This document shows positions 1 to 64,000 of a DNA stretch of 64,000 bases, piece after piece. The position numbers and the translations under genes are program-made. Numbering within the stretch: the stretch's first letter is position 1; every line of letters begins with the position of its first letter. Below the pieces are notes generated by a model. It saw nothing but the letters and a program-made list of their open reading frames with translations, searched no databases and was not told the DNA's origin. The DNA comes from Thermoanaerobaculia bacterium (GTDB lineage Bacteria > Acidobacteriota > Thermoanaerobaculia > Multivoradales > UBA5704): NCBI GenBank assembly GCA_044226625.1, contig JBGAGQ010000010.1, forward strand, positions 1-64,000, in the 5' to 3' direction.

Positions 1-183
1 ACGACGGACGTGACGGGGGTGGCGCAGCTTCCGGAAGGCACGGAGATGGTGATGCCGGGCGACAACGTGAACCTGGAGATCGAGCTGATCGCGCCGATCG
101 CGATGGAGAAGGGCGTACGCTTCGCGATCCGCGAGGGCGGTCGCACGGTCGGCGCCGGTACCGTCACGGAGATCCTGGCCTAA
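1..183 (+). CDS. tuf: Elongation factor Tu, C-terminal part (5'-truncated by window)
   Basis: Frame 1 reads [22 protein letters not shown]...[20 protein letters not shown], the canonical EF-Tu C-terminus; TAA at 181-183. Confidence 0.98.
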
Positions 184-205
184 GGAAACGAAGAGTCAGG
201 GGTGC

Positions 206-282
206 AGGCCAGTAGCTCAAGCTGGTAGAGCACCGGTCTCCAAAACCGGGGGTTGGGGGTTCAAATCCCTCCTGGCCTGCCA
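206..282 (+). tRNA. trnW: tRNA-Trp (CCA)
   Basis: AGGCCAG...CTGGCCT acceptor stem, D-arm GCTCAAGCTGGTAGAGC, anticodon loop CTCCAAA, T-loop GTTCAAAT, encoded 3' CCA; usual position before secE. Confidence 0.97.
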
Positions 283-318
283 TTTTCCCCTTTGAACGGA
301 TGGAGTCGAGAAGCGCCA

Positions 319-603
319 ATGACGCCTGAGAAGATCGGATTGATCGTAACGCTCGTCCTGCTGGCCGGCCTCGCGGCCCTTGGCTGGTGGGTCTACAAGG
401 CGGGGCACTGGGCGAAATCGCTCGTGTTCCTGGGCGAAGTCCGCTCCGAGATGAAGAAGGTCACGTTCCCCCCTCGCGATGAGGTGGTGGCGACGACGAT
501 CGTCGTCATCGTGACGAGCGTGATCTTCGCCGTCTATCTGTGGGTGGCCGACTTCCTGATCTTGCGCGGCTACGAAGGGCTGTTCAAGGCGCTGGGCTCG
601 TGA
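319..603 (+). CDS. secE: Preprotein translocase subunit SecE (two predicted TM segments)
   Basis: FLGEVRSEMKKVTFPPRDEVVATTIVVIV motif; ATG at 319 preceded by GGAG; lies between trnW and nusG. Confidence 0.95.
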   Translation: MTPEKIGLIVTLVLLAGLAALGWWVYKAGHWAKSLVFLGEVRSEMKKVTFPPRDEVVATTIVVIVTSVIFAVYLWVADFLILRGYEGLFKALGS

Positions 604-611
604 CCGAAACC

Positions 612-1157
612 ATGACCGAATCGGCGGCCGAGATGAAGTGGTACATCGTCCACACCTACTCCGGGTTCGAGGAGCGGGTGAAGGAGACGCTGCGCCAGCG
701 CGCGGACGCCCTGGACATGGGTGGCTCCTTCGGGGACATCCGTATCCCGACCGAGACCGTGGTCGAGTACAAGAACGGCAAGAAGAAAGAGACGCAGCGT
801 AAGTTCTTTCCCGGCTACATCCTGGTCGAGATGGCGATGTCCGACGCCGCGTGGCACGTGGTGAAGAACACGCCGAAGGTGACCGGTTTCGTGGGCATGG
901 GCAAGAAGCCGACGCCGCTGTCGGAGGACGAGGTCAACCAGATCCTCGAGCAGGTGGTGACGGCCAAGGAAAAGCCCAAGCCGAAATATCTCTTCGAGAA
1001 GGGGGAGCAGGTTCGGATCACCGAAGGCCCCTTCAGCAACTTCACCGGTCTCGTGGACGAGGTGAACCTCGACCGCAACAGCTTGAAGGTGATGGTGACC
1101 ATCTTCGGGCGGCAGACGCCGGTCGAGCTGGACTTCTCGAAGGTGCAGAAAATCTAG
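612..1157 (+). CDS. nusG: Transcription termination/antitermination factor NusG
   Basis: [51 protein letters not shown]; start could also be GTG 600 or ATG 633. Confidence 0.97.
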
Positions 1158-1234
1158 GACGAATCGCGGCGTCCGGGATCCTCGATCTCGGGTTCCTCGG
1201 TTCGGCATGCGACATTCGCGCGGAGCGTTGAGCG

Positions 1235-1660
1235 ATGGCTAAGAAAGTCACAGGGCTGGTCAAGTTGCAGATTCCGGCGGGTCAGGCCACGCCGGCGCCT
1301 CCCGTGGGTCCGGCGTTGGGCCAGGCGGGCGTCAACATCATGGATTTCGTCAAGAATTTCAACGCCCGCACGCAATCTCAGATCGGTCTGATCATCCCGG
1401 TGGTGGTCACCGTCTATTCGGATCGCAGCTACACCTTCATCACCAAGACGCCCCCCGCGGCGATCCTGCTCAAGAAGGCGGCCGGGATCGACAAGGGATC
1501 GGGCGAGCCGAATCGCAACAAGAAGGGGTCGGTGACGCGAGGCCAGGTCGAAGAGATCGCGAAGACCAAGATGCCCGACCTGAACGCGGCGAGCCTCGAG
1601 GCCGCGGTGCGGATCATCGAAGGTACCGCGCGCTCGATGGGCGTCGAGATCGTCGGCTAA
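1235..1660 (+). CDS. rplK: 50S ribosomal protein L11
   Basis: [29 protein letters not shown]. Confidence 0.99.
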
Positions 1661-1684
1661 CGGGTCATACGGGGAGAATTCGTC

Positions 1685-2389
1685 GTGGCGAAGCACGGAA
1701 AGAAATTCAAACAGGCGTCGCAGAAGGTCGACCGTCAGTCGCACGGGCTGAACGAGGCGGTTCACATCGCCAAAGAGGTCGCCTTCGCCAAGTTCGACGA
1801 AACCCTCGAGATCGCGATGCGCCTTGGGGTCGACCCGAAGCATGCCGACCAGATGGTCCGCGGCACGGTCGTCCTGCCCCATGGCTTGGGCAAGACCTCC
1901 CGGGTGCTCGTGTTCGCCAGCGGCGAAAAGATCCGCGAGGCCGAGGCGGCCGGGGCGGACTACGTGGGCGGCGACGATTTGGCGAAGCGGATCGAAGGGG
2001 GCTGGCTCGATTTCGACGCGGTCGTCGCGACGCCGGACATGATGCGCGTCGTCGGCCGACTCGGTAAGGTGCTCGGCCCGCGCGGCCTGATGCCCAACCC
2101 GAAGGCGGGCACCGTCTCGCTCGACGTGGCCAAGGCGATCGAGGAGATCAAGGCCGGTAAGGTCGAGTTCCGCGTCGAGAAGACCGGAATCATCCACGCT
2201 CCCCTCGGCAAGATGTCGTTTTCCGAGGAGCAGTTGTCGGAGAACGCCCACGCCTTCATCGGCGCCGTGATCAAGGCGAAGCCCGCGGCCGCCAAGGGCA
2301 AGTACGTGAAGTCTGTGAGCCTTTCCTCGACCATGGGCCCCGGTATTCGCGTCGATGAATCTGGAATGACGGGCGCTGCGGAAGCCTAG
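1685..2389 (+). CDS. rplA: 50S ribosomal protein L1
   Basis: [47 protein letters not shown]; GTG start. Confidence 0.99.
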
Positions 2390-2400
2390 GAGAGAGAACG

Positions 2401-2931
2401 ATGCCGCTCACACGAACCGATAAAGAAGAGATGATCCAGGGCTACTCGGAAGGCCTGGCCGCCGCGCCGCACGCCTTCCTCCTGGGCTACAAGGGCATCA
2501 GCGTTCCGCAGGTCACCGATCTGCGTGAGAAGATCCGCAAGAGCGGCGGCCACTATCTGGTGGTCAAGAACACGCTCGCGTTGCGTGCCATCGAAGGGGG
2601 CGCGCTCGCCGGTCTCAAGGATCACTTCGTCGGCCCGACGGCGGTGGCCTACTGCCTGAACGACCCGGTCGCGCTGGCCAAGACGCTGACCGACTTCGCC
2701 AAGGGCGCTCCGGTCCTCGAGTTCAAGGCGGGACTGGTCGAGGGACAGCCCATCGCGGCGAACCAGATCAAGGACATCGCGGAGCTCCCCAGCCGGGAAG
2801 AGCTCCTCGCGAAGCTCCTCTACCTGCTGCAGTCGCCGATCACGCGCTTCGTGCGCACGCTCGCGGCCGTGCCGCGCAGCTTCGTCGTGGTGCTCGACCA
2901 GGTGGCCAAAAAGAAAGAGCAGGACGCCTGA
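2401..2931 (+). CDS. rplJ: 50S ribosomal protein L10
   Basis: VVKNTLALRA, FVGPTAVA, LPSREELLAKLL; synteny. Confidence 0.97.
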   Translation: MPLTRTDKEEMIQGYSEGLAAAPHAFLLGYKGISVPQVTDLREKIRKSGGHYLVVKNTLALRAIEGGALAGLKDHFVGPTAVAYCLNDPVALAKTLTDFAKGAPVLEFKAGLVEGQPIAANQIKDIAELPSREELLAKLLYLLQSPITRFVRTLAAVPRSFVVVLDQVAKKKEQDA

Positions 2932-3006
2932 GGCGGCCGCGAGGCCCCCGCGTCCGTATGAATCGATACGCTTTAAGAGACTGAAAAGTCCTGGAAGGAG
3001 AACAAG

Positions 3007-3387
3007 ATGGCCATTGCGACCGAAGATTTCATCAAGCAGATCGACGATCTGACCGTCCTCGAGCTGAACAACCTGGTCAAGGCTCTCGAAGATCATTACG
3101 GCGTGTCGGCGGCCGCCGCCGCGGCTCCCGCCGCGTCTGGGCCGGCGGCTGCTGCCGCGGCTCCCGTCGAGGAGCAGACCGAGTTCACCGCCGTGCTCAA
3201 GGAAGTCGGCGCGAACAAGATCAACGTCATCAAGGCCGTCCGCGAGGTCACGAGCCTCGGGCTCAAGGAGGCCAAGGATCTCGTCGAGGCCGCTCCCTCC
3301 ACGATCAAGGAAGGGGTCTCCAAGGAAGAGGCCGAAACGATTCGCAAGAAGTTCGAAGAGGCTGGGGCGAAGGTCGAGGTCAAGTAG
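3007..3387 (+). CDS. rplL: 50S ribosomal protein L7/L12
   Basis: [14 protein letters not shown], Ala-rich hinge, [10 protein letters not shown]...[11 protein letters not shown]. Confidence 0.99.
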
Positions 3388-3759
3388 CTTGGCTCACGGA
3401 CGCGCGCCTCGAACACGGAGGCGCGCGCCGTCGCTCGAACTCGTGTTGCAACGGCAGCTTCTAGCGACCCGCCGGTGAGTCGAGCACCCGACGAAGCAAG
3501 GCTTCGGCGTTTGCTTCCTTACCGCGGGAGGGTTTACGAATCGATCTGGACAGACCTCCGTTGGAAACGAAACCCACCATGCCCGCCGACCCATCGAGGG
3601 AATCGATGGTCGGGGCATGGTGTCTTCTGTTTTCCGGGTTTCCGGATCGTCGACCCATTTTCTCCGAGGTGGCCTGCCCGTTGCAGCCGCAATTGATCGC
3701 TACCGCACCTGTCGCCGCGGACCAGCAGCTCGGACTACGGAGTTAGCAAGGACCCAGCC

Positions 3760-8052
<4,293 letters not shown>

Positions 8053-8069
8053 GGAAGGGAGGTCCAAGA

Positions 8070-12248
<4,179 letters not shown>

Positions 12249-12274
12249 GATTTCGGTTCTCTCCGAGAAACACG

Positions 12275-12303
12275 ACGGCCGGCCCGCGAGGGCCGGCCGT
12301 TTT
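12275..12303 (+). terminator. Intrinsic terminator of the rpoBC operon
   Basis: ACGGCCGGCCC-GCGA-GGGCCGGCCGT 11-bp stem followed by a short T run. Confidence 0.8.
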
Positions 12304-12323
12304 GCTTAGGATTCAGTCCTGCC

Positions 12324-12352
12324 TTGCGCCGTACGTACGGGTCTGGCACTAT
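12324..12352 (+). promoter_or_regulatory. Putative sigma70 promoter with operator palindrome for the TA module
   Basis: TTGCGC-N17-CACTAT with TG extended -10; perfect palindrome CCGTACGTACGG (12329-12340) in the spacer. Confidence 0.55.
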
Positions 12353-12380
12353 GTGCGTACCTTGAGGGGGACCGCGAGCG

Positions 12381-12608
12381 ATGATCAAAAAGCTAACGAC
12401 GAGTGGCAACAGCCTGGCGCTGGTTTTGGATCGCCCCCTCCTGGAAGCGGCTGGGGTCGATGCCTCGACTCCGCTTGAGATCTCGACCAGCGGCGACGTC
12501 ATTGTGATTTCACCCGTGCGTAGCGCCGAGCGCAATGTCAAGCTCAAGGCGGGGGTCGAGGCGATGCACCGTCGCTATGCGGGCGTCTTTGCTCGCCTGG
12601 CCGAATGA
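12381..12608 (+). CDS. AbrB/MazE-type antitoxin
   Basis: KKLTTSGNSLALVLDRPLLE swapped-hairpin signature; C-terminal RYAGVFARLAE; ATGA overlap with the toxin. Confidence 0.9.
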   Translation: MIKKLTTSGNSLALVLDRPLLEAAGVDASTPLEISTSGDVIVISPVRSAERNVKLKAGVEAMHRRYAGVFARLAE

Positions 12609-13015
12609 CGCCGGTTTTCCTGACCCTCGACGAAGTTCTGGCGCTGCACGCGGATCAGATCAGCCGGTATGGTGGGACCGTTGGGGTGCGCGACGTGGGG
12701 CTCCTCTCGTCGGCGCTCGGCGCTCCGGAGGCGACTTTCGATGGGGAGTACCTCCACCCGACCCTTTTCGAGATGGCCGCCGCTTATCTGTTCCACCTCG
12801 CCAAGAACCATCCCTTCTTAGATGGAAACAAACGGGTGGCTCTGGCAGCCGCTCTCGCTTTCCTCTGGCTCAACGGCTACGAGGTCGTAGCGGATCCCAC
12901 GCATTTGGGCGACCTGGTGCTGGCCGTAGCTACCGGGGACACAAGCAAGGCTGAGGCCGCGACCTTCTTCCGGCGGCACGCGACTGCGATCGATGTCGAA
13001 GCGGCGAGGCACTAG
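12605..13015 (+). CDS. doc: Fic/Doc-family (death-on-curing) toxin
   Basis: GVRDVGLLSSAL and NHPFLDGNKRVA (Doc-type GNKR motif). Confidence 0.93.
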   Translation: MTPVFLTLDEVLALHADQISRYGGTVGVRDVGLLSSALGAPEATFDGEYLHPTLFEMAAAYLFHLAKNHPFLDGNKRVALAAALAFLWLNGYEVVADPTHLGDLVLAVATGDTSKAEAATFFRRHATAIDVEAARH

Positions 13016-13245
13016 GCTCGCCAAGCAGGCTGAGCGAGGCGACGCCGCCGCGGAAACGGCACGACGTTTCCGACCCGAACGACCGGCGAGACCGGTGGCC
13101 CGAGGGCGTCGACCTCGGCGTCGGTCAGAAAGCGAATCCGCGGCACCCGATCCGGAATATGCGAGGTCCTCGGATCGCAGCCGCGCTCGATGAGCCCTGC
13201 GAGGATCCAACGGCAGAGAGTCTGGCGCGTAGCGTTCATCGTCAT
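13012..13245 (-). CDS. Small hypothetical protein (start uncertain)
   Basis: MTMNATRQTLCRWILAGLIERG...NVVPFPRRRR fills the gap between doc and the next gene; no family recognised. Confidence 0.35.
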   Translation of the reverse strand: MTMNATRQTLCRWILAGLIERGCDPRTSHIPDRVPRIRFLTDAEVDALGPPVSPVVRVGNVVPFPRRRRLAQPAWRA

Positions 13246-13308
13246 GGACCAGCGTAGCATGGAGGCCAGCGGGCCACGGTCCGGGACGCGATAGCATCCA
13301 CCGAGACG

Positions 13309-15099
13309 ATGAGCTCGATTCTTGCCCGTTTGCTCCGCGGCCTCGCGGCTCCGCGTTGGCCGTGGTTTGCCGCGCTGCTCTCGGCGCTGCTGATGCTCCC
13401 TTCGCTCGATGTGGGATTTCAGCTCGACGACTTTCCGCAGCGGTTGATCTGGTTGGGCCTTACCGAGATTCGGATCCATCCGCTCGACGCTTTTGCTTCC
13501 GTCGACGGATCGGCGGCCACGAACGCGACGTTTCGTGACCTCGGATTCACACCCTGGTGGGCGCCCGACGATTTGAAGTTCGCGTTCTGCCGGCCGCTTT
13601 CGGCGGCGACTCATCAACTGGACTTCCTGCTCTGGCCGGATCGACCAGCGGTCATGCATCTGCAGAGCCTCGCGTGGCTCGCCGCGATGGTGTTTGCCGG
13701 CGCGCTCGTCTATCGACGGATCTTCCGCGGCGATTCGGGATTTCCCGGCTGGGCGGCCGGTCTCGCTGTCCTACTCTTCGCGGTCGATAACTCGCACGCT
13801 CTTCCCGCCGCTTGGCTCGCGAACCGCAACGCGTTGCTCGGCGCGACGTTTGGGCTCTTCGCGCTGGTCGCCCACGATCGCTGGAGGCGCGACGGCTGGC
13901 GACCTGGCGCCTGGGTCGCGCCGGTCCTGCTGGCGCTGGGACTGCTTTCGGCGGAGATCGCTCTCGGCGCGGCGGCCTTCCTGCTCGCCTACGGACTCAC
14001 CCTCGAGGAGGGCCCACTCGCCCGCCGGGTAGCGTCGCTCGCGCCGATCCTCATCGGCTTCGGCACGTGGGCGATCTACTACAAGCTCGGCGGATTCGGA
14101 TCTCGAGGGTCCGGCCTCTACGTCGATCCGGGCACCGAGCCGCTGCGCTATCTGCGAGCGCTCTACGAACATCTCCCCGCCCTGTGGATCGGCACTTGGA
14201 CGCCGTTTCCAGCCGATCTTGTCACCGCGTTTTCTGGCCGCACGATCGCCTTTGCGGTGCTCGCGTCGGTCCTCGCGGTCGTCCTTGGGTTGCTCTTCAT
14301 TCCCTTGCTGCGCACGGATCGGGCCGCACGGTTCTTTGCTCTCGGCGCGCTGCTGTCGCTCGTCCCCTCGGCCGCAACGAACCCTTCGAACCGGCTTCTT
14401 CTCTTCACAAGCTTCGGGGCGCTCGGTCTCGTCGTAAGCCTCGCTGCGCGAAAAGCCGATTTGTACCGAGGGGGAGGTGGCCGCTGGGCGACGACGGCGC
14501 TTGCCGTTCTGCTGATCTTCCACCTGCCACTCGAAATCCTCGCCGCGCCGTTCTACGCAACCTCGCCGCGTCAGCTGGGCGATCCCGTCGTCGCCGCCGT
14601 GGCGAGCTTCCCGACGCCGTCGGAGGGAACGAGGCAAGACGTCTACGTTCTGAACCCGCCGGATTACCTGATGAACGTCTCCTACGTTCCGGCGATCCTC
14701 GCTTTCCGACACCGGCCGCTGCCGCATCGCGTTCGCGGTCTAGCCGCCGGGCCGGTCGCCCTCACGGTGGAACGTCCGAACGAACGAACGCTGATCCTCG
14801 CAGCGCGAGAAGGGTTCCTGAGCGGCCCGCTCGGCCGGCTGTTTCGGAGCGAATCGCGTTCGTTCCAACCTGGAGAGCGGGTCGAGATTCCAGGCGTGGC
14901 GGTCCAGGTGATCGATACGACCGCGGACGGTGCCCCGGCGCGCGTTGCGTTCAGGTTCGACCGGCCGCTCGAAGACCCGAGCCTTCGATTCGTCGTCTGG
15001 CGAGGCGAGGGTTTCGAAACCTTCCCGCCGCCCGCGATCGGAGAGAGGGTCGAGTTGCCCGCGCCGCGCGGTGCCTTCGAGAGATTGCTGCCGAAGTAG
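13309..15099 (+). CDS. Multi-pass membrane protein, GT-C/PMT-like hypothetical
   Basis: Many hydrophobic segments, acidic LDDF after TM1, RPLSAATH...HLQSLAW pattern, soluble C-terminal domain. Confidence 0.65.
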   Translation: MSSILARLLRGLAAPRWPWFAALLSALLMLPSLDVGFQLDDFPQRLIWLGLTEIRIHPLDAFASVDGSAATNATFRDLGFTPWWAPDDLKFAFCRPLSAATHQLDFLLWPDRPAVMHLQSLAWLAAMVFAGALVYRRIFRGDSGFPGWAAGLAVLLFAVDNSHALPAAWLANRNALLGATFGLFALVAHDRWRRDGWRPGAWVAPVLLALGLLSAEIALGAAAFLLAYGLTLEEGPLARRVASLAPILIGFGTWAIYYKLGGFGSRGSGLYVDPGTEPLRYLRALYEHLPALWIGTWTPFPADLVTAFSGRTIAFAVLASVLAVVLGLLFIPLLRTDRAARFFALGALLSLVPSAATNPSNRLLLFTSFGALGLVVSLAARKADLYRGGGGRWATTALAVLLIFHLPLEILAAPFYATSPRQLGDPVVAAVASFPTPSEGTRQDVYVLNPPDYLMNVSYVPAILAFRHRPLPHRVRGLAAGPVALTVERPNERTLILAAREGFLSGPLGRLFRSESRSFQPGERVEIPGVAVQVIDTTADGAPARVAFRFDRPLEDPSLRFVVWRGEGFETFPPPAIGERVELPAPRGAFERLLPK

Positions 15100-15107
15100 G
15101 AGGGGGT

Positions 15108-16520
15108 TCAGCCCAAGAAGTATTTCTTCGCCGCCCAACCCAAACCGAGCGCGGCGGCGGCGCCAAGGTAGGGAAGCGCCTTTCGGCCGTATGCCTTCGT
15201 ATGGTGCCACATGGCCTGGCGCCAGCCGCTGTTGACCCGCTTTCGAAAGGCATCGATCGTCTTCGGACTCGACAGGTCGGCCTTGTGAATCTCGTTGTGA
15301 AGGCTTCCGAGCTGCCCCTTGAGTGGACCCCGAGGCAATCCGTCGGCTAGCCTTTCGAGCTGCCCCTCGAACTCGGATCGAGCGACCTCGCTCCTCTGGG
15401 AGAGGGCGGTCTTGTGGTATTTCCGGACGGGCAGACGATGCTCCTGGCGAAGCACGTTCTCGTCTTCCGTGATGTTGCGGTGCTCTTCCGGGTTCGACCA
15501 GCGGACTTGCTCGGATTTGTCGGTGATCCGATCGCCTTGGAACCACCCTTGGCTCCGCGCTGTGCCCAGGAGATTCTGGCGGGCGTGTCCCAGCTCATGG
15601 CCCAGGGTAATGAAGTTCGGTGCGTGAATCGCCTCACCGTGGATTCCCGTCTGATGCTCTTCGATCGTTTGCGGTGGCGGTTCGGGATAGATCCTCACGA
15701 ACGAGCCGGTTCCGACGTCCGCCTTGCCCTTTTTGAGCGAGTGGAGGTCCGTATCGTGGAGCGCCGCCGCCTGCCCCAGAGCGAACGATTCGGGATCCTG
15801 CTTGAACCGGTTGCCGAAATCGTCCGAAATCTCGATCTGGCGCTCCTTGTCCTTCTGCGGTGCGTGCAGCTCTTCGATCAGGTCGCGGCCGTGCTTTCCC
15901 TGGAGCAGCTTGCCGAAACCCGAAAGCGTTTCGTAGTGGAACTGCTCTTTGTCGCTCGTGATCTGGATGTTGCTCTTCCCTGAGGCGATGCTGCGAAAGA
16001 GACCTCGGGCGCGCTTTCTTTCATGGCCCTTGACGCTCTTCGGCAACCAGAGGTCGTGACCGGCTTTGACGCTCTCGCGGGTCAGACCGACGTGGTGGGC
16101 TTCGGTTTCGCGCAGGAAATCGAAGAGCTGGAGGCGGTGCTCGTCCGAGACGCTGTGCGGGTTGTTTCTCAGGTGACCGTTGACCTCTCGCTCGAGATCG
16201 TGGAGTTCCTGGAATTGGTTGCCGAGGTGATCCTCGTGCTCGTTCTTCTCGACCTTGGCCGTTTCGCCTTCGTTGAACCGTTTGACGGATTGCGCCAGGC
16301 GAGAGCGTAGATCGTGGGGAAGCCCGGCGAGCTTCTTCGGGTCGAGCGCGCGTTGGATCGGAGGCGCCGCCGCGAGAGCCTCGAACCGATGTCCGAGCCG
16401 CGTCGCGGATTCGAGCGACGGCCCCGCGGACCGAGCCGGCGAGATCCCTCTGCGGGCCGTTCGTGGAGCAGCGGACTCGCTCGAAAAGGACAAGGGCCGC
16501 GCCAGGGCCGAGGCGTACAT
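15108..16520 (-). CDS. M91 (NleD-like) zinc metallopeptidase domain protein, possible effector
   Basis: FITLGHELGHA...EEHRNI...ENVLRQEHRLPVRKYH; ATG at 16520 directly after the upstream gene's stop; longer ORF-track start overlaps another gene. Confidence 0.72.
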   Translation of the reverse strand: MYASALARPLSFSSESAAPRTARRGISPARSAGPSLESATRLGHRFEALAAAPPIQRALDPKKLAGLPHDLRSRLAQSVKRFNEGETAKVEKNEHEDHLGNQFQELHDLEREVNGHLRNNPHSVSDEHRLQLFDFLRETEAHHVGLTRESVKAGHDLWLPKSVKGHERKRARGLFRSIASGKSNIQITSDKEQFHYETLSGFGKLLQGKHGRDLIEELHAPQKDKERQIEISDDFGNRFKQDPESFALGQAAALHDTDLHSLKKGKADVGTGSFVRIYPEPPPQTIEEHQTGIHGEAIHAPNFITLGHELGHARQNLLGTARSQGWFQGDRITDKSEQVRWSNPEEHRNITEDENVLRQEHRLPVRKYHKTALSQRSEVARSEFEGQLERLADGLPRGPLKGQLGSLHNEIHKADLSSPKTIDAFRKRVNSGWRQAMWHHTKAYGRKALPYLGAAAALGLGWAAKKYFLG

Positions 16521-16525
16521 GCCCC

Positions 16526-17557
16526 TCAGCTCCCCGCGGAGCTCGGCTTTCCGACCGCTTCCACGAGGGCGGACAGGGCTTCCTCCCGCGTCCTCTCGCC
16601 GCGCAGCCAGGGATCGCACGCCGCGGCGATCGGATCGCGCAGGCCTTCCCACTCGCGAGACCAAAGATGGTTGGCGTCGACATAGAGGACGTACCCGGGC
16701 TTGCCTGCCCTTTCGAGCTCCGCGCGCACGACCTCGCCGGCGACGTAGAACAGCACCGCGTGCGAAAGGGTGTCCGGGAGGCTCATCCTGCGGCGCGCGG
16801 CTTCGCGGGCGAGCGGGTTTCGCAGCGAGCCGCTCCAGGCGTGAGAGGTTTCGTGGAACAGAATCTCCAGTCCCGGGAAACCCACGAGCCCCGGGTCGTA
16901 GGCGGAAATCGAGACGCGGGTTGGAGGGACCGTCGTGTAGGCGCCCACGGCGCCCGCCTCCGGGAGGACTTCGACCGGGATCGGCGCCGTCCATGTCTCT
17001 TCGTAGAGCGACGCCAGCCGGTTCGCGATCGCCGGCCCGTACCGTGCGACGAGCGGCGCCATGTCGTTGATCCAAGTCTTCGCGGTCCGCTCGTGCTCGG
17101 GCCAGATCCGCGACCGGTAGATGGGAGCCGCCCGCTCCAGCGCTTCCAGGGAGTCGGCGTCGAGCCGGTCCCGGACGGCTGAAAGATTCGATTGCGGATC
17201 GACCTCGGCGAGGGCGTTCTTGATCTTCACCAGGTCCTCGTCGAACAGCAGATCTCGAGGCGCCATGGTTCGCGCATAGACGGCGAGCGCCGATTCCCAG
17301 GCGGCCCGCTCGTCGGCCGGCAGCGTCGAGGGATCGGGTCGGCGCACGAACTTGCCTTCGAGCGCCCCGGGCAGCCTGCGAGCCTCGCCGCGCAGGTGAT
17401 GGTGGAGGCTCACCCAGAAGCCGGTCCGAAATTCGAAGAGGGAAGCAGAGCTTTCGGCCGCGGGCCGGAGCTCCGCGCTCGTCGCGGCCGGCGGCGGACT
17501 CGAGGTGGTGCAGGCGGCCAAGGCCACCAGGAGGAGCAGGTGCCCGCTACGCATCAT
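16526..17557 (-). CDS. Lipoprotein with an HExxH motif (putative zinc metallopeptidase)
   Basis: Lipobox LLLVALAA-C; EILFHETSH. Confidence 0.7.
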   Translation of the reverse strand: MMRSGHLLLLVALAACTTSSPPPAATSAELRPAAESSASLFEFRTGFWVSLHHHLRGEARRLPGALEGKFVRRPDPSTLPADERAAWESALAVYARTMAPRDLLFDEDLVKIKNALAEVDPQSNLSAVRDRLDADSLEALERAAPIYRSRIWPEHERTAKTWINDMAPLVARYGPAIANRLASLYEETWTAPIPVEVLPEAGAVGAYTTVPPTRVSISAYDPGLVGFPGLEILFHETSHAWSGSLRNPLAREAARRRMSLPDTLSHAVLFYVAGEVVRAELERAGKPGYVLYVDANHLWSREWEGLRDPIAAACDPWLRGERTREEALSALVEAVGKPSSAGS

Positions 17558-17570
17558 GTCGGCTGTTCCC

Positions 17571-18635
17571 TCAGTCGTCCTCGATCATCTGCTCGAAGCG
17601 TTGTTTGTCCCCCGCCTTCATGTAAGCGTCGCGGGGGGTGATTCGCTTCTGCTGTACGAGCGCGGCCAGCGCATCGTCCATCCGCTGCATGCCTTGGGCG
17701 CGCCCGGCCTGGATGATCGTCGCGATCATCGGCGTGTTTCCCTCGCGGATGATGTTCGGCAGCCCGGGGGTCTTCAACAGGATCTCGTTCACGGCGACCC
17801 GGCCCTTGCCGTCGGCGGTCTTCAAGAGGAGCTGGGAAACGACGGCCGCGAGCGATTCGGAGAGCGTGGTCCGCACCTGCGCCTGCTCGTCGGCCGGAAA
17901 GGCGTCGATCAGCCGGTCGATCGTGTTGGCGGCGCCGTTGGTATGGAGCGTGCCGAAGACGAGCGAGCCCATCTCGGCCGCGGTGATCGCCAGAGCGATG
18001 GTCTCCAGGTCGCGCATCTCGCCCACCAGCACCACGTCGGCGTCCTGGCGAATCGCGGAGCGGAGCGCCGAGGCGAAGCTCTCGGTGTCGGTTCCCACCT
18101 CGCGCTGGGAGAAGAGGCAGCGGCGGTTCTTGTGCACGAACTCGATCGGGTCCTCGATCGTCACCACGTGCTTGGCGTAGGTCGAGTTGATCTTGTCGAT
18201 GATCGCGGCGAGAGTCGTCGACTTGCCCGATCCGGTCGGCCCGGTCACCAGGACGAGCCCTTGATGTAGGTGGGCGAGTCCCTCGATCGCCGGAGGCAGG
18301 TTGAGCTTCTCGAGCGAGACAATCTCCTCGGGGATGATGCGAAAGACCGCGGCCGCGCCGTTTTCCTGGGTGAGGAAGTTCGCGCGGAAACGGGCGATCC
18401 CTTCGAGGCCGTAGGCGAAATCGAGGTCGCCGGTCTCCTCGTAGGTCTGCCATTGCGGATCGGTCGCGATCTCGCGCAGCAGCGACAGGAGCGCCGCGTG
18501 ATCCAGAACCGGCCAATCCTCGACCGACTGGAGCGAGCCGTGAATTCGGAGGCGCGGCTCGAGCCCCGCCGCGAGATGGAGGTCGGAGCCGCCGCTGTCG
18601 CGCAGCCGATGGAAGAGCTGGTGAAGGCGCGCCAT
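17571..18635 (-). CDS. pilT: Type IV pilus retraction ATPase PilT (copy 2)
   Basis: SDLHL, GPTGSGKST, TIEDPIE, VGEMRDLET, GTLHT; start at 18635 in a TGATG overlap with the upstream pilT. Confidence 0.93.
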   Translation of the reverse strand: MARLHQLFHRLRDSGGSDLHLAAGLEPRLRIHGSLQSVEDWPVLDHAALLSLLREIATDPQWQTYEETGDLDFAYGLEGIARFRANFLTQENGAAAVFRIIPEEIVSLEKLNLPPAIEGLAHLHQGLVLVTGPTGSGKSTTLAAIIDKINSTYAKHVVTIEDPIEFVHKNRRCLFSQREVGTDTESFASALRSAIRQDADVVLVGEMRDLETIALAITAAEMGSLVFGTLHTNGAANTIDRLIDAFPADEQAQVRTTLSESLAAVVSQLLLKTADGKGRVAVNEILLKTPGLPNIIREGNTPMIATIIQAGRAQGMQRMDDALAALVQQKRITPRDAYMKAGDKQRFEQMIEDD

Positions 18636-20233
18636 CAGCGGGCTCCCTCGGGCATCGCGGGCGGCGGAGGCAGCATGAACTTCGTGGGCTCCTCGACGAA
18701 ACGAAGCGCCTCTTCCTTGGTCACCGTGCCCGACTTGACGAGCTCGGCGAGCGAGGCGTCGAGCAGGAACATGCCGTGGCTGCTGCCGGTCTGGAGCACC
18801 GATTTCAGCTGGAACGTCTTGTTCTCGCGAACCAGGTTGCCGACCGCTTTGGTCGCGATCAGCACCTCGAGCGCCGCGACCCGGCCGTTGCCGTCCGCGC
18901 GGGCGACCAGACGCTGCGAGATCACGGCCCGCAACGACTCCGAGAGCATGGTGCGGATCTGCTCCTGCTGGTTCGGCGGGAAGACGCCAAGAATTCGGTT
19001 GATCGTCCGGATCGCGCTCGACGTATGAAGGGTGGCGAGCACGAGATGGCCCGTCTCCGCGGCGGTGATCGCGAGCGAGATGGTCTCGAGGTCGCGCAGC
19101 TCGCCGATCGCGATCACATCCGGATCCTCGCGCAAGGCGGCGCGCAGGGCGCGCGAGAACGATTTCGTGTGGTCCCCCACCTGGCGCTGGTTCACTACGC
19201 AGGAGAGCGAGGGATGAAGGACCTCGATCGGGTCCTCGATCGTGATGATGTGGTCGCGCCGCGAGGCGTTGATCTGATGGACCAGGGCCGCGAGCGTCGC
19301 CGATTTGCCGCACCCCGCCGGGCCGGTGACCAACACCAGCCCCTGATGGTAATCGGCGAGCTTGCTGAGCGAGGCGGGCAGGCCGAGCGATTCGAGCGTC
19401 GGCGGCTCCGGGGAGATCGCCCGGAAGACGGCGTCGGTGCCGCGCGCCTGGCGATAGACGTTCGTGCGGAACCGGCCGAGCCCGGGGGCGTCGTACGCGA
19501 GATCGACCTGACCGGTCTGCTTCAACGTCTCGCGCTCTGCCGGAGAAAGGATCTCGTCGATCGCCGCGGCGGCGAGCGTGGGGTCGACCGGCTGCCCCTC
19601 GGTCTCGATCATCCGGCCGTGGCGGCGGTAGCGGATCGGCGCGGCGCTATGGAAATGAATGTCGCTCGCTCCGTGGTCGAGCGCGAACGCGAGGATGCGG
19701 TCGAGCCGGGCGGCGGCTCGCGGCTCGCGGGTGGCTGCAGCGCCCGGTTGAGCAGGAACGCGCGCGGCGGCAGGCGCCGGTTGGCTCTGCGCGAGGCTCG
19801 GTGGCGCAATCGAAAGAGCCGGGGCCGGCGGGGGAGCCGCTTGCGGGGGCCTCGCCGCCGGCTCGAGCGCTGGAAGCGGGGCCGGGGGGGACGCTGGGAT
19901 CGCGACCGGTCCGGAGACCGCGGGAACGGCGGCGGCATTTGCCGCCGACGTCGAAGCGGGCGGAGCCGAGGCCACCGGAGCGGCCGCAGGCGGGGCACCC
20001 GCTGGCGTGGAGTGCGACGGGGCGCTGGCCTGCCGCTTCTGCACCTCGGCACGAGCCACCTCGAGCTGGGCCAAACGCTGCGGAGTGAGCAGGCCCAGGG
20101 CGAGCAGGGCTCCGCCGAGGTCGCTGCCATGGGTTTCCTGGTGCCGACGGGCCGCCTGGATCTGCTCCTCGTTCGCGAGCTTGTAGTGGATCGCGAGGCG
20201 GCCGAGGAGTGCGTCGTTTGCGCTGGAGCTCAT
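18635..20233 (-). CDS. pilT: PilT-family ATPase with N-terminal MshEN-like domain and Pro/Ala linker
   Basis: SDIHF, GPAGCGKSAT, TIEDPIE, ALREDPDVIAIGELRD, ATLHT; N-terminal LLGRL.../DLGGALLALGLL repeats. Confidence 0.9.
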   Translation of the reverse strand: MSSSANDALLGRLAIHYKLANEEQIQAARRHQETHGSDLGGALLALGLLTPQRLAQLEVARAEVQKRQASAPSHSTPAGAPPAAAPVASAPPASTSAANAAAVPAVSGPVAIPASPPAPLPALEPAARPPQAAPPPAPALSIAPPSLAQSQPAPAAARVPAQPGAAATREPRAAARLDRILAFALDHGASDIHFHSAAPIRYRRHGRMIETEGQPVDPTLAAAAIDEILSPAERETLKQTGQVDLAYDAPGLGRFRTNVYRQARGTDAVFRAISPEPPTLESLGLPASLSKLADYHQGLVLVTGPAGCGKSATLAALVHQINASRRDHIITIEDPIEVLHPSLSCVVNQRQVGDHTKSFSRALRAALREDPDVIAIGELRDLETISLAITAAETGHLVLATLHTSSAIRTINRILGVFPPNQQEQIRTMLSESLRAVISQRLVARADGNGRVAALEVLIATKAVGNLVRENKTFQLKSVLQTGSSHGMFLLDASLAELVKSGTVTKEEALRFVEEPTKFMLPPPPAMPEGAR

Positions 20234-20298
20234 CCCAAGGCCAAGGCTAACAGACTCCGATCGATGGTAGGATTCGTAAAGCGTTTGGAGGCCTCGCC

Positions 20299-21150
20299 AT
20301 GCGACGCACGCTTCTCTTTTTCGGCCTTCCCCTCCTCCTTCTCGGCCTGGCGTCCCGGGCCGCCCACGCGGACGACGTCTACCTCAAGAACGGCAAATCG
20401 TTTCGCGACGTCATCGCGACCGAAGACGGCGATCAGGTTCGGGTCAAGATGCCCGGCGGCGAGTTGGCTCTCGCGCGTTCGCAGGTCCTGCGGATCGACC
20501 GGGAGACGTCCGTTTTCGGCGAGTACGTCGAGCGTAAGGCCGCCCTCGGCAAGGCGCCGAGCGCCTCGGCTTGGTTGGGCCTCGCGCTCTGGGCGGAGGG
20601 TCAAGGACTGACGTCGGGGATGAGGGAGGCGACCCTCCAGGCCGCTCGGCTCGATCCGAAGCTCGCCGGCCTGACCCCGCTGATGCGCCGACTCGATTAC
20701 GTGCTCGACGCCGACCTCGGCCGGTGGATCCCGTACGAGGAGTCGATGCATCGGAAGGGGTTCGTCCACGACGGCGCGCGCTGGGTCTCGGCCCAGGAGT
20801 ATCAGGAGCGCATCCGGGTGGCGAACGAAGCGCGAATCCGCAGGGATGCCGCCCGTGAGACCGAAGCGCGCGACCGCCTCACCCGCCAGCTGGAGCTGTC
20901 ACTGCTGAACGCGACCCTCGAGAAGCAGAGGGCGGAGCGCGAAACCGTCGCGGCGCCTGTGTACGTCACCTACGGCTGGCCGGTGGTCTACGTGCCGGCG
21001 CCGATCGTTCAGATCCCGCGCGCTCCGCGCCAGGTCGATCCCGGGCCGATCGCTCCAGGCCCGACGCCCGTTCCGGGCTCGCTCTCCCCTCCGCGCTCCA
21101 CCAACAGCTTCACACGTATCCCGGGAAGCCTGCTGCCGGACGACGATTGA
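20299..21150 (+). CDS. Secreted hypothetical protein
   Basis: Signal peptide (AHA-DD), DVYLKNGK beta-domain, helical middle, Pro-rich tail; GGAGG RBS. Confidence 0.8.
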   Translation: MRRTLLFFGLPLLLLGLASRAAHADDVYLKNGKSFRDVIATEDGDQVRVKMPGGELALARSQVLRIDRETSVFGEYVERKAALGKAPSASAWLGLALWAEGQGLTSGMREATLQAARLDPKLAGLTPLMRRLDYVLDADLGRWIPYEESMHRKGFVHDGARWVSAQEYQERIRVANEARIRRDAARETEARDRLTRQLELSLLNATLEKQRAERETVAAPVYVTYGWPVVYVPAPIVQIPRAPRQVDPGPIAPGPTPVPGSLSPPRSTNSFTRIPGSLLPDDD

Positions 21151-21179
21151 ATCGGCGGCAGCCTTGGGCTGCCCGGTGC

Positions 21180-22085
21180 TCAGGGCGCGCTTCCGCAGAC
21201 TTCTCGGACGCGATCGCGAAGCCAGCGGTGGGCGGGGTCGGCGTCGAGCCTCGGGTGCCAGAACAGCGAAAGGGTGATCTCGGGCACCGGGAACGGAAGG
21301 GGAAAGGTGTGCATCCCCTCCCGCTGCGTCCCTGTGTGGCGTTCGGGTACGGTCGCGATGAGGTCCGTCCCGCGCGCAAGTGCCACGGCGGTCGAATTGC
21401 TGGCCACGATCGTCGCGATCTTCCGTTCGGCTCCCGCGGCTTCGAGCGCGACGTCGATCGGTCCGCGCTCGTTATCGCGCCGTGAGGCGGCGACGTGGCG
21501 GCCGGCGGCGTACCGCTCCACGGTGATCTCGGCCCCTCCGTCGGATACCAGCGGGTGGCCGGTGCGGACGACGCCGACGAACCGATCGCGAAAGAGGAAT
21601 CCGACGCGAAGCTCGGGCGCCGCCGACGGTCCGAGGACGCCCGTCTCGAGGTCGACCGAGCCTTCCCGCAATAGGGCGCTCTCCTTGTCCGGTTTCGGCG
21701 CGAAGCGCAGGCGCACCCCCGGGGCCTCCGCCTCGAGGCGAGCGAGGAGCGCCGGCCCGAAGTTCTCGACGAAGCCTTCTTGAGCCCGCAGCGTGAAGGT
21801 GCGCTCCAGCTCCCGAGGATTCATCAGTGTTTCGGGCCGGAGGACCGCGGCTCCTTCGTCGACGAGCGCGCGGACACGCTCGCGGAGCTCGTCGGCGCGC
21901 GGGGTGGGGACGAGGCCCCGCCCGGCTCGAACCAGCAGCGGATCGCCCGTCGCCTTGCGCAGGCGTGCCAGGGCCCTGCTCATCGCCGACGGGCTCAAGT
22001 GCAAGCGGCGCGCGGCGCGGGCGACGTTTCCTTCGGCGAGCAGGACGTCGAGAGTGACCAGAAGGTTGAGATCGGGCATCGCCAT
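21180..22085 (-). CDS. LysR-family transcriptional regulator
   Basis: DLNLLVTLDVLLAEGNVARAARRLHLSPSAMSRALARLR; WHPRLDADPAHRWLR. Confidence 0.95.
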   Translation of the reverse strand: MAMPDLNLLVTLDVLLAEGNVARAARRLHLSPSAMSRALARLRKATGDPLLVRAGRGLVPTPRADELRERVRALVDEGAAVLRPETLMNPRELERTFTLRAQEGFVENFGPALLARLEAEAPGVRLRFAPKPDKESALLREGSVDLETGVLGPSAAPELRVGFLFRDRFVGVVRTGHPLVSDGGAEITVERYAAGRHVAASRRDNERGPIDVALEAAGAERKIATIVASNSTAVALARGTDLIATVPERHTGTQREGMHTFPLPFPVPEITLSLFWHPRLDADPAHRWLRDRVREVCGSAP

Positions 22086-22398
22086 GAAGCGACGCTATCG
22101 CCGAACGCGACCCAGACCTAGCCCGAATTTCTCACCGGGTTTCGTTGCGAGGCGGAAGAGATGCCGGTGAATGCAAGGCGCGCGAAGGGAGGACGACGAA
22201 GGCGTAGTTGCCCCTCCGTCGAGGAGTCCGAACGAGCGCAACGCAGCAGGCGCCGGCAGATTTTCCGCCGCAGCAGAAAACCGGTGTGAAGTTCGGGCTA
22301 GCGCGCCGTGCACGGTTGGAGTGCGGACGACGCGCCTTCCGCCGCTCGGGAACCGGCCCTACCCTCTGTCTCGTGAGACTTGGAACGGAGGAGTCGAA

Positions 22399-23928
22399 AT
22401 GATCGGAGCCGAAATCGAACCGGGTCGCGGGGCCGCCCCCGCGAGGACCTCCCCTCGGTGGCCGGGCGGCGCGGTGCCCGCCCTTGCGAAGCGGGGAGCG
22501 CTTGAGCCTTCCACGGCGCGCTTCGCGCTGGGTGCCCTTTCTCTCTCCACGCTTCTCTCTTCCCTCGGCAGCAGCATCGCCAATGTGGGTCTGCCGGCGC
22601 TCGCCCGGGCGTTCGGCGCCCCTTTCGGGCACGTGCAATGGATCGTCGTCTCATACCTTCTCGCGATCACCAGCCTGATCGTCGTCGCCGGACGGCTCGG
22701 CGACCTCTGGGGGCGAAGGCGGATGCTCCTCGTCGGCATCGCGCTTTTCACAGTTGCCTCGGCTTTGTGCGGCGCGGCCACCTCGCTGGGACTGCTGATC
22801 GCCGCCCGCGCGGCCCAGGGGCTTGGAGCGGCGCTCATGATGGCGCTCACCCTCGCATTGGCCGGCGGTACGGTCTCCGCGGAGCGGACTGGTGCGGCGC
22901 TCGGCTTACTCGGCACGACGTCGGCGATCGGCACCGCCCTCGGCCCTTCGCTCGGCGGGGCACTGATCGCCTGGCTCGGTTGGCGGGCGCCGTTCCTCGT
23001 CCAGGTGCCGCTCGGCCTCGTCGCCCTGTGGTTGACCGCGCGCCATCTCCACGCAGACTCCGCCGAGCCGGAGCCTGTCCAAAGCGCTCGCGGCGACCGA
23101 GGTAGCTTCGACGTTCTGGGAACGATTCTCCTCGCCGCGGCGTTGTCGGCCTACTCGCTGGCGATGACCCTCGGTCGGGGGCACTGGGGCCCGGCGAACG
23201 TCGCGCTGCTCGTGGGCGCCGCGGGGCTTGTCGGTCTCTTCGTCGCCACGGAGGCGCGGGTGAGGACGCCGTTGATCCGCAAGGAGGTGATCCGCGAGCC
23301 CGGCTTGCTCGGGAATCTCGCGATGAGCGCCCTCGTCTCGACGGTGATCATGGCGACGCTGGTCGTCGGACCGTTCTACCTTACTCGGGCGCTCGGCCTC
23401 GATCCGGCTTGGACCGGCCTGATCCTCTCGGTCGGCCCGGCGGTCGCGGCGCTCGTGGGGCTCCCCGCCGGCCGCCTCGTCGACCGCTCGGGCGCTCCTC
23501 CTTGGATCCTCGCGGGGCTCCTCGGGGTGACCGCCGGCGCCCTGCTGCTTGCGGTGCTGCCCACGGCCGCGGGAGTTGCCGGCTACGTCGTTTCGATCGC
23601 TCTGCTCACCGCCGGGTACGCGCTGTTCCAGACCGCTAATAACACGGCGGTGATGTCGACGATCGGTGCGGGACGGAAAGGGGTGGTCTCCGGTCTGCTC
23701 AATCTTTCGCGCCATCTCGGGCTGGTGACCGGCGCTTCCCTGCTCGGTGCGGTTTTCGCCGCCGGCTCCGGTGCGCCCGACGTCGCGAACGCGGCGCCCG
23801 AGGCGGTGGCGGTGGGGATGCGGATCACCTTCGCCGTGGGCGCCGGGATGGCGGCGCTTCCCGCCTTCGCCCTCATTTTCCATCGCCTGGCGCGCCGCAG
23901 TTCGAGCCCCGCCCTCGACCGGGTCTGA
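22399..23928 (+). CDS. MFS drug efflux transporter (DHA2, 14-TM type)
   Basis: IANVGLPAL, GRLGDLWGRRR motif A, RAAQGLGA; ATG 22399 with GGAGG RBS; divergent from LysR. Confidence 0.92.
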   Translation: MIGAEIEPGRGAAPARTSPRWPGGAVPALAKRGALEPSTARFALGALSLSTLLSSLGSSIANVGLPALARAFGAPFGHVQWIVVSYLLAITSLIVVAGRLGDLWGRRRMLLVGIALFTVASALCGAATSLGLLIAARAAQGLGAALMMALTLALAGGTVSAERTGAALGLLGTTSAIGTALGPSLGGALIAWLGWRAPFLVQVPLGLVALWLTARHLHADSAEPEPVQSARGDRGSFDVLGTILLAAALSAYSLAMTLGRGHWGPANVALLVGAAGLVGLFVATEARVRTPLIRKEVIREPGLLGNLAMSALVSTVIMATLVVGPFYLTRALGLDPAWTGLILSVGPAVAALVGLPAGRLVDRSGAPPWILAGLLGVTAGALLLAVLPTAAGVAGYVVSIALLTAGYALFQTANNTAVMSTIGAGRKGVVSGLLNLSRHLGLVTGASLLGAVFAAGSGAPDVANAAPEAVAVGMRITFAVGAGMAALPAFALIFHRLARRSSSPALDRV

Positions 23929-24024
23929 AGCGATCTTCGCGCGCGCGCCGCACGTTTTCCCGTAGACTTCCCCTTCGGACTTCTCCCTCGGATCGAGGGT
24001 GAGCCCCGTTTCCGAGGGAACTCC

Positions 24025-25035
24025 ATGACATCCGTCGAAACCGCCGCGCCGAGCGCGAACGAGGTTCCTCGCGCTACCGCCGTGGCCGCGATCGAGGCCC
24101 GCGATCTGAAGAAGACCTACCGGGGTGGCGTCGAAGCCCTCCGCGGTCTCTCATTCTCCGTGCGCGAGGGCGAGGTGTTCGGCCTGCTCGGCCCGAACGG
24201 CGCCGGCAAGTCGACCGCGGTGAAGATCCTCACCACGCTTTCCGAGCCGACCGGCGGCACCGGTTCCGTGTTCGGCTTCGACGTGGTCCGAGACGCGCGC
24301 GAGGTGCGCCGCCGGATCGGTTGCGTTGCCCAGGCGTCGGGAGTCGATTTCGCGGCCACCGGCCGGGAGAACCTGGAGCTCCAGGGAAAGCTGTTTCGCA
24401 TCCCAGCGCCCGAGCTCCGGCGCCGCGTCGACGAGCTGCTCGAGCTGTTCGCCTTGACGGAGGCGGCGCATCGCGCGACCCGCACCTATTCGGGCGGCAT
24501 GAAGCGCCGACTCGACGTGGCGATGGGGCTGATCCACCGGCCGAAGGTGCTCTTCCTCGACGAGCCGACCACCGGCCTCGATCCGGAAAGCCGCTCGGTC
24601 CTCTGGCGCGAGGTCCGCCGTCTCGCCACCGGAGGCCTCACCCTCCTCCTCACCACCCACTACCTCGAAGAGGCGGATCAGCTCGCCGACCGGCTGGCGA
24701 TCGTGGACCGAGGGCGGGTCGTGGCCGAAGGGACGCCCGACGGCCTGAAGTCGCAACTCGCCGGGGACCGAATTTCGCTCCAGCTCGTCGAGCCGGGAAA
24801 GAGCGCGGAAGCGCGCGATCTCGTCGCGACCCTTCCGGGAGTCACCGGCGCATTGGCCGACGCCGAGCGCGCGGGGCGCGTCTACGCCCACGTGCGGGAC
24901 GGCGCGCACGACCTGCCCGTCCTGCTGGCCGCGCTGGAGCGCGGCGGGATCGTCGTCTCGGGCGCCTCGCTCACCCGCCCGTCGCTCGACGACGTCTACC
25001 TGAACGCCACCGGCCACGCCTACCAGGAGAGCTGA
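24025..25035 (+). CDS. ABC exporter ATP-binding protein (DrrA-like)
   Basis: GPNGAGKST, YSGGMKRRLD, LFLDEPTTGLD, TTHYLEEA, PSLDDVYL. Confidence 0.95.
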   Translation: MTSVETAAPSANEVPRATAVAAIEARDLKKTYRGGVEALRGLSFSVREGEVFGLLGPNGAGKSTAVKILTTLSEPTGGTGSVFGFDVVRDAREVRRRIGCVAQASGVDFAATGRENLELQGKLFRIPAPELRRRVDELLELFALTEAAHRATRTYSGGMKRRLDVAMGLIHRPKVLFLDEPTTGLDPESRSVLWREVRRLATGGLTLLLTTHYLEEADQLADRLAIVDRGRVVAEGTPDGLKSQLAGDRISLQLVEPGKSAEARDLVATLPGVTGALADAERAGRVYAHVRDGAHDLPVLLAALERGGIVVSGASLTRPSLDDVYLNATGHAYQES

Positions 25036-25038
25036 CGC

Positions 25039-25809
25039 ATGGACTTCCTCCGCGACACCGTCATCCTCTTCCTGCGACTGGTTCGCGCGACCGCGCGCAT
25101 GCCCGTGTTCGTCATCCTTTCGGTCGCCCAGCCGATCCTCTGGGTTGCGATGTTCGGTGCCTTGTTCCGCTCGGTGGTGGAGATCCCCGGCTTCGGCGCC
25201 ACGTCCTACGTTCAGTTCCTGGCGCCGGGTGTCGCGATCATGACCGCGCTGTTCGGCGCCGCCCACTCCGGCCTCGGCATGCTCGCCGACATCGAGCGCG
25301 GCGTGCTCGACCGGCTGCTCGCGACCCCGGCCGCCCGCGGTTCGATCATCGCCGCCCGGCTGCTCAACTCCGGCGTGCAGGTCTTCCTGCAAGCCGGACT
25401 CATCGTCGGCGTCTCGATGCTCCTCGGTGCCAAGGCGAAAGGCGGGGCGGTCGGCATCCTCCTGGTCATGCTGTCCGCGGCGCTCCTCGGCGCCGCCGTC
25501 GCGGCTTTCTCGAACGCGATGGCGCTCCTCGCGCGGCGTCAGGAGACGGTGATCGCGATCATGAATTTCGTCATCCTGCCCGCCACGTTCACCTCTTCGA
25601 TGCTCATGTCCGCGAACCTGATGCCCGGTTGGGTGCAGCAGGCGGCGAACGTGAACCCGGTCAACTGGGCGATCGTCGCCGCGCGCGACGGATTCGAAGG
25701 GGCCGCGCCGCACGAGCTCGCGACGCGCCTCGCGCTGCTCCTCGCGTTCGCGGTGGTCTGCGGCCTTCTCGCCACCGGATCGTTCGGCCGCTACCGGCGC
25801 GCGATGTAG
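25039..25809 (+). CDS. ABC-2 permease (DrrB-like)
   Basis: QPILW, SYVQFLAPG, DIERGVLDRLLATP, NPVNW. Confidence 0.93.
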   Translation: MDFLRDTVILFLRLVRATARMPVFVILSVAQPILWVAMFGALFRSVVEIPGFGATSYVQFLAPGVAIMTALFGAAHSGLGMLADIERGVLDRLLATPAARGSIIAARLLNSGVQVFLQAGLIVGVSMLLGAKAKGGAVGILLVMLSAALLGAAVAAFSNAMALLARRQETVIAIMNFVILPATFTSSMLMSANLMPGWVQQAANVNPVNWAIVAARDGFEGAAPHELATRLALLLAFAVVCGLLATGSFGRYRRAM

Positions 25810-25821
25810 GCTCTCGGGCGG

Positions 25822-26685
25822 ATGAACGGACGCCCTCGCCGTAACGGTCGGATCTCGGCGCGCAGCTCGCGGCCGGGGATCTTCTCGCTCGCGATCCTCG
25901 CGATCTGCCTCCTTGCGGCGCTCGGGATCGGGGTTTCGGCGGTCGCCACGCGCCCTGCCTTCGCGGCCGAGGTTCCGACCCCTCCCGCCCCGAGCCGTTG
26001 GGTCACCGACGGGGTCGGCTTCCTCTCTCCAGATACCCGCGGCCGGATCGACGCCCAGCTCGAAAGCTACGAGCGGAGCACCGGCCATCAGGTGCTGGTT
26101 TGGATCGGCTCGACGGTCGGCGACGACGCGGTCGAGGATTGGACGATCCGCACCTTCACCGCCTGGAAGGTGGGGCGAAAAGGGATCGACGACGGCCTCG
26201 TCCTGTTCGTCTTTTCCGACGATCGCAAGGTGCGCGTCGAGGTCGGCTACGGTCTCGAAGAGCGGGTCCCCGACATCGTCGCCAACCGGATCATCCAGGA
26301 CCGGATCCTCCCCAAGATCCGCGCGGGCGACCGGGACGGCGCGATCGCCGAAGGCGTCGCGGGCCTGATCGCGGCGATCGAAGGGGGAGCGGGAGCCGCG
26401 GGAGGGCTCGCCTCCGGGGCGGACGACGGCTCCGCCACACCCGAGCGCCCGGCGGTCCAGCGGGAGAGCGAGCCGCTCTCGCTCGGCCAGAAGATCCTTT
26501 ACACGCTGATCGCGATCGGCATCCTGATCTTCGTCATCACCCACCCGCAACTCGCGTTCTGGCTCCTGCTCCAGATCCTCTCCGGATCGTCGGGAGGTGG
26601 GGGTGGGGGGCGCGGAGGCGGAGGAGGCGGCTGGAGCGGTGGCGGAGGGCGCGGCGGTGGCGGCGGCGCCACGGGATCGTGGTGA
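25822..26685 (+). CDS. TPM domain protein with Gly-rich C-terminal tail (YgcG-like)
   Basis: WVTDGVGFLS, WKVGRKGIDDG, RVEVGYGLE, GGGGATGSW. Confidence 0.92.
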   Translation: MNGRPRRNGRISARSSRPGIFSLAILAICLLAALGIGVSAVATRPAFAAEVPTPPAPSRWVTDGVGFLSPDTRGRIDAQLESYERSTGHQVLVWIGSTVGDDAVEDWTIRTFTAWKVGRKGIDDGLVLFVFSDDRKVRVEVGYGLEERVPDIVANRIIQDRILPKIRAGDRDGAIAEGVAGLIAAIEGGAGAAGGLASGADDGSATPERPAVQRESEPLSLGQKILYTLIAIGILIFVITHPQLAFWLLLQILSGSSGGGGGGRGGGGGGWSGGGGRGGGGGATGSW

Positions 26686-26698
26686 TGGAGGTGATCCG

Positions 26699-27142
26699 AT
26701 GATCCTCACCCGGCGAGCGCTGTACCGAGCGATCGACAGACACCGCGTCGAGCAGGCGATCGAGACAGCCGAGTCGATCACCTCCGGGGAGGTCCGCGTC
26801 GCCGTCTCGCCCCTCTTCTGGGGCGACGTCCGAGCCGTTGCCGAGGCCACGTTCGACAAGCTCGGCATGCGGGCGACGGCGGAGCGCAACGGCGTCCTGC
26901 TGTTCGTCGTTCCCTCGCGTCGCCGCTTCGCGGTGATCGGCGATGCCGGGATCCACGAAAAGGTCCACCCGGGCTTCTGGGACGAGGTCGCCGCGGAGAT
27001 CTCCGGCCGCTTCCGGTCGGGAGACTTCACCGGGGGGATCGTCGGCGCGCTCGAACGTCTCTCTGCCGAGCTCGCGACCCACTTCCCGCGCCGAGACGAC
27101 GACGTGGACGAGCTGCCGAACGCGGTGGAGTTCCTCGACTAG
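26699..27142 (+). CDS. TPM domain protein
   Basis: AIETAESITSGEVRV, TAERNGVLL, IGDAGIH, DELPN; GGAGG RBS before ATG 26699. Confidence 0.9.
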   Translation: MILTRRALYRAIDRHRVEQAIETAESITSGEVRVAVSPLFWGDVRAVAEATFDKLGMRATAERNGVLLFVVPSRRRFAVIGDAGIHEKVHPGFWDEVAAEISGRFRSGDFTGGIVGALERLSAELATHFPRRDDDVDELPNAVEFLD

Positions 27143-27149
27143 CCGGGCG

Positions 27150-27566
27150 ATGTCTCTCCGACTCGCCCCCGGCCTCGCCGTCCTCCCTTCGCCGATCGAC
27201 GGCCTAGGCTGCTTTGCGACTCAGTTCTTCCCTCACCGAAAGAAGATCGCCGAGTACACCGGCGAGCGGATTTCGCGGGCCGAGATCGCCCGGCGGGTCA
27301 AAAAGCGCAGGAAACATCGGATCTGCGCGATCGATGCCTACTGGGCACTCGACGGCAGCCGTGGCGGCAACGGCACCCACTACATGAACCACTCCTGCGT
27401 GCCGAACTGCTACCTGAAGATCGTCGCCGGCCACATCCTGTTCTTCGCGCTGCGCGACATCGAAACAGGCGAGGAGATCCTTCTCGACTATCAGGCGACC
27501 TGGCATCCCGACACCAAGCGCTGCACCTGCGGCGCGCCGGGGTGCCGGGGGCGGATCAACAAGTAG
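27150..27566 (+). CDS. SET domain protein-lysine methyltransferase with post-SET Cys cluster
   Basis: SPIDGLGCFA, YMNHSCVPN, RDIETGEEILLDY, CTCGAPGCRG. Confidence 0.93.
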   Translation: MSLRLAPGLAVLPSPIDGLGCFATQFFPHRKKIAEYTGERISRAEIARRVKKRRKHRICAIDAYWALDGSRGGNGTHYMNHSCVPNCYLKIVAGHILFFALRDIETGEEILLDYQATWHPDTKRCTCGAPGCRGRINK

Positions 27567-27636
27567 GCGATCCCGCCGGGATGGTGCGACAATCCTTTCG
27601 AACCTGAAGTCAGGCGAGGAGAATCGCGGCGGGCTC

Positions 27637-30504
27637 ATGAGCACCTCTCTCACCCCCGAGCAGCGCGCCCGTTTGCGCATTGACGCCGCCCTCGCCGAGT
27701 CCGGCTGGGTGGTGCAGAGCCGGGACGAGATCAACCTCCAAAAGGCGCAAGGTGTTGCCGTTCGCGAGCTGCCGCTGCGCTCAGGGCACGGTCGGGTGGA
27801 CTATCTGCTCTTCGTCGACGAGCGCCCGGTGGGCGTGCTGGAAGCAAAACCGGAGGGGCACGCCCTCTCGGGCGCCGAACCGCAGACCCGGCTGTATGCC
27901 GCTGGAATTCCCACTTTCATGACGGCGCCGGTCGATCCGCTACCGTTCCTCTACCGTTCCACCGGCGCTCTCACCGCGTTTACCAACCTGCTCGATCCGG
28001 TGCCGAAAAGTCGGTCGATCTTCCAGATCCACCGGCCCGAAACGCTCGCCGAATGGCTGGTCGATCCGCCCGTCGACCCGGCACGGGACATGGTCTTCGA
28101 CCGGGACTCCCGAAGCTCCGGTCGTCCGGTGCCCGGCTCGCTCCGAAGCCGCCTTCGCGCGCTGCCGGAAGCCGACCTTCCGGGTCTCTGGCCGAACCAG
28201 CGCGAGGCGATCCTCGGCCTGGAGACGTCGCTCCGCGAGAACCGCCCCCGTGCGCTGATTCAAATGGCGACCGGCAGCGGCAAGACGATCGCCGCGATTA
28301 CCGCGGCGTATCGGCTGATCAAGCACGGCGGCGCCCGGCGCGTCCTCTTCCTGGTCGATCGCACGAACCTGGGCGAGCAGGCCGAGACCGCCTTCTCGAG
28401 CTACGAGACGCCGGACGACCATCGCAAGCTCACCGAGCTGTACAACGTCCAGCGCCTCGCCGGAAGCTCGATCGGCTCGGCGAGCAAGATCGTCATCACG
28501 ACGGTCCAGAGGCTCTACTCGATTCTCAAGGGCGAGCCCTATCTCGACCCGGAGGAGGAAGAGGGTTCTCAGTTCGACCGCGCGGGAACCGCCGCGGCCG
28601 AGGCGCTGCCGGTGGTCTACAATCCGAAGATCCCGCCGGAGTTTTTCGACGTGATTTTCATCGACGAGTGTCACCGGTCGATCTATTCGGTCTGGCGCCA
28701 GGTGCTCGAATATTTCGACGCCTATCTGATCGGCCTCACCGCGACTCCGGCCGCCCACACCTACGGCTTCTTCGAGCAGAATGTGGTGATGCAGTACACC
28801 CACGAGCGCGCCGTGGCCGACGGCGTGAACGTGCCGTTCGACGTCTACCGCATCCGCACGAAGATCACCGAACAGGGCGGAACGATCGAGGCGAGCTTCG
28901 AGCCGACCCTCGGTCTTCGCAATCGCGCGCAGGGGACGACGCGTTGGATTCGCCCCGACCAGCCGGTCGCCTACACGGGCGGCGACCTCGACCGCACGGT
29001 CTATGCGCCGGACCAAATCCGCCTGATCGCCCGCACCTTCCGCGACCGGCTGCCGACGGAGATCTTCCCCGGCCGCCGCGAGGTGCCGAAGACGTTGATC
29101 TACGCCAAGGACGACCGCCACGCCGAGGACATCGTGGACGCGTTTCGCCAGGAGTTCGGCCAGGGCGACGAGTTCTGCCAGAAGATCACCTACAAGACGA
29201 CGGGCAAGAAGCCGAAGGATCTGATCCAGGAGTTCCGCACGGCCTTTTATCCCCGCATCGCGGTGACGGTGGATCTCGTGGCGACCGGCACCGACATTCG
29301 CCCGATCGAGATCGTGATGTTTCTCCGCGCTGTCCATAGCCGGGTCTTTTTCGAGCAGATGAAAGGGCGCGGCGTGCGGACGATCCAGCCGGACGAGCTT
29401 CAAGGGGTGACGCCGTCGGCGCAGGAGAAGAGCCATTTCCTGCTGATCGATTGCGTCGGAGTCTGCGAGGCCGAACTCTCCGATTCGCGCCCGCTCGAAC
29501 GCAAACGCCTGGTGAGCCTCGCTTCGCTGCTCGAGCAGATCGCCCTCGGCACGCGCGACGAAGACGTCCATTCGAGCGTTGCGGCCCGGCTGCTTCGGCT
29601 CGATCGTGAGCTTTCGGCGAGGCGCGATCCGGCGGCGCGGGAGCGGCTTCGGGAGCTCGCCGGAGGAGCAACGCTCGCGGAGATCGCGGGCGAGATGATC
29701 CGCGCCCAGGACGACGACGCGGCGATCGAGGCGGCGCGCGCGGACCTTCGCCTCTCGGCCGAGGAGGATCCTCCGGAAGAAGCGGTCGAAGCGGCGGCGG
29801 CGCGTCTGGCGCGCGAGGCGGCCCAGCCGCTCGCGACGCGGCCCCTGCTGCGAAAGGCGATCGTCGAAGCGCGAAAGGATCTCGATCAGATGGTGGACGC
29901 GGTAAGCCGCGACGAGCTGCTCGAGGCGGGCGCTTCTCCCGAAGCGAAGGACCGGGCGCGCGCGCTGGTCCAGGATTTCGAGTCGTTCCTCGCGGAGAAC
30001 CAGGATGAGATCGAGGCGCTCCAGTTTTTCTATTCGGTCGAGTACCGGCACCGGCTCCGTTTCGACGACATTCAAAGCCTCGCAAATGCGATCGGATCGC
30101 CCCCGCGCTCCTGGACGCCGGAGCGCCTCTGGCGCGCCTATTCGGTGCTCGAACAGGATCGCGTGCGCGGCGCGTCGTCGAAGCGGCTGTTGACGGACGT
30201 GGTGTCGCTGGTCCGCTTCGCGCTGCACCAGGACGAGGAGCTGGTGCCGTTCCCGGAGCGCGTGGAGCGACGGTTCCGGGTCTGGCTGCAACAGCAGGAG
30301 ACGGCGGGGCGGAGCTTTACGGAGAGCCAGCGGAAGTGGCTGGAGATGATGCGCGACCACATCGGAACGAGCCTCGCGGTCGAGATGGACGATTTTTCCT
30401 ATACGCCCTTCGTCGGCGAGGGTGGGCTGGGCAAGGCGCGGCAGGTTTTCGGAGAGGAGTTGGGTGAGGTGATGCGGGAGTTGAATGAGGTGTTGGCGGC
30501 GTGA
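27637..30504 (+). CDS. hsdR: Type I restriction enzyme subunit R (EcoEI/EcoAI-like)
   Basis: Nuclease DYLL...LEAK, QMATGSGKT, DECHRS, GLTATP, QMKGRG, EcoEI-like C-terminal domain. Confidence 0.95.
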   Translation: MSTSLTPEQRARLRIDAALAESGWVVQSRDEINLQKAQGVAVRELPLRSGHGRVDYLLFVDERPVGVLEAKPEGHALSGAEPQTRLYAAGIPTFMTAPVDPLPFLYRSTGALTAFTNLLDPVPKSRSIFQIHRPETLAEWLVDPPVDPARDMVFDRDSRSSGRPVPGSLRSRLRALPEADLPGLWPNQREAILGLETSLRENRPRALIQMATGSGKTIAAITAAYRLIKHGGARRVLFLVDRTNLGEQAETAFSSYETPDDHRKLTELYNVQRLAGSSIGSASKIVITTVQRLYSILKGEPYLDPEEEEGSQFDRAGTAAAEALPVVYNPKIPPEFFDVIFIDECHRSIYSVWRQVLEYFDAYLIGLTATPAAHTYGFFEQNVVMQYTHERAVADGVNVPFDVYRIRTKITEQGGTIEASFEPTLGLRNRAQGTTRWIRPDQPVAYTGGDLDRTVYAPDQIRLIARTFRDRLPTEIFPGRREVPKTLIYAKDDRHAEDIVDAFRQEFGQGDEFCQKITYKTTGKKPKDLIQEFRTAFYPRIAVTVDLVATGTDIRPIEIVMFLRAVHSRVFFEQMKGRGVRTIQPDELQGVTPSAQEKSHFLLIDCVGVCEAELSDSRPLERKRLVSLASLLEQIALGTRDEDVHSSVAARLLRLDRELSARRDPAARERLRELAGGATLAEIAGEMIRAQDDDAAIEAARADLRLSAEEDPPEEAVEAAAARLAREAAQPLATRPLLRKAIVEARKDLDQMVDAVSRDELLEAGASPEAKDRARALVQDFESFLAENQDEIEALQFFYSVEYRHRLRFDDIQSLANAIGSPPRSWTPERLWRAYSVLEQDRVRGASSKRLLTDVVSLVRFALHQDEELVPFPERVERRFRVWLQQQETAGRSFTESQRKWLEMMRDHIGTSLAVEMDDFSYTPFVGEGGLGKARQVFGEELGEVMRELNEVLAA

Positions 30505-32063
30505 GGAAGGAATTACCCAATACATGGGTGTTGGCTAGACTTAGCGAGGTGGGTGATTTTCACTGTGGTCAGTCCCCGACGACTTCAACAGTTAATTCCA
30601 TCGGGATTGGCGTTCCGTATGTGTCGGGTCCTGAGCAGTGGGACGGGGCGCGCGTCCATCTCACGAAGTGGACATCAGATGCGAGGCGCGTAGCGCCTGA
30701 TGGGTCGATCTTCATTACAGTCAAGGGCGCAGGCGTAGGAACGGTTTTCCCGGGAACTCGCGCGGCGATCGGCCGTGATATCTACGCCTTCTCTCCGCTC
30801 GGAGAGATCTCGCCTCGATATCTCGAGCACGGACTCCGTTGGACGATTCACGAGATCGTCAAGAAGGCCGTGGGGGATATTCCCGGTCTCTCGAAGGGCC
30901 AACTGTCCGATCACTGCTTACCCCTTGCGCCTTCAAGCGAACAGCGCCGAATCGTAGATGTCTTGGACTCCTACCTCACCCGCCTCGACGTCGCCGAGCA
31001 AGCCCTCCTCCGCGCCCAAGCGAATCTGAGGCGCTACCGCGCCTCGGTTCTCAAAGCGGCCGTCGAAGGCCGCCTCGTTATCACCGAGGCGGAGCTGGCG
31101 CGTCAGGAAGGACGAGAGTACGAGCCGGCGTCGGTGCTGCTCGCGAGAATCCTCGCCGAACGAAAGCTCCGATGGGAAAAAGCCGAGCTGGCGAAGATGA
31201 AGGCGAAGGGGATCGTTCCGAAGGACGATCGATGGAAGGCCCGATACGAGGAGCCGGTGGGGCCGGATTTGAGCGGGCTGCCGGATTTGCCGGAGGGGTG
31301 GTGCTGGACGACGGTGGAGGCTCTATTTTGGAATGCAGGGTATGGAACCTCACAGAAGTGCAGCCTCGAAGGCCAAGGGCCTGTAGTGCTTCGAATTCCG
31401 AACATCCGGAACCAAAGGATTGACCTCGCGGACTTGAAGTACGCCACAGATGCCGAACAACTGTCAGATGAAGGGGAAGTTGGTGCGGGTGATTTTCTCT
31501 TTATTCGGACTAACGGTAGCAAGGAGCTTATCGGCCGCGGCGCATTGGTAGGCGCTGATTTACGGGAGGCATGCCATTTCGCTTCCTACTTAATTCGACT
31601 CAGGCTCGTATTAGTGGATGCCTCAGCTGAGTGGTTTGCTCGCGCTTGGCATTCTGAGCCGGTACGTTCTCAGCTCATGCGAGATGCGGCATCGAGCGCA
31701 GGGCAACACAACGTGAGTCTAGGCTCCGCTTGCTCCTTCGTGCTGCCTCTTCCACCTATGGCCGAACAAGCTCGAATCGTCACCGAGTTGGCTCGCCTGG
31801 AATCAGTGGCTGAGGGAGCCGAGGCAAATCTGCTGGAGGCGGTTGCCCACATCGCCCGCCTTCGCCAATCCATCCTCAAGTGGGCCTTCGAAGGGAAGCT
31901 CGTCGACCAAGATCCGAACGACGAGCCAGCGGCGGAGCTGCTGGCGCGGATTCGCGCGGAGCGAGAGAAGTCGGGGGCGCAAAGGAGCCAATCTCGGCGC
32001 GCGGGGCGCCAACCGCGGGCGGAAGCGGAGCGCCGAGCCCGATCTTCGCGTTCCGGGGCGTGA
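30501..32063 (+). CDS. hsdS: Type I restriction enzyme specificity subunit S
   Basis: LPNTW/LPEGWCW, PLAPSSEQRRIV, PLPPMAEQARIV, LRQSILKWAFEGKLVDQDPNDEPA; two TRDs; GTGA overlap with hsdR. Confidence 0.93.
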   Translation: MRKELPNTWVLARLSEVGDFHCGQSPTTSTVNSIGIGVPYVSGPEQWDGARVHLTKWTSDARRVAPDGSIFITVKGAGVGTVFPGTRAAIGRDIYAFSPLGEISPRYLEHGLRWTIHEIVKKAVGDIPGLSKGQLSDHCLPLAPSSEQRRIVDVLDSYLTRLDVAEQALLRAQANLRRYRASVLKAAVEGRLVITEAELARQEGREYEPASVLLARILAERKLRWEKAELAKMKAKGIVPKDDRWKARYEEPVGPDLSGLPDLPEGWCWTTVEALFWNAGYGTSQKCSLEGQGPVVLRIPNIRNQRIDLADLKYATDAEQLSDEGEVGAGDFLFIRTNGSKELIGRGALVGADLREACHFASYLIRLRLVLVDASAEWFARAWHSEPVRSQLMRDAASSAGQHNVSLGSACSFVLPLPPMAEQARIVTELARLESVAEGAEANLLEAVAHIARLRQSILKWAFEGKLVDQDPNDEPAAELLARIRAEREKSGAQRSQSRRAGRQPRAEAERRARSSRSGA

Positions 32064-32381
32064 AGCGACTTCCCGCGGCCGACCGACTCTTCCGGCGCCG
32101 CAAAGCGACTTCCCGCCGCGGAAACACGTTCTCGGAGCCAGGAAGTCACTTCCTGCGCTGGGAAGTCACTTTCTGGGCTGGGAAGTCACTTCTTGGCGTA
32201 GGAAGTCATTTCGTGGTGCTGAGAAGTCACTTCCTGAGCTCGGAAGTCACTTCCTGGCTCGGGAAGTCACTTCCGGCTGTGGGAAGTCACTTCCGGCTGT
32301 GGGAAGTCACTTCCGGCTGTGGGAAGTCACTTCCTGGCTCGGGAAGTCACTTCCTGGCCTGAGAAGTCACTTCCTGGACTG
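32061..32381. repeat. 20-bp tandem array with palindromic core GGAAGT-C-ACTTCC and 7-bp variable linkers
   Basis: 12 clear units starting at 32141, 32161, 32181, 32201, 32222, 32242, 32262, 32282, 32302, 32322, 32342, 32362, plus about 4 degenerate in-phase units at 32061-32140. Confidence 0.95.
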
Positions 32382-32422
32382 TACGCGCTGGATTCCTGAG
32401 CCGAGATAAGCTCCCGCTCCCG

Positions 32423-33922
32423 ATGGCCGAAACCTCCGATCGTTTGGTCCAAAAACTCTGGAGCTACTGCCAGGTTCTGCGCGACGACGGCTTGTCGTAC
32501 CAGGATTACCTGGAGCAGCTCACCTTCCTCCTCTTCCTGAAGATGGCCGACGAGCGGGAACGGCTGACCGGCGAAACGCAGCCGATCCCCAAAGGCTTCC
32601 GTTGGAAAGACCTCGCGGCGCCGCGGATGGAAGGGGTCGCGCTCGAAGACCACTACCGGAAGACGCTCGCCCGGCTCGGGCGCGAAGGGGGGATGCTCGG
32701 CCTGATCTTCCGCAAGGCGCAGAACAAGATCCAGGATCCCGCCAAGCTGCGCCGGCTGATCGTCGACCTGATCGGTCAGGACGACTGGCTCTCCATGACC
32801 GCCGACGTCAAAGGCGACGCCTACGAGGGGCTGCTCGAACGAAACGCCCAGGACGTCAAAGGAGGGGCCGGCCAGTACTTCACACCGCGCCCGTTGATCG
32901 ACGCGATCGTCGACTGCATCCAGCCGCGCCCGGGCGAAGTGATCGTCGATCCGGCTTGTGGCACCGGTGGATTTCTGCTCGCGGCTTACGGCTACGTCGC
33001 CGGAAACTACAGCCTCGACAAGAAGCAGAAGAGCCACCTGCGCTACGACGCGCTACGGGGCGTCGAGCTCGTCGACGGCGTCGCACGGCTGTGCGCGATG
33101 AACCTGCTCCTCCATGGCGTGGGGCCGACCGACGACGAGCGCGAGCCGCCGATTGCGATCGACGACGCCTTGCGGAACGAGCCCGAGGCGCACGCCGACG
33201 TCGTGCTCACCAACCCGCCGTTCGGCAAGAAGTCGAGCATCACCGTGATCAACGAGGAGGGGGACGCGGATCGCCAGTCTCTCGCCTACAACCGGCCCGA
33301 CTTCTGGACCACCACCTCGAACAAGCAGCTCAACTTCGTCCAGCACGTCAAATCGGTCTTGAAGATCCACGGACGCGCCGCGGTCGTGGTTCCCGACAAC
33401 GTGCTGTTCGAAGGGGGAGCGGGCGAGACCGTCCGCCGCCGGCTGCTCCACGACACGGAGCTCCACACCGTCCTGCGGCTGCCCACCGGTATCTTCTACG
33501 CGCAGGGGGTGAAGGCGAACGTCCTCTTCTTCGACCGCAAGCCGGGAAGCGACAAGCCTTGGACCCGCGAGGTCTGGTTCTACGACCTTCGGACCAACAA
33601 GCACTTCACGCTCAAGGAGCGGCGCCTCATCCGCGCCGATCTCGACGAGTTCGTCGCCTGCTTCAAGCCGGGCGAGCGCGCGAAGCGCAAGGCCACCTGG
33701 TCCGAAAAGAACCCCGAGGGGCGGTTCCGTCGCTACGGCTACGACGAGCTGATCCAGCGCGACAAGGTGAGCCTCGACCTCTTCTGGTTGCGCGACGAGA
33801 GCCTCGAAGACGCGGCGAACCTTCCCGACCCGCACCTCCTCGCCGCCGAGATCGCCGACGATCTGCGCGCCGCCTTGGAGCAGATCGAGGACGTTCTCGC
33901 CGACCTGCGCGCGCGGGCTTGA
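32423..33922 (+). CDS. hsdM: Type I restriction-modification N6-adenine methyltransferase subunit M
   Basis: LVQKLWSYCQVLRDDG, GAGQYFTPR, DPACGTGGFL, LTNPPFG, LRLPTGIFYAQGV. Confidence 0.97.
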   Translation: MAETSDRLVQKLWSYCQVLRDDGLSYQDYLEQLTFLLFLKMADERERLTGETQPIPKGFRWKDLAAPRMEGVALEDHYRKTLARLGREGGMLGLIFRKAQNKIQDPAKLRRLIVDLIGQDDWLSMTADVKGDAYEGLLERNAQDVKGGAGQYFTPRPLIDAIVDCIQPRPGEVIVDPACGTGGFLLAAYGYVAGNYSLDKKQKSHLRYDALRGVELVDGVARLCAMNLLLHGVGPTDDEREPPIAIDDALRNEPEAHADVVLTNPPFGKKSSITVINEEGDADRQSLAYNRPDFWTTTSNKQLNFVQHVKSVLKIHGRAAVVVPDNVLFEGGAGETVRRRLLHDTELHTVLRLPTGIFYAQGVKANVLFFDRKPGSDKPWTREVWFYDLRTNKHFTLKERRLIRADLDEFVACFKPGERAKRKATWSEKNPEGRFRRYGYDELIQRDKVSLDLFWLRDESLEDAANLPDPHLLAAEIADDLRAALEQIEDVLADLRARA

Positions 33923-34030
33923 AGGCCGGCCCTGCCGGGGCTGCCGGCATGCCGCAGATCGTTCCAGCGGAATTGCCGTTCCCTCGGGAAGAATCACCGC
34001 ACCTCGGCGAAAAAACTTCCGCCGCGGCTG

Positions 34031-34719
34031 CTACCCGCCGAGCCCGAGCTCTTCGATCGACTGGACCTCGAACACCCGATCGGCGACGGTGCTCAGCTTC
34101 TCTACGGACTGAAGTGCGTTCAGGCGCTGTTGGATGGCTGAAGGCACTTCGCCGAACCGCTGGCCGATTTGGCGGATCAGCATTCGGCGCAGAACGGCCG
34201 CAACCTCTTCTCGCCCTTCTTCTCGGCCTTCCTGTCGGCCTTCTTTCCGGCCCTCTCGGAGGCCCTTTTTGAGCCCCTTCGCTTCGATCTTGTCAGCCCA
34301 GGTCATTTGCATCGCTCGGATCTCCGGAGAGTCTTGGGCAGCGGCGAGAGAAGCGTACTCCTCGGCGTCACGCCCCTTCAAGGGTAGATAGGTCTCGACA
34401 CAGTTGACCAGCAGGAGCTTCTGGTGCTCGTCGATTGGTGCAGCGGCGATCTTCGTGAGCGCCATGAACTTAACCTTGGCTCGTCCGCGACCTCATGCCC
34501 TGCCGTTTCCTCGACGTGGAAATTCCAGGAAGGGCCGGCGGCGAGCAGGTCGACTACGCGATGCTCCTCTTCCGGGGAGTCCGGAATCAGCTCCTTGTCG
34601 CGGAACTCGACCTCGATCTCGGCTGGAAGCCGAGCAGCGAGCTGGGCGTCCACCAGCAGGAGCAGATCCCGAAAGAACGCGCGGAACAGCGATTTGAACA
34701 GGTGGTCGTGGGGAGGCAC
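34031..34719 (-). pseudogene. Rpn (recombination-promoting nuclease/YhgA-like) gene with internal deletion and frameshift; DUF4351-like C-terminus intact
   Basis: PHDHLFKSLF...F.DKEL...VDLLA N-terminus and MTWADKIEAKG...EGRQEGREEGREE...RQIGQRFG C-terminus lie in different frames; total length far shorter than a full Rpn. Confidence 0.75.
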
Positions 34720-34815
34720 GGCGAAATTCTCCTTTCGTCGTACCTAGGACGTGGACGCGCCCTTTCCATCTTGCAATTCGTGTCGATCGGCTCTTGAGTC
34801 CTACCCAGGCCGAGA

Positions 34816-36225
34816 TTAGGCCGCTTCGACGCCGGGCGATCCGGCCCCGACCTTCACGACGACGAACGTCAGGTCGTCGCGCTGGGGGGCGCCAGCCTGG
34901 AACTCTGAGAAGTCGGCGAGCAGAGCGTCGCGCACTGTCTCGGCCGAGACTCCGCGCGGTATTCGCGCGAGCGAGGCGGCGAGCCGATCGAGGCCATAGG
35001 GCTCGCCGTGTCGGTCTTCCCCTTCGTAGAGGCCGTCGGAATGGAGGAGGAGCAGGTCGTCCTCCTCGATCGTCACTTCGCGGGTGCCGAAGCGCGGGTC
35101 GAGCTGGGTGCCGAGCGGCAGCGAAGGCAGGTCGACCTCGTTCACCCCGGCGCGGCTCGCGTGGAGAATCGGCGGGTGGCCGGCGTTGGCGACGGTCGCG
35201 GTCCGTCGGGTTGGGTCGAGCACGACGATCGCGAGCGTCACGAGCTTGCGGCGTCGCGCGGTCTGCTGGACCATCGCGTTGAGCTTGCCGAGCACTTCGA
35301 GCGGTCGATCGAGCTCCGTGGCGAGGAGCGTGAGGCAGCTGCGGACACCCGCGAGCAGCAGGCCGCTCGCCATGCCGTGACCGGCGACGTCGCCCACGAC
35401 GATCGCGAGCTTTCCCCCTTCGAGCGGGAAGTAATCGTAATAGTCGCCTCCGACCTCGGTCGCCGGACACGACAGGCTGCAGATGTCGAGCCATCCTTGC
35501 GGGGGGCAGCCTTCCGGGAGCATCGCGAGCTGGATCTCGCGCGCGTAGTCGAGCTCCTGCCGCATGCGCAGCTGTTCCCGCGTGCTCGTCTGCGCCGCCG
35601 TGAACAGGCCGAGGATCTCGCGCCTTCGTCGCCGCGAAGCGGCGAGACCGACGATGAGCGCGAAGACCTGATTGCTCGAGACCGCGAAGAAGGTGGGCGT
35701 CGAATCGTCGGGGCTGCCGCCGAACGGCATGCCGAACACCGCCGCGACGAGAAGGCCGAGCACGACCGAGCCGTGGATCAGCAGGCGCTCGACCGGCCGT
35801 AGGCGGAACGGAGCCACCAGATAGCCGACGATGATCGTCAACGGAATCAGCGCGTCCAGGCCGAGCGTCGCCCCGAGCGTCGAAAGGAGGGCGACTTCGA
35901 GCAGGACCACGACCGAGGCCCGCGGCTGGCGGGCGATCAGCGCTCGCGCCGGCTCGACGATCCGGTCGGCACCTTCGGTCGGGGAACGGCGCAACCGCCA
36001 ACGCCGCAAGGCGAAGAACCAGACCAGGGCGAACAGGACGCTGGGCGCGGTGATCGCGAGGCGCTTCGGATCGCCGGTCGCCGCCGCGATCGTGCCGCCG
36101 ATCGCGGTGAGTCCGTAGAGGACGACGAACCACCGCGCTCGACTCAGGTTCGACGCGTCGAACCGACGGGCGACCGCCTGTTCGCCGGACAGCTCGGTCA
36201 ACTCGTCCAGGGTGAAGGGCTCCAC
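34816..36225 (-). CDS. Membrane-anchored PP2C/SpoIIE-family phosphatase
   Basis: AREIQLAMLP, EVGGDYYD, GDVAGHG, NAGHPP, HSDGLYE, RDDLT. Confidence 0.93.
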   Translation of the reverse strand: MEPFTLDELTELSGEQAVARRFDASNLSRARWFVVLYGLTAIGGTIAAATGDPKRLAITAPSVLFALVWFFALRRWRLRRSPTEGADRIVEPARALIARQPRASVVVLLEVALLSTLGATLGLDALIPLTIIVGYLVAPFRLRPVERLLIHGSVVLGLLVAAVFGMPFGGSPDDSTPTFFAVSSNQVFALIVGLAASRRRRREILGLFTAAQTSTREQLRMRQELDYAREIQLAMLPEGCPPQGWLDICSLSCPATEVGGDYYDYFPLEGGKLAIVVGDVAGHGMASGLLLAGVRSCLTLLATELDRPLEVLGKLNAMVQQTARRRKLVTLAIVVLDPTRRTATVANAGHPPILHASRAGVNEVDLPSLPLGTQLDPRFGTREVTIEEDDLLLLHSDGLYEGEDRHGEPYGLDRLAASLARIPRGVSAETVRDALLADFSEFQAGAPQRDDLTFVVVKVGAGSPGVEAA

Positions 36226-36391
36226 GCGGCTATCTTACCCGTGGCCTCCTTCCTCTCGGCCTTTCGACCTCGAGCGACCCCTCGGCGGACCGAAACGGAT
36301 AGGTCCGTCGACCTCCGCGGAAGCGAGAGCCGTGCTCAACGGGTACACTCTCGCGGCTGATCCAAACGGTCTATTTGAGGAGAGGGTTCCA

Positions 36392-37396
36392 ATGCCGATT
36401 CGTGTCTTGCAGGTGGGGCTGGGGCCGATCGGGCTATCGATCGCTCGGCAGGTGGCGGGGCGGGCGGGGTTCGCGCTCGTGGGTGGGGTCGACCTGGACC
36501 CCGCGAAATCGAACCGCGATGTCGGAACCCTCGCGGGGCTCGGGCGCGAGATCGGGGCGATCGCTTCGGGCGACCTCGCCGAAGCGCTCGTGCGGATGCG
36601 GCCGGAGATCGCGGTCGTTTCGACCAGCTCGGCGCTCGAAAGGGTCGAGCCGACGATCGCGGCCTGCCTGGAGGCGGGGGTGGCCGTCGTCTCGACCACG
36701 GAGGAGCTGTCGTTTCCCTGGCGGGAGCGGCCGGAGCTCGCGCGGCGGATCGACGAGGCGGCGAAGCGTGCCGAGCGCGCGGTGCTTGGCACGGGCGTGA
36801 ACCCGGGTTTCGCGATGGACGCGCTGCCGCTCGCGCTCTCCGCCGTGTGCGAGCGGGTGGACGCCGTCACCGTCCGCCGGATCCAGGACGCCTCGAAGCG
36901 TCGCCTACCGTTCCAGAAGAAGATTGGCGCCGGGCTTTCCGTCGAGGAGTTCCACGCCAAGGTCGCGGCCGGCGGCGTGCGCCACGTCGGGCTCGCCGAA
37001 TCGATCGGCATGCTCGCGAGTGCGTTCGGTTGGAAGCTCGATTCCGTGACCGACGAGATCTGGCCGAAAATCGCCGAGGCGCCGGTCGTCTCGTCGGAGC
37101 TCTCGGTCGCCGCGGGCGATTGCAGCGGCGTGGTGCAGCTCGGTCTAGGGAAGGAAGGGGAGACCGTCCGCGTCCGCCTCGAATTCGAGGCTTATCTCGG
37201 GGCTCCGGAAAGCTACGACGAGGTCGAGATCGCAGGGTCTCCAGCGCTCACGTCGCGCGTCGTGGGTGGTATCCCCGGCGATCTGGCCACGGCCTCGATC
37301 GTGGTCAACGCGATCCCCCGCGTGCTCGCGGCGCCCGCCGGCCTGATCACCATGCGCGACCTGCCCCCGGCCCATTGGTGGCCGGGGGAGGTTTGA
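36392..37396 (+). CDS. DapB-like NAD(P)-dependent amine dehydrogenase (2,4-diaminopentanoate dehydrogenase family)
   Basis: GLGPIG Rossmann motif, STTEELSFP, LGTGVNPGFAMD, RRLPFQKKIGAG, GDLATA. Confidence 0.85.
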   Translation: MPIRVLQVGLGPIGLSIARQVAGRAGFALVGGVDLDPAKSNRDVGTLAGLGREIGAIASGDLAEALVRMRPEIAVVSTSSALERVEPTIAACLEAGVAVVSTTEELSFPWRERPELARRIDEAAKRAERAVLGTGVNPGFAMDALPLALSAVCERVDAVTVRRIQDASKRRLPFQKKIGAGLSVEEFHAKVAAGGVRHVGLAESIGMLASAFGWKLDSVTDEIWPKIAEAPVVSSELSVAAGDCSGVVQLGLGKEGETVRVRLEFEAYLGAPESYDEVEIAGSPALTSRVVGGIPGDLATASIVVNAIPRVLAAPAGLITMRDLPPAHWWPGEV

Positions 37397-37398
37397 CG

Positions 37399-39360
37399 TC
37401 AGGCCACCACGGCCATCGGGCGTTCCGTCGCATCCTGAGCCGAGATGCGTGCCTCGACCTCTTCGCGATCCTCGGCTTGCGGACGAAGATCAAGATAGGT
37501 CACGAGGTCTCGGCTGGCGTCCTGGATCCGTCCGAGATCGGTTAAGAGGACCGCCCGATTCTGGTACAACTCGGCCTCGGTCGGCGCGATCTCGATCGCG
37601 CGATCGAGGTCTTCTAGGCTTTCCTGGAGCCGACCGAGCTCATAGAGGAGAACCGCTCGACCCGCGCGAGCCTGCCACAGGAGCGGATCGAGCTCGAGGG
37701 CCCGACTGTAATCGCGAATCGCATCTTCGATCTCGCCGAGAGTTTCTCTCGCCTGGGCACGGCCGAGCCACACTTTCTCCTGAATCGGCAGGAGGTCGAG
37801 GCTTCGAGAGTAGGCCTCCTTGGCCTCCGCCATTCGTCCGGTCAGCCTCAAACATTGACCGAGATTCGACCAGACCTCGTGGTAGGGCGGGCTCAATTCG
37901 ATCGCCTGGCGATAGTCGCGTTCCGCTTCCGCGTACCGCTCGAGCTTGAGGAAGACGTTACCGCGCTCGTTGTAGTACTCGGAATAGTTGGGGTCCATCC
38001 GCATCGCGGCTGAGAACCGGTCGATGGACTGTTCGTAGGCACCGAGCTGGGCGTACACCTGCGCCATGTTATAGAGGAGAACCGAGCGATGGAGTCGGTG
38101 CTGCTCGGGGCTCAAGTGTCGCTCGAGCAGCTCAAGGCCCTTCTGACAAAGCTCAAGCGCTTCGGCCTGCCGTCCTTGGAAGTTGCGGATCATCGCCAAG
38201 CCGTTGCGATTGAAAACGTATTGGAACCAATGCTCGTGCTCGGGAAGGCCCGATCGCTCCAGGTATTCGAGGCCTCGTTCCAGGAGTTGCTCACCCTGCA
38301 CCAAGTCGCGCTCCGGCATGTACCGGGCGAAGAGCATGGCCATCAGGTAGCACAGCCGGATCCTCATTGGGGCCTCTTGCGGATCACCGTGATCGGTGAG
38401 GACGTCCTCTTCAGCCAATCGATACGCGGCACCGACGTCGCCGGTCCCGAGGTAGGACATGAAGAGCTTGAAGAAAAGCCCCCAATGGATCGCCAGAGGA
38501 ATCTGAACTTGGCCGGAGCGCACTCGCGCTCGAATCGGTTCCCCATAGCGCAGGGCATCATGGTAGAGCCCAAGCGTGTTGTAGGTGTGGAGCGCGTGGT
38601 ACTTCCACATCAGGACCTTCTCTTGGTTCTCCGCGAGCTCCCACAGGCCCATCAGCTCGGCCAACCGCTCGGTGCTCGCGAGGGCATCCGGTGAAATCTC
38701 AGATTCGATCGCGAGAGCTCGACGAGACGCTTCGTCCTGAGCGAAAGCGACCCCTCGAGCGATCGACGGCAGAAGCGAGAACGGAAGCTCCTCGCGGGGG
38801 CATTCGAACCCATCGGCGTCAGGACGCTCCCCAGGAGAAGGAGCCAGGAGCACGGAGATCGCGGCTTGCGCTCCGCGGCGGCGCATCAGCTCGCGGAAGA
38901 ATCCACGAGCCAAGAACCCCCCGCGCTCGAAGTCGAGGCAGACCAGAAGGCAGGGCTCCCGCTTGAGTGCAATTCGAAACGCCGAGAGCAGATCGATCAG
39001 CCCATGTACGATTCGCAGCGCACGATCGGCTGGATAGTTCCGAACCCGTTCATCCGCGGATGCGATGTCGGTCAGATTCATCCTGCAGGGGCCGATCCGG
39101 TCTCGCGCTTCCGGAAGGACATGCACGAGCTCATAGCCATGCCGCTCGAGGAGGTGAGGTGTCCGCGAGCGCATCTCATCGAAAATCCCGCCGAAAAGAT
39201 CCCGCACTCCGGCCCACGGGCCTCCTTCGTCGAAATTACAGCGGAGAACCGTGACCTCCGGGCTCGGAACCAAGACGCCCGGCAGTTCTTCGAGGGAGAT
39301 GGCCGGTACGTCCGTTCGAGCGGTGGGTGTCAATAGCGTTCCCGGCCTGTACGTGATCAT
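37399..39360 (-). CDS. TPR-repeat protein with an N-terminal degenerate NTPase-like domain
   Basis: Many TPRs (LYNMAQVY, DPNYSEYYNERGNV, PPYHEVWSNLGQC, LYQNRAV); ATG 39360 overlaps the upstream TGA (ATGA). Confidence 0.88.
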   Translation of the reverse strand: MITYRPGTLLTPTARTDVPAISLEELPGVLVPSPEVTVLRCNFDEGGPWAGVRDLFGGIFDEMRSRTPHLLERHGYELVHVLPEARDRIGPCRMNLTDIASADERVRNYPADRALRIVHGLIDLLSAFRIALKREPCLLVCLDFERGGFLARGFFRELMRRRGAQAAISVLLAPSPGERPDADGFECPREELPFSLLPSIARGVAFAQDEASRRALAIESEISPDALASTERLAELMGLWELAENQEKVLMWKYHALHTYNTLGLYHDALRYGEPIRARVRSGQVQIPLAIHWGLFFKLFMSYLGTGDVGAAYRLAEEDVLTDHGDPQEAPMRIRLCYLMAMLFARYMPERDLVQGEQLLERGLEYLERSGLPEHEHWFQYVFNRNGLAMIRNFQGRQAEALELCQKGLELLERHLSPEQHRLHRSVLLYNMAQVYAQLGAYEQSIDRFSAAMRMDPNYSEYYNERGNVFLKLERYAEAERDYRQAIELSPPYHEVWSNLGQCLRLTGRMAEAKEAYSRSLDLLPIQEKVWLGRAQARETLGEIEDAIRDYSRALELDPLLWQARAGRAVLLYELGRLQESLEDLDRAIEIAPTEAELYQNRAVLLTDLGRIQDASRDLVTYLDLRPQAEDREEVEARISAQDATERPMAVVA

Positions 39361-40592
39361 GCGGTTCTCCCTTTGATCAGGCTTCTCACCCAGAGGCCGA
39401 GCCCGAGCGCTAGCGGCGCGAGATTGACAACGCCGACAAGTAACGAGTCCGCGACCCGATACGCACCGATTGAGCTTGCGGCCAGCGTCGCCCGCAAGGC
39501 GCCTGCGATGTAGCTGAAAAGGACCGGAAGGGTGACGAGAAACAAAGCCGCCAAGGCCAATCCCCGCCCGGCCAGCCAGAGGAAGGAAAAAGTGGAGATC
39601 ACCGTTCGCTCGCGGGCCGGAATATGGGACTGATCGATGAGTGGCTTCAAGCGCAAGAGGCGCCGAAATTGATTCCGGACGAAGTTCTCGGTATCGCTCA
39701 TTAGGTTCTTGCAGCCGAAGTAGTTCGTCAGCACGAAATAGAAGTCGGTGCGGACGAAGAAGAAGCACTGGAAGAGAATTCTGAATAGACAGAGAAACAG
39801 CGTCGCGCGAGCCACTTCGACGAGATTCGGTGAGAGGGCGATCTGTCCGAGCGAACCTGCGAAGAGCAATAGGACGATCAGGGAGCCAAAGAAGGCATCG
39901 AAAATAGGTCCCGCCAACATCGGTAGATAGCGCTGGTTCTTGGGTTGGGCCCAAAGCCCTGTCATGTCCGTCTCCGCCACGAGGACCCAGAGTCGATTGC
40001 TGATGCCGAACCGAGATTTGACTCCTACCGCTCGTGCCGCAAGAAGGTGGCAGAACTCGTGGGCGAACAATGAGGCGTAGGAGATCAGCACGACGATCAG
40101 CACTTTCGCGGTCTTGTCCTCGGCGAACAGCAAACTACTCTTGCCCGGTATGAGATCCGGATTACGCAAAAAGAGATACAAGGCCCAGCCAATCGTCCCC
40201 AAGTACAAGCTCAACGCGATCGGGCCCCAGAAGATTCGCGCCACCGACTGCGGAATCGTCGCGAAGTGATACCGGATCGGCTTTGGAGTTGCGGGGAGAA
40301 GAGTGGCGGCCGGAGCCGTTTCGGTCACGCCCGCGGCGGGGCGGACCAGCCCTTTCGATTCCAAGACGGTCAAGAGGTCTGCCAGCGCGGGGCGAAGACC
40401 ATGGCGCCGCTCGTACTCGGCCTCGACCTCGCCGACGCTTCGCCCTCCTGCCAAGCGATCGAGCAGCTCTACCGCCTCGACGGGGAGGGCGACGAACGTT
40501 CCGGTATCCGGACGTCCAATGACGACCTCGTCACCGTCCGGCTGTCGGGTAAAGGGATAGATCTGGACGAGGTCCGCCTGGAGGTATCCCAT
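39357..40592 (-). CDS. RRE/PqqD-like winged-helix domain fused to an M50 (site-2) intramembrane metalloprotease
   Basis: N-terminal 3-strand/3-helix pattern (VVIGRPDTGTFVAL...LLTVLESKGLV); TM FAHEFCH, LAGPIFD, FFVRTDFY; start 40592 with purine-rich RBS. Confidence 0.85.
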   Translation of the reverse strand: MGYLQADLVQIYPFTRQPDGDEVVIGRPDTGTFVALPVEAVELLDRLAGGRSVGEVEAEYERRHGLRPALADLLTVLESKGLVRPAAGVTETAPAATLLPATPKPIRYHFATIPQSVARIFWGPIALSLYLGTIGWALYLFLRNPDLIPGKSSLLFAEDKTAKVLIVVLISYASLFAHEFCHLLAARAVGVKSRFGISNRLWVLVAETDMTGLWAQPKNQRYLPMLAGPIFDAFFGSLIVLLLFAGSLGQIALSPNLVEVARATLFLCLFRILFQCFFFVRTDFYFVLTNYFGCKNLMSDTENFVRNQFRRLLRLKPLIDQSHIPARERTVISTFSFLWLAGRGLALAALFLVTLPVLFSYIAGALRATLAASSIGAYRVADSLLVGVVNLAPLALGLGLWVRSLIKGRTA

Positions 40593-40614
40593 CCTCTTCC
40601 CCTTGGCTTGCTGG

Positions 40615-41541
40615 CTACTTCTCGACCACGGATTGTGCGACGAGGAGCATCTCGACGTCTCGAGCGAGATCGGCCGCGTTGAAGCGATCCGACTCCGGAA
40701 CTGCCTTGGGTCCTCGACTGGAAACGAGCCGTACGAGATCCGAGGGCGGAGGAGCTTCGCTCCAGTGCTTGCCGCGCGAGAAAACAAAGCAAGGGAATGT
40801 GCCGGCATCCTTACCGATTTCGTTCAGGTTCGAGCGGAAGAGGTCTCCGATCCTGCGATCGAGGGTCCAAAACTGAAGTACGCGACCGTCTCGGGCCAGA
40901 TTGGCTGCCGGCTGGATCGCCCCTTCGATCGCGGAGTCGAAAGCCTGGCTTGAAGTTTCCCAGAGAACGTAAAGGCGGAGATCCGGATCGGCGTTTCGAT
41001 CGAGAACGTAACGCTCGATCAGACTCAGCATGACCTTGGAGGCGAAAGACGAGGGAGAGAGGATCACAAGCAATCGCCGCCGATCGGTGTCTGAGTTGAA
41101 GGCGCTCTTCAGCTCTTCGCCTCCTGGCGACAACTTACGAAGCGTCGGTGCATTGTCCTTACGAGCGCCGAGGACCTCCCGCTCCAGCGTGAACACGAAG
41201 GAGCTCTTACCCTCTAACATCTCGCCCGCGATCTTGTTCCCATCCGAGGAGACCTGGCCCCGAAACGACGAGGTGACACCGCTCTCATCACGCACGCTGA
41301 ACGATACCTCGGAGCCCTTCATCGCAAAATTCTCAATCGCATACCACGCCGGACCGCTGATCGGAAAATTGAGACGCCCGGTGGTCTCTCCCTGTTCGGT
41401 GATTCGAAGCTCGACCGAGACGTCCGCCTCGAGCACGGCAGGCGACATGACCAGCTCACCACGCCAGGAACCTTCCAAGCACTTGCCTTGAGAGGCAGTC
41501 ACCATGAAGAGCATAGATAGAATCCGTAACTTGATCTTCAT
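40615..41541 (-). CDS. Secreted two-domain protein; C-terminal thioredoxin-like fold lacking CxxC
   Basis: Signal peptide; GSWRGEL beta-rich domain; LKSAFNSD...LLVILSPSSFAS...LYVLW...QFW; GGAGG RBS. Confidence 0.7.
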   Translation of the reverse strand: MKIKLRILSMLFMVTASQGKCLEGSWRGELVMSPAVLEADVSVELRITEQGETTGRLNFPISGPAWYAIENFAMKGSEVSFSVRDESGVTSSFRGQVSSDGNKIAGEMLEGKSSFVFTLEREVLGARKDNAPTLRKLSPGGEELKSAFNSDTDRRRLLVILSPSSFASKVMLSLIERYVLDRNADPDLRLYVLWETSSQAFDSAIEGAIQPAANLARDGRVLQFWTLDRRIGDLFRSNLNEIGKDAGTFPCFVFSRGKHWSEAPPPSDLVRLVSSRGPKAVPESDRFNAADLARDVEMLLVAQSVVEK

Positions 41542-41583
41542 CCCGACCTCCGTTCACCCAAGGGCAAGTGCCGTACTGAGAGG

Positions 41584-41605
41584 CCGCCGGACCGTGGTCC
41601 GGCGG
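41584..41605 (-). promoter_or_regulatory. GC-rich stem-loop after the peptide gene (mRNA stabiliser or partial terminator)
   Basis: CCGCCGGAC-CGTG-GTCCGGCGG inverted repeat, no U-tract. Confidence 0.6.
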
Positions 41606-41624
41606 TGATCGACGTTTGGTCCTG

Positions 41625-41771
41625 CTAGCTCGCGTCCGGAGAGCAGCAGGTCAACCAGTTGCAGGAGAGGGTTTGATTGGTCCAGTCAAGGTTCTGGCAG
41701 CAACAGTCGCAGCCGTAGAAGGCCGCCGTGGTCTTGAGGGTCTCGACTTCGCGAACGACGAATCGCTTCAT
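41625..41771 (-). CDS. 48-aa Cys-rich precursor-like peptide MKRFVVREVETLKTTAAFYGCDCCCQNLDWTNQTLSCNWLTCCSPDAS
   Basis: Translated by hand; very strong SD AAAGGAGGTGA 6 nt before the ATG; GC-ending codons; downstream hairpin; below the ORF-track size cutoff. Confidence 0.88.
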   Translation of the reverse strand: MKRFVVREVETLKTTAAFYGCDCCCQNLDWTNQTLSCNWLTCCSPDAS

Positions 41772-41981
41772 GTTCTGTCACCTCCTTTCCTTAAAGGATT
41801 TCAAAGTGCGCAGCTCCGCCGGCTGGCGCGATCTAACGATTACGCGCCTTGGCGTTTCGCGCGGGTAAGACGCGGATACTTGTCTGCTGCTCTTGAGCCT
41901 GGAACGTACAGTAAGGGAGGTCAGATGCTGTTGGGTTGACTCAAGCTCTTGACGAAATCTCTTGCTATCTCTTCTTGGGGA

Positions 41982-42425
41982 TCAGCCGTTGGGGTTGGCG
42001 ATTCGCCCGCGGTGCTCCGAGGGAGCAACTCCAAAGCGACGATGAAAGGCCCGGCAAAACGTTTCTTGATGCTCATATCCAACGACGAGTGCAATCAGGT
42101 AGATGTCGATATCGCAACGTTCGAGGAGATGCCTTGCCGCCTCGAGTCGCAATTGCTCGATGTACTCTCGGATGCCGAGTCCTACGAATGTGCGAAATCG
42201 GGTCGAAATATTGTTGTTGCGGAGGCGACAGTCTCGCTTGACCGCGTTGACGTTCAAGGAGGGCTCGAATGGGCGACCGTGAATCAGGTCGAGAACCGCG
42301 GCGACTTCGCGGGGGAAGCTCTGCGAGAGGATCTGGTTCTGGGCGAACGCAAGGCGTAGCTCGCTCTCGATCCGCTCATAGTCGATGCCGAAGCGAGCTT
42401 TTCGTGCCGCACCGTCGAGCCGCAT
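41982..42425 (-). CDS. Stand-alone AraC-family HTH regulator (start uncertain)
   Basis: YIEQLRLEAARHLL...IYLIALVVGY...TFCRAFHRRFGVAPSEHR. Confidence 0.85.
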   Translation of the reverse strand: MRLDGAARKARFGIDYERIESELRLAFAQNQILSQSFPREVAAVLDLIHGRPFEPSLNVNAVKRDCRLRNNNISTRFRTFVGLGIREYIEQLRLEAARHLLERCDIDIYLIALVVGYEHQETFCRAFHRRFGVAPSEHRGRIANPNG

Positions 42426-42546
42426 TCAACCCCCAGTTCGATCCAGTCGCGGGAGGCGCCCACAGGTCAAAGTGCGTTACAGCACGTTTTCGTGACAACG
42501 GCCCGAAAAATATACCGCGATCATGAAACTTTGATGCACCAGGCCA

Positions 42547-44634
42547 TCAATCGACGGGTCTGCCGAATAGCGTCTCCCGTTCGAGCAACGGCCGGGTGAT
42601 CGCGTCCGCCCGGTCCCAAGCGCGGCGGACGTGCTCGCGGAGATCGGGCTCACGCAGAAGAGCGGAAACCTCGGCTCTTTTGAACAGCGCCATCGGTAGA
42701 TCGGGGTGGCGCGCGGGAAGACGGGCGATCGCGCGATCGAGGGCGTCGCGTGCGTCGGCGAAACGCCGGGCATCCATGGAGCAGACCCCTATCGCGAGAT
42801 CCTCGGCGAATCGATCCCCCAGGATTTCGCGAGAGCGCTCGAACGCCAGGAGCGCACCGGCGGTGTCGCCCATGGCCATCTTGAGCGTACCCAGACGCGA
42901 AAGCTCCGCGCCCGGCGCCCCTTTCTTTTCGATCACCCGCTCGAGCAGGCGAGCGGCTTCCGGAACGTTTCCTTCCCGCTCACGGATCGCGGCGAGCCCT
43001 TCGAGCGCGGCGAGGCGGTCGGGATCGGCCGCGAGCACGCTCTCGAGCAGCGGCGCCGCCTCTGTGTCATGGCCGAAGCGGAGGAGGTGGAGTCCCTCGT
43101 AGGCGCGCAGGTCGAGAGAATCGGGCCGTAGGCGCCGGGCCGCGGCGAACTGCTCGGCGGCCTTCGATTCCTTTCCGAGGATCGACCAGGCGACCGCGAG
43201 GCGAAGGCGCGCGGTCTGATTGTTCGGGTCTTTTGCCGCCACGCGGGTGAGCGGCTCGATCGCCCCGGCGTAATCCTCGCGGACGAAGCGCGCGGAGCCG
43301 AGGTCGAGGTCCCGAAAGAGATCGGTCCGGTCTTTGGGGCTCGGCGCGTCGGGCCGAACCTCCGCGGGTGCCTCGCTTCCGGCGACGTAGCCGAGGCTCG
43401 CGAGGCGCTTCCGATCCTCATCGGAGAGGTTCGCGTCGGAGGCCGACGGCGAGGTGGGAAGCTTCGCGAGATAGGCCGACAACGCGGCGGCCGCTTCGCG
43501 ATTCGGCTCGGTCCGCCCCGCGAGATTCGTCGACTCACGCGGATCGGCTGCGAGGTCGTAGATCTCTGTCGCGCCCGAGCGGATCAGCTTGAGCTTGCCC
43601 TCGACCGCCATCGCCTGGGGCTGCCAGCCGTAGTCGAGGAACGGCATCATCGCCTCGCCAAGCACGATCTCCGGTCGAGGCGCGGCAGGCGCGGCGAGGC
43701 CCGCGTCCGTCCGCCCAAGCCCGGCGAAGGCGAGGATCGTGTCGAAGACTCTTCGGGTGGAGACCGGCTCGTCGCGCGCGCCCGGTGCAAGGCCCTCGCT
43801 CGCCGCGATCACTAGCGGCACGCGCATCGTCCCCTGGTAGAGCAAGTGGCCATGGAACGCCTCGCCGTGCTCGCCGCGCCCTTCGCCATGATCGCCGACG
43901 ACGATCGCGCGCCAGCCGGTCGGTGCCGCGCTCTTCTCGAGCTCGGTGAGCAAACGGCCGAGCTGCTCGTCCATCGCGGCGATCTCACCCAGGTAGGGAT
44001 CCTTGGCGTAGCGCGAGCGGTACGGCTCGGGCGGCTCGTACGGATCGTGCGGGTCGTAATAGTGGACCCAGAGAAAGACCGGCGAGCCGGCGGCCGGCGC
44101 GTTCGACCGAAGGAAGGCGAGCGCGCGATCCGTGGTGGCCGCGGCGGGACGCTCGGCCTTTCCGGCGCCGAAATCGTCGTCGTAGGTCTCGAAGCCCGCG
44201 CCGAGCCCGAAAGCACGCGCGAGCGGGAATCCGGAGACGAACGCCGCCGTGCGATAGCCAGCCTTCGCGAGCCGCGCGGCGAGCGGCTCGCGATCGGCAG
44301 GAACGGCGAGCGAGCGTCCGTTTTCGCGCACGCCGTGCTCGTTCGGATAGAGCCCGGAGAGCATCGAGCCGTGGGACGGGAAGGTCTGCGGCGCCGTCGC
44401 GTAGGCCTGGAAGAAACGGAGCCCTCGCGCGGCGAGCGCGTCGAGGTTCGGCGTCGTGGGAGCCTTCGATTCGTAGCCCACGGCGTCGGCGCGCGTGGTG
44501 TCGAGCGTCACGAGCAGGATCGACGGTGCCGGCTTCCCGGCGCCTTCTGCGCCCGCGCCGGATTCCTCGCCCTTGGAGCAGCCGAGCGGCACCCAGACAA
44601 CGACCGGAAGAAGAATGGCGGCGAGGAGTTTCAT
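42547..44634 (-). CDS. Sulfatase-like (alkaline phosphatase superfamily) lipoprotein with C-terminal TPRs
   Basis: LVTLDTTRAD, TPNLDALA, WVHYYDPHDPY, GDHGEG; lipobox-like PLGC; TPR tail. Confidence 0.88.
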   Translation of the reverse strand: MKLLAAILLPVVVWVPLGCSKGEESGAGAEGAGKPAPSILLVTLDTTRADAVGYESKAPTTPNLDALAARGLRFFQAYATAPQTFPSHGSMLSGLYPNEHGVRENGRSLAVPADREPLAARLAKAGYRTAAFVSGFPLARAFGLGAGFETYDDDFGAGKAERPAAATTDRALAFLRSNAPAAGSPVFLWVHYYDPHDPYEPPEPYRSRYAKDPYLGEIAAMDEQLGRLLTELEKSAAPTGWRAIVVGDHGEGRGEHGEAFHGHLLYQGTMRVPLVIAASEGLAPGARDEPVSTRRVFDTILAFAGLGRTDAGLAAPAAPRPEIVLGEAMMPFLDYGWQPQAMAVEGKLKLIRSGATEIYDLAADPRESTNLAGRTEPNREAAAALSAYLAKLPTSPSASDANLSDEDRKRLASLGYVAGSEAPAEVRPDAPSPKDRTDLFRDLDLGSARFVREDYAGAIEPLTRVAAKDPNNQTARLRLAVAWSILGKESKAAEQFAAARRLRPDSLDLRAYEGLHLLRFGHDTEAAPLLESVLAADPDRLAALEGLAAIREREGNVPEAARLLERVIEKKGAPGAELSRLGTLKMAMGDTAGALLAFERSREILGDRFAEDLAIGVCSMDARRFADARDALDRAIARLPARHPDLPMALFKRAEVSALLREPDLREHVRRAWDRADAITRPLLERETLFGRPVD

Positions 44635-44719
44635 GCGCGGGTCGAGCCGCGCCGGAGTATACGGCCCGGCAGCCGGCGCTAGAATCTCGCGCGAACCGCC
44701 CCCCAAGGAGCCGAGCACC

Positions 44720-45814
44720 ATGCCGAGCCAGCTGAGCCGCCGCGATCTCGCCGGATTTCTCGCCGCCCTTCCTCTCGCCGGTCTCGCTCCGCGCGTCGCC
44801 GCGGCGGCCGAGAAGGAAGCGCGGAAACCGGTGTCGAAACCGGCCCCGGATGCGAAAGGCCCGAAGCCGATCCTCAAGCCGGCGAAGCTCTCGCCCGGCG
44901 ACACGGTGGGGATGATCCTTCCGGCGACGCTCGAGTTCACTCCGAGCCTGATCGACCTGGGCAAAGAGCAGCTGGAGGCCCTCGGCTTCAAGGTGAAGAT
45001 CGGCGCACACGCCCGCGACCGTTACGGCTCGTTCGCCGGGACCGACGCGAACCGCGCCGCCGACGTCAACGGGATGTTCGCCGATCCGGAGGTGAAGGGG
45101 ATCTTCTGTTACGCCGGAGGGTGGGGGACGCCGCGCCTCCTTCCACTTCTCGATTTCGAGCTGATCCGGAAGAACCCGAAGGTGCTGGTCGGCTACAGCG
45201 ACATCACGGCGCTCTTGAACGCGATCCGGCAGGAGACCGGGCTCGTCACCTTCCACGGCCCGGTCGCGGCCTCCAATCTGCGCCCCTACTCGGTCGACAA
45301 CCTTCGACGCGCCGTGATGTCCACCGAGCCGCTCGGCCTCCTCGAAAACCCGCCCAAGGAGGACGACGAGCTGGTCGCTCGCACGTTCCGCCTGCGGAAG
45401 ATCCGCGGCGGCAGGGCGCGCGGCCGACTGGTCGGCGGCAACCTCACGCTGTTTTCCGCGCTCCAGGGGACGCCCTGGCAGATCGACACCCGGGGCGCGA
45501 TCGTCTTGCTCGAGGACATCCACGAGGCGCCCTATCGGGTCGATCGGATGCTCACCCAAATCGCCCAGGGAGGGGCTTTCGAGCACGCCGCGGCGGTCGT
45601 CTTCGGCTACTGCACCGAGTGCGATGCGGATGGCCCCGTTTCGTTCAACATCGAGGAGATCCTCGACGACCACCTCGCCGGCCTCGGGATCCCCGTTCTC
45701 TCCGGCCTCGCCTTCGGCCACTTGCCGAAGATGCTCACCCTACCGCTCGGCCTCGAGGCGGATCTCGACGTCGACGCCGGGACGATCTCGATCGCCGAGG
45801 CGGCGGTGGTTTGA
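44720..45814 (+). CDS. S66 LD-carboxypeptidase with a Tat signal
   Basis: SRRDL Tat motif, GYSDITAL, FHGP, GGNL, LLEDI...RVDRML, FGH; AAGGAG RBS. Confidence 0.92.
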   Translation: MPSQLSRRDLAGFLAALPLAGLAPRVAAAAEKEARKPVSKPAPDAKGPKPILKPAKLSPGDTVGMILPATLEFTPSLIDLGKEQLEALGFKVKIGAHARDRYGSFAGTDANRAADVNGMFADPEVKGIFCYAGGWGTPRLLPLLDFELIRKNPKVLVGYSDITALLNAIRQETGLVTFHGPVAASNLRPYSVDNLRRAVMSTEPLGLLENPPKEDDELVARTFRLRKIRGGRARGRLVGGNLTLFSALQGTPWQIDTRGAIVLLEDIHEAPYRVDRMLTQIAQGGAFEHAAAVVFGYCTECDADGPVSFNIEEILDDHLAGLGIPVLSGLAFGHLPKMLTLPLGLEADLDVDAGTISIAEAAVV

Positions 45815-46037
45815 GGCAGTAGGCCCTTCGGCCGGCCGGGGATCGGGACCCCCACGCCGGCCGCGCGGCATGGTATCTTCCGCAGAGCATTTCTCAGGTC
45901 ATTTCTCGCGCAGCCGGCAGGCGAAGCTTGCCGCCCAGGTTGGCCCCCCGCCCCGGATTAAAGTCGTCTGGCTCGCGGCGGACCGCCGCGGCATCGGGCT
46001 CCATTTGCGGTTTTCGCGCGAATAGGGGGTCTCTCCG

Positions 46038-48941
46038 ATGAAGAAGTTCTTTGCCGCTCTCCTCGTTCTCCTAGCAGTGGGCTTCGCCGGCTCGGCCGCG
46101 TTCGCCCAGCAGACCGGCTCGATCGAGGGCAAGGTCACCCTCGCCGACGGTTCGGCGGTCGCCGGGGTGGCCGTCGAGGCCCGCTCCGCGGTCCTGCCGC
46201 AGGCGCGCACGACGGTGACCAATGCCGCGGGCGAGTACCGACTGCCGCTCCTGCCGCCGGGCGATTACGAGATCACTTTCAAGCTCGGCGACCTGGCGCC
46301 CGCGAACGAGAAGGCCCTCGTGCTCCTCCAGCAGACGACGGTCAAGAACGTGACGCTGTCGCCCGAGGCCGTGACCGAGGCGATCGAAGTGGTCGCCGAA
46401 GGGTCGCCGACGGTCGACACCACCTCGTCCGAGCTCAAGACCGCGATCTCGAACGGGACGATCGACGCCCTGCCGGTCGGCCAGGACTATCGCGACCTGA
46501 TCAAGCTGATCCCCGGCGTCCAGTACACCGAGGACAACGTGCGCGGTCCGAGCGCGGGAGGCAGCGGCCAAGACAACGCTTACCAGTTCGACGGCGTCAA
46601 CGTCGCGCTGCCGCTGTTCGGAACCCTCTCCGCCGAGCCGTCTTCTTACGACATCGACCAGATCGCGATCGTCAAGGGGGGCGCGAACGCGGTCGATTTC
46701 AACCGCTCCGGCGGATTCACCATCAACTCGGTGAGCAAGTCGGGCACGAACAGCTACCACGGCCAGGCGAGCTATCAGGTCCAGCCGAAGAGCACCACCA
46801 GCTCGCGCGAGAACCAGGGGAACACCTCGGTCTTCGAAGACGACAAGGACTGGGCGACGCTCTCGGCCGGCGGACCGGTGGTCCGCGACCGGCTGTTCTT
46901 CTACGGCTCCTATTACCGGCCGACGGTGCAGCGGAACAACACCGCGAACGCATACGGCTCGGTACCCGATTTCAAGAGCACCCGCGACGAATACTTCGGC
47001 AAGCTGTCGTACACCCCGCTGCCGAACCTATCGCTCCATGGCAGCTACCGCGACTCGTCGCGCGAGAACGAGGTCACCTCGGTGGGCGCGTTCGCCGCCG
47101 CCTCGACGTCGCTCGGCGAAGAGGCGTCGCTCGGCATCGCGATCGCCGAAGGCTCCTGGATCGTGAACGACAAGAGCTTCGCGAGCTTCAAGTACACCGA
47201 TTTCTCGAACGAGACCTCGTCGCGGCCGGACGTCCGCTTCGGCTTCACCCCCGCCGCCGGTCAGCGGCTCGACATCGCGAACCTCGAGAAGCAGGGTCTC
47301 TTGAACGTGCCGCTGCCGATCGCCGGGCAGACGGCCTTCAACGCGTTCATCGCCCCGCTGATCCAGCGCTACGGTTTCGACCGCAACGGCGTTCGGCTGG
47401 GCGGCGGCCAGGTCGGTGGCGGCAGCACTGTGACCGCGAACGACTTCTTCCGCAAGAGCTATCAGGGCGGCTGGAACTTCCTGTTCGGCCAGAAGGTGAG
47501 TCACGAGATCCACCTCGGCTACAAGTACTCGAAGGACGAGGAGGATCTGCAGCGGACGAGCAACGGCTACGGCTCGATCAGCGTTCCCGGCGGGCGCACC
47601 TCGTTCAACGGCCGTCCGGTGTTCTTCGAGGCGGCGGTCGATCAGATGGGCCTTCCCGGCGGCGTGCCGCGCATCCACTCCGAGTTCGTCTCGCACAGCG
47701 TCGAGATCAACGACCAGATCCGGCTCGCCAACTGGACGTTCAACCTCGGCATCCTCGCGAGCAACGACATCTTCTACGGCCAGGGACTGCGGGAAACCTC
47801 GGGCAACCTCTCCGGTTTCGCGCTCGCGCCCGGCAACAAGTACAAGATGTACGACATCGGCTTCTCCGACATGATCCAGCCGCGTCTCGGCGCGACCTGG
47901 GCCTACAACGGACGCGACACGCTGTTCGTCAACTACGCCCGCTACAACCCACCGGCGAGCTCGCTGCCGCGTGCCGCCGCCTGGGATCGGAACCTCGCCC
48001 GCACCATCCGCTTCTTTTTCGCCGCGGACGGCAGCTACATCGGCAACGAGCCTCTCGCCTCGTCCTCGGGCAAGTTCTTCGACGACGACCTCGATCCGCG
48101 GCGGGTGGAGGAGTTCCTGATCGGCACCTCGCGCCAGCTCTCGGCCCATTGGGTGGGCCGGGCGCACGCCCGGTATCGCTACGCCAACAACTTCTGGGAA
48201 GACACCAACAACGACGCGCGGATCGCCTTCAACGCGCCGGCTGGCATCCCGCGCGAGCTGTACGTGCCGAACCTCTCCCAGGTGCAGCGCGAGATCGGCG
48301 GCTCGTCCTACGTGATCGCCGAGCTCGACGGCGCGTTCACCAAGTACTACGAGGCGAGCGTCGAGAGCGAGTACCGGGGTAAGAACACCTACCTGCGCGC
48401 CTCCTACGTCTGGAGCCATTACTACGGCAACTTCGACCAGGACAATACGACCACCGAGAACGACCAGTCGATCTTCATCGGTTCGTCCAACCTGGCCGAC
48501 GGCGCGGGACGCCAGCTTTGGAATCTGAAATACGGCAACCTGCGCGGCGACCGCCGCCACCAGCTGAAGCTCTACGGCTCCTACGACCTCGCCTGGAAGG
48601 CGACCGTCGGCGCGTACGCGATCTACCAGTCGGGCCAGCCGTGGGAGACCTGGGACGTCGAGGTCTACCGCGCGCTCACCACCAGCACGAGCGACGTGAA
48701 CCGGAACGCCGAACCGGCGGGCTCGCGCAACACCGACGCCCATTACCAAGTCGACCTGAACTACACCCAGAACTTCTCGTTCGGCCGCTACAACGTTCAG
48801 CTGCGCGCCGACCTGTTCAACGTCACGAACAACCAGACCGGGTACAACATCCAGAACCAGAAGCACTCGGCGGGCTTCGGCACGCCGCGTACCTTCTACG
48901 ATCCGAGGCGACTGCAGATCGGCGTGAAGTTCGAGTTCTAG
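46038..48941 (+). CDS. TonB-dependent receptor (Oar-like, carboxypeptidase-regulatory N-domain)
   Basis: Signal peptide, QQTGSIEGKV, plug NAYQFDGVN, VSKSGTN, C-terminal PRRLQIGVKFEF. Confidence 0.92.
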   Translation: MKKFFAALLVLLAVGFAGSAAFAQQTGSIEGKVTLADGSAVAGVAVEARSAVLPQARTTVTNAAGEYRLPLLPPGDYEITFKLGDLAPANEKALVLLQQTTVKNVTLSPEAVTEAIEVVAEGSPTVDTTSSELKTAISNGTIDALPVGQDYRDLIKLIPGVQYTEDNVRGPSAGGSGQDNAYQFDGVNVALPLFGTLSAEPSSYDIDQIAIVKGGANAVDFNRSGGFTINSVSKSGTNSYHGQASYQVQPKSTTSSRENQGNTSVFEDDKDWATLSAGGPVVRDRLFFYGSYYRPTVQRNNTANAYGSVPDFKSTRDEYFGKLSYTPLPNLSLHGSYRDSSRENEVTSVGAFAAASTSLGEEASLGIAIAEGSWIVNDKSFASFKYTDFSNETSSRPDVRFGFTPAAGQRLDIANLEKQGLLNVPLPIAGQTAFNAFIAPLIQRYGFDRNGVRLGGGQVGGGSTVTANDFFRKSYQGGWNFLFGQKVSHEIHLGYKYSKDEEDLQRTSNGYGSISVPGGRTSFNGRPVFFEAAVDQMGLPGGVPRIHSEFVSHSVEINDQIRLANWTFNLGILASNDIFYGQGLRETSGNLSGFALAPGNKYKMYDIGFSDMIQPRLGATWAYNGRDTLFVNYARYNPPASSLPRAAAWDRNLARTIRFFFAADGSYIGNEPLASSSGKFFDDDLDPRRVEEFLIGTSRQLSAHWVGRAHARYRYANNFWEDTNNDARIAFNAPAGIPRELYVPNLSQVQREIGGSSYVIAELDGAFTKYYEASVESEYRGKNTYLRASYVWSHYYGNFDQDNTTTENDQSIFIGSSNLADGAGRQLWNLKYGNLRGDRRHQLKLYGSYDLAWKATVGAYAIYQSGQPWETWDVEVYRALTTSTSDVNRNAEPAGSRNTDAHYQVDLNYTQNFSFGRYNVQLRADLFNVTNNQTGYNIQNQKHSAGFGTPRTFYDPRRLQIGVKFEF

Positions 48942-48968
48942 CGGTTCGCCTGGCGGTTCGATCTGCGG

Positions 48969-48996
48969 CGCCCCGGCCTTGCGGCCGGGGCGTTTT
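48969..48996 (+). terminator. Intrinsic terminator after the TBDR gene
   Basis: CGCCCCGGCC-TTGC-GGCCGGGGCG-TTTT. Confidence 0.8.
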
Positions 48997-49077
48997 CGCG
49001 TTTGGGGCGCTTCTCTCGAATCACCGTCTGCCGCGATCGCAGCCCCGCAATCAACCCGCGGGACCAACCCGCCGTGA

Positions 49078-50658
49078 TCAGGTCGCCGGAACCATCCTGC
49101 CGACCGCCGGCGGCGCGATCGTTTTCGCCGCGCGGACGTGGTCCATGACGACGTCGCTCACCAGGGCGTCGCGCCCCGTCTCCTTGCCGCGCAGGAAGGC
49201 GCCGTAGAGATCGCCCCCTTCGGCGAGGAAGCTGTTCGTCGCCACCCGATAGGTCCGCTCGAGGTCGAGCGGGCGGCCGCCCACCTCCACCGGTCCCAAC
49301 CGTTGGCCGGCCGGCGCTTTCGGGTCGTAATGGGCTCGTACGCCGGAGATCTGAACCATGCCGCGTTCGAGCGTGCAACCCTGCTCGAGGATTTCGCGCA
49401 GCTCGTGGCCGCGAAGCTCCAGGGCGACAGCGGCGTTCACGAACGGCAGGGCGTCGAGGACGTGCGAGCGGTCGATCGATCCGACCGGCAGGTCGGCCCG
49501 CAGGCCGCCGGCGTTGGTGATCCCGACCTCACACTCCATGCGCTCGCGCAGCACGTCGGCGACGAAGTTTCCGAGCGGGGACTCGTGATGGTAACGGCGC
49601 ACGAAACGCTCGGTCGCCCGGCCGAACGCCGGTCCGATCTCGGGTGCCACCACCCGGCGGTAGTGCTGGATCCGGTCCGCCACCCGCGGGTGCGCTGGCA
49701 GCTCGTCGCTCCGCACCTCGAGCAGCGAGCCGCGATGCCCGACGACCTTGCGGTCCGCGATCGACAGGTCGAGCACGCCGAGCCGGGTTCCGTAGCCGTA
49801 GGTTTGGACCAGAAGCGTGCCGCTCTCGGGATGGACCAGCGGCTGCTCCAATCCGCGATGCGAGTGGGCCGCGACGTAAACGTCCACCCCTCGGACCGCG
49901 CCGCAGAACCGAAGATCCGCGTCGATCGACCGCTGGACCTCCGGATCGTTTTCGGCGTCGGTCTGCATCGGCCCGGTGAGTCCCTGATGGCCGAGGACGA
50001 CGACGAGATCCACGGTGTCCCGCACCAAGTCGACGCAGGCGCGGGTCTCGGCGGCCGGATCGGTGAACTCGAGCTCCGCCACCTTGGACGGCAGCACGAC
50101 GCTTCGCGCGTCGAGGCCGATCACGCCGATCACCGCGAGCCGCGTGCCGTTACGTTCGATCAGCGTGTAAGGCCGGCAGAAGCGGTGCCCCGAGTCCTTG
50201 TAGCGGATGTTGCAGCAGACGATCGGGAACGGCACCCGGTTGGCCTGCGTGTCGAAGATCTGCCAGCCGTAATCGAACTCGTGGTTGCCGACCCCCATTG
50301 CGTCGTAGCGCATCAGGCTCATCAGCTCCATGAGCGCCTCGCCGCGGGTGAGGAAGGAGAGGGTGCCGGTGAACATGTCGCCCGAGTCGAGCAGAAACGA
50401 GGTCCCCGCCGCCGCGCGCTGTTGCTCGACCAGGGTCGCGAGGTGGGCTGCCCCTCCCAGGTGCGGCGAGCCCGCGCGCCAGTAGGCGGGGATCGGCTCG
50501 AACGCGCTGTGGAAGTCGTTGGTGTAGAGGAGGCGGATCGAATGCGCGCCCCCGCCGAGCTTGCCGACGTCCGCCCGGAGCTCGCCGAGCGCCGCGTACA
50601 TGCCGAACGGCGCGAGCCCGGCCATTTTCAGGAACCGCCTGCGATCGAAGGTCGCCAT
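49078..50658 (-). CDS. Bifunctional UDP-sugar hydrolase/5'-nucleotidase family, Tat signal
   Basis: DRRRFLK, TNDFH, DSGD, GNHEFDYG, AAHSH, NAGGLRA, FLAEGGD. Confidence 0.92.
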   Translation of the reverse strand: MATFDRRRFLKMAGLAPFGMYAALGELRADVGKLGGGAHSIRLLYTNDFHSAFEPIPAYWRAGSPHLGGAAHLATLVEQQRAAAGTSFLLDSGDMFTGTLSFLTRGEALMELMSLMRYDAMGVGNHEFDYGWQIFDTQANRVPFPIVCCNIRYKDSGHRFCRPYTLIERNGTRLAVIGVIGLDARSVVLPSKVAELEFTDPAAETRACVDLVRDTVDLVVVLGHQGLTGPMQTDAENDPEVQRSIDADLRFCGAVRGVDVYVAAHSHRGLEQPLVHPESGTLLVQTYGYGTRLGVLDLSIADRKVVGHRGSLLEVRSDELPAHPRVADRIQHYRRVVAPEIGPAFGRATERFVRRYHHESPLGNFVADVLRERMECEVGITNAGGLRADLPVGSIDRSHVLDALPFVNAAVALELRGHELREILEQGCTLERGMVQISGVRAHYDPKAPAGQRLGPVEVGGRPLDLERTYRVATNSFLAEGGDLYGAFLRGKETGRDALVSDVVMDHVRAAKTIAPPAVGRMVPAT

Positions 50659-50794
50659 CCGGACATCTCCTCGGGACGAAAGTGGGGGAGGGTGCGCCGA
50701 GATCATAGGCCGGTCGAGGCGCCTGGAACAGATCGCCGATTCGCTTTGTTCAGCTATGAAGCACGTCGTTTTACCGCACCCGAGGAGGTTCCCG

Positions 50795-51694
50795 ATGTCC
50801 ATTCGACCCGTCAAGCAGCTCTCCCACGCCACCCCGACTCTCGAAGGGGCGGGCGTCCATCTCCGCCGCGCGTTTGGCTTCGGCAACACCGATGCGACCG
50901 ATCCGTTCCTGCTGTTCGACGACTTCCGCAATGAGCGGCCGGCCGACTACCGCGCGGGCTTCCCCTGGCATCCGCACCGGGGGATCGAGACGATCACCTA
51001 TGTGCTCGCCGGAAGCGTCGACCATCAGGATTCTCTCGGCAACGCCGGCTCGCTCGGCGCGGGCGACGTGCAGTGGATGACCGCCGGCCGCGGCATCCTC
51101 CATCAGGAGATGCCGCAGGGGGACATCGGCGGGCGGATGCACGGCTTCCAGCTTTGGGCGAACCTGCCGTCGTCGCTCAAGATGACCGCGCCGCGCTATC
51201 AGGACGTGACGTCGAAGGACATCCCGGAGGTCACCGACGACGACGGCACGAAGGTCCGCGTCGTCTGCGGCGAGTTCTGGGGGGTCTCCGGCCCGGTCGA
51301 CGGCATCGCGGCCGACCCGCGCTATCTGGACGTTTGGGTTCCCCCTGGCCGGAAGAAGACGCTGCCGGTCGAGACGACCTGCCACGCCTTCGCCTATGTG
51401 TTCGACGGGACGGGGAAGTTCTTGAACGCCTCGGATCCGCTGCCCGTGGCGACGGAGGACCTCGAAAGCGGCGAGATCACCCGGAGCACGGACGTCGCGA
51501 ACCGCAACCTAGTGCTGTTCGACCGCGGCGACGAGGTTGTGGTCCAAGCGGGCGAGGGGGGCCTTCGGTTCCTCCTCGTCTCCGGGAAACCCCTGGGTGA
51601 ACCGATCGCCTGGCATGGCCCGATCGTCATGAACACGCAGGCGGAGATCCAGCGCGCGCTCTCCGATCTGCGCAACGGGACTTTCTTGGGTTGA
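50795..51694 (+). CDS. Pirin-family protein
   Basis: DPFLLFDDF, GFPWHPHRGIETITY, QWMTAGRGILHQE, GPIVMNT; GAGGAGG RBS. Confidence 0.95.
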   Translation: MSIRPVKQLSHATPTLEGAGVHLRRAFGFGNTDATDPFLLFDDFRNERPADYRAGFPWHPHRGIETITYVLAGSVDHQDSLGNAGSLGAGDVQWMTAGRGILHQEMPQGDIGGRMHGFQLWANLPSSLKMTAPRYQDVTSKDIPEVTDDDGTKVRVVCGEFWGVSGPVDGIAADPRYLDVWVPPGRKKTLPVETTCHAFAYVFDGTGKFLNASDPLPVATEDLESGEITRSTDVANRNLVLFDRGDEVVVQAGEGGLRFLLVSGKPLGEPIAWHGPIVMNTQAEIQRALSDLRNGTFLG

Positions 51695-51794
51695 GCCCCC
51701 CGTAAGGGGAGGCCCTTTTCTCCCGGCTCTCACCCCGGGGGGCGGGGGAAGGCCCGAGGCGGAGCGCTACGATCGCCCGCGAGGGTCTTCCCCC

Positions 51795-53843
51795 ATGGGC
51801 GAGAAGGACGTCTCCTTCGAGCAGGATCCAGAAGAGGCGCAGCGGTTCCTGCGCGCTCTCCTGTCGGACCTCACGGCGCTCGAAGCGCTGCTCGAAGCCG
51901 ATCTCATCGAAAGCGGCAAGTGCCGGATCGGCGCCGAGCAGGAAATGTTCCTGATCGATCGCGAGCTCCGGCCGGCGCCCGTCGCGGTCGAGCTGCTCGC
52001 CCGGGCGAACGAGCCTCGGCTGACGCACGAGATCGGCCGCTTCAACCTCGAAGCGAATCTTCAGGCCCGGCTCTTTGGCGAGCGTTGCCTCTCCGACATG
52101 GAAGCCGAGCTGCACGAGGTGATCGGCACCGCCCGGACGGCCGCCGCCGAGGTCGGTGCGGACGTCGTCCTCTGCGGCATCCTGCCGACCCTTCGTCTCT
52201 CCGATCTGACGCTTGCGAACCTGACCCCCAACCCGCGCTACGCCGAGCTCGACCGGGTGCTCATGGCGCGGCGCGGCGGGCGCTTCGACCTGCTGATCAA
52301 GGGGATCGACGAGCTGCGGGTGAGCCACGACAACCTGATGCTCGAGGCGGCGTGCACCAGCTTTCAGGTCCATTTCCAGGTCGGGGCGCGCGAGTTCGCC
52401 CATCTGTACAACGTCGCCCAGGCGGCGACCGCGCCGGTGCTCGCGGCGGCCACGAACTCGCCGCTGCTCCTCTCCTCGCGCCTCTGGCAGGAGACCCGGA
52501 TCGCCCTGTTCCAACACTCCGTCGACGACCGGTCGAGCGCGCACCAGCAGCGCGGCACGCCTACCCGCGTGAGCTTCGGTCAGGGGTGGCTCCACGACTC
52601 CGTGCTCGAGTATTTCCGCGAGGAGATCGCCCGGTATCGCACCATCCTCACCCGGCGGATCGACGATGATTCGCTGGCCGCGATCGCCCGCGGCGAGCTG
52701 CCGCAGCTCGCCGCGCTGCGCCTCCACAACGGCACGGTCTGGCGCTGGAACCGTCCCTGCTACGGCCTCCACGAGGGGCGCGCCCACCTGCGAATCGAGA
52801 TGCGGGCGCTTCCCGCCGGTCCCACGGTCGCCGACGAGATGGCGAACGCCGCGTTCTTCTTCGGCCTCCTGGTCGCGATGCCCGAAGAGTACGGCCCGAT
52901 CGACCGCGCGATGCCGTTCGACGCGGCGCGGGAGAATTTCCTGGCCGCCGCCCGGCAGGGGCTGCGCGCGCAGTTCGACTGGCTCGGCGGCAAGAGCATC
53001 CCCGCGGCGGCGCTGATCCTCGACCATCTCCTGCCGCTCGCCCGCGCCGGCCTCGCGTCCACGGTCTCGCTCGACGACGCCAGCCGCCTGCTCGATCTGC
53101 TCGAAGAGCGCGTCCGCAAGGAGCAGACCGGCTCGCTCTGGGCGCTGCGCTCGCTCGCCGGGATGGCCGATCGAGGAACGCCCGAACAGCGCCACCGCGC
53201 CCTGGTCGCCGCGATGCTCGCCGAACAGAAAGCCGACCGCCCGGTGGCGGAGTGGCCGCTCGCCTCGGTCTCCGCGGCGGACCGCCGCTCCGGTTACCGC
53301 CAGGTCGAGCAGTACATGACCACCGATCTCTTCACCGTCCGTCCGGACGATCTCGTCGACCTCGCGGCGAGCGTGATGACCTGGCGCCACATCCGCCACG
53401 TGCCGGTCGAGGACGACGAGGGGTGCCTGGTCGGTCTGGTCTCCCACCGCGACCTGCTGCGCCTGTTCGCCGCCCGAGGATTCTCCGGCACGAAAGCGCC
53501 CGTGGTGGTGCGCGAGATCATGAAAGCGCAGCCGGTCACCGTGGAGCCCGAGACGGCGACGCTCGACGCCGTCCGCCTGATGCGCGAGCGGAAAGTCGGC
53601 TGCCTGCCGGTCGTCCGCGCCGGCCGCCTGGTCGGCATCGTGACCGCGCAGGATTTCCTCGCGCTCTCGGCCGATCTGTTCGAGGAGCACCTCCGCGGCG
53701 AATCGCCGGCCGCATTGCTCGGGGCGAGCCCTGCCGCGAGCGCACCTGAATCGGCCGCGAGCCCAGCGGACCGGGCTGCGAAACCTGCCGAGTCGGTCTT
53801 CGGGGAAGCCCTCGGCGGCGACGCCGCCGCGACTGCGGGCTGA
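51795..53843 (+). CDS. Glutamate--cysteine ligase family 2 (GCS2) protein with a C-terminal CBS pair
   Basis: IGAEQEMFL, EAACTSFQVH, NGTVWRWNRPCY, HLRIEMR; CBS MTTDLFTV...HVPV. Confidence 0.88.
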   Translation: MGEKDVSFEQDPEEAQRFLRALLSDLTALEALLEADLIESGKCRIGAEQEMFLIDRELRPAPVAVELLARANEPRLTHEIGRFNLEANLQARLFGERCLSDMEAELHEVIGTARTAAAEVGADVVLCGILPTLRLSDLTLANLTPNPRYAELDRVLMARRGGRFDLLIKGIDELRVSHDNLMLEAACTSFQVHFQVGAREFAHLYNVAQAATAPVLAAATNSPLLLSSRLWQETRIALFQHSVDDRSSAHQQRGTPTRVSFGQGWLHDSVLEYFREEIARYRTILTRRIDDDSLAAIARGELPQLAALRLHNGTVWRWNRPCYGLHEGRAHLRIEMRALPAGPTVADEMANAAFFFGLLVAMPEEYGPIDRAMPFDAARENFLAAARQGLRAQFDWLGGKSIPAAALILDHLLPLARAGLASTVSLDDASRLLDLLEERVRKEQTGSLWALRSLAGMADRGTPEQRHRALVAAMLAEQKADRPVAEWPLASVSAADRRSGYRQVEQYMTTDLFTVRPDDLVDLAASVMTWRHIRHVPVEDDEGCLVGLVSHRDLLRLFAARGFSGTKAPVVVREIMKAQPVTVEPETATLDAVRLMRERKVGCLPVVRAGRLVGIVTAQDFLALSADLFEEHLRGESPAALLGASPAASAPESAASPADRAAKPAESVFGEALGGDAAATAG

Positions 53844-53871
53844 GACTGCGCCCCAAGCCTCGACCTGGCGG

Positions 53872-54657
53872 TCAGGCCCGACTTTCCAGCCACCGGCCGA
53901 GCGCCGGGACCTGCTCCGCGGCGGGTCCGATCAGGCGTAGGTCCGCGAGATCGGAGAGCGGGGTCTCTTCGACGTTCACCTCGACCACCAATGCCCCGGC
54001 CCGGGCTGCGATTTCGATTAGGCCGGCGGCCGGATAGACCGTCGCCGAGGTTCCGATCGCGACGAACAGATCGGCCGAGCGCGCGGCGTCCGCCGCGGCT
54101 TCGAACACCCCGACCGGCAGCTGCTCGCCAAACCAGACGACGCCCGGCCGCATGCGCCCTCCACACGACGGGCAGCCCGGCGGCCGCTCGGCCGACCGAG
54201 CCACCGCGTCGGCCATCGGCTCGCGCCGGCTGCAGACGGAGCAGCGGGCGAAGGCGAGAGAGCCGTGCAGCTCCGAGACGTTCGAGCTGCCGGCCGCGAG
54301 GTGGAGCCCGTCGACGTTCTGGGTGACCACGTGGAGCGACGTGAAGCGGCTCTCCCAGCGGCCGATCTCCCGATGGGCGGGATTCGGCGCCGCGGCGGCC
54401 ACCTGCTGCCACCGCCAGGCGTACCAACGCCAGACCGTCTCGGGATCGCGGGCGAACGCCTGTGGCGTCGCGAGCTCCTCGGGCCGCATCCGCTCCCAGA
54501 GCCCGCCGGGGCCACGGAAGGTGTCGAGTCCGCTCTCCTTGGAGAGACCGGCGCCGGAAAACACCACGGCCCGTCGCGCCGCGCGTGCCCGCTCGGCTAG
54601 GCGCCCTTCGGTCGGGAGATCGAGCCCCACCCTGCTTTCGATACGTTCTCTGGCCAC
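53872..54657 (-). CDS. cobB: NAD-dependent deacylase (sirtuin)
   Basis: SGAGLSKESGLDTFRG, TQNVDGLH, ELHGS, two CxxC, RPGVVWFGE, GTSATVYPAAG. Confidence 0.95.
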   Translation of the reverse strand: MARERIESRVGLDLPTEGRLAERARAARRAVVFSGAGLSKESGLDTFRGPGGLWERMRPEELATPQAFARDPETVWRWYAWRWQQVAAAAPNPAHREIGRWESRFTSLHVVTQNVDGLHLAAGSSNVSELHGSLAFARCSVCSRREPMADAVARSAERPPGCPSCGGRMRPGVVWFGEQLPVGVFEAAADAARSADLFVAIGTSATVYPAAGLIEIAARAGALVVEVNVEETPLSDLADLRLIGPAAEQVPALGRWLESRA

Positions 54658-54674
54658 CGGGGTCTCCTCGAAGC

Positions 54675-55844
54675 TCAGCCTCGCCGCGGATCGGCCGGAC
54701 GACGCCGCCGCTCGACGAGCAACTGCTGCCCGTCGTGCGATTCCTTGCGGAAGCCGAGCAGATGGCAGACATCGAGCGCGAACGCGCGGGCGACGCGGGT
54801 ATCGAGGCGCAGCGCGTCGTTCCGGCCGGGGACCCTCCGGACGCCCGGGAGGATCGGCAGGAGGCGATCGACCTGGAGCGCGCGCAGGGCGGAGGAGACC
54901 CCGAGCCAGAACGGCGCCACGCGGCGGACCAGAAAATAGCCGTCGTCGCCCAGCTTCTGGTAGAGGGGCATGAACAGATAGCCCCCTTCCTCCGCGCGCA
55001 CGTCGCCGCTCCGGTCGTGGGCGACGACCGCCCCTTTCTGGATCGGAAAGAAGTTTTTGAACCCCGGGTTCATCGCGAAGTCGTCCTCCGGCCGGATCGC
55101 GTGCCGATGCCGGAGCTCGAGCGTCGCGGGAAGCCCGCGCGTCGCCTGGTCGAGCAGCGCGCGCCGCCCCGACAGATTTGCGATCCGCTCGGCGTCCGCC
55201 TCGGAAAGCAGCCCCGAGGCCACCATCGTAAGCCAGAGCGCGGCGAGATGCCGCTCTTCCGACTCGGGCGCCTCGTGCTGTCCAGCCTCGAAGCCGATCG
55301 CCACGTGCCCCTCGCGGTTCACCCAGTTGAGCAGCGTCCCTTCCAGGCTCTCCTCGAGCCCGAGCAGGATCGGCACCCCGAGCGTCTGGGCGATCCTCCG
55401 GTTCACCCGCGAGTCCGAGACGATCGCAAACGGCGCGCTGTCCGAGGAGGTGGTATGAAGATCGAGGAACACGGCCGCCCCCGTGCGCGCGGCGAGCGCA
55501 TCCTCGATCGCGCCGGTGAGCTCGACCAGCTCGCGATCCTCCCCTTGAAGCTCCGCCGGGTTCCTCGTCGAGAGCTCCTCCATCCGCTCAGGCCGCCAAG
55601 CCCGATTCAGATCGCGATCGAGAAACCGCTCCCCTCGGTTGAGTGCCGCGAGATTGCCTGAAAGCCCGAGCACCCGCCCGCGGATGGTCGGGGCGTGGCG
55701 TTCGAGATCCGCGAAAAACCGCACGATCGCGCGCGCCCCCGAAGGCTCGTTGCCATGGATCGCCCCAGTCGCGACAAGCAGCGGGCCGGGTACTCCGGAA
55801 GAGTACGAACCGAGGACGCGGGGGAAGGGTGAGGGAACGGGCAT
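54675..55844 (-). CDS. Succinylglutamate desuccinylase/aspartoacylase (M14) family protein
   Basis: IHGNEPSG, RFLDRDLNRAW, LDLHTTS, FEAGQH. Confidence 0.9.
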   Translation of the reverse strand: MPVPSPFPRVLGSYSSGVPGPLLVATGAIHGNEPSGARAIVRFFADLERHAPTIRGRVLGLSGNLAALNRGERFLDRDLNRAWRPERMEELSTRNPAELQGEDRELVELTGAIEDALAARTGAAVFLDLHTTSSDSAPFAIVSDSRVNRRIAQTLGVPILLGLEESLEGTLLNWVNREGHVAIGFEAGQHEAPESEERHLAALWLTMVASGLLSEADAERIANLSGRRALLDQATRGLPATLELRHRHAIRPEDDFAMNPGFKNFFPIQKGAVVAHDRSGDVRAEEGGYLFMPLYQKLGDDGYFLVRRVAPFWLGVSSALRALQVDRLLPILPGVRRVPGRNDALRLDTRVARAFALDVCHLLGFRKESHDGQQLLVERRRRPADPRRG

Positions 55845-56137
55845 CGCGACCACCTGTCGAATCGAAGGGAAATCGGGAAAATGGGACCGTGGGGCACCGC
55901 GGCGCGTTCCGAGTGAACCGCTATCTCCGGCCCGCCGGTACCTCGGTAAAACTATAAGGCCCTGCCAGCTCGGAGGAACCGGCCGAGCGGGTGGTTCGGC
56001 CAGCGCAGCCATGCGCAGCTCCAGGGTCCACCCTCGCGCAACCCCAAGGCCGCCCTTGGCGTACCATGTCTTCAAATCGCTCCGTCGTTCCGCCCGGCTC
56101 GCCTCGCTGGGCCCTTCCTGCTTGAAGGAGACGCCGC

Positions 56138-57670
56138 ATGACCGCAAAGCCACTCGCCTTGGCCGCCCTTCTTCTGTGTTCCACCTCCCTCGCCCGCGCG
56201 GCCGACATGGCCGCTCCTTGCGGGGGAGATCACAAGCCCGCCATGGAGGCTCCGAAGTCCGAGAAATCCGAGACGCAGCACTCGATCACGATCGATGGAA
56301 AGGCGGTCGCCTACACGGCGACGGCCGGGCTGTTGATCGTCCAGAACGGCAAGGGCGAACCGGTCGCGAGCATCGGCTACACCGCCTACACGAAGAAGGA
56401 CGCGGAGCCGAACCGGCCGCTCATGTTCGCCTACAACGGCGGCCCGGGATCGTCCTCGATCTGGCTGCACATGGGGGCGCTCGGACCGCGGCGGGTGGTG
56501 ACGGTCGATTCCGGCCCGACCCCGCCGCCGCCTTTCGACGTGGTCGACAACAACTGGAGCGTGATCGACAAGACCGACCTGGTCATGATCGACCCGGTGG
56601 GCACCGGCTTCTCCCACGCGGTGGGGGAGGCGAAGGACAAGGACTTCTGGGGCGTCGACGCCGACATCGAATCGGTGAGCCGGTTCATCAAGACCTACGT
56701 CTCGGAGAATGGCCGCTGGCGCTCGCCGAAGTTCCTTCTCGGCGAAAGCTACGGCTCGACCCGTTCGGGCGGCATCGCGAAGTACCTCGAGACCAAGGAA
56801 AACATGGCGCTGAACGGCGTGGTCCTGGTCTCGGTCGCGACCGACATCGAGGCGCTGTTCGCCTGGCCCGGCAACGACCGGCCGTATCCGCTGATCCTGC
56901 CGACCTTCACCGCGGTCGCCGCCCATCACAAGGTGCTGCCGAACGCCCCTGCCGACATCGAACCGCTCCTGGTCGAGGTGCGCGCGTTTGCGCTCGGCGA
57001 GTATTCGGCGGCGCTCGCCAAGGGAGACCGGATGAGCGAGGCCGAGCGCGACGCGCTCGCCGCGAAGCTTCACCGCTACACCGGCCTCTCCGCCGAGTTC
57101 TGGAAGCGCGCGAATCTCCGCGTGCGCGAGTCGCAGTTCTGCCAGGAGCTGCTGCGCGAGCATCGCGAGGTGGTCGGCCGGCTCGACGGCCGCTTCCTCG
57201 GCCGTTCCTATGACGCACTCGCCGAAGAGGCGGACTACGACCCGCAGTCCTCGGCGATTTCGGCCGCCTTCACCGCGGCGTTCCTCGACTACATCCACAA
57301 GGACCTGAAGTGGGGCGACGGCAAGAGCTACACCGTCCTGAGTGAAGAGGTCGCCCCGGCCTGGGAGTGGAAGCACAACACCGGCTGGTTCGCCGCCTCG
57401 CCCACGCCGAACACCGGCATCGACCTCGGCCAAGCGATGATCTACAACCCGAATCTACGCCTGCTCGTGCTCAACGGCCTCTACGACCTCGCGACGCCGT
57501 TCTTCGCGACCGAGTCGATGATGGATCACCTCGGCTTGCCCGCCGACCTCCAGTCGCACATCGAGATGAAGTACTACCCGGCGGGGCACATGATGTACCT
57601 GCACGAGCCGTCCCTCAAACAGTGGAAGGCCGACATCGCGTCGTTCATCGACCGGACGACGAAGCGGTAG
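56138..57670 (+). CDS. Secreted S10 serine carboxypeptidase
   Basis: NGGPGSSS, IDPVGTGFS, GESYG, YDLATP, GHMMY. Confidence 0.95.
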   Translation: MTAKPLALAALLLCSTSLARAADMAAPCGGDHKPAMEAPKSEKSETQHSITIDGKAVAYTATAGLLIVQNGKGEPVASIGYTAYTKKDAEPNRPLMFAYNGGPGSSSIWLHMGALGPRRVVTVDSGPTPPPPFDVVDNNWSVIDKTDLVMIDPVGTGFSHAVGEAKDKDFWGVDADIESVSRFIKTYVSENGRWRSPKFLLGESYGSTRSGGIAKYLETKENMALNGVVLVSVATDIEALFAWPGNDRPYPLILPTFTAVAAHHKVLPNAPADIEPLLVEVRAFALGEYSAALAKGDRMSEAERDALAAKLHRYTGLSAEFWKRANLRVRESQFCQELLREHREVVGRLDGRFLGRSYDALAEEADYDPQSSAISAAFTAAFLDYIHKDLKWGDGKSYTVLSEEVAPAWEWKHNTGWFAASPTPNTGIDLGQAMIYNPNLRLLVLNGLYDLATPFFATESMMDHLGLPADLQSHIEMKYYPAGHMMYLHEPSLKQWKADIASFIDRTTKR

Positions 57671-58990
57671 GACCCGAATCTCCGGCCGGCTCGAGCCCTT
57701 CGAGCCGGCCGCTCCACCAGATCACCCGCGCCGTGCTTCGAAACCAGGGAAGACCCGGGCCGAGGGCTCGCAGGCGGACGATTCCCGACCTCGGCGCCGG
57801 ATCGTCCCAGAGCGCCGCGAGCTCCGCCGGATTGCGCGCCGCTGGGCTCATCAAGAGCCCTTCGGTCGCCGTCGCCGGGACCAACCGCCAGACTTTCTTA
57901 CGCCCGTCCTCGTATTGGGCCTCGAAATAGAGAGGCGGCACGCGCCAGAGCATCGCGGCGAGCCGGCCGCCGATCGAGAGGTCGACGTGGATCTCGGCGA
58001 AGCGCCAGCCCGGGCCGCGGGGAACCTCGAGCGGTTGCGCCAAGGAGAACGTCCGCTTTCCAGCGCGTTCGAGTTGGAACGCGGCCGGGCGTGCCCTTTT
58101 TCGGAGAACGATCCAGTCCGAATGCCGGTCTAAGGCGACCGGCCCCGGCAGGCGTTCGTAGCGTTCCAGGATCGCGCGCCAAGTTTCCGGTGTGTCCCAA
58201 ACCATCTGGCGACGATCGATCGCCCGGTTCTCGACCAGCAGGAGATCCGCGCCGTGGCCGGATCGAAAGTGCTCGGCGTCGAGGCGGTCGAGACGCGGCG
58301 AGTAGGCGAGGTACAGCTGGAGCGTCGGAGTCGGCGTCCAAGAGAGGTCGTTCGCCGCGAGGACGCTCAGCTCCATGGGAAGGACGTCGACGCTGGCGCC
58401 CGCGGCCCGGATCCACGAGAGAAGCGGCGCAGGGAGACGAGCGGGCGCGAGAGCCAGGCGCCGACCAGCGCGACCGCGGCGATCCCCAGGCTGACCTTGA
58501 TCAAAGCGAAGACGACGACGAGCGCACCGGCGGCGATCGCCGTGATCGGCACCCGGCTCGGCCGATCGACCTCGGGCGCGACGAGCAGCGCGAGGGTGAA
58601 CAGCAGCGCGTACTCCGCTCGCAGGCCGGCAAGGTAGGCGACGAGAAGCAAACCGGCGAAGAGGAGACCGCGCCGGAGCGGGACGCTACGGAGCGCACGG
58701 ACGAGCGCGAGGCCGAAGAGGATGTGTAGGGCGAGCCGAAGGGACTCGGTGGAGGCGGTCGTTCGGGGGACGGGCAGCACGAGCGAGCCGAGCGGACCGT
58801 AGGTGTAGACCACGTCGCGGCCGTGTACCAGGCCTCGGGCGGTGGTTTCGCTGAGGCCGAGCGTGTAGGAGGGGTCTAGACCGGTGCCGGGCGAACCGCG
58901 GGGACCCGGAAAGAGCACGACCCAGAGCGCGAGGCCCAGAGCTGCGCGCGCCACCGCGGTGCGCGCCGCGGGCTGCAAGAGCTTGCGCAT
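57645..58990 (-). pseudogene. Membrane protein gene broken by an internal deletion/frameshift near 58410-58440
   Basis: N-part (GLDPSY...VYTYGPLG, TM helices; 58367-58990) and C-part (SVDVLP-ELSVLAANDLSW...IDRR) lie in different frames. Confidence 0.6.
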
Positions 58991-59030
58991 GTGAGGGCCA
59001 GTATAGCCCTCGGGTTCTTCGGGGATGCGG

Positions 59031-59066
59031 AAAAGGAAAAAGGCCGACGCTTGCGCGCCGGCCTTT
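59031..59066 (-). terminator. Intrinsic terminator after the cold-shock gene
   Basis: Minus strand AAAGGCCGGCGC-GCAA-GCGTCGGCCTTTTTCCTTTT. Confidence 0.8.
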
Positions 59067-59092
59067 CCCCTAGCTATTGGAAGGGTTCGGAC

Positions 59093-59263
59093 TTAGCCGA
59101 GCTTGACGACGTTCTCGGCCGCGGGGCCCTTCTGGCCCTGGACGATGTCGAACTGGACGCGCTCGCCCTCGGAGAGGCTCTTGAAGCCCTGAGCCTGAAT
59201 CGCCGAGTGATGGACGAAGCAATCCTTCTCGTTGAACCACTTCACAACGCCGGTGGTACGCAT
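59093..59263 (-). CDS. Cold-shock domain protein, 56 aa, lacking RNP-1
   Basis: [52 protein letters not shown]; AAGGAG RBS; long upstream non-coding region. Confidence 0.88.
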
Positions 59264-59620
59264 AGCTGACCTTCTCCTTAGTGTTTGTAATCGGAGTCCG
59301 GCCAAAACCGTGCGTGCCGACTACAGATCGTGAAAAACGCCCTCACGCTGGGCTTTAACCCGCTACGCACGGAAACCGTCATGGTTTCCGGCTGAAGCGG
59401 CTGGAACGGGTGGAAGTTTACCGCGATCGCCTTTTCCTTCGTCGAGCTGTTCCGGAGGGATTCGATTCCATGACCTGAAGGGAGGGGATGACTCGATGTT
59501 GCAATACCGGTCCGTCGCTCTGGGCGAGCGGAAGGATCATACCTGGGTTTCTCCGAGAGTGCAAAGTGGCTCGTCCCAACCGTTCGGACGGGGCGCCCGG
59601 CCGAGATCTAGACTCGCGCC

Positions 59621-60742
59621 GTGATCGATCCGACACGGCCCCCGGGGAGGAGATCGACGAGGGGCTCCACGAGGACCCCGGCATCCCGCCTCCGCTTCAC
59701 GCTGCTCAACGTGGGCGGCTGGGTTCTGTTCTCCGCCGTGGTCTCCGTCTGGCTCGAGGCGCAGCGGCGAGGCCTCGGAGTGCCCGCGCCCTATGGGACC
59801 CTCTTCCGCCACACCCTCGTCTTCTGGATCCTCTGGACGATCCCGACCGTGTTCATCTTCCGCGCGTTCCGCCGCTTTCCCTGGGAGCCCGGGCGCACGC
59901 GGCGAACCCTCGCGCTCCACCTCGCGGCGAGCCTTCTGTGGATGCCGATCTACGGCGCCTTGCTCGTTCCCGTCGCGACGCTCGTCTTCGGCGTCCCGTG
60001 GAGCCGCTTCCCCGAGTTCGCGCCGCGGTTCTACGGCACCCTGTTCTGGATCGAGTACCTGCTCTATTGGCCGGTCTTCGCGGTGGCCGCCGCCCACGAC
60101 GGGCTGCGTCGCGCGCGCGACCGCGAGGCGCTCGCGCGGGAGCTCACGCAGGCGCGGCTCGATGCGCTCCGCTCGCAGATCCAGCCGCATTTCCTGTTCA
60201 ACACCCTGGCCGCCATCTCGGGGCTCCTGCGGAGCGGCGAGACCGCCCTTTCGGCGCGCTCGATCGAGAGTCTGGCCGACCTCTTGCGCCGCGTCGTTTC
60301 GCAGTCCGACCGGCCGCTCGTGCCGTTCGCCGAAGAGCTCGCGACCGCCGAGCTCTACCTGGAGATCCAGAAGATCCGGTGCGGCAATCGCCTCTCGGTC
60401 GAGATCGCCACCGATCCTCGCTCGCTCGCCCTCGGCGTGCCGAACCTCTTGCTCCAGCCGCTGCTCGAAAACGCCTTCGAGCACGGCGTCGCGCGGGTTC
60501 CGGGGCGTGTGAGGGTCGCCGTCCGGACGGTCCTCCGGGAGGAGGGAACGCTCTCGATCGAGATCGAGAACCCGATCCCTGCCGACGCCGCGCCACCCTC
60601 CGACACCGGGCTGGGGATCGCGAACACCCGCTCGCGGTTGGAGCTGCTGTTTCCGGGGCAGGCGCGTCTCGATCTCGCGCTCGATCGAACGGCACGGCTC
60701 GCCCGAACGTCCGTTCTCCTGCCCGAAAGGCCGCTCCCATGA
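59621..60742 (+). CDS. LytS-type sensor histidine kinase
   Basis: TM region, LRSQIQPHFLFNTL, LLQPLLENAFEHG, TGLGIANTRSRL. Confidence 0.93.
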   Translation: MIDPTRPPGRRSTRGSTRTPASRLRFTLLNVGGWVLFSAVVSVWLEAQRRGLGVPAPYGTLFRHTLVFWILWTIPTVFIFRAFRRFPWEPGRTRRTLALHLAASLLWMPIYGALLVPVATLVFGVPWSRFPEFAPRFYGTLFWIEYLLYWPVFAVAAAHDGLRRARDREALARELTQARLDALRSQIQPHFLFNTLAAISGLLRSGETALSARSIESLADLLRRVVSQSDRPLVPFAEELATAELYLEIQKIRCGNRLSVEIATDPRSLALGVPNLLLQPLLENAFEHGVARVPGRVRVAVRTVLREEGTLSIEIENPIPADAAPPSDTGLGIANTRSRLELLFPGQARLDLALDRTARLARTSVLLPERPLP

Positions 60743-61554
60743 ACGAACCGCCCAAGATGCCACTCAAAGTCCTGGTGGTCGACGACGAGCCGCTCGCCCG
60801 CACGGACCTCGAGGTTTTGCTCCGGGCCGAGCCCGATCTTCACCTGCTCCCGGGCGTCGAGGACGGCGAGAGCGCGCTCGCGGCGCTTGCGAAGCACCGC
60901 CCCGACGTGCTCTTCCTCGACATTCGGATGCCGGGGCTCGACGGATTCGAGGTGCTCGCGCGGATCGACCCGCTCGACCTGCCGATGGTGGTCTTCGTCT
61001 CGGCCTACGATGAATTCGCGCTCGACGCGTTCGCCGTCTCGGCCCTCGATTACCTAATGAAGCCGGTCCGGCCCGCCCGCCTGCGCGAGACCCTGGCGCG
61101 CGTCCGGAGCCGGCGCGACGACCGCTGGCGCGAGCACGTCGTCCACGAGATCGCCGAGCTCCGCGCGCTCTACGAAGGGCTGATCGCCGATCGGCCGCTC
61201 TCGGCGGAGGGGCCGTTCGCCACGCGGCTCGCGGTGCGCGACGCCCAGCGCATCCGCTTCGTCGCGGTCGAATCGATCGATTGGATCGAAGCCGACCGCA
61301 ACTATTGCGTCCTCCATACGCCGCAGGGGCGCCTCTCGCTCCGGGCGACGATCTCCGACCTCGAACGGCGGCTCGATCCGAGGGCGTTCTCCCGCATCCA
61401 TCGCTCGACGATCGTGGCGCTCGGCCGCATCCGCGAGATGCGCCCGACGTTCCGCGGCGAATACTCCGTCACCCTGGAGGACGGCACGGTGCTCCATTGG
61501 ACCCGCGGCTACCTCGCCGCGCTTCAGAAGGTGCTCGAGCCGAAGGAGGGCTGA
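60739..61554 (+). CDS. LytTR-family response regulator
   Basis: VVDDEPLAR, FLDIRMPGLDG, DYLMKP, IDWIEA, FSRIHRS; ATGA overlap with the kinase. Confidence 0.95.
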   Translation: MNEPPKMPLKVLVVDDEPLARTDLEVLLRAEPDLHLLPGVEDGESALAALAKHRPDVLFLDIRMPGLDGFEVLARIDPLDLPMVVFVSAYDEFALDAFAVSALDYLMKPVRPARLRETLARVRSRRDDRWREHVVHEIAELRALYEGLIADRPLSAEGPFATRLAVRDAQRIRFVAVESIDWIEADRNYCVLHTPQGRLSLRATISDLERRLDPRAFSRIHRSTIVALGRIREMRPTFRGEYSVTLEDGTVLHWTRGYLAALQKVLEPKEG

Positions 61555-61640
61555 AGCGGGATTCCGTCTCGTCCCCGATCGCGGCGTGTTCGTCCCCCGG
61601 CGGCGGAGCGTCCGCTCGGCCGTCGGCGAGCCTTCCCGGC

Positions 61641-62228
61641 ATGCGCAACCGGACCGAATCCGCTCGACGATCGATCTCGCTCCTCCCCCTCGCGATCCTT
61701 CCGCTGCTCGCCGGTGATGGAGAACGCGCTCCTTCTCCCGTGGCCTCGGTGTCTCCTGCGGCACCGGCTGCCCCGGCGGCTCAATCCTTTCCATGTTCCG
61801 GCGCGCGCCACCGCGAATTCGATTTCCTCCTCGGCGATTGGGAGGCCTATTCGCCCGACGGAAAGCTCGCCGGCCGTGATCGGATCACCCGAATCCTGGA
61901 CGGCTGCGCGCTCGAAGAGGCGTGGAGCGATCCCGCCTCCCCGCCGTCGTACCGCGGCGGCAGCGTGAGCGCGTTCGATGCGCGGACCGGCCGCTGGCAC
62001 CAGACGTGGGTGGACAACCAGGGGGTGACCAGCCGGCTCGAAGGAGGACGGGTCGAGACGCGGATGGTGCTCGAAGGAGAGGCCGGCGCCGGCCCGCCGG
62101 GCCGGCGCGTGCGGCTCACCTGGGAGCCTCTACCGACGGGGGAGGTCCGCCAGACGATCGAGCGCGCGGACGCGCCGGATGCCTGGCGGACCGGCGTGGT
62201 TTTCCTGTACCGGCGGCCCGCCGCCTAG
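61641..62228 (+). CDS. Secreted hypothetical beta-barrel protein (DUF1579-like)
   Basis: Signal-like segment, HREFDFLLGDW, GCALEEAW, WHQTWVDNQG. Confidence 0.72.
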   Translation: MRNRTESARRSISLLPLAILPLLAGDGERAPSPVASVSPAAPAAPAAQSFPCSGARHREFDFLLGDWEAYSPDGKLAGRDRITRILDGCALEEAWSDPASPPSYRGGSVSAFDARTGRWHQTWVDNQGVTSRLEGGRVETRMVLEGEAGAGPPGRRVRLTWEPLPTGEVRQTIERADAPDAWRTGVVFLYRRPAA

Positions 62229-63214
62229 GCCTTCCAGATCTGGCCGAGCGCCCGGCGGAAGTTGCCGCCCAGGATCAGCTCCACCTCGGATTCGGAAAAG
62301 CCGCGCCGCAGCAGGCCGGCGGCGAGCTCATAGGCGCGCCGGCCGTTCTGTAGACCCGGCAGGTCGTAGGCCGCGCGCGGCCGGCCGGTCGCCGGATCGG
62401 CGAGGTCGAGATCGCAGTCGCTCCCGAGCCCCACGTGCTCCGCCCCGACCAGCCGCGCCACGTGGACGAAGTGGTCGAGCAGGACGTCGAGAGTCGGACG
62501 GTCGCCCAGAAACGCGCGCACCGCCGCGATGCCCATCACGCCGCCGCGGGCGGCGAGGGCGCGGATCTCCGCGTCGGCCTTGTTGCGCGGATGGGGCGCG
62601 AGGGCCCGGCAGTTGGCGTGGGTCACCAGGACCGGACGGTCCGAGCGCGCGATCGAATCCAGCGTCGTCCGCTCCGAGCAGTGCGAGACGTCGACCGCCA
62701 TGCCCACGCGGTTCATCTCGGCCACCACCTGCCGCCCGAATTCGCTGAGCCCCTGGTCGTGAGGATCGCGGCAGCCTGAGCCGAGGCGGCACCGGTCGTT
62801 GTAGGTCAACTGGGAGACCCGCTGGCCGAGTGCGTGGAACCGCTCGACGTCCTCGACCGTGCGGAAGTGCTCGCTGGTCTGGAAGCCGAGCAGGATGCCG
62901 ATCCGCCGGTCGCTCCGGGCCGGGTCGAGATCGGCGGCGCCGCGCACGGCGCGCAGATACGCCGACTGGCCGCGCAGCAGCTGGTTCCACCCTTCCATCC
63001 AGCCGAGCGCCGCGGCATGGGGATCCGGGGAGTTCGGGTCGACCGCAGGATGGAAGACGTCGACGCCGGAGGCGACCAGACGCCGGAAATCCTCGAGCCC
63101 GAACGTCGTCGGCTTGCGCTGCCAGGCCCGCAGGTCCGCCGATCCGCGCCGGGAAAGAACGCTGCCGCCCATCCATACGGCGCAGCCCCAGAGAAACCGC
63201 CGACGGCTCCACAT
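62225..63214 (-). CDS. Membrane dipeptidase (M19) family with a Tat signal
   Basis: SRRRFL, SQLTYN, VAEMNRVGMAVDVSH, THAN, HPRNK, HVGLGSD, ILGGNF. Confidence 0.9.
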   Translation of the reverse strand: MWSRRRFLWGCAVWMGGSVLSRRGSADLRAWQRKPTTFGLEDFRRLVASGVDVFHPAVDPNSPDPHAAALGWMEGWNQLLRGQSAYLRAVRGAADLDPARSDRRIGILLGFQTSEHFRTVEDVERFHALGQRVSQLTYNDRCRLGSGCRDPHDQGLSEFGRQVVAEMNRVGMAVDVSHCSERTTLDSIARSDRPVLVTHANCRALAPHPRNKADAEIRALAARGGVMGIAAVRAFLGDRPTLDVLLDHFVHVARLVGAEHVGLGSDCDLDLADPATGRPRAAYDLPGLQNGRRAYELAAGLLRRGFSESEVELILGGNFRRALGQIWKA

Positions 63215-63338
63215 CGAAGGCGGCCCGAAACGTAGACCCCTCCCCGGTCCAAGTCAAGGACGATGGGACGAAGCGCGGGCCCCGCCCTGGGGGGCCCGCC
63301 TACGTCCTGTCCCTCCGGGACCTGTGCTGCTCGGCGGC

Positions 63339-64000
63339 TCAGCGATTCGGTGCGACCGCGTCCCCCGCCACGAGGAGCGGGCAGTCGGCGCTTTCAGCCG
63401 CTCCGGGAAGGACGACCGCGACCGGGCGGTAGCCTCGCCGGGAGGTCGCGGGGAGGGTGAAGTCGATCGCCGTTTCGCCGTGCGCGTCGGTCCGGCCGGA
63501 GGCTACGACCTCGCCCGCGACCCAGACCTCCGCCGGTCGGTCCGGGGTGAGCCCGTTCGCCCGAACGGTCGTCGTCCCTCCCGGCGGAAGGATCGCCTGC
63601 GCGAAGGTGCAGGACGGGAGCGGCGGTGGGATCAGGTCGATCTCGGCGCCGCGGCCGTCGGCAGGCAGGCGTTCCGCCGGCAACCCCGCGCGGCGGGCAA
63701 TCGCCTGGAGGCGGATTTTCGGACCGGCCTCGCCGCGGAGCGCGTCGGGCAGGCTCGCCGAGACGATCAACGAGAGAGGGGCCTGGCCCTGGCGCTCCGA
63801 CACCGAGGGCGCGAAGACCCGCCCCTCGATCCCCGGATCCGTGAGCGCGGTGAACGCCCCCCGCGCGCAACGCCAGAACGTCGCCACGGCGCGCCCGCCC
63901 GCTCCACCGCTCACCGCGACGCGCGAGACCAGCTCCGCGCCGGCGAAACCCGGTTGATCGGGAAACAACGTCGCGGGGTCGCAGCCGGTCGACGGCTTCG
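63339..64000 (-). CDS. Hypothetical protein, C-terminal part (5'-truncated by window)
   Basis: Open frame running to the window edge; beta-rich Ig-like C-terminus; no family recognised. Confidence 0.55.
   Translation of the reverse strand, partial: KPSTGCDPATLFPDQPGFAGAELVSRVAVSGGAGGRAVATFWRCARGAFTALTDPGIEGRVFAPSVSERQGQAPLSLIVSASLPDALRGEAGPKIRLQAIARRAGLPAERLPADGRGAEIDLIPPPLPSCTFAQAILPPGGTTTVRANGLTPDRPAEVWVAGEVVASGRTDAHGETAIDFTLPATSRRGYRPVAVVLPGAAESADCPLLVAGDAVAPNR

Follow-up and report, generated by a model that had tools for sequence, protein, structure and literature searches.

Plasmid iterons and repeated centromeres, such as sopC of F, parC of R1 and the KorB/ParB operators, consist of tandem sites about two helical turns apart and lie beside the gene of a small dimeric binder. 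In REPIN-RAYT systems, each repeat family is tied to a 'home' gene flanked by its own repeat type, and many copies are orphans. BOX elements of Streptococcus pneumoniae are intergenic, have the order boxA - boxB(n) - boxC, and are predicted to form stem-loops if transcribed (PMC3049150). The controller (C) proteins of restriction-modification (R-M) systems are dimers that bind adjacent palindromic operators (PMC2504287).

The window analysed here is a stretch of 64,000 nucleotides on contig C121 of the metagenome-assembled genome (MAG; G000) of an uncultured acidobacterium, a member of the Thermoanaerobaculia, in which a phased array of palindromes lies between hsdS and hsdM of a type I R-M operon. 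The reading that we prefer, with a rough probability of 0.42, is that this is an orphan, operator-like array of putative sites for a dimeric DNA binder encoded by a gene cassette, which recombination has spread and homogenised. On this view the window array would belong, as an orphan, to F1, a family of phased palindromic arrays confined to the genus, and each unit might be a site for a dimeric DNA-binding protein of a multi-copy cassette. The sequence data establish how the array is built, how arrays are dispersed and turn over, and that they go with a gene family; from these we infer protein binding, the identity of the binder and any effect on hsdM. A role specific to R-M is unlikely.

Anatomy of the array

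Pfam searches on the flanking genes confirmed that the array sits between hsdS and hsdM of a type I operon (Table 1), as an earlier note made from the sequence had proposed. They recognised hsdR, hsdS and hsdM only, with no HTH protein, C gene or Rep/ParA/ParB gene beside the array. The end of hsdR overlaps the start of hsdS by 4 nt. About 48 final codons of hsdS fall inside a dispersed 'head' segment, and the hsdS C-terminus (..ILKWAFEGKLVDQDPNDEPAAELLARIRAERE..) is common to the hsdS of three relatives (G006, G007 and G004). The 'tail' ends in ~20 nt of native hsdM leader; this leader, GATAAGCTCCC(R)CTCCC(G)ATG, also lies upstream of hsdM in these relatives.

Table 1. Features of the type I R-M operon and its palindromic array, in window coordinates
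Feature	Position	Strand	Description
hsdR	27637..30504	+	955 aa, type I restriction subunit; Pfam EcoEI_R_C 1e-38, ResIII 2e-35, Helicase_C, HSDR_N
hsdS	30501..32063	+	520 aa specificity subunit; Pfam Methylase_S 8e-11, a single stretch at residues 6-163
'Head'	31919..32140	+	hsdS 3' end with old decayed 20/40-bp units; recurs at five other genome loci with differing 5' ends (whole-genome blastn)
Clear decayed units	32061..32113	+	two in-phase units of GAAGCGACTTCC type, 80 and 40 bp ahead of the first core; retained in dispersed heads
F1 array	32141..32381	+	12 units of 20 bp (one of 21 bp), core GGAAGT-S-ACTTCC and linker TGNNCYG (TRF, unit logo)
'Tail'	32375..32421	+	last linker and hsdM leader (..GTACGCGCTGGATTCCTGAGCCGAGATAAGCTCCCGCTCCC); copied along with the array to C14 and C84
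hsdM	32423..33922	+	499 aa methyltransferase subunit; Pfam N6_Mtase 9e-64, HsdM_N 3.5e-10

Rereading the sequence returned the identical 12 linkers listed before, one of them 8 nt long, and three units with the linker GGCTGTG are identical. TRF reported a period of 20 with 12.0 copies in 32141-32381 (83% matches, score 264). The claim of perfect cores throughout was too strong: all 12 cores are present, but only seven are exactly GGAAGTCACTTCC, four have one mismatch and one has two. With up to two mismatches, GGAAGTCACTTCC gave 24 matches on both strands, whereas dinucleotide-preserving shuffles gave a mean of 1.22 and at most 5, and none of 100 reached 24. Of some four in-phase decayed copies thought to lie at the hsdS end, two are clear (TGAAGCGACTTCC at 32061 and AAAGCGACTTCC at ~32101) and the other two are weak; on the decayed stretch, TRF found only an 18-bp repeat with 2.9 copies. 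The gap of 41 nt between the array end (32381) and the hsdM ATG (32423) is as first described. CRISPR repeats measure ~23-50 bp and have unique spacers of like length; the 13-bp core and 7-nt linkers, in which 2-4 nt vary, agree with the original judgement that this is not a CRISPR.

A logo of the F1 unit, built from 131 units of 11 arrays, carries 1.1-1.9 bits at positions 1-15 and 20 and 0.15-0.44 bits at positions 16-17. In each unit, a single 13-bp palindrome, GGAAGT-S-ACTTCC, is preceded by a fixed G and followed by a fixed TG, which leaves 2-4 bases free. The centre is C or G (71/29), and a 13-bp palindrome with such a centre resembles KorB-type operators. With a period of 20, neighbouring palindromes are spaced by two helical turns and face the same side of the helix. 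The combination of a conserved site with a free spacer has the profile of a binding-site array, unlike evenly decaying duplicates. Core positions 6 and 8 co-vary (T..A to C..G). Asymmetric hybrid cores (GGATAGCCGCTTCC) also make arrays of 8-10 units, so strict two-fold symmetry is not needed, which counts against a dimeric binder. A heterodimer on the hybrid cores was considered and rejected, because G004 has hybrid arrays yet only one module type was detected in it.

Dispersal, turnover and an associated gene cassette

The F1 core is scattered over the genome. Allowing one mismatch, it has 132+105 matches compared with 2+2 for the reversed-pattern control, and it forms about a dozen arrays beside housekeeping genes, in both orientations. 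At 17 other F1/F2 loci, a scan of 35 proteins encoded on the flanks turned up no R-M or defence protein. Such a genome-wide scatter without a link to R-M or defence genes is what the earlier note had named as its refutation, and its suggestions of a decoy or self-target array, a site of hsdS exchange or a dedicated hsdM switch therefore find no support.

F1 belongs to a larger class of 20/21-bp intergenic arrays that occurs in this family of Thermoanaerobaculia. G000 alone contains 97 arrays with a period of 20/21 bp or a multiple thereof, whose units form at least 13 sequence clusters at 75% identity. If TRF rows of 4 or more copies are counted, 33 have period 20, 42 have period 21 and 18 have period 42, while any period off the 20/21 series occurs at most 4 times. 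Of the 57 arrays that have a period of 20/21 and 5 or more copies, 33 carry inverted arms of at least 5, versus 9.7% of shuffled units. Nearly all class arrays (98/104) lie outside the ORFs predicted by a crude caller, between convergent, divergent and co-directional genes alike; such a distribution is not regulon-like and speaks against an operator reading. A tetramer shared across families, CTGG/CCAG, was discarded as a candidate because it is not enriched: it occurs in 5 of the 13 representatives of the clusters, where shuffles average 3.0 and 48 of 300 reach 5. The two-unit pattern had no match in viral_contigs, searched as a check for viral origin. The same pattern is present in 16 metagenome stretches. 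The lineage thus keeps about a hundred intergenic arrays in which the unit length of two helical turns is fixed and the sequences are not, and our literature search found no paper on such a set in one lineage.

Five further loci carry copies of a segment of ~500 bp (31919-32421) that comprises the hsdS 3' end, the array and what follows up to the hsdM ATG. In blastn searches of the whole genome, the head matched C14 (82%/222 bp), C84 (82%/196 bp), C44 (78%/222 bp), C126 (83%/157 bp) and C91 (78-83%), these copies containing frameshifted fragments of the hsdS C-terminus, and the tail matched C14 (92%/40 bp) and C84 (90%/41 bp). The head is therefore common to six loci and the tail to three, both being native R-M flanks. 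The F1 arrays at C1, C9, C40, C58 and C125 have neither, and most class arrays lack shared flanks. Comparing filled and empty sites by eye, we recognised no terminal inverted repeats or target-site duplications. Array positions coincide with synteny breaks, and contigs C44 and C91 terminate within F1 arrays. The idea of a recombination hotspot is in this sense borne out by the copied segment and the synteny breaks, but not for the exchange of hsdS. Arrays of this kind move flanking DNA among loci and mark points of rearrangement, and so shape genome structure and break MAG assemblies. For annotation, the hsdS 3' tail and the five 'hsdS-like' fragments elsewhere should not be taken as separate R-M remnants.

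The F1 family is restricted to the genus, and from one species to the next its units are replaced at corresponding loci. Only G000 has an array in the SBP/cheX spacer; three relatives that keep both genes (G003, G002 and G004) are array-free, and another neighbour is present at this locus in G007 and G006. Upstream of yebC, three of six genomes have arrays, with 12 units in G000 and 5 in G001. Downstream of a cation-efflux gene, arrays were found in four of seven genomes, and G006 has decayed units only. The DAHP-synthase flank on C84 was left out because the matches of relatives were 59-70% identical and orthology was unsafe. The counts of F1, GGAAGCSGCTTCC and F8 cores also differ, being 87/0/11 in G000, 7/2/71 in G003, 1/31/50 in G006 and 1/19/0 in G005. 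The F8 core is GATAGC-S-GCTATC.

Such turnover is what the main rival to the operator-like reading would predict. It holds that the array is a self-propagating, hairpin-prone minisatellite without a partner in trans and without an R-M function. Slipped-strand pairing and template switching, together with ectopic gene conversion, would seed, expand and homogenise the arrays, hairpin-templated repair would keep the palindromes perfect, and the regions upstream of S, described below, would be no more than frequent sources or sinks. We consider this possible, though doubtful. As in minisatellites or VNTRs, the non-coding units run head to tail and copy number differs among related genomes at one locus. 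The gain and loss of arrays at orthologous sites (SBP/cheX, yebC), flanks co-converted to five loci, a dominant core variant that differs per genome, the free amplification of asymmetric hybrid cores and the two contigs ending within arrays all fit it, as do the periods of 60, 63, 80 and 84 bp in other arrays and the runs of identical units, which are typical of unequal exchange. A neutral array should nevertheless vary evenly along its unit, yet nearly all variation falls on 2-4 linker bases while 16 positions are fixed across 11 loci, and slippage alone leaves unexplained why at least 13 unrelated units share the 20/21-bp period.

In the operator-like reading, too, arrays lengthen or shorten by slippage or unequal exchange, as the three identical window units and the higher-order periods of 60-84 bp elsewhere show. 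Ectopic recombination homogenises them and spreads them among loci, and in this genome it has also brought sequence of the hsdS 3' end and of the hsdM leader to five further positions.

What minisatellite dynamics do not account for is the association of the arrays with a gene. At the F1 'home' locus on C125, the order is X (DCoH/Pterin_4a-like), F1 array, S (small, helical) and Y (XRE-type HTH), and neither a Rep nor a Par family is present there. All three genes are on the minus strand, X at C125:66574-67053, S at C125:65657-66091 and Y at C125:64852-65538. The S family has 19 copies in the genome (HMM of alignment A1). An array of the 20/21/42/63 type ends within 450 bp upstream of 15 of these 19 and within 1.1 kb of 17, with a different unit each time, compared with 10 of 600 random genes in the control. 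Across the genus, arrays of the F1/F8 continuum lie upstream at 13 of 16 loci of C125-type S orthologues and paralogues, mostly after X. In G014, from another genus, the link was seen at all eight loci viewed, and it is weak in other genera (G009 0/7, G013 1/6, G026 2/9). Among genomes with S, G000 has its 97 arrays, G014 has 14 per 400 kb and G009 about 4 per 400 kb. Genomes without S (E<=1e-6) had no array of at least 4 copies with period 20/21 in 400 kb (G032), 200 kb (G037) and 157 kb (G045), an absence that a minisatellite also leaves unexplained, although the comparison is of three genomes with three, all related. Gene and adjoining array are co-inherited, so their co-variation does not show recognition. 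Moreover, of the 76 arrays that measure 100 bp or more, only 12 are within 1.5 kb of an S, X, Y, Z or W gene; the other 64, the window array among them, lie far off, as a minisatellite would have it, and contig C121 has no match to the S or Y profiles. The arrays are nonetheless statistically tied to S, an unannotated and widespread family of small proteins, and the reason for a unit of 20/21 bp can on that account be put to a bench test that needs three small proteins and one oligonucleotide of 20 bp.

S is a helical protein of 120-145 aa without a nuclease or transposase domain. It is predicted to pair with itself. The homodimer model has an ipSAE of 0.71 against 0.00 for the best of three controls. 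This mark was reached by 20 of 30 proteins whose solved structures are pairs of one chain and by 1 of 23 solved as single chains, counts that are approximate here because we supplied our own alignment; contacts agree to at least 94% between runs, with a partner pLDDT of at least 82. S has no match in Pfam, NCBIfam, PHROG or PADLOC, no Foldseek match in the PDB at E<=0.001 and no recognisable DNA-binding domain. Its relatives form 1281 representative clusters at E<=0.001, every one named 'hypothetical', and the protein atlas likewise returned only 'hypothetical protein' clusters. The N-terminal domain of Y is modelled as a five-helix XRE HTH fold (pLDDT >90 over residues 11-60), and its best Foldseek rows are C.BclI, C.Esp1396I and C.AhdI (E 0.03-0.2, TM 0.71-0.79 on target). 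Y may accordingly be an HTH protein, a weak assignment given these E-values and a whole-model mean pLDDT of 69.9; by sequence, the best relevant solved structure is HipB(Lp), whose E-value of 0.91 is too weak alone. A Y-type gene comes after S in only 3 of the 19 cases. Pfam found nothing in protein Z, and it is by inspection only that Z looks like an HTH/RHH protein and that a TPR protein beside three cassettes appears linked. The earlier suggestion of an operator- or iteron-like array thus fares best as a generic reading, with its conserved core, free linker and class arrays upstream of a family predicted to dimerise, and loses its R-M specificity.

Possible effects on the operon

The array in the R-M operon would be an old passenger, held in three species at the orthologous hsdS-hsdM spacer; G000 has 12 units there, G006 has 7-8, and G007 has about 12 of mixed type. 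If bound, it would separate hsdR-hsdS from hsdM as a roadblock or insulator, or serve hsdM as an element lying upstream. Arrays are held in five of the six hsdS-hsdM spacers examined in four genomes of the genus (G000:C121, G006:C183, G007:C110, G007:C720 and, with a 21-bp family, G006:C13), with at least three unit types, and on this count a local effect on the operon may exist. The sixth case is G004, in which hsdS and hsdM are intact, the hsdM leader is the same and there is no array. The hsdM orthologues of G006 and G004 are 96% and 95% identical.

Instead of binding a protein, the array might work as RNA. Transcribed within the hsdR-hsdS-hsdM message, it would form one long imperfect hairpin, or else many small ones across the unit junctions with 6-bp stems and 7-nt loops. 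The part of the message before it would thereby be stabilised or processed and hsdM expression uncoupled, as proposed for REP/BIME and BOX. For 32040-32430, the predicted fold has an energy of -213.2 kcal/mol, where shuffles average -155.8 (z -8.8; none of 100 shuffles equal), but arrays of palindromes always fold well, so that this z-score follows from the sequence and is not independent. The flanking genes are co-directional, and a consensus scan of 31500-32900, which covers sigma-70 promoters only, found no sigma-70-like promoter, nor were intrinsic terminators found. The variable bases fall at the two dyad centres, the would-be hairpin loops; positions 6 and 8, however, change together even though the hairpin would put them in a loop. 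BOX elements, with their predicted stem-loops when transcribed, are reported to influence the expression of neighbouring genes (PMC3049150). Against a role as RNA, F1 occurs in both orientations and between convergent and divergent genes, no Rfam family reached its gathering score in 31000-33500 (seven sub-threshold miRNA-hairpin matches had E 0.012-0.42), and hsdM of G004 has the same leader without an array. We find this explanation rather improbable.

To an element that specifically controls R-M we give a slim chance. Either a controller-type HTH protein would use the array as its operator, or the number of units would act as a switch; in both cases hsdM expression would be set relative to hsdR/hsdS, and the copies elsewhere would be by-products. 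The five of six spacers, the position of the array directly before the hsdM leader and the structural nearness of Y from the F1 home cassette to R-M controller proteins would suit it. The array-bearing R-M loci are, however, related by descent and do not represent five independent events, any minimal XRE domain would resemble C proteins as much as Y does (E 0.03-0.2), the operon has no HTH gene, 16 of the 17 F1/F2 loci in the genome have no R-M gene nearby, arrays have been retained for as long at other loci (as downstream of the cation-efflux gene in four of seven genomes), and G004 does without an array beside an hsdM that is 95% identical. An R-M-specific operator or decoy, if true, would be a new kind of control for type I systems, but the reading is unsupported.

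Support from reads was sought in Logan contigs. Sixteen runs were found for 31600-32800, none of them listed as RNA. Three records of run X1 (31600-32170, 32142-32271 and 32322-32800) match both array edges exactly and leave 32272-32321 unbridged, so that the edges are upheld and the count of identical middle units comes from the assembly; in four Logan-contig runs, short repeat contigs of all arrays stack on the window array. Although the MAG has 133 contigs and 5.5% contamination, two of its contigs end within F1 arrays and no Logan contig bridges that gap, misassembly of the metagenome bin as the source of the array or its copy number is barely credible, since the independent X1 contigs match both edges and the unique linkers with zero mismatches, the same arrangement was independently assembled in G006 and G007, and arrays at other loci lie within long contigs.

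Comparison with known systems

The array resembles BOX (PMC3049150) in being an interspersed intergenic repeat with an apparent head, variable tandem modules and an apparent tail, a stem-loop prediction and a proposed influence on neighbouring genes. Here, however, head and tail do not belong to an element but are native R-M sequence, from the hsdS 3' end and the hsdM leader, that was carried along. The palindromic units of 20 bp are unrelated to BOX in sequence, the phylum is another one and most arrays have no shared flanks. With the operators of C proteins (PMC2504287), the array shares palindromic sites side by side and a place inside an R-M operon, and Y is structurally nearest to C.BclI and C.Esp1396I. 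C operators are two or three sites directly upstream of a type II C gene, whereas 12 sites lie here in a type I system without a C gene. Nor are the sites confined to R-M promoters, since the same ones occur at 10 or more non-R-M loci.

Like iterons and repeated centromeres, the array has a period of two helical turns and a conserved site with a variable spacer. Unlike them, about a hundred arrays of at least 13 clusters lie on a chromosome, no Rep, ParA, ParB, ParR or ParG gene adjoins, and most arrays are far from any candidate binder. REP/BIME and REPIN sequences are likewise short palindromic units dispersed in intergenic DNA, with several families per genome (PMC3116915). The home gene S differs from that of REPIN-RAYT in lacking a nuclease or transposase, and the units form strict head-to-tail arrays of fixed period and not singlets or doublets. 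No Y1/HUH transposase gene flanked by the repeat was found; the single PF01797 (Y1_Tnp) match in the genome, at C79:2876-3097 with 30 bits, lies on an array-free contig.

A more speculative extension, which we hold rather unlikely as a whole, is that arrays and S cassette form one undescribed system. Each S paralogue, with a DCoH-like X partner and in some cases an XRE-HTH or other small binder, would own private palindromic sites, and a dimer footprint of two helical turns would set the 20/21-bp unit of each array family irrespective of its sequence. Seeded arrays, including the one in the type I R-M operon, would then be protein-coated landmarks (roadblocks, insulators or recombination sites) co-evolving with their binder. 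If true, this would be the first testable account of arrays with fixed period and free sequence, and the S/array system would stand beside REP-RAYT or centromere-ParB pairs, minus the nuclease or the ATPase.

Palindromic arrays in the genome and the genus

In the 6.6-Mb genome that holds the window (G000; 67.7% G+C, 133 contigs), the core GGAAGT-S-ACTTCC of the array family F1 occurs 132+105 times with at most one mismatch, versus 2+2 times for a reversed control. The matches form about a dozen arrays of 10–19 units at 20-bp spacing, found elsewhere on contigs C1, C9, C14, C40, C44, C58, C84, C91, C125 and C126, with shorter ones on other contigs; a sister family repeats every 21 bp (GGGAACTCACTTCCC). 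Among tandem repeats of at least four copies, TRF reported 33 rows of period 20, 42 of period 21 and 18 of period 42, and at most four rows for each period outside the 20/21 series. Merging gave 97 arrays of the 20/21 type of at least 80 bp, and 98 of 104 merged arrays lay outside the ORFs predicted by a crude caller. The 57 arrays with five or more copies and a period of 20 or 21 grouped into 13 clusters (75% circular identity), and 33 of these consensus units had inverted arms of 5 bp or longer, compared with 9.7% of shuffled units.

A profile of 131 F1 units from 11 arrays is conserved at positions 1–15 and 20 (1.1–1.9 bits), almost unconstrained at 16–17 (0.15–0.44 bits) and intermediate at 18–19, thereby defining the unit as G-GGAAGT-S-ACTTCC-TG plus 2–4 free bases. 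At the palindrome centre, 71% of units have C and 29% have G, and the free bases fall on both dyad axes of the lattice. Such a profile is that of a site plus spacer; hairpin loops would fit as well.

A two-unit F1 pattern with at most two mismatches was present in five of the seven other genomes of the genus, and in none of 29 genomes from other genera of the family or 24 from other families of the order. Exact matches amounted to three stretches in two genomes among 185,579 species representatives, 16 stretches in metagenomes and none in viral contigs; the relatives with the repeat are titled Thermoanaerobaculia or Acidobacteriota MAGs. Core variants, including the related family F8 (GATAGC-S-GCTATC), differ by palindrome-keeping changes (T6/A8 to C6/G8; GA/TC to AT/AT in the arms), and asymmetric hybrid cores likewise build arrays.

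Exact core matches per genome of the genus
Genome	F1	GGAAGCSGCTTCC	F8 (GATAGCSGCTATC)	Hybrid
G000	87	0	11	14
G001	12	0	57	19
G003	7	2	71	29
G007	7	24	43	29
G006	1	31	50	27
G005	1	19	0	0
G004	0	10	34	3
G002	0	3	28	6

Individual sites turn over between species. Upstream of yebC, F1 units are found in G000 (12) and G001 (5) and two F8 units in G003, with no array in G002, G004 or G005. The spacer between the convergent SBP and cheX genes carries an array in G000 alone when compared with five relatives: G003, G002 and G004 retain both genes without one, and G007 and G006 have a different neighbour. Downstream of a cation-efflux gene, G001, G003 and G004 carry hybrid arrays, G006 has decayed units and G000 an inverted F1 array; G002 and G007 lack an array there.

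A small protein family beside the arrays

Clustering the ORFs nearest to 76 arrays yielded a single recurrent small protein, S (120–145 aa). Its profile (17 paralogues, alignment A1) finds 19 copies in G000. In 15 of them, an array of period 20, 21, 42 or 63 ends no more than 450 bp before the start, and in 17 no more than 1.1 kb before it, the unit sequence being different for each; the same procedure gave an upstream array for 10 of 600 random genes. The F1 family has a home of this kind on C125, between X, a Pterin_4a/DCoH-like protein (1e-7), and S, which is followed by Y; an S copy proper to the sister family lies on C14, 88 bp from the array. Across the genus, arrays of the F1/F8 continuum lie upstream at 13 of 16 C125-type S loci; of the other three, one shows a single unit and two lack units.

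S matches no family of Pfam, NCBIfam, PHROGs or PADLOC. At E<=0.001, a library of 1.84 billion proteins contains 1281 representative clusters of it, the named members all being "hypothetical". The predicted fold (pLDDT 91.7, pTM 0.55), a helical hairpin with a basic tail, has no structural neighbours in the PDB at E<=0.001. S is predicted to form a homodimer: ipSAE reached 0.71, versus 0.00 for the best of three controls, a mark attained by 20 of 30 proteins whose solved structures are pairs of one chain and by 1 of 23 whose solved structures are single chains. The run used a custom alignment of S, so these counts are approximate. Contact agreement between runs was at least 94% and partner pLDDT at least 82. 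In the model of Y, an N-terminal domain of five helices is predicted with confidence; structure comparison places it closest to XRE-type HTH proteins, with the R-M controllers C.BclI and C.Esp1396I ranking first (E 0.03–0.2, TM 0.71–0.79 on the target). X adjoins S in 6 of its 19 copies, and a DCoH-like protein beside a helical-hairpin dimer may parallel DCoH, which binds the dimerisation bundle of HNF1. Cassettes of a second type have Z (126–172 aa) after S and, on the opposite strand, W (214–230 aa); neither matches Pfam, and Z looks ribbon-helix-helix-like by eye only.

With a probability of roughly 0.4, we tentatively read the F1 array as an operator-like row of palindromic dimer sites for a putative binder of the F1 cassette, with orphan arrays that might have spread by recombination. 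The operator and recombination proposals of the earlier note are partly supported in this generic form. Ectopic spread is suggested by the flanks of the window's array: its head segment recurs with 78–83% identity (blastn), and with differing 5' ends, beside F1 arrays of C14, C84, C44, C126 and C91, and the 40–47 nt 3' of the array, up to the base preceding the hsdM ATG, are found again at C14 and C84. The copies hold frameshifted pieces of the HsdS C-terminus. This C-terminus (..ILKWAFEG+LVDQDPNDEPAAELLARIRA..) is native to hsdS because it is also present in G004, G006 and G007; therefore, R-M flanks moved to other array loci rather than the reverse. At the C126 recipient locus, relatives already have an array, and in G000 the array is reversed and the left neighbour changed. 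We take the copying as probable ectopic recombination or gene conversion begun within arrays; no terminal inverted repeats or target duplications were recognised.

A minisatellite that propagates itself and has no protein partner is the strongest rival, somewhat less probable than the operator-like reading. The link between S and the arrays has its limits. Of 76 arrays that are 100 bp or longer, only 12 have an S, X, Y, Z or W gene within 1.5 kb, Y follows S in only 3 of 19 copies, and the window's array is an orphan, with no S- or Y-profile match on its contig, C121. In other genera the S-array link holds for 8 of 8 (G014), 2 of 9 (G026, three more at 500–800 bp), 1 of 6 (G013) and 0 of 7 (G009). 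S and arrays co-occur in G000 (19 copies; 97 arrays), G014 (16; 14 per 400 kb) and G009 (7; about 4 per 400 kb), and S-free genomes have two weak arrays per 400 kb, none with at least four copies (G032), or none in 200 kb (G037) and 157 kb (G045), a pattern resting on few, related genomes. By S count only, G013 and G026 have 47 and 25 copies, and the profile has no match in G040, G042 and G056.

The array between hsdS and hsdM

The array and linkers agree with the listing of the earlier note, as does the 41-nt gap to the hsdM ATG. All twelve units stand, seven of them with the exact core; of about four decayed in-phase copies upstream, two are clear and two weak. Allowing two mismatches, GGAAGTCACTTCC matches the window 24 times on both strands, whereas shuffles averaged 1.22 (largest 5; 0 of 100 reached 24).

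Coordinates of features (C121 positions where no contig is named; head, dispersed segment of the hsdS 3' end plus decayed units)
Feature	Location	Remarks
GGAGCG-type repeat	26608-26668	6/9/24 bp, TRF score 66; at overlap of long ORFs 24151-27030 (minus) and 26597-27142 (plus); probably coding low-complexity sequence
hsdR	27637-30504	Pfam
hsdS	30501-32063	Pfam; 4-nt overlap with hsdR; long product (520 aa), single Methylase_S stretch at residues 6-163; last ~30 residues a basic low-complexity tail encoded by head
Head	31919-32140	final 145 nt of hsdS plus decayed units
F1 array	32141-32381	TRF: 12 units, period 20, 83% matches, score 264
hsdM	32423-33922	Pfam
CRISPR array	96520-102281	true CRISPR, beyond the window; repeat GTCGCCCTCCGCGCGAGGGCGTGGATTGAAAC, period about 65-67 bp; among TRF rows, to be subtracted from 60/63-bp array counts
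X-array-S-Y cassettes	C125:64852-67053; C109:47780-50410; C76:30572-32462	C125: F1 array 66272-66508, S 65657-66091 minus
S-Z-W cassettes	C123:5135-6427; C46:22770-24065; C57:7492-8855; C13:4569-6051
TPR protein (430-560 aa)	C125:67800-69460; C13:8835-10511; C46:19435-20733	adjoins three S cassettes; C125 copy by Pfam: SNAP 6e-7, several TPR families at E 2e-5 or weaker
Largest array	C124:7860-8606	35.8 units of 21 bp, GTGGTGGGCTGGGCCAGACCA; begins 75 bp past Y-like gene
Y-like gene	C124:7312-7785	profile E 3e-6
G/C-rich hairpin repeat	C44:about 5000-5080; C126:about 44700-44890; TRF rows C86:172840, C4:56024, C78:15538, C114:14525	CCCTCCCC..GCTTGCGGGGGGAGG; dispersed; abuts truncated head copies in two cases
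Antisense DUF4351 ORF	L075 2036-2593 (G006:C13); L072 (G004:C170); L071 (G007:C720)	E 1.7e-5; between hsdS and hsdM of three related R-M loci; missing from the window's operon

That the spacer acts as a structured RNA is improbable. RNA 32040-32430 folds at -213 kcal/mol (z -8.8), but a strong fold follows from any palindrome array, and no Rfam family, promoter consensus or terminator consensus was found around it.

A control element specific to R-M is less probable still. Arrays occupy five of six hsdS-to-hsdM spacers in four genomes: the orthologous spacers of G000 (C121), G006 (C183; 7–8 units of GGAAGCCGCTTCC, HsdM 96% identical) and G007 (C110; about 10 hybrid and a few F1 units), and those of G006:C13 (about 15 units of an unrelated 21-bp family, then the DUF4351 ORF) and G007:C720 (hybrid units, truncated hsdS). 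G004 has hsdS, the DUF4351 ORF and hsdM with no array in the spacer. This recurrence is persistence and does not prove an R-M function, because the loci share descent and other loci have retained arrays over an equal time. At 17 other loci of F1 and its sister family, none of 35 flanking proteins scanned belonged to an R-M or defence family; they include peptidases, a solute-binding protein, CheX, PBP1, isoamylase, YebC, DAHP synthase, a cation-efflux protein and UvrA. The R-M-specific interpretation is thus unsupported, and the scatter among non-R-M genes is the outcome that the earlier note itself had named as refuting its reading.

An assembly artefact is scarcely credible, since both array edges are matched exactly by Logan contigs of run X1, although the twelve-unit count is an assembly figure alone, without independent confirmation because these contigs fail to bridge the three identical middle units.

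Comparison with known systems

As proposed earlier, the array is not a CRISPR; it fails the CRISPR-defining features among those testable, and likewise those of REP-RAYT, MITEs and C-boxes. It has the formal features of both a minisatellite and an iteron-like site array. A literature search found no description of such arrays or of Thermoanaerobaculia repeats within the collection searched. Plasmid iterons and sopC-type centromeres are among the nearest known systems. The nearest also include pneumococcal BOX elements (PMC3049150), REP/REPIN-RAYT systems (PMC3116915) and C-protein operators (PMC2504287). The arrays are interspersed palindromic tandem repeats, which are of a known kind, and their association with genes is new and testable.
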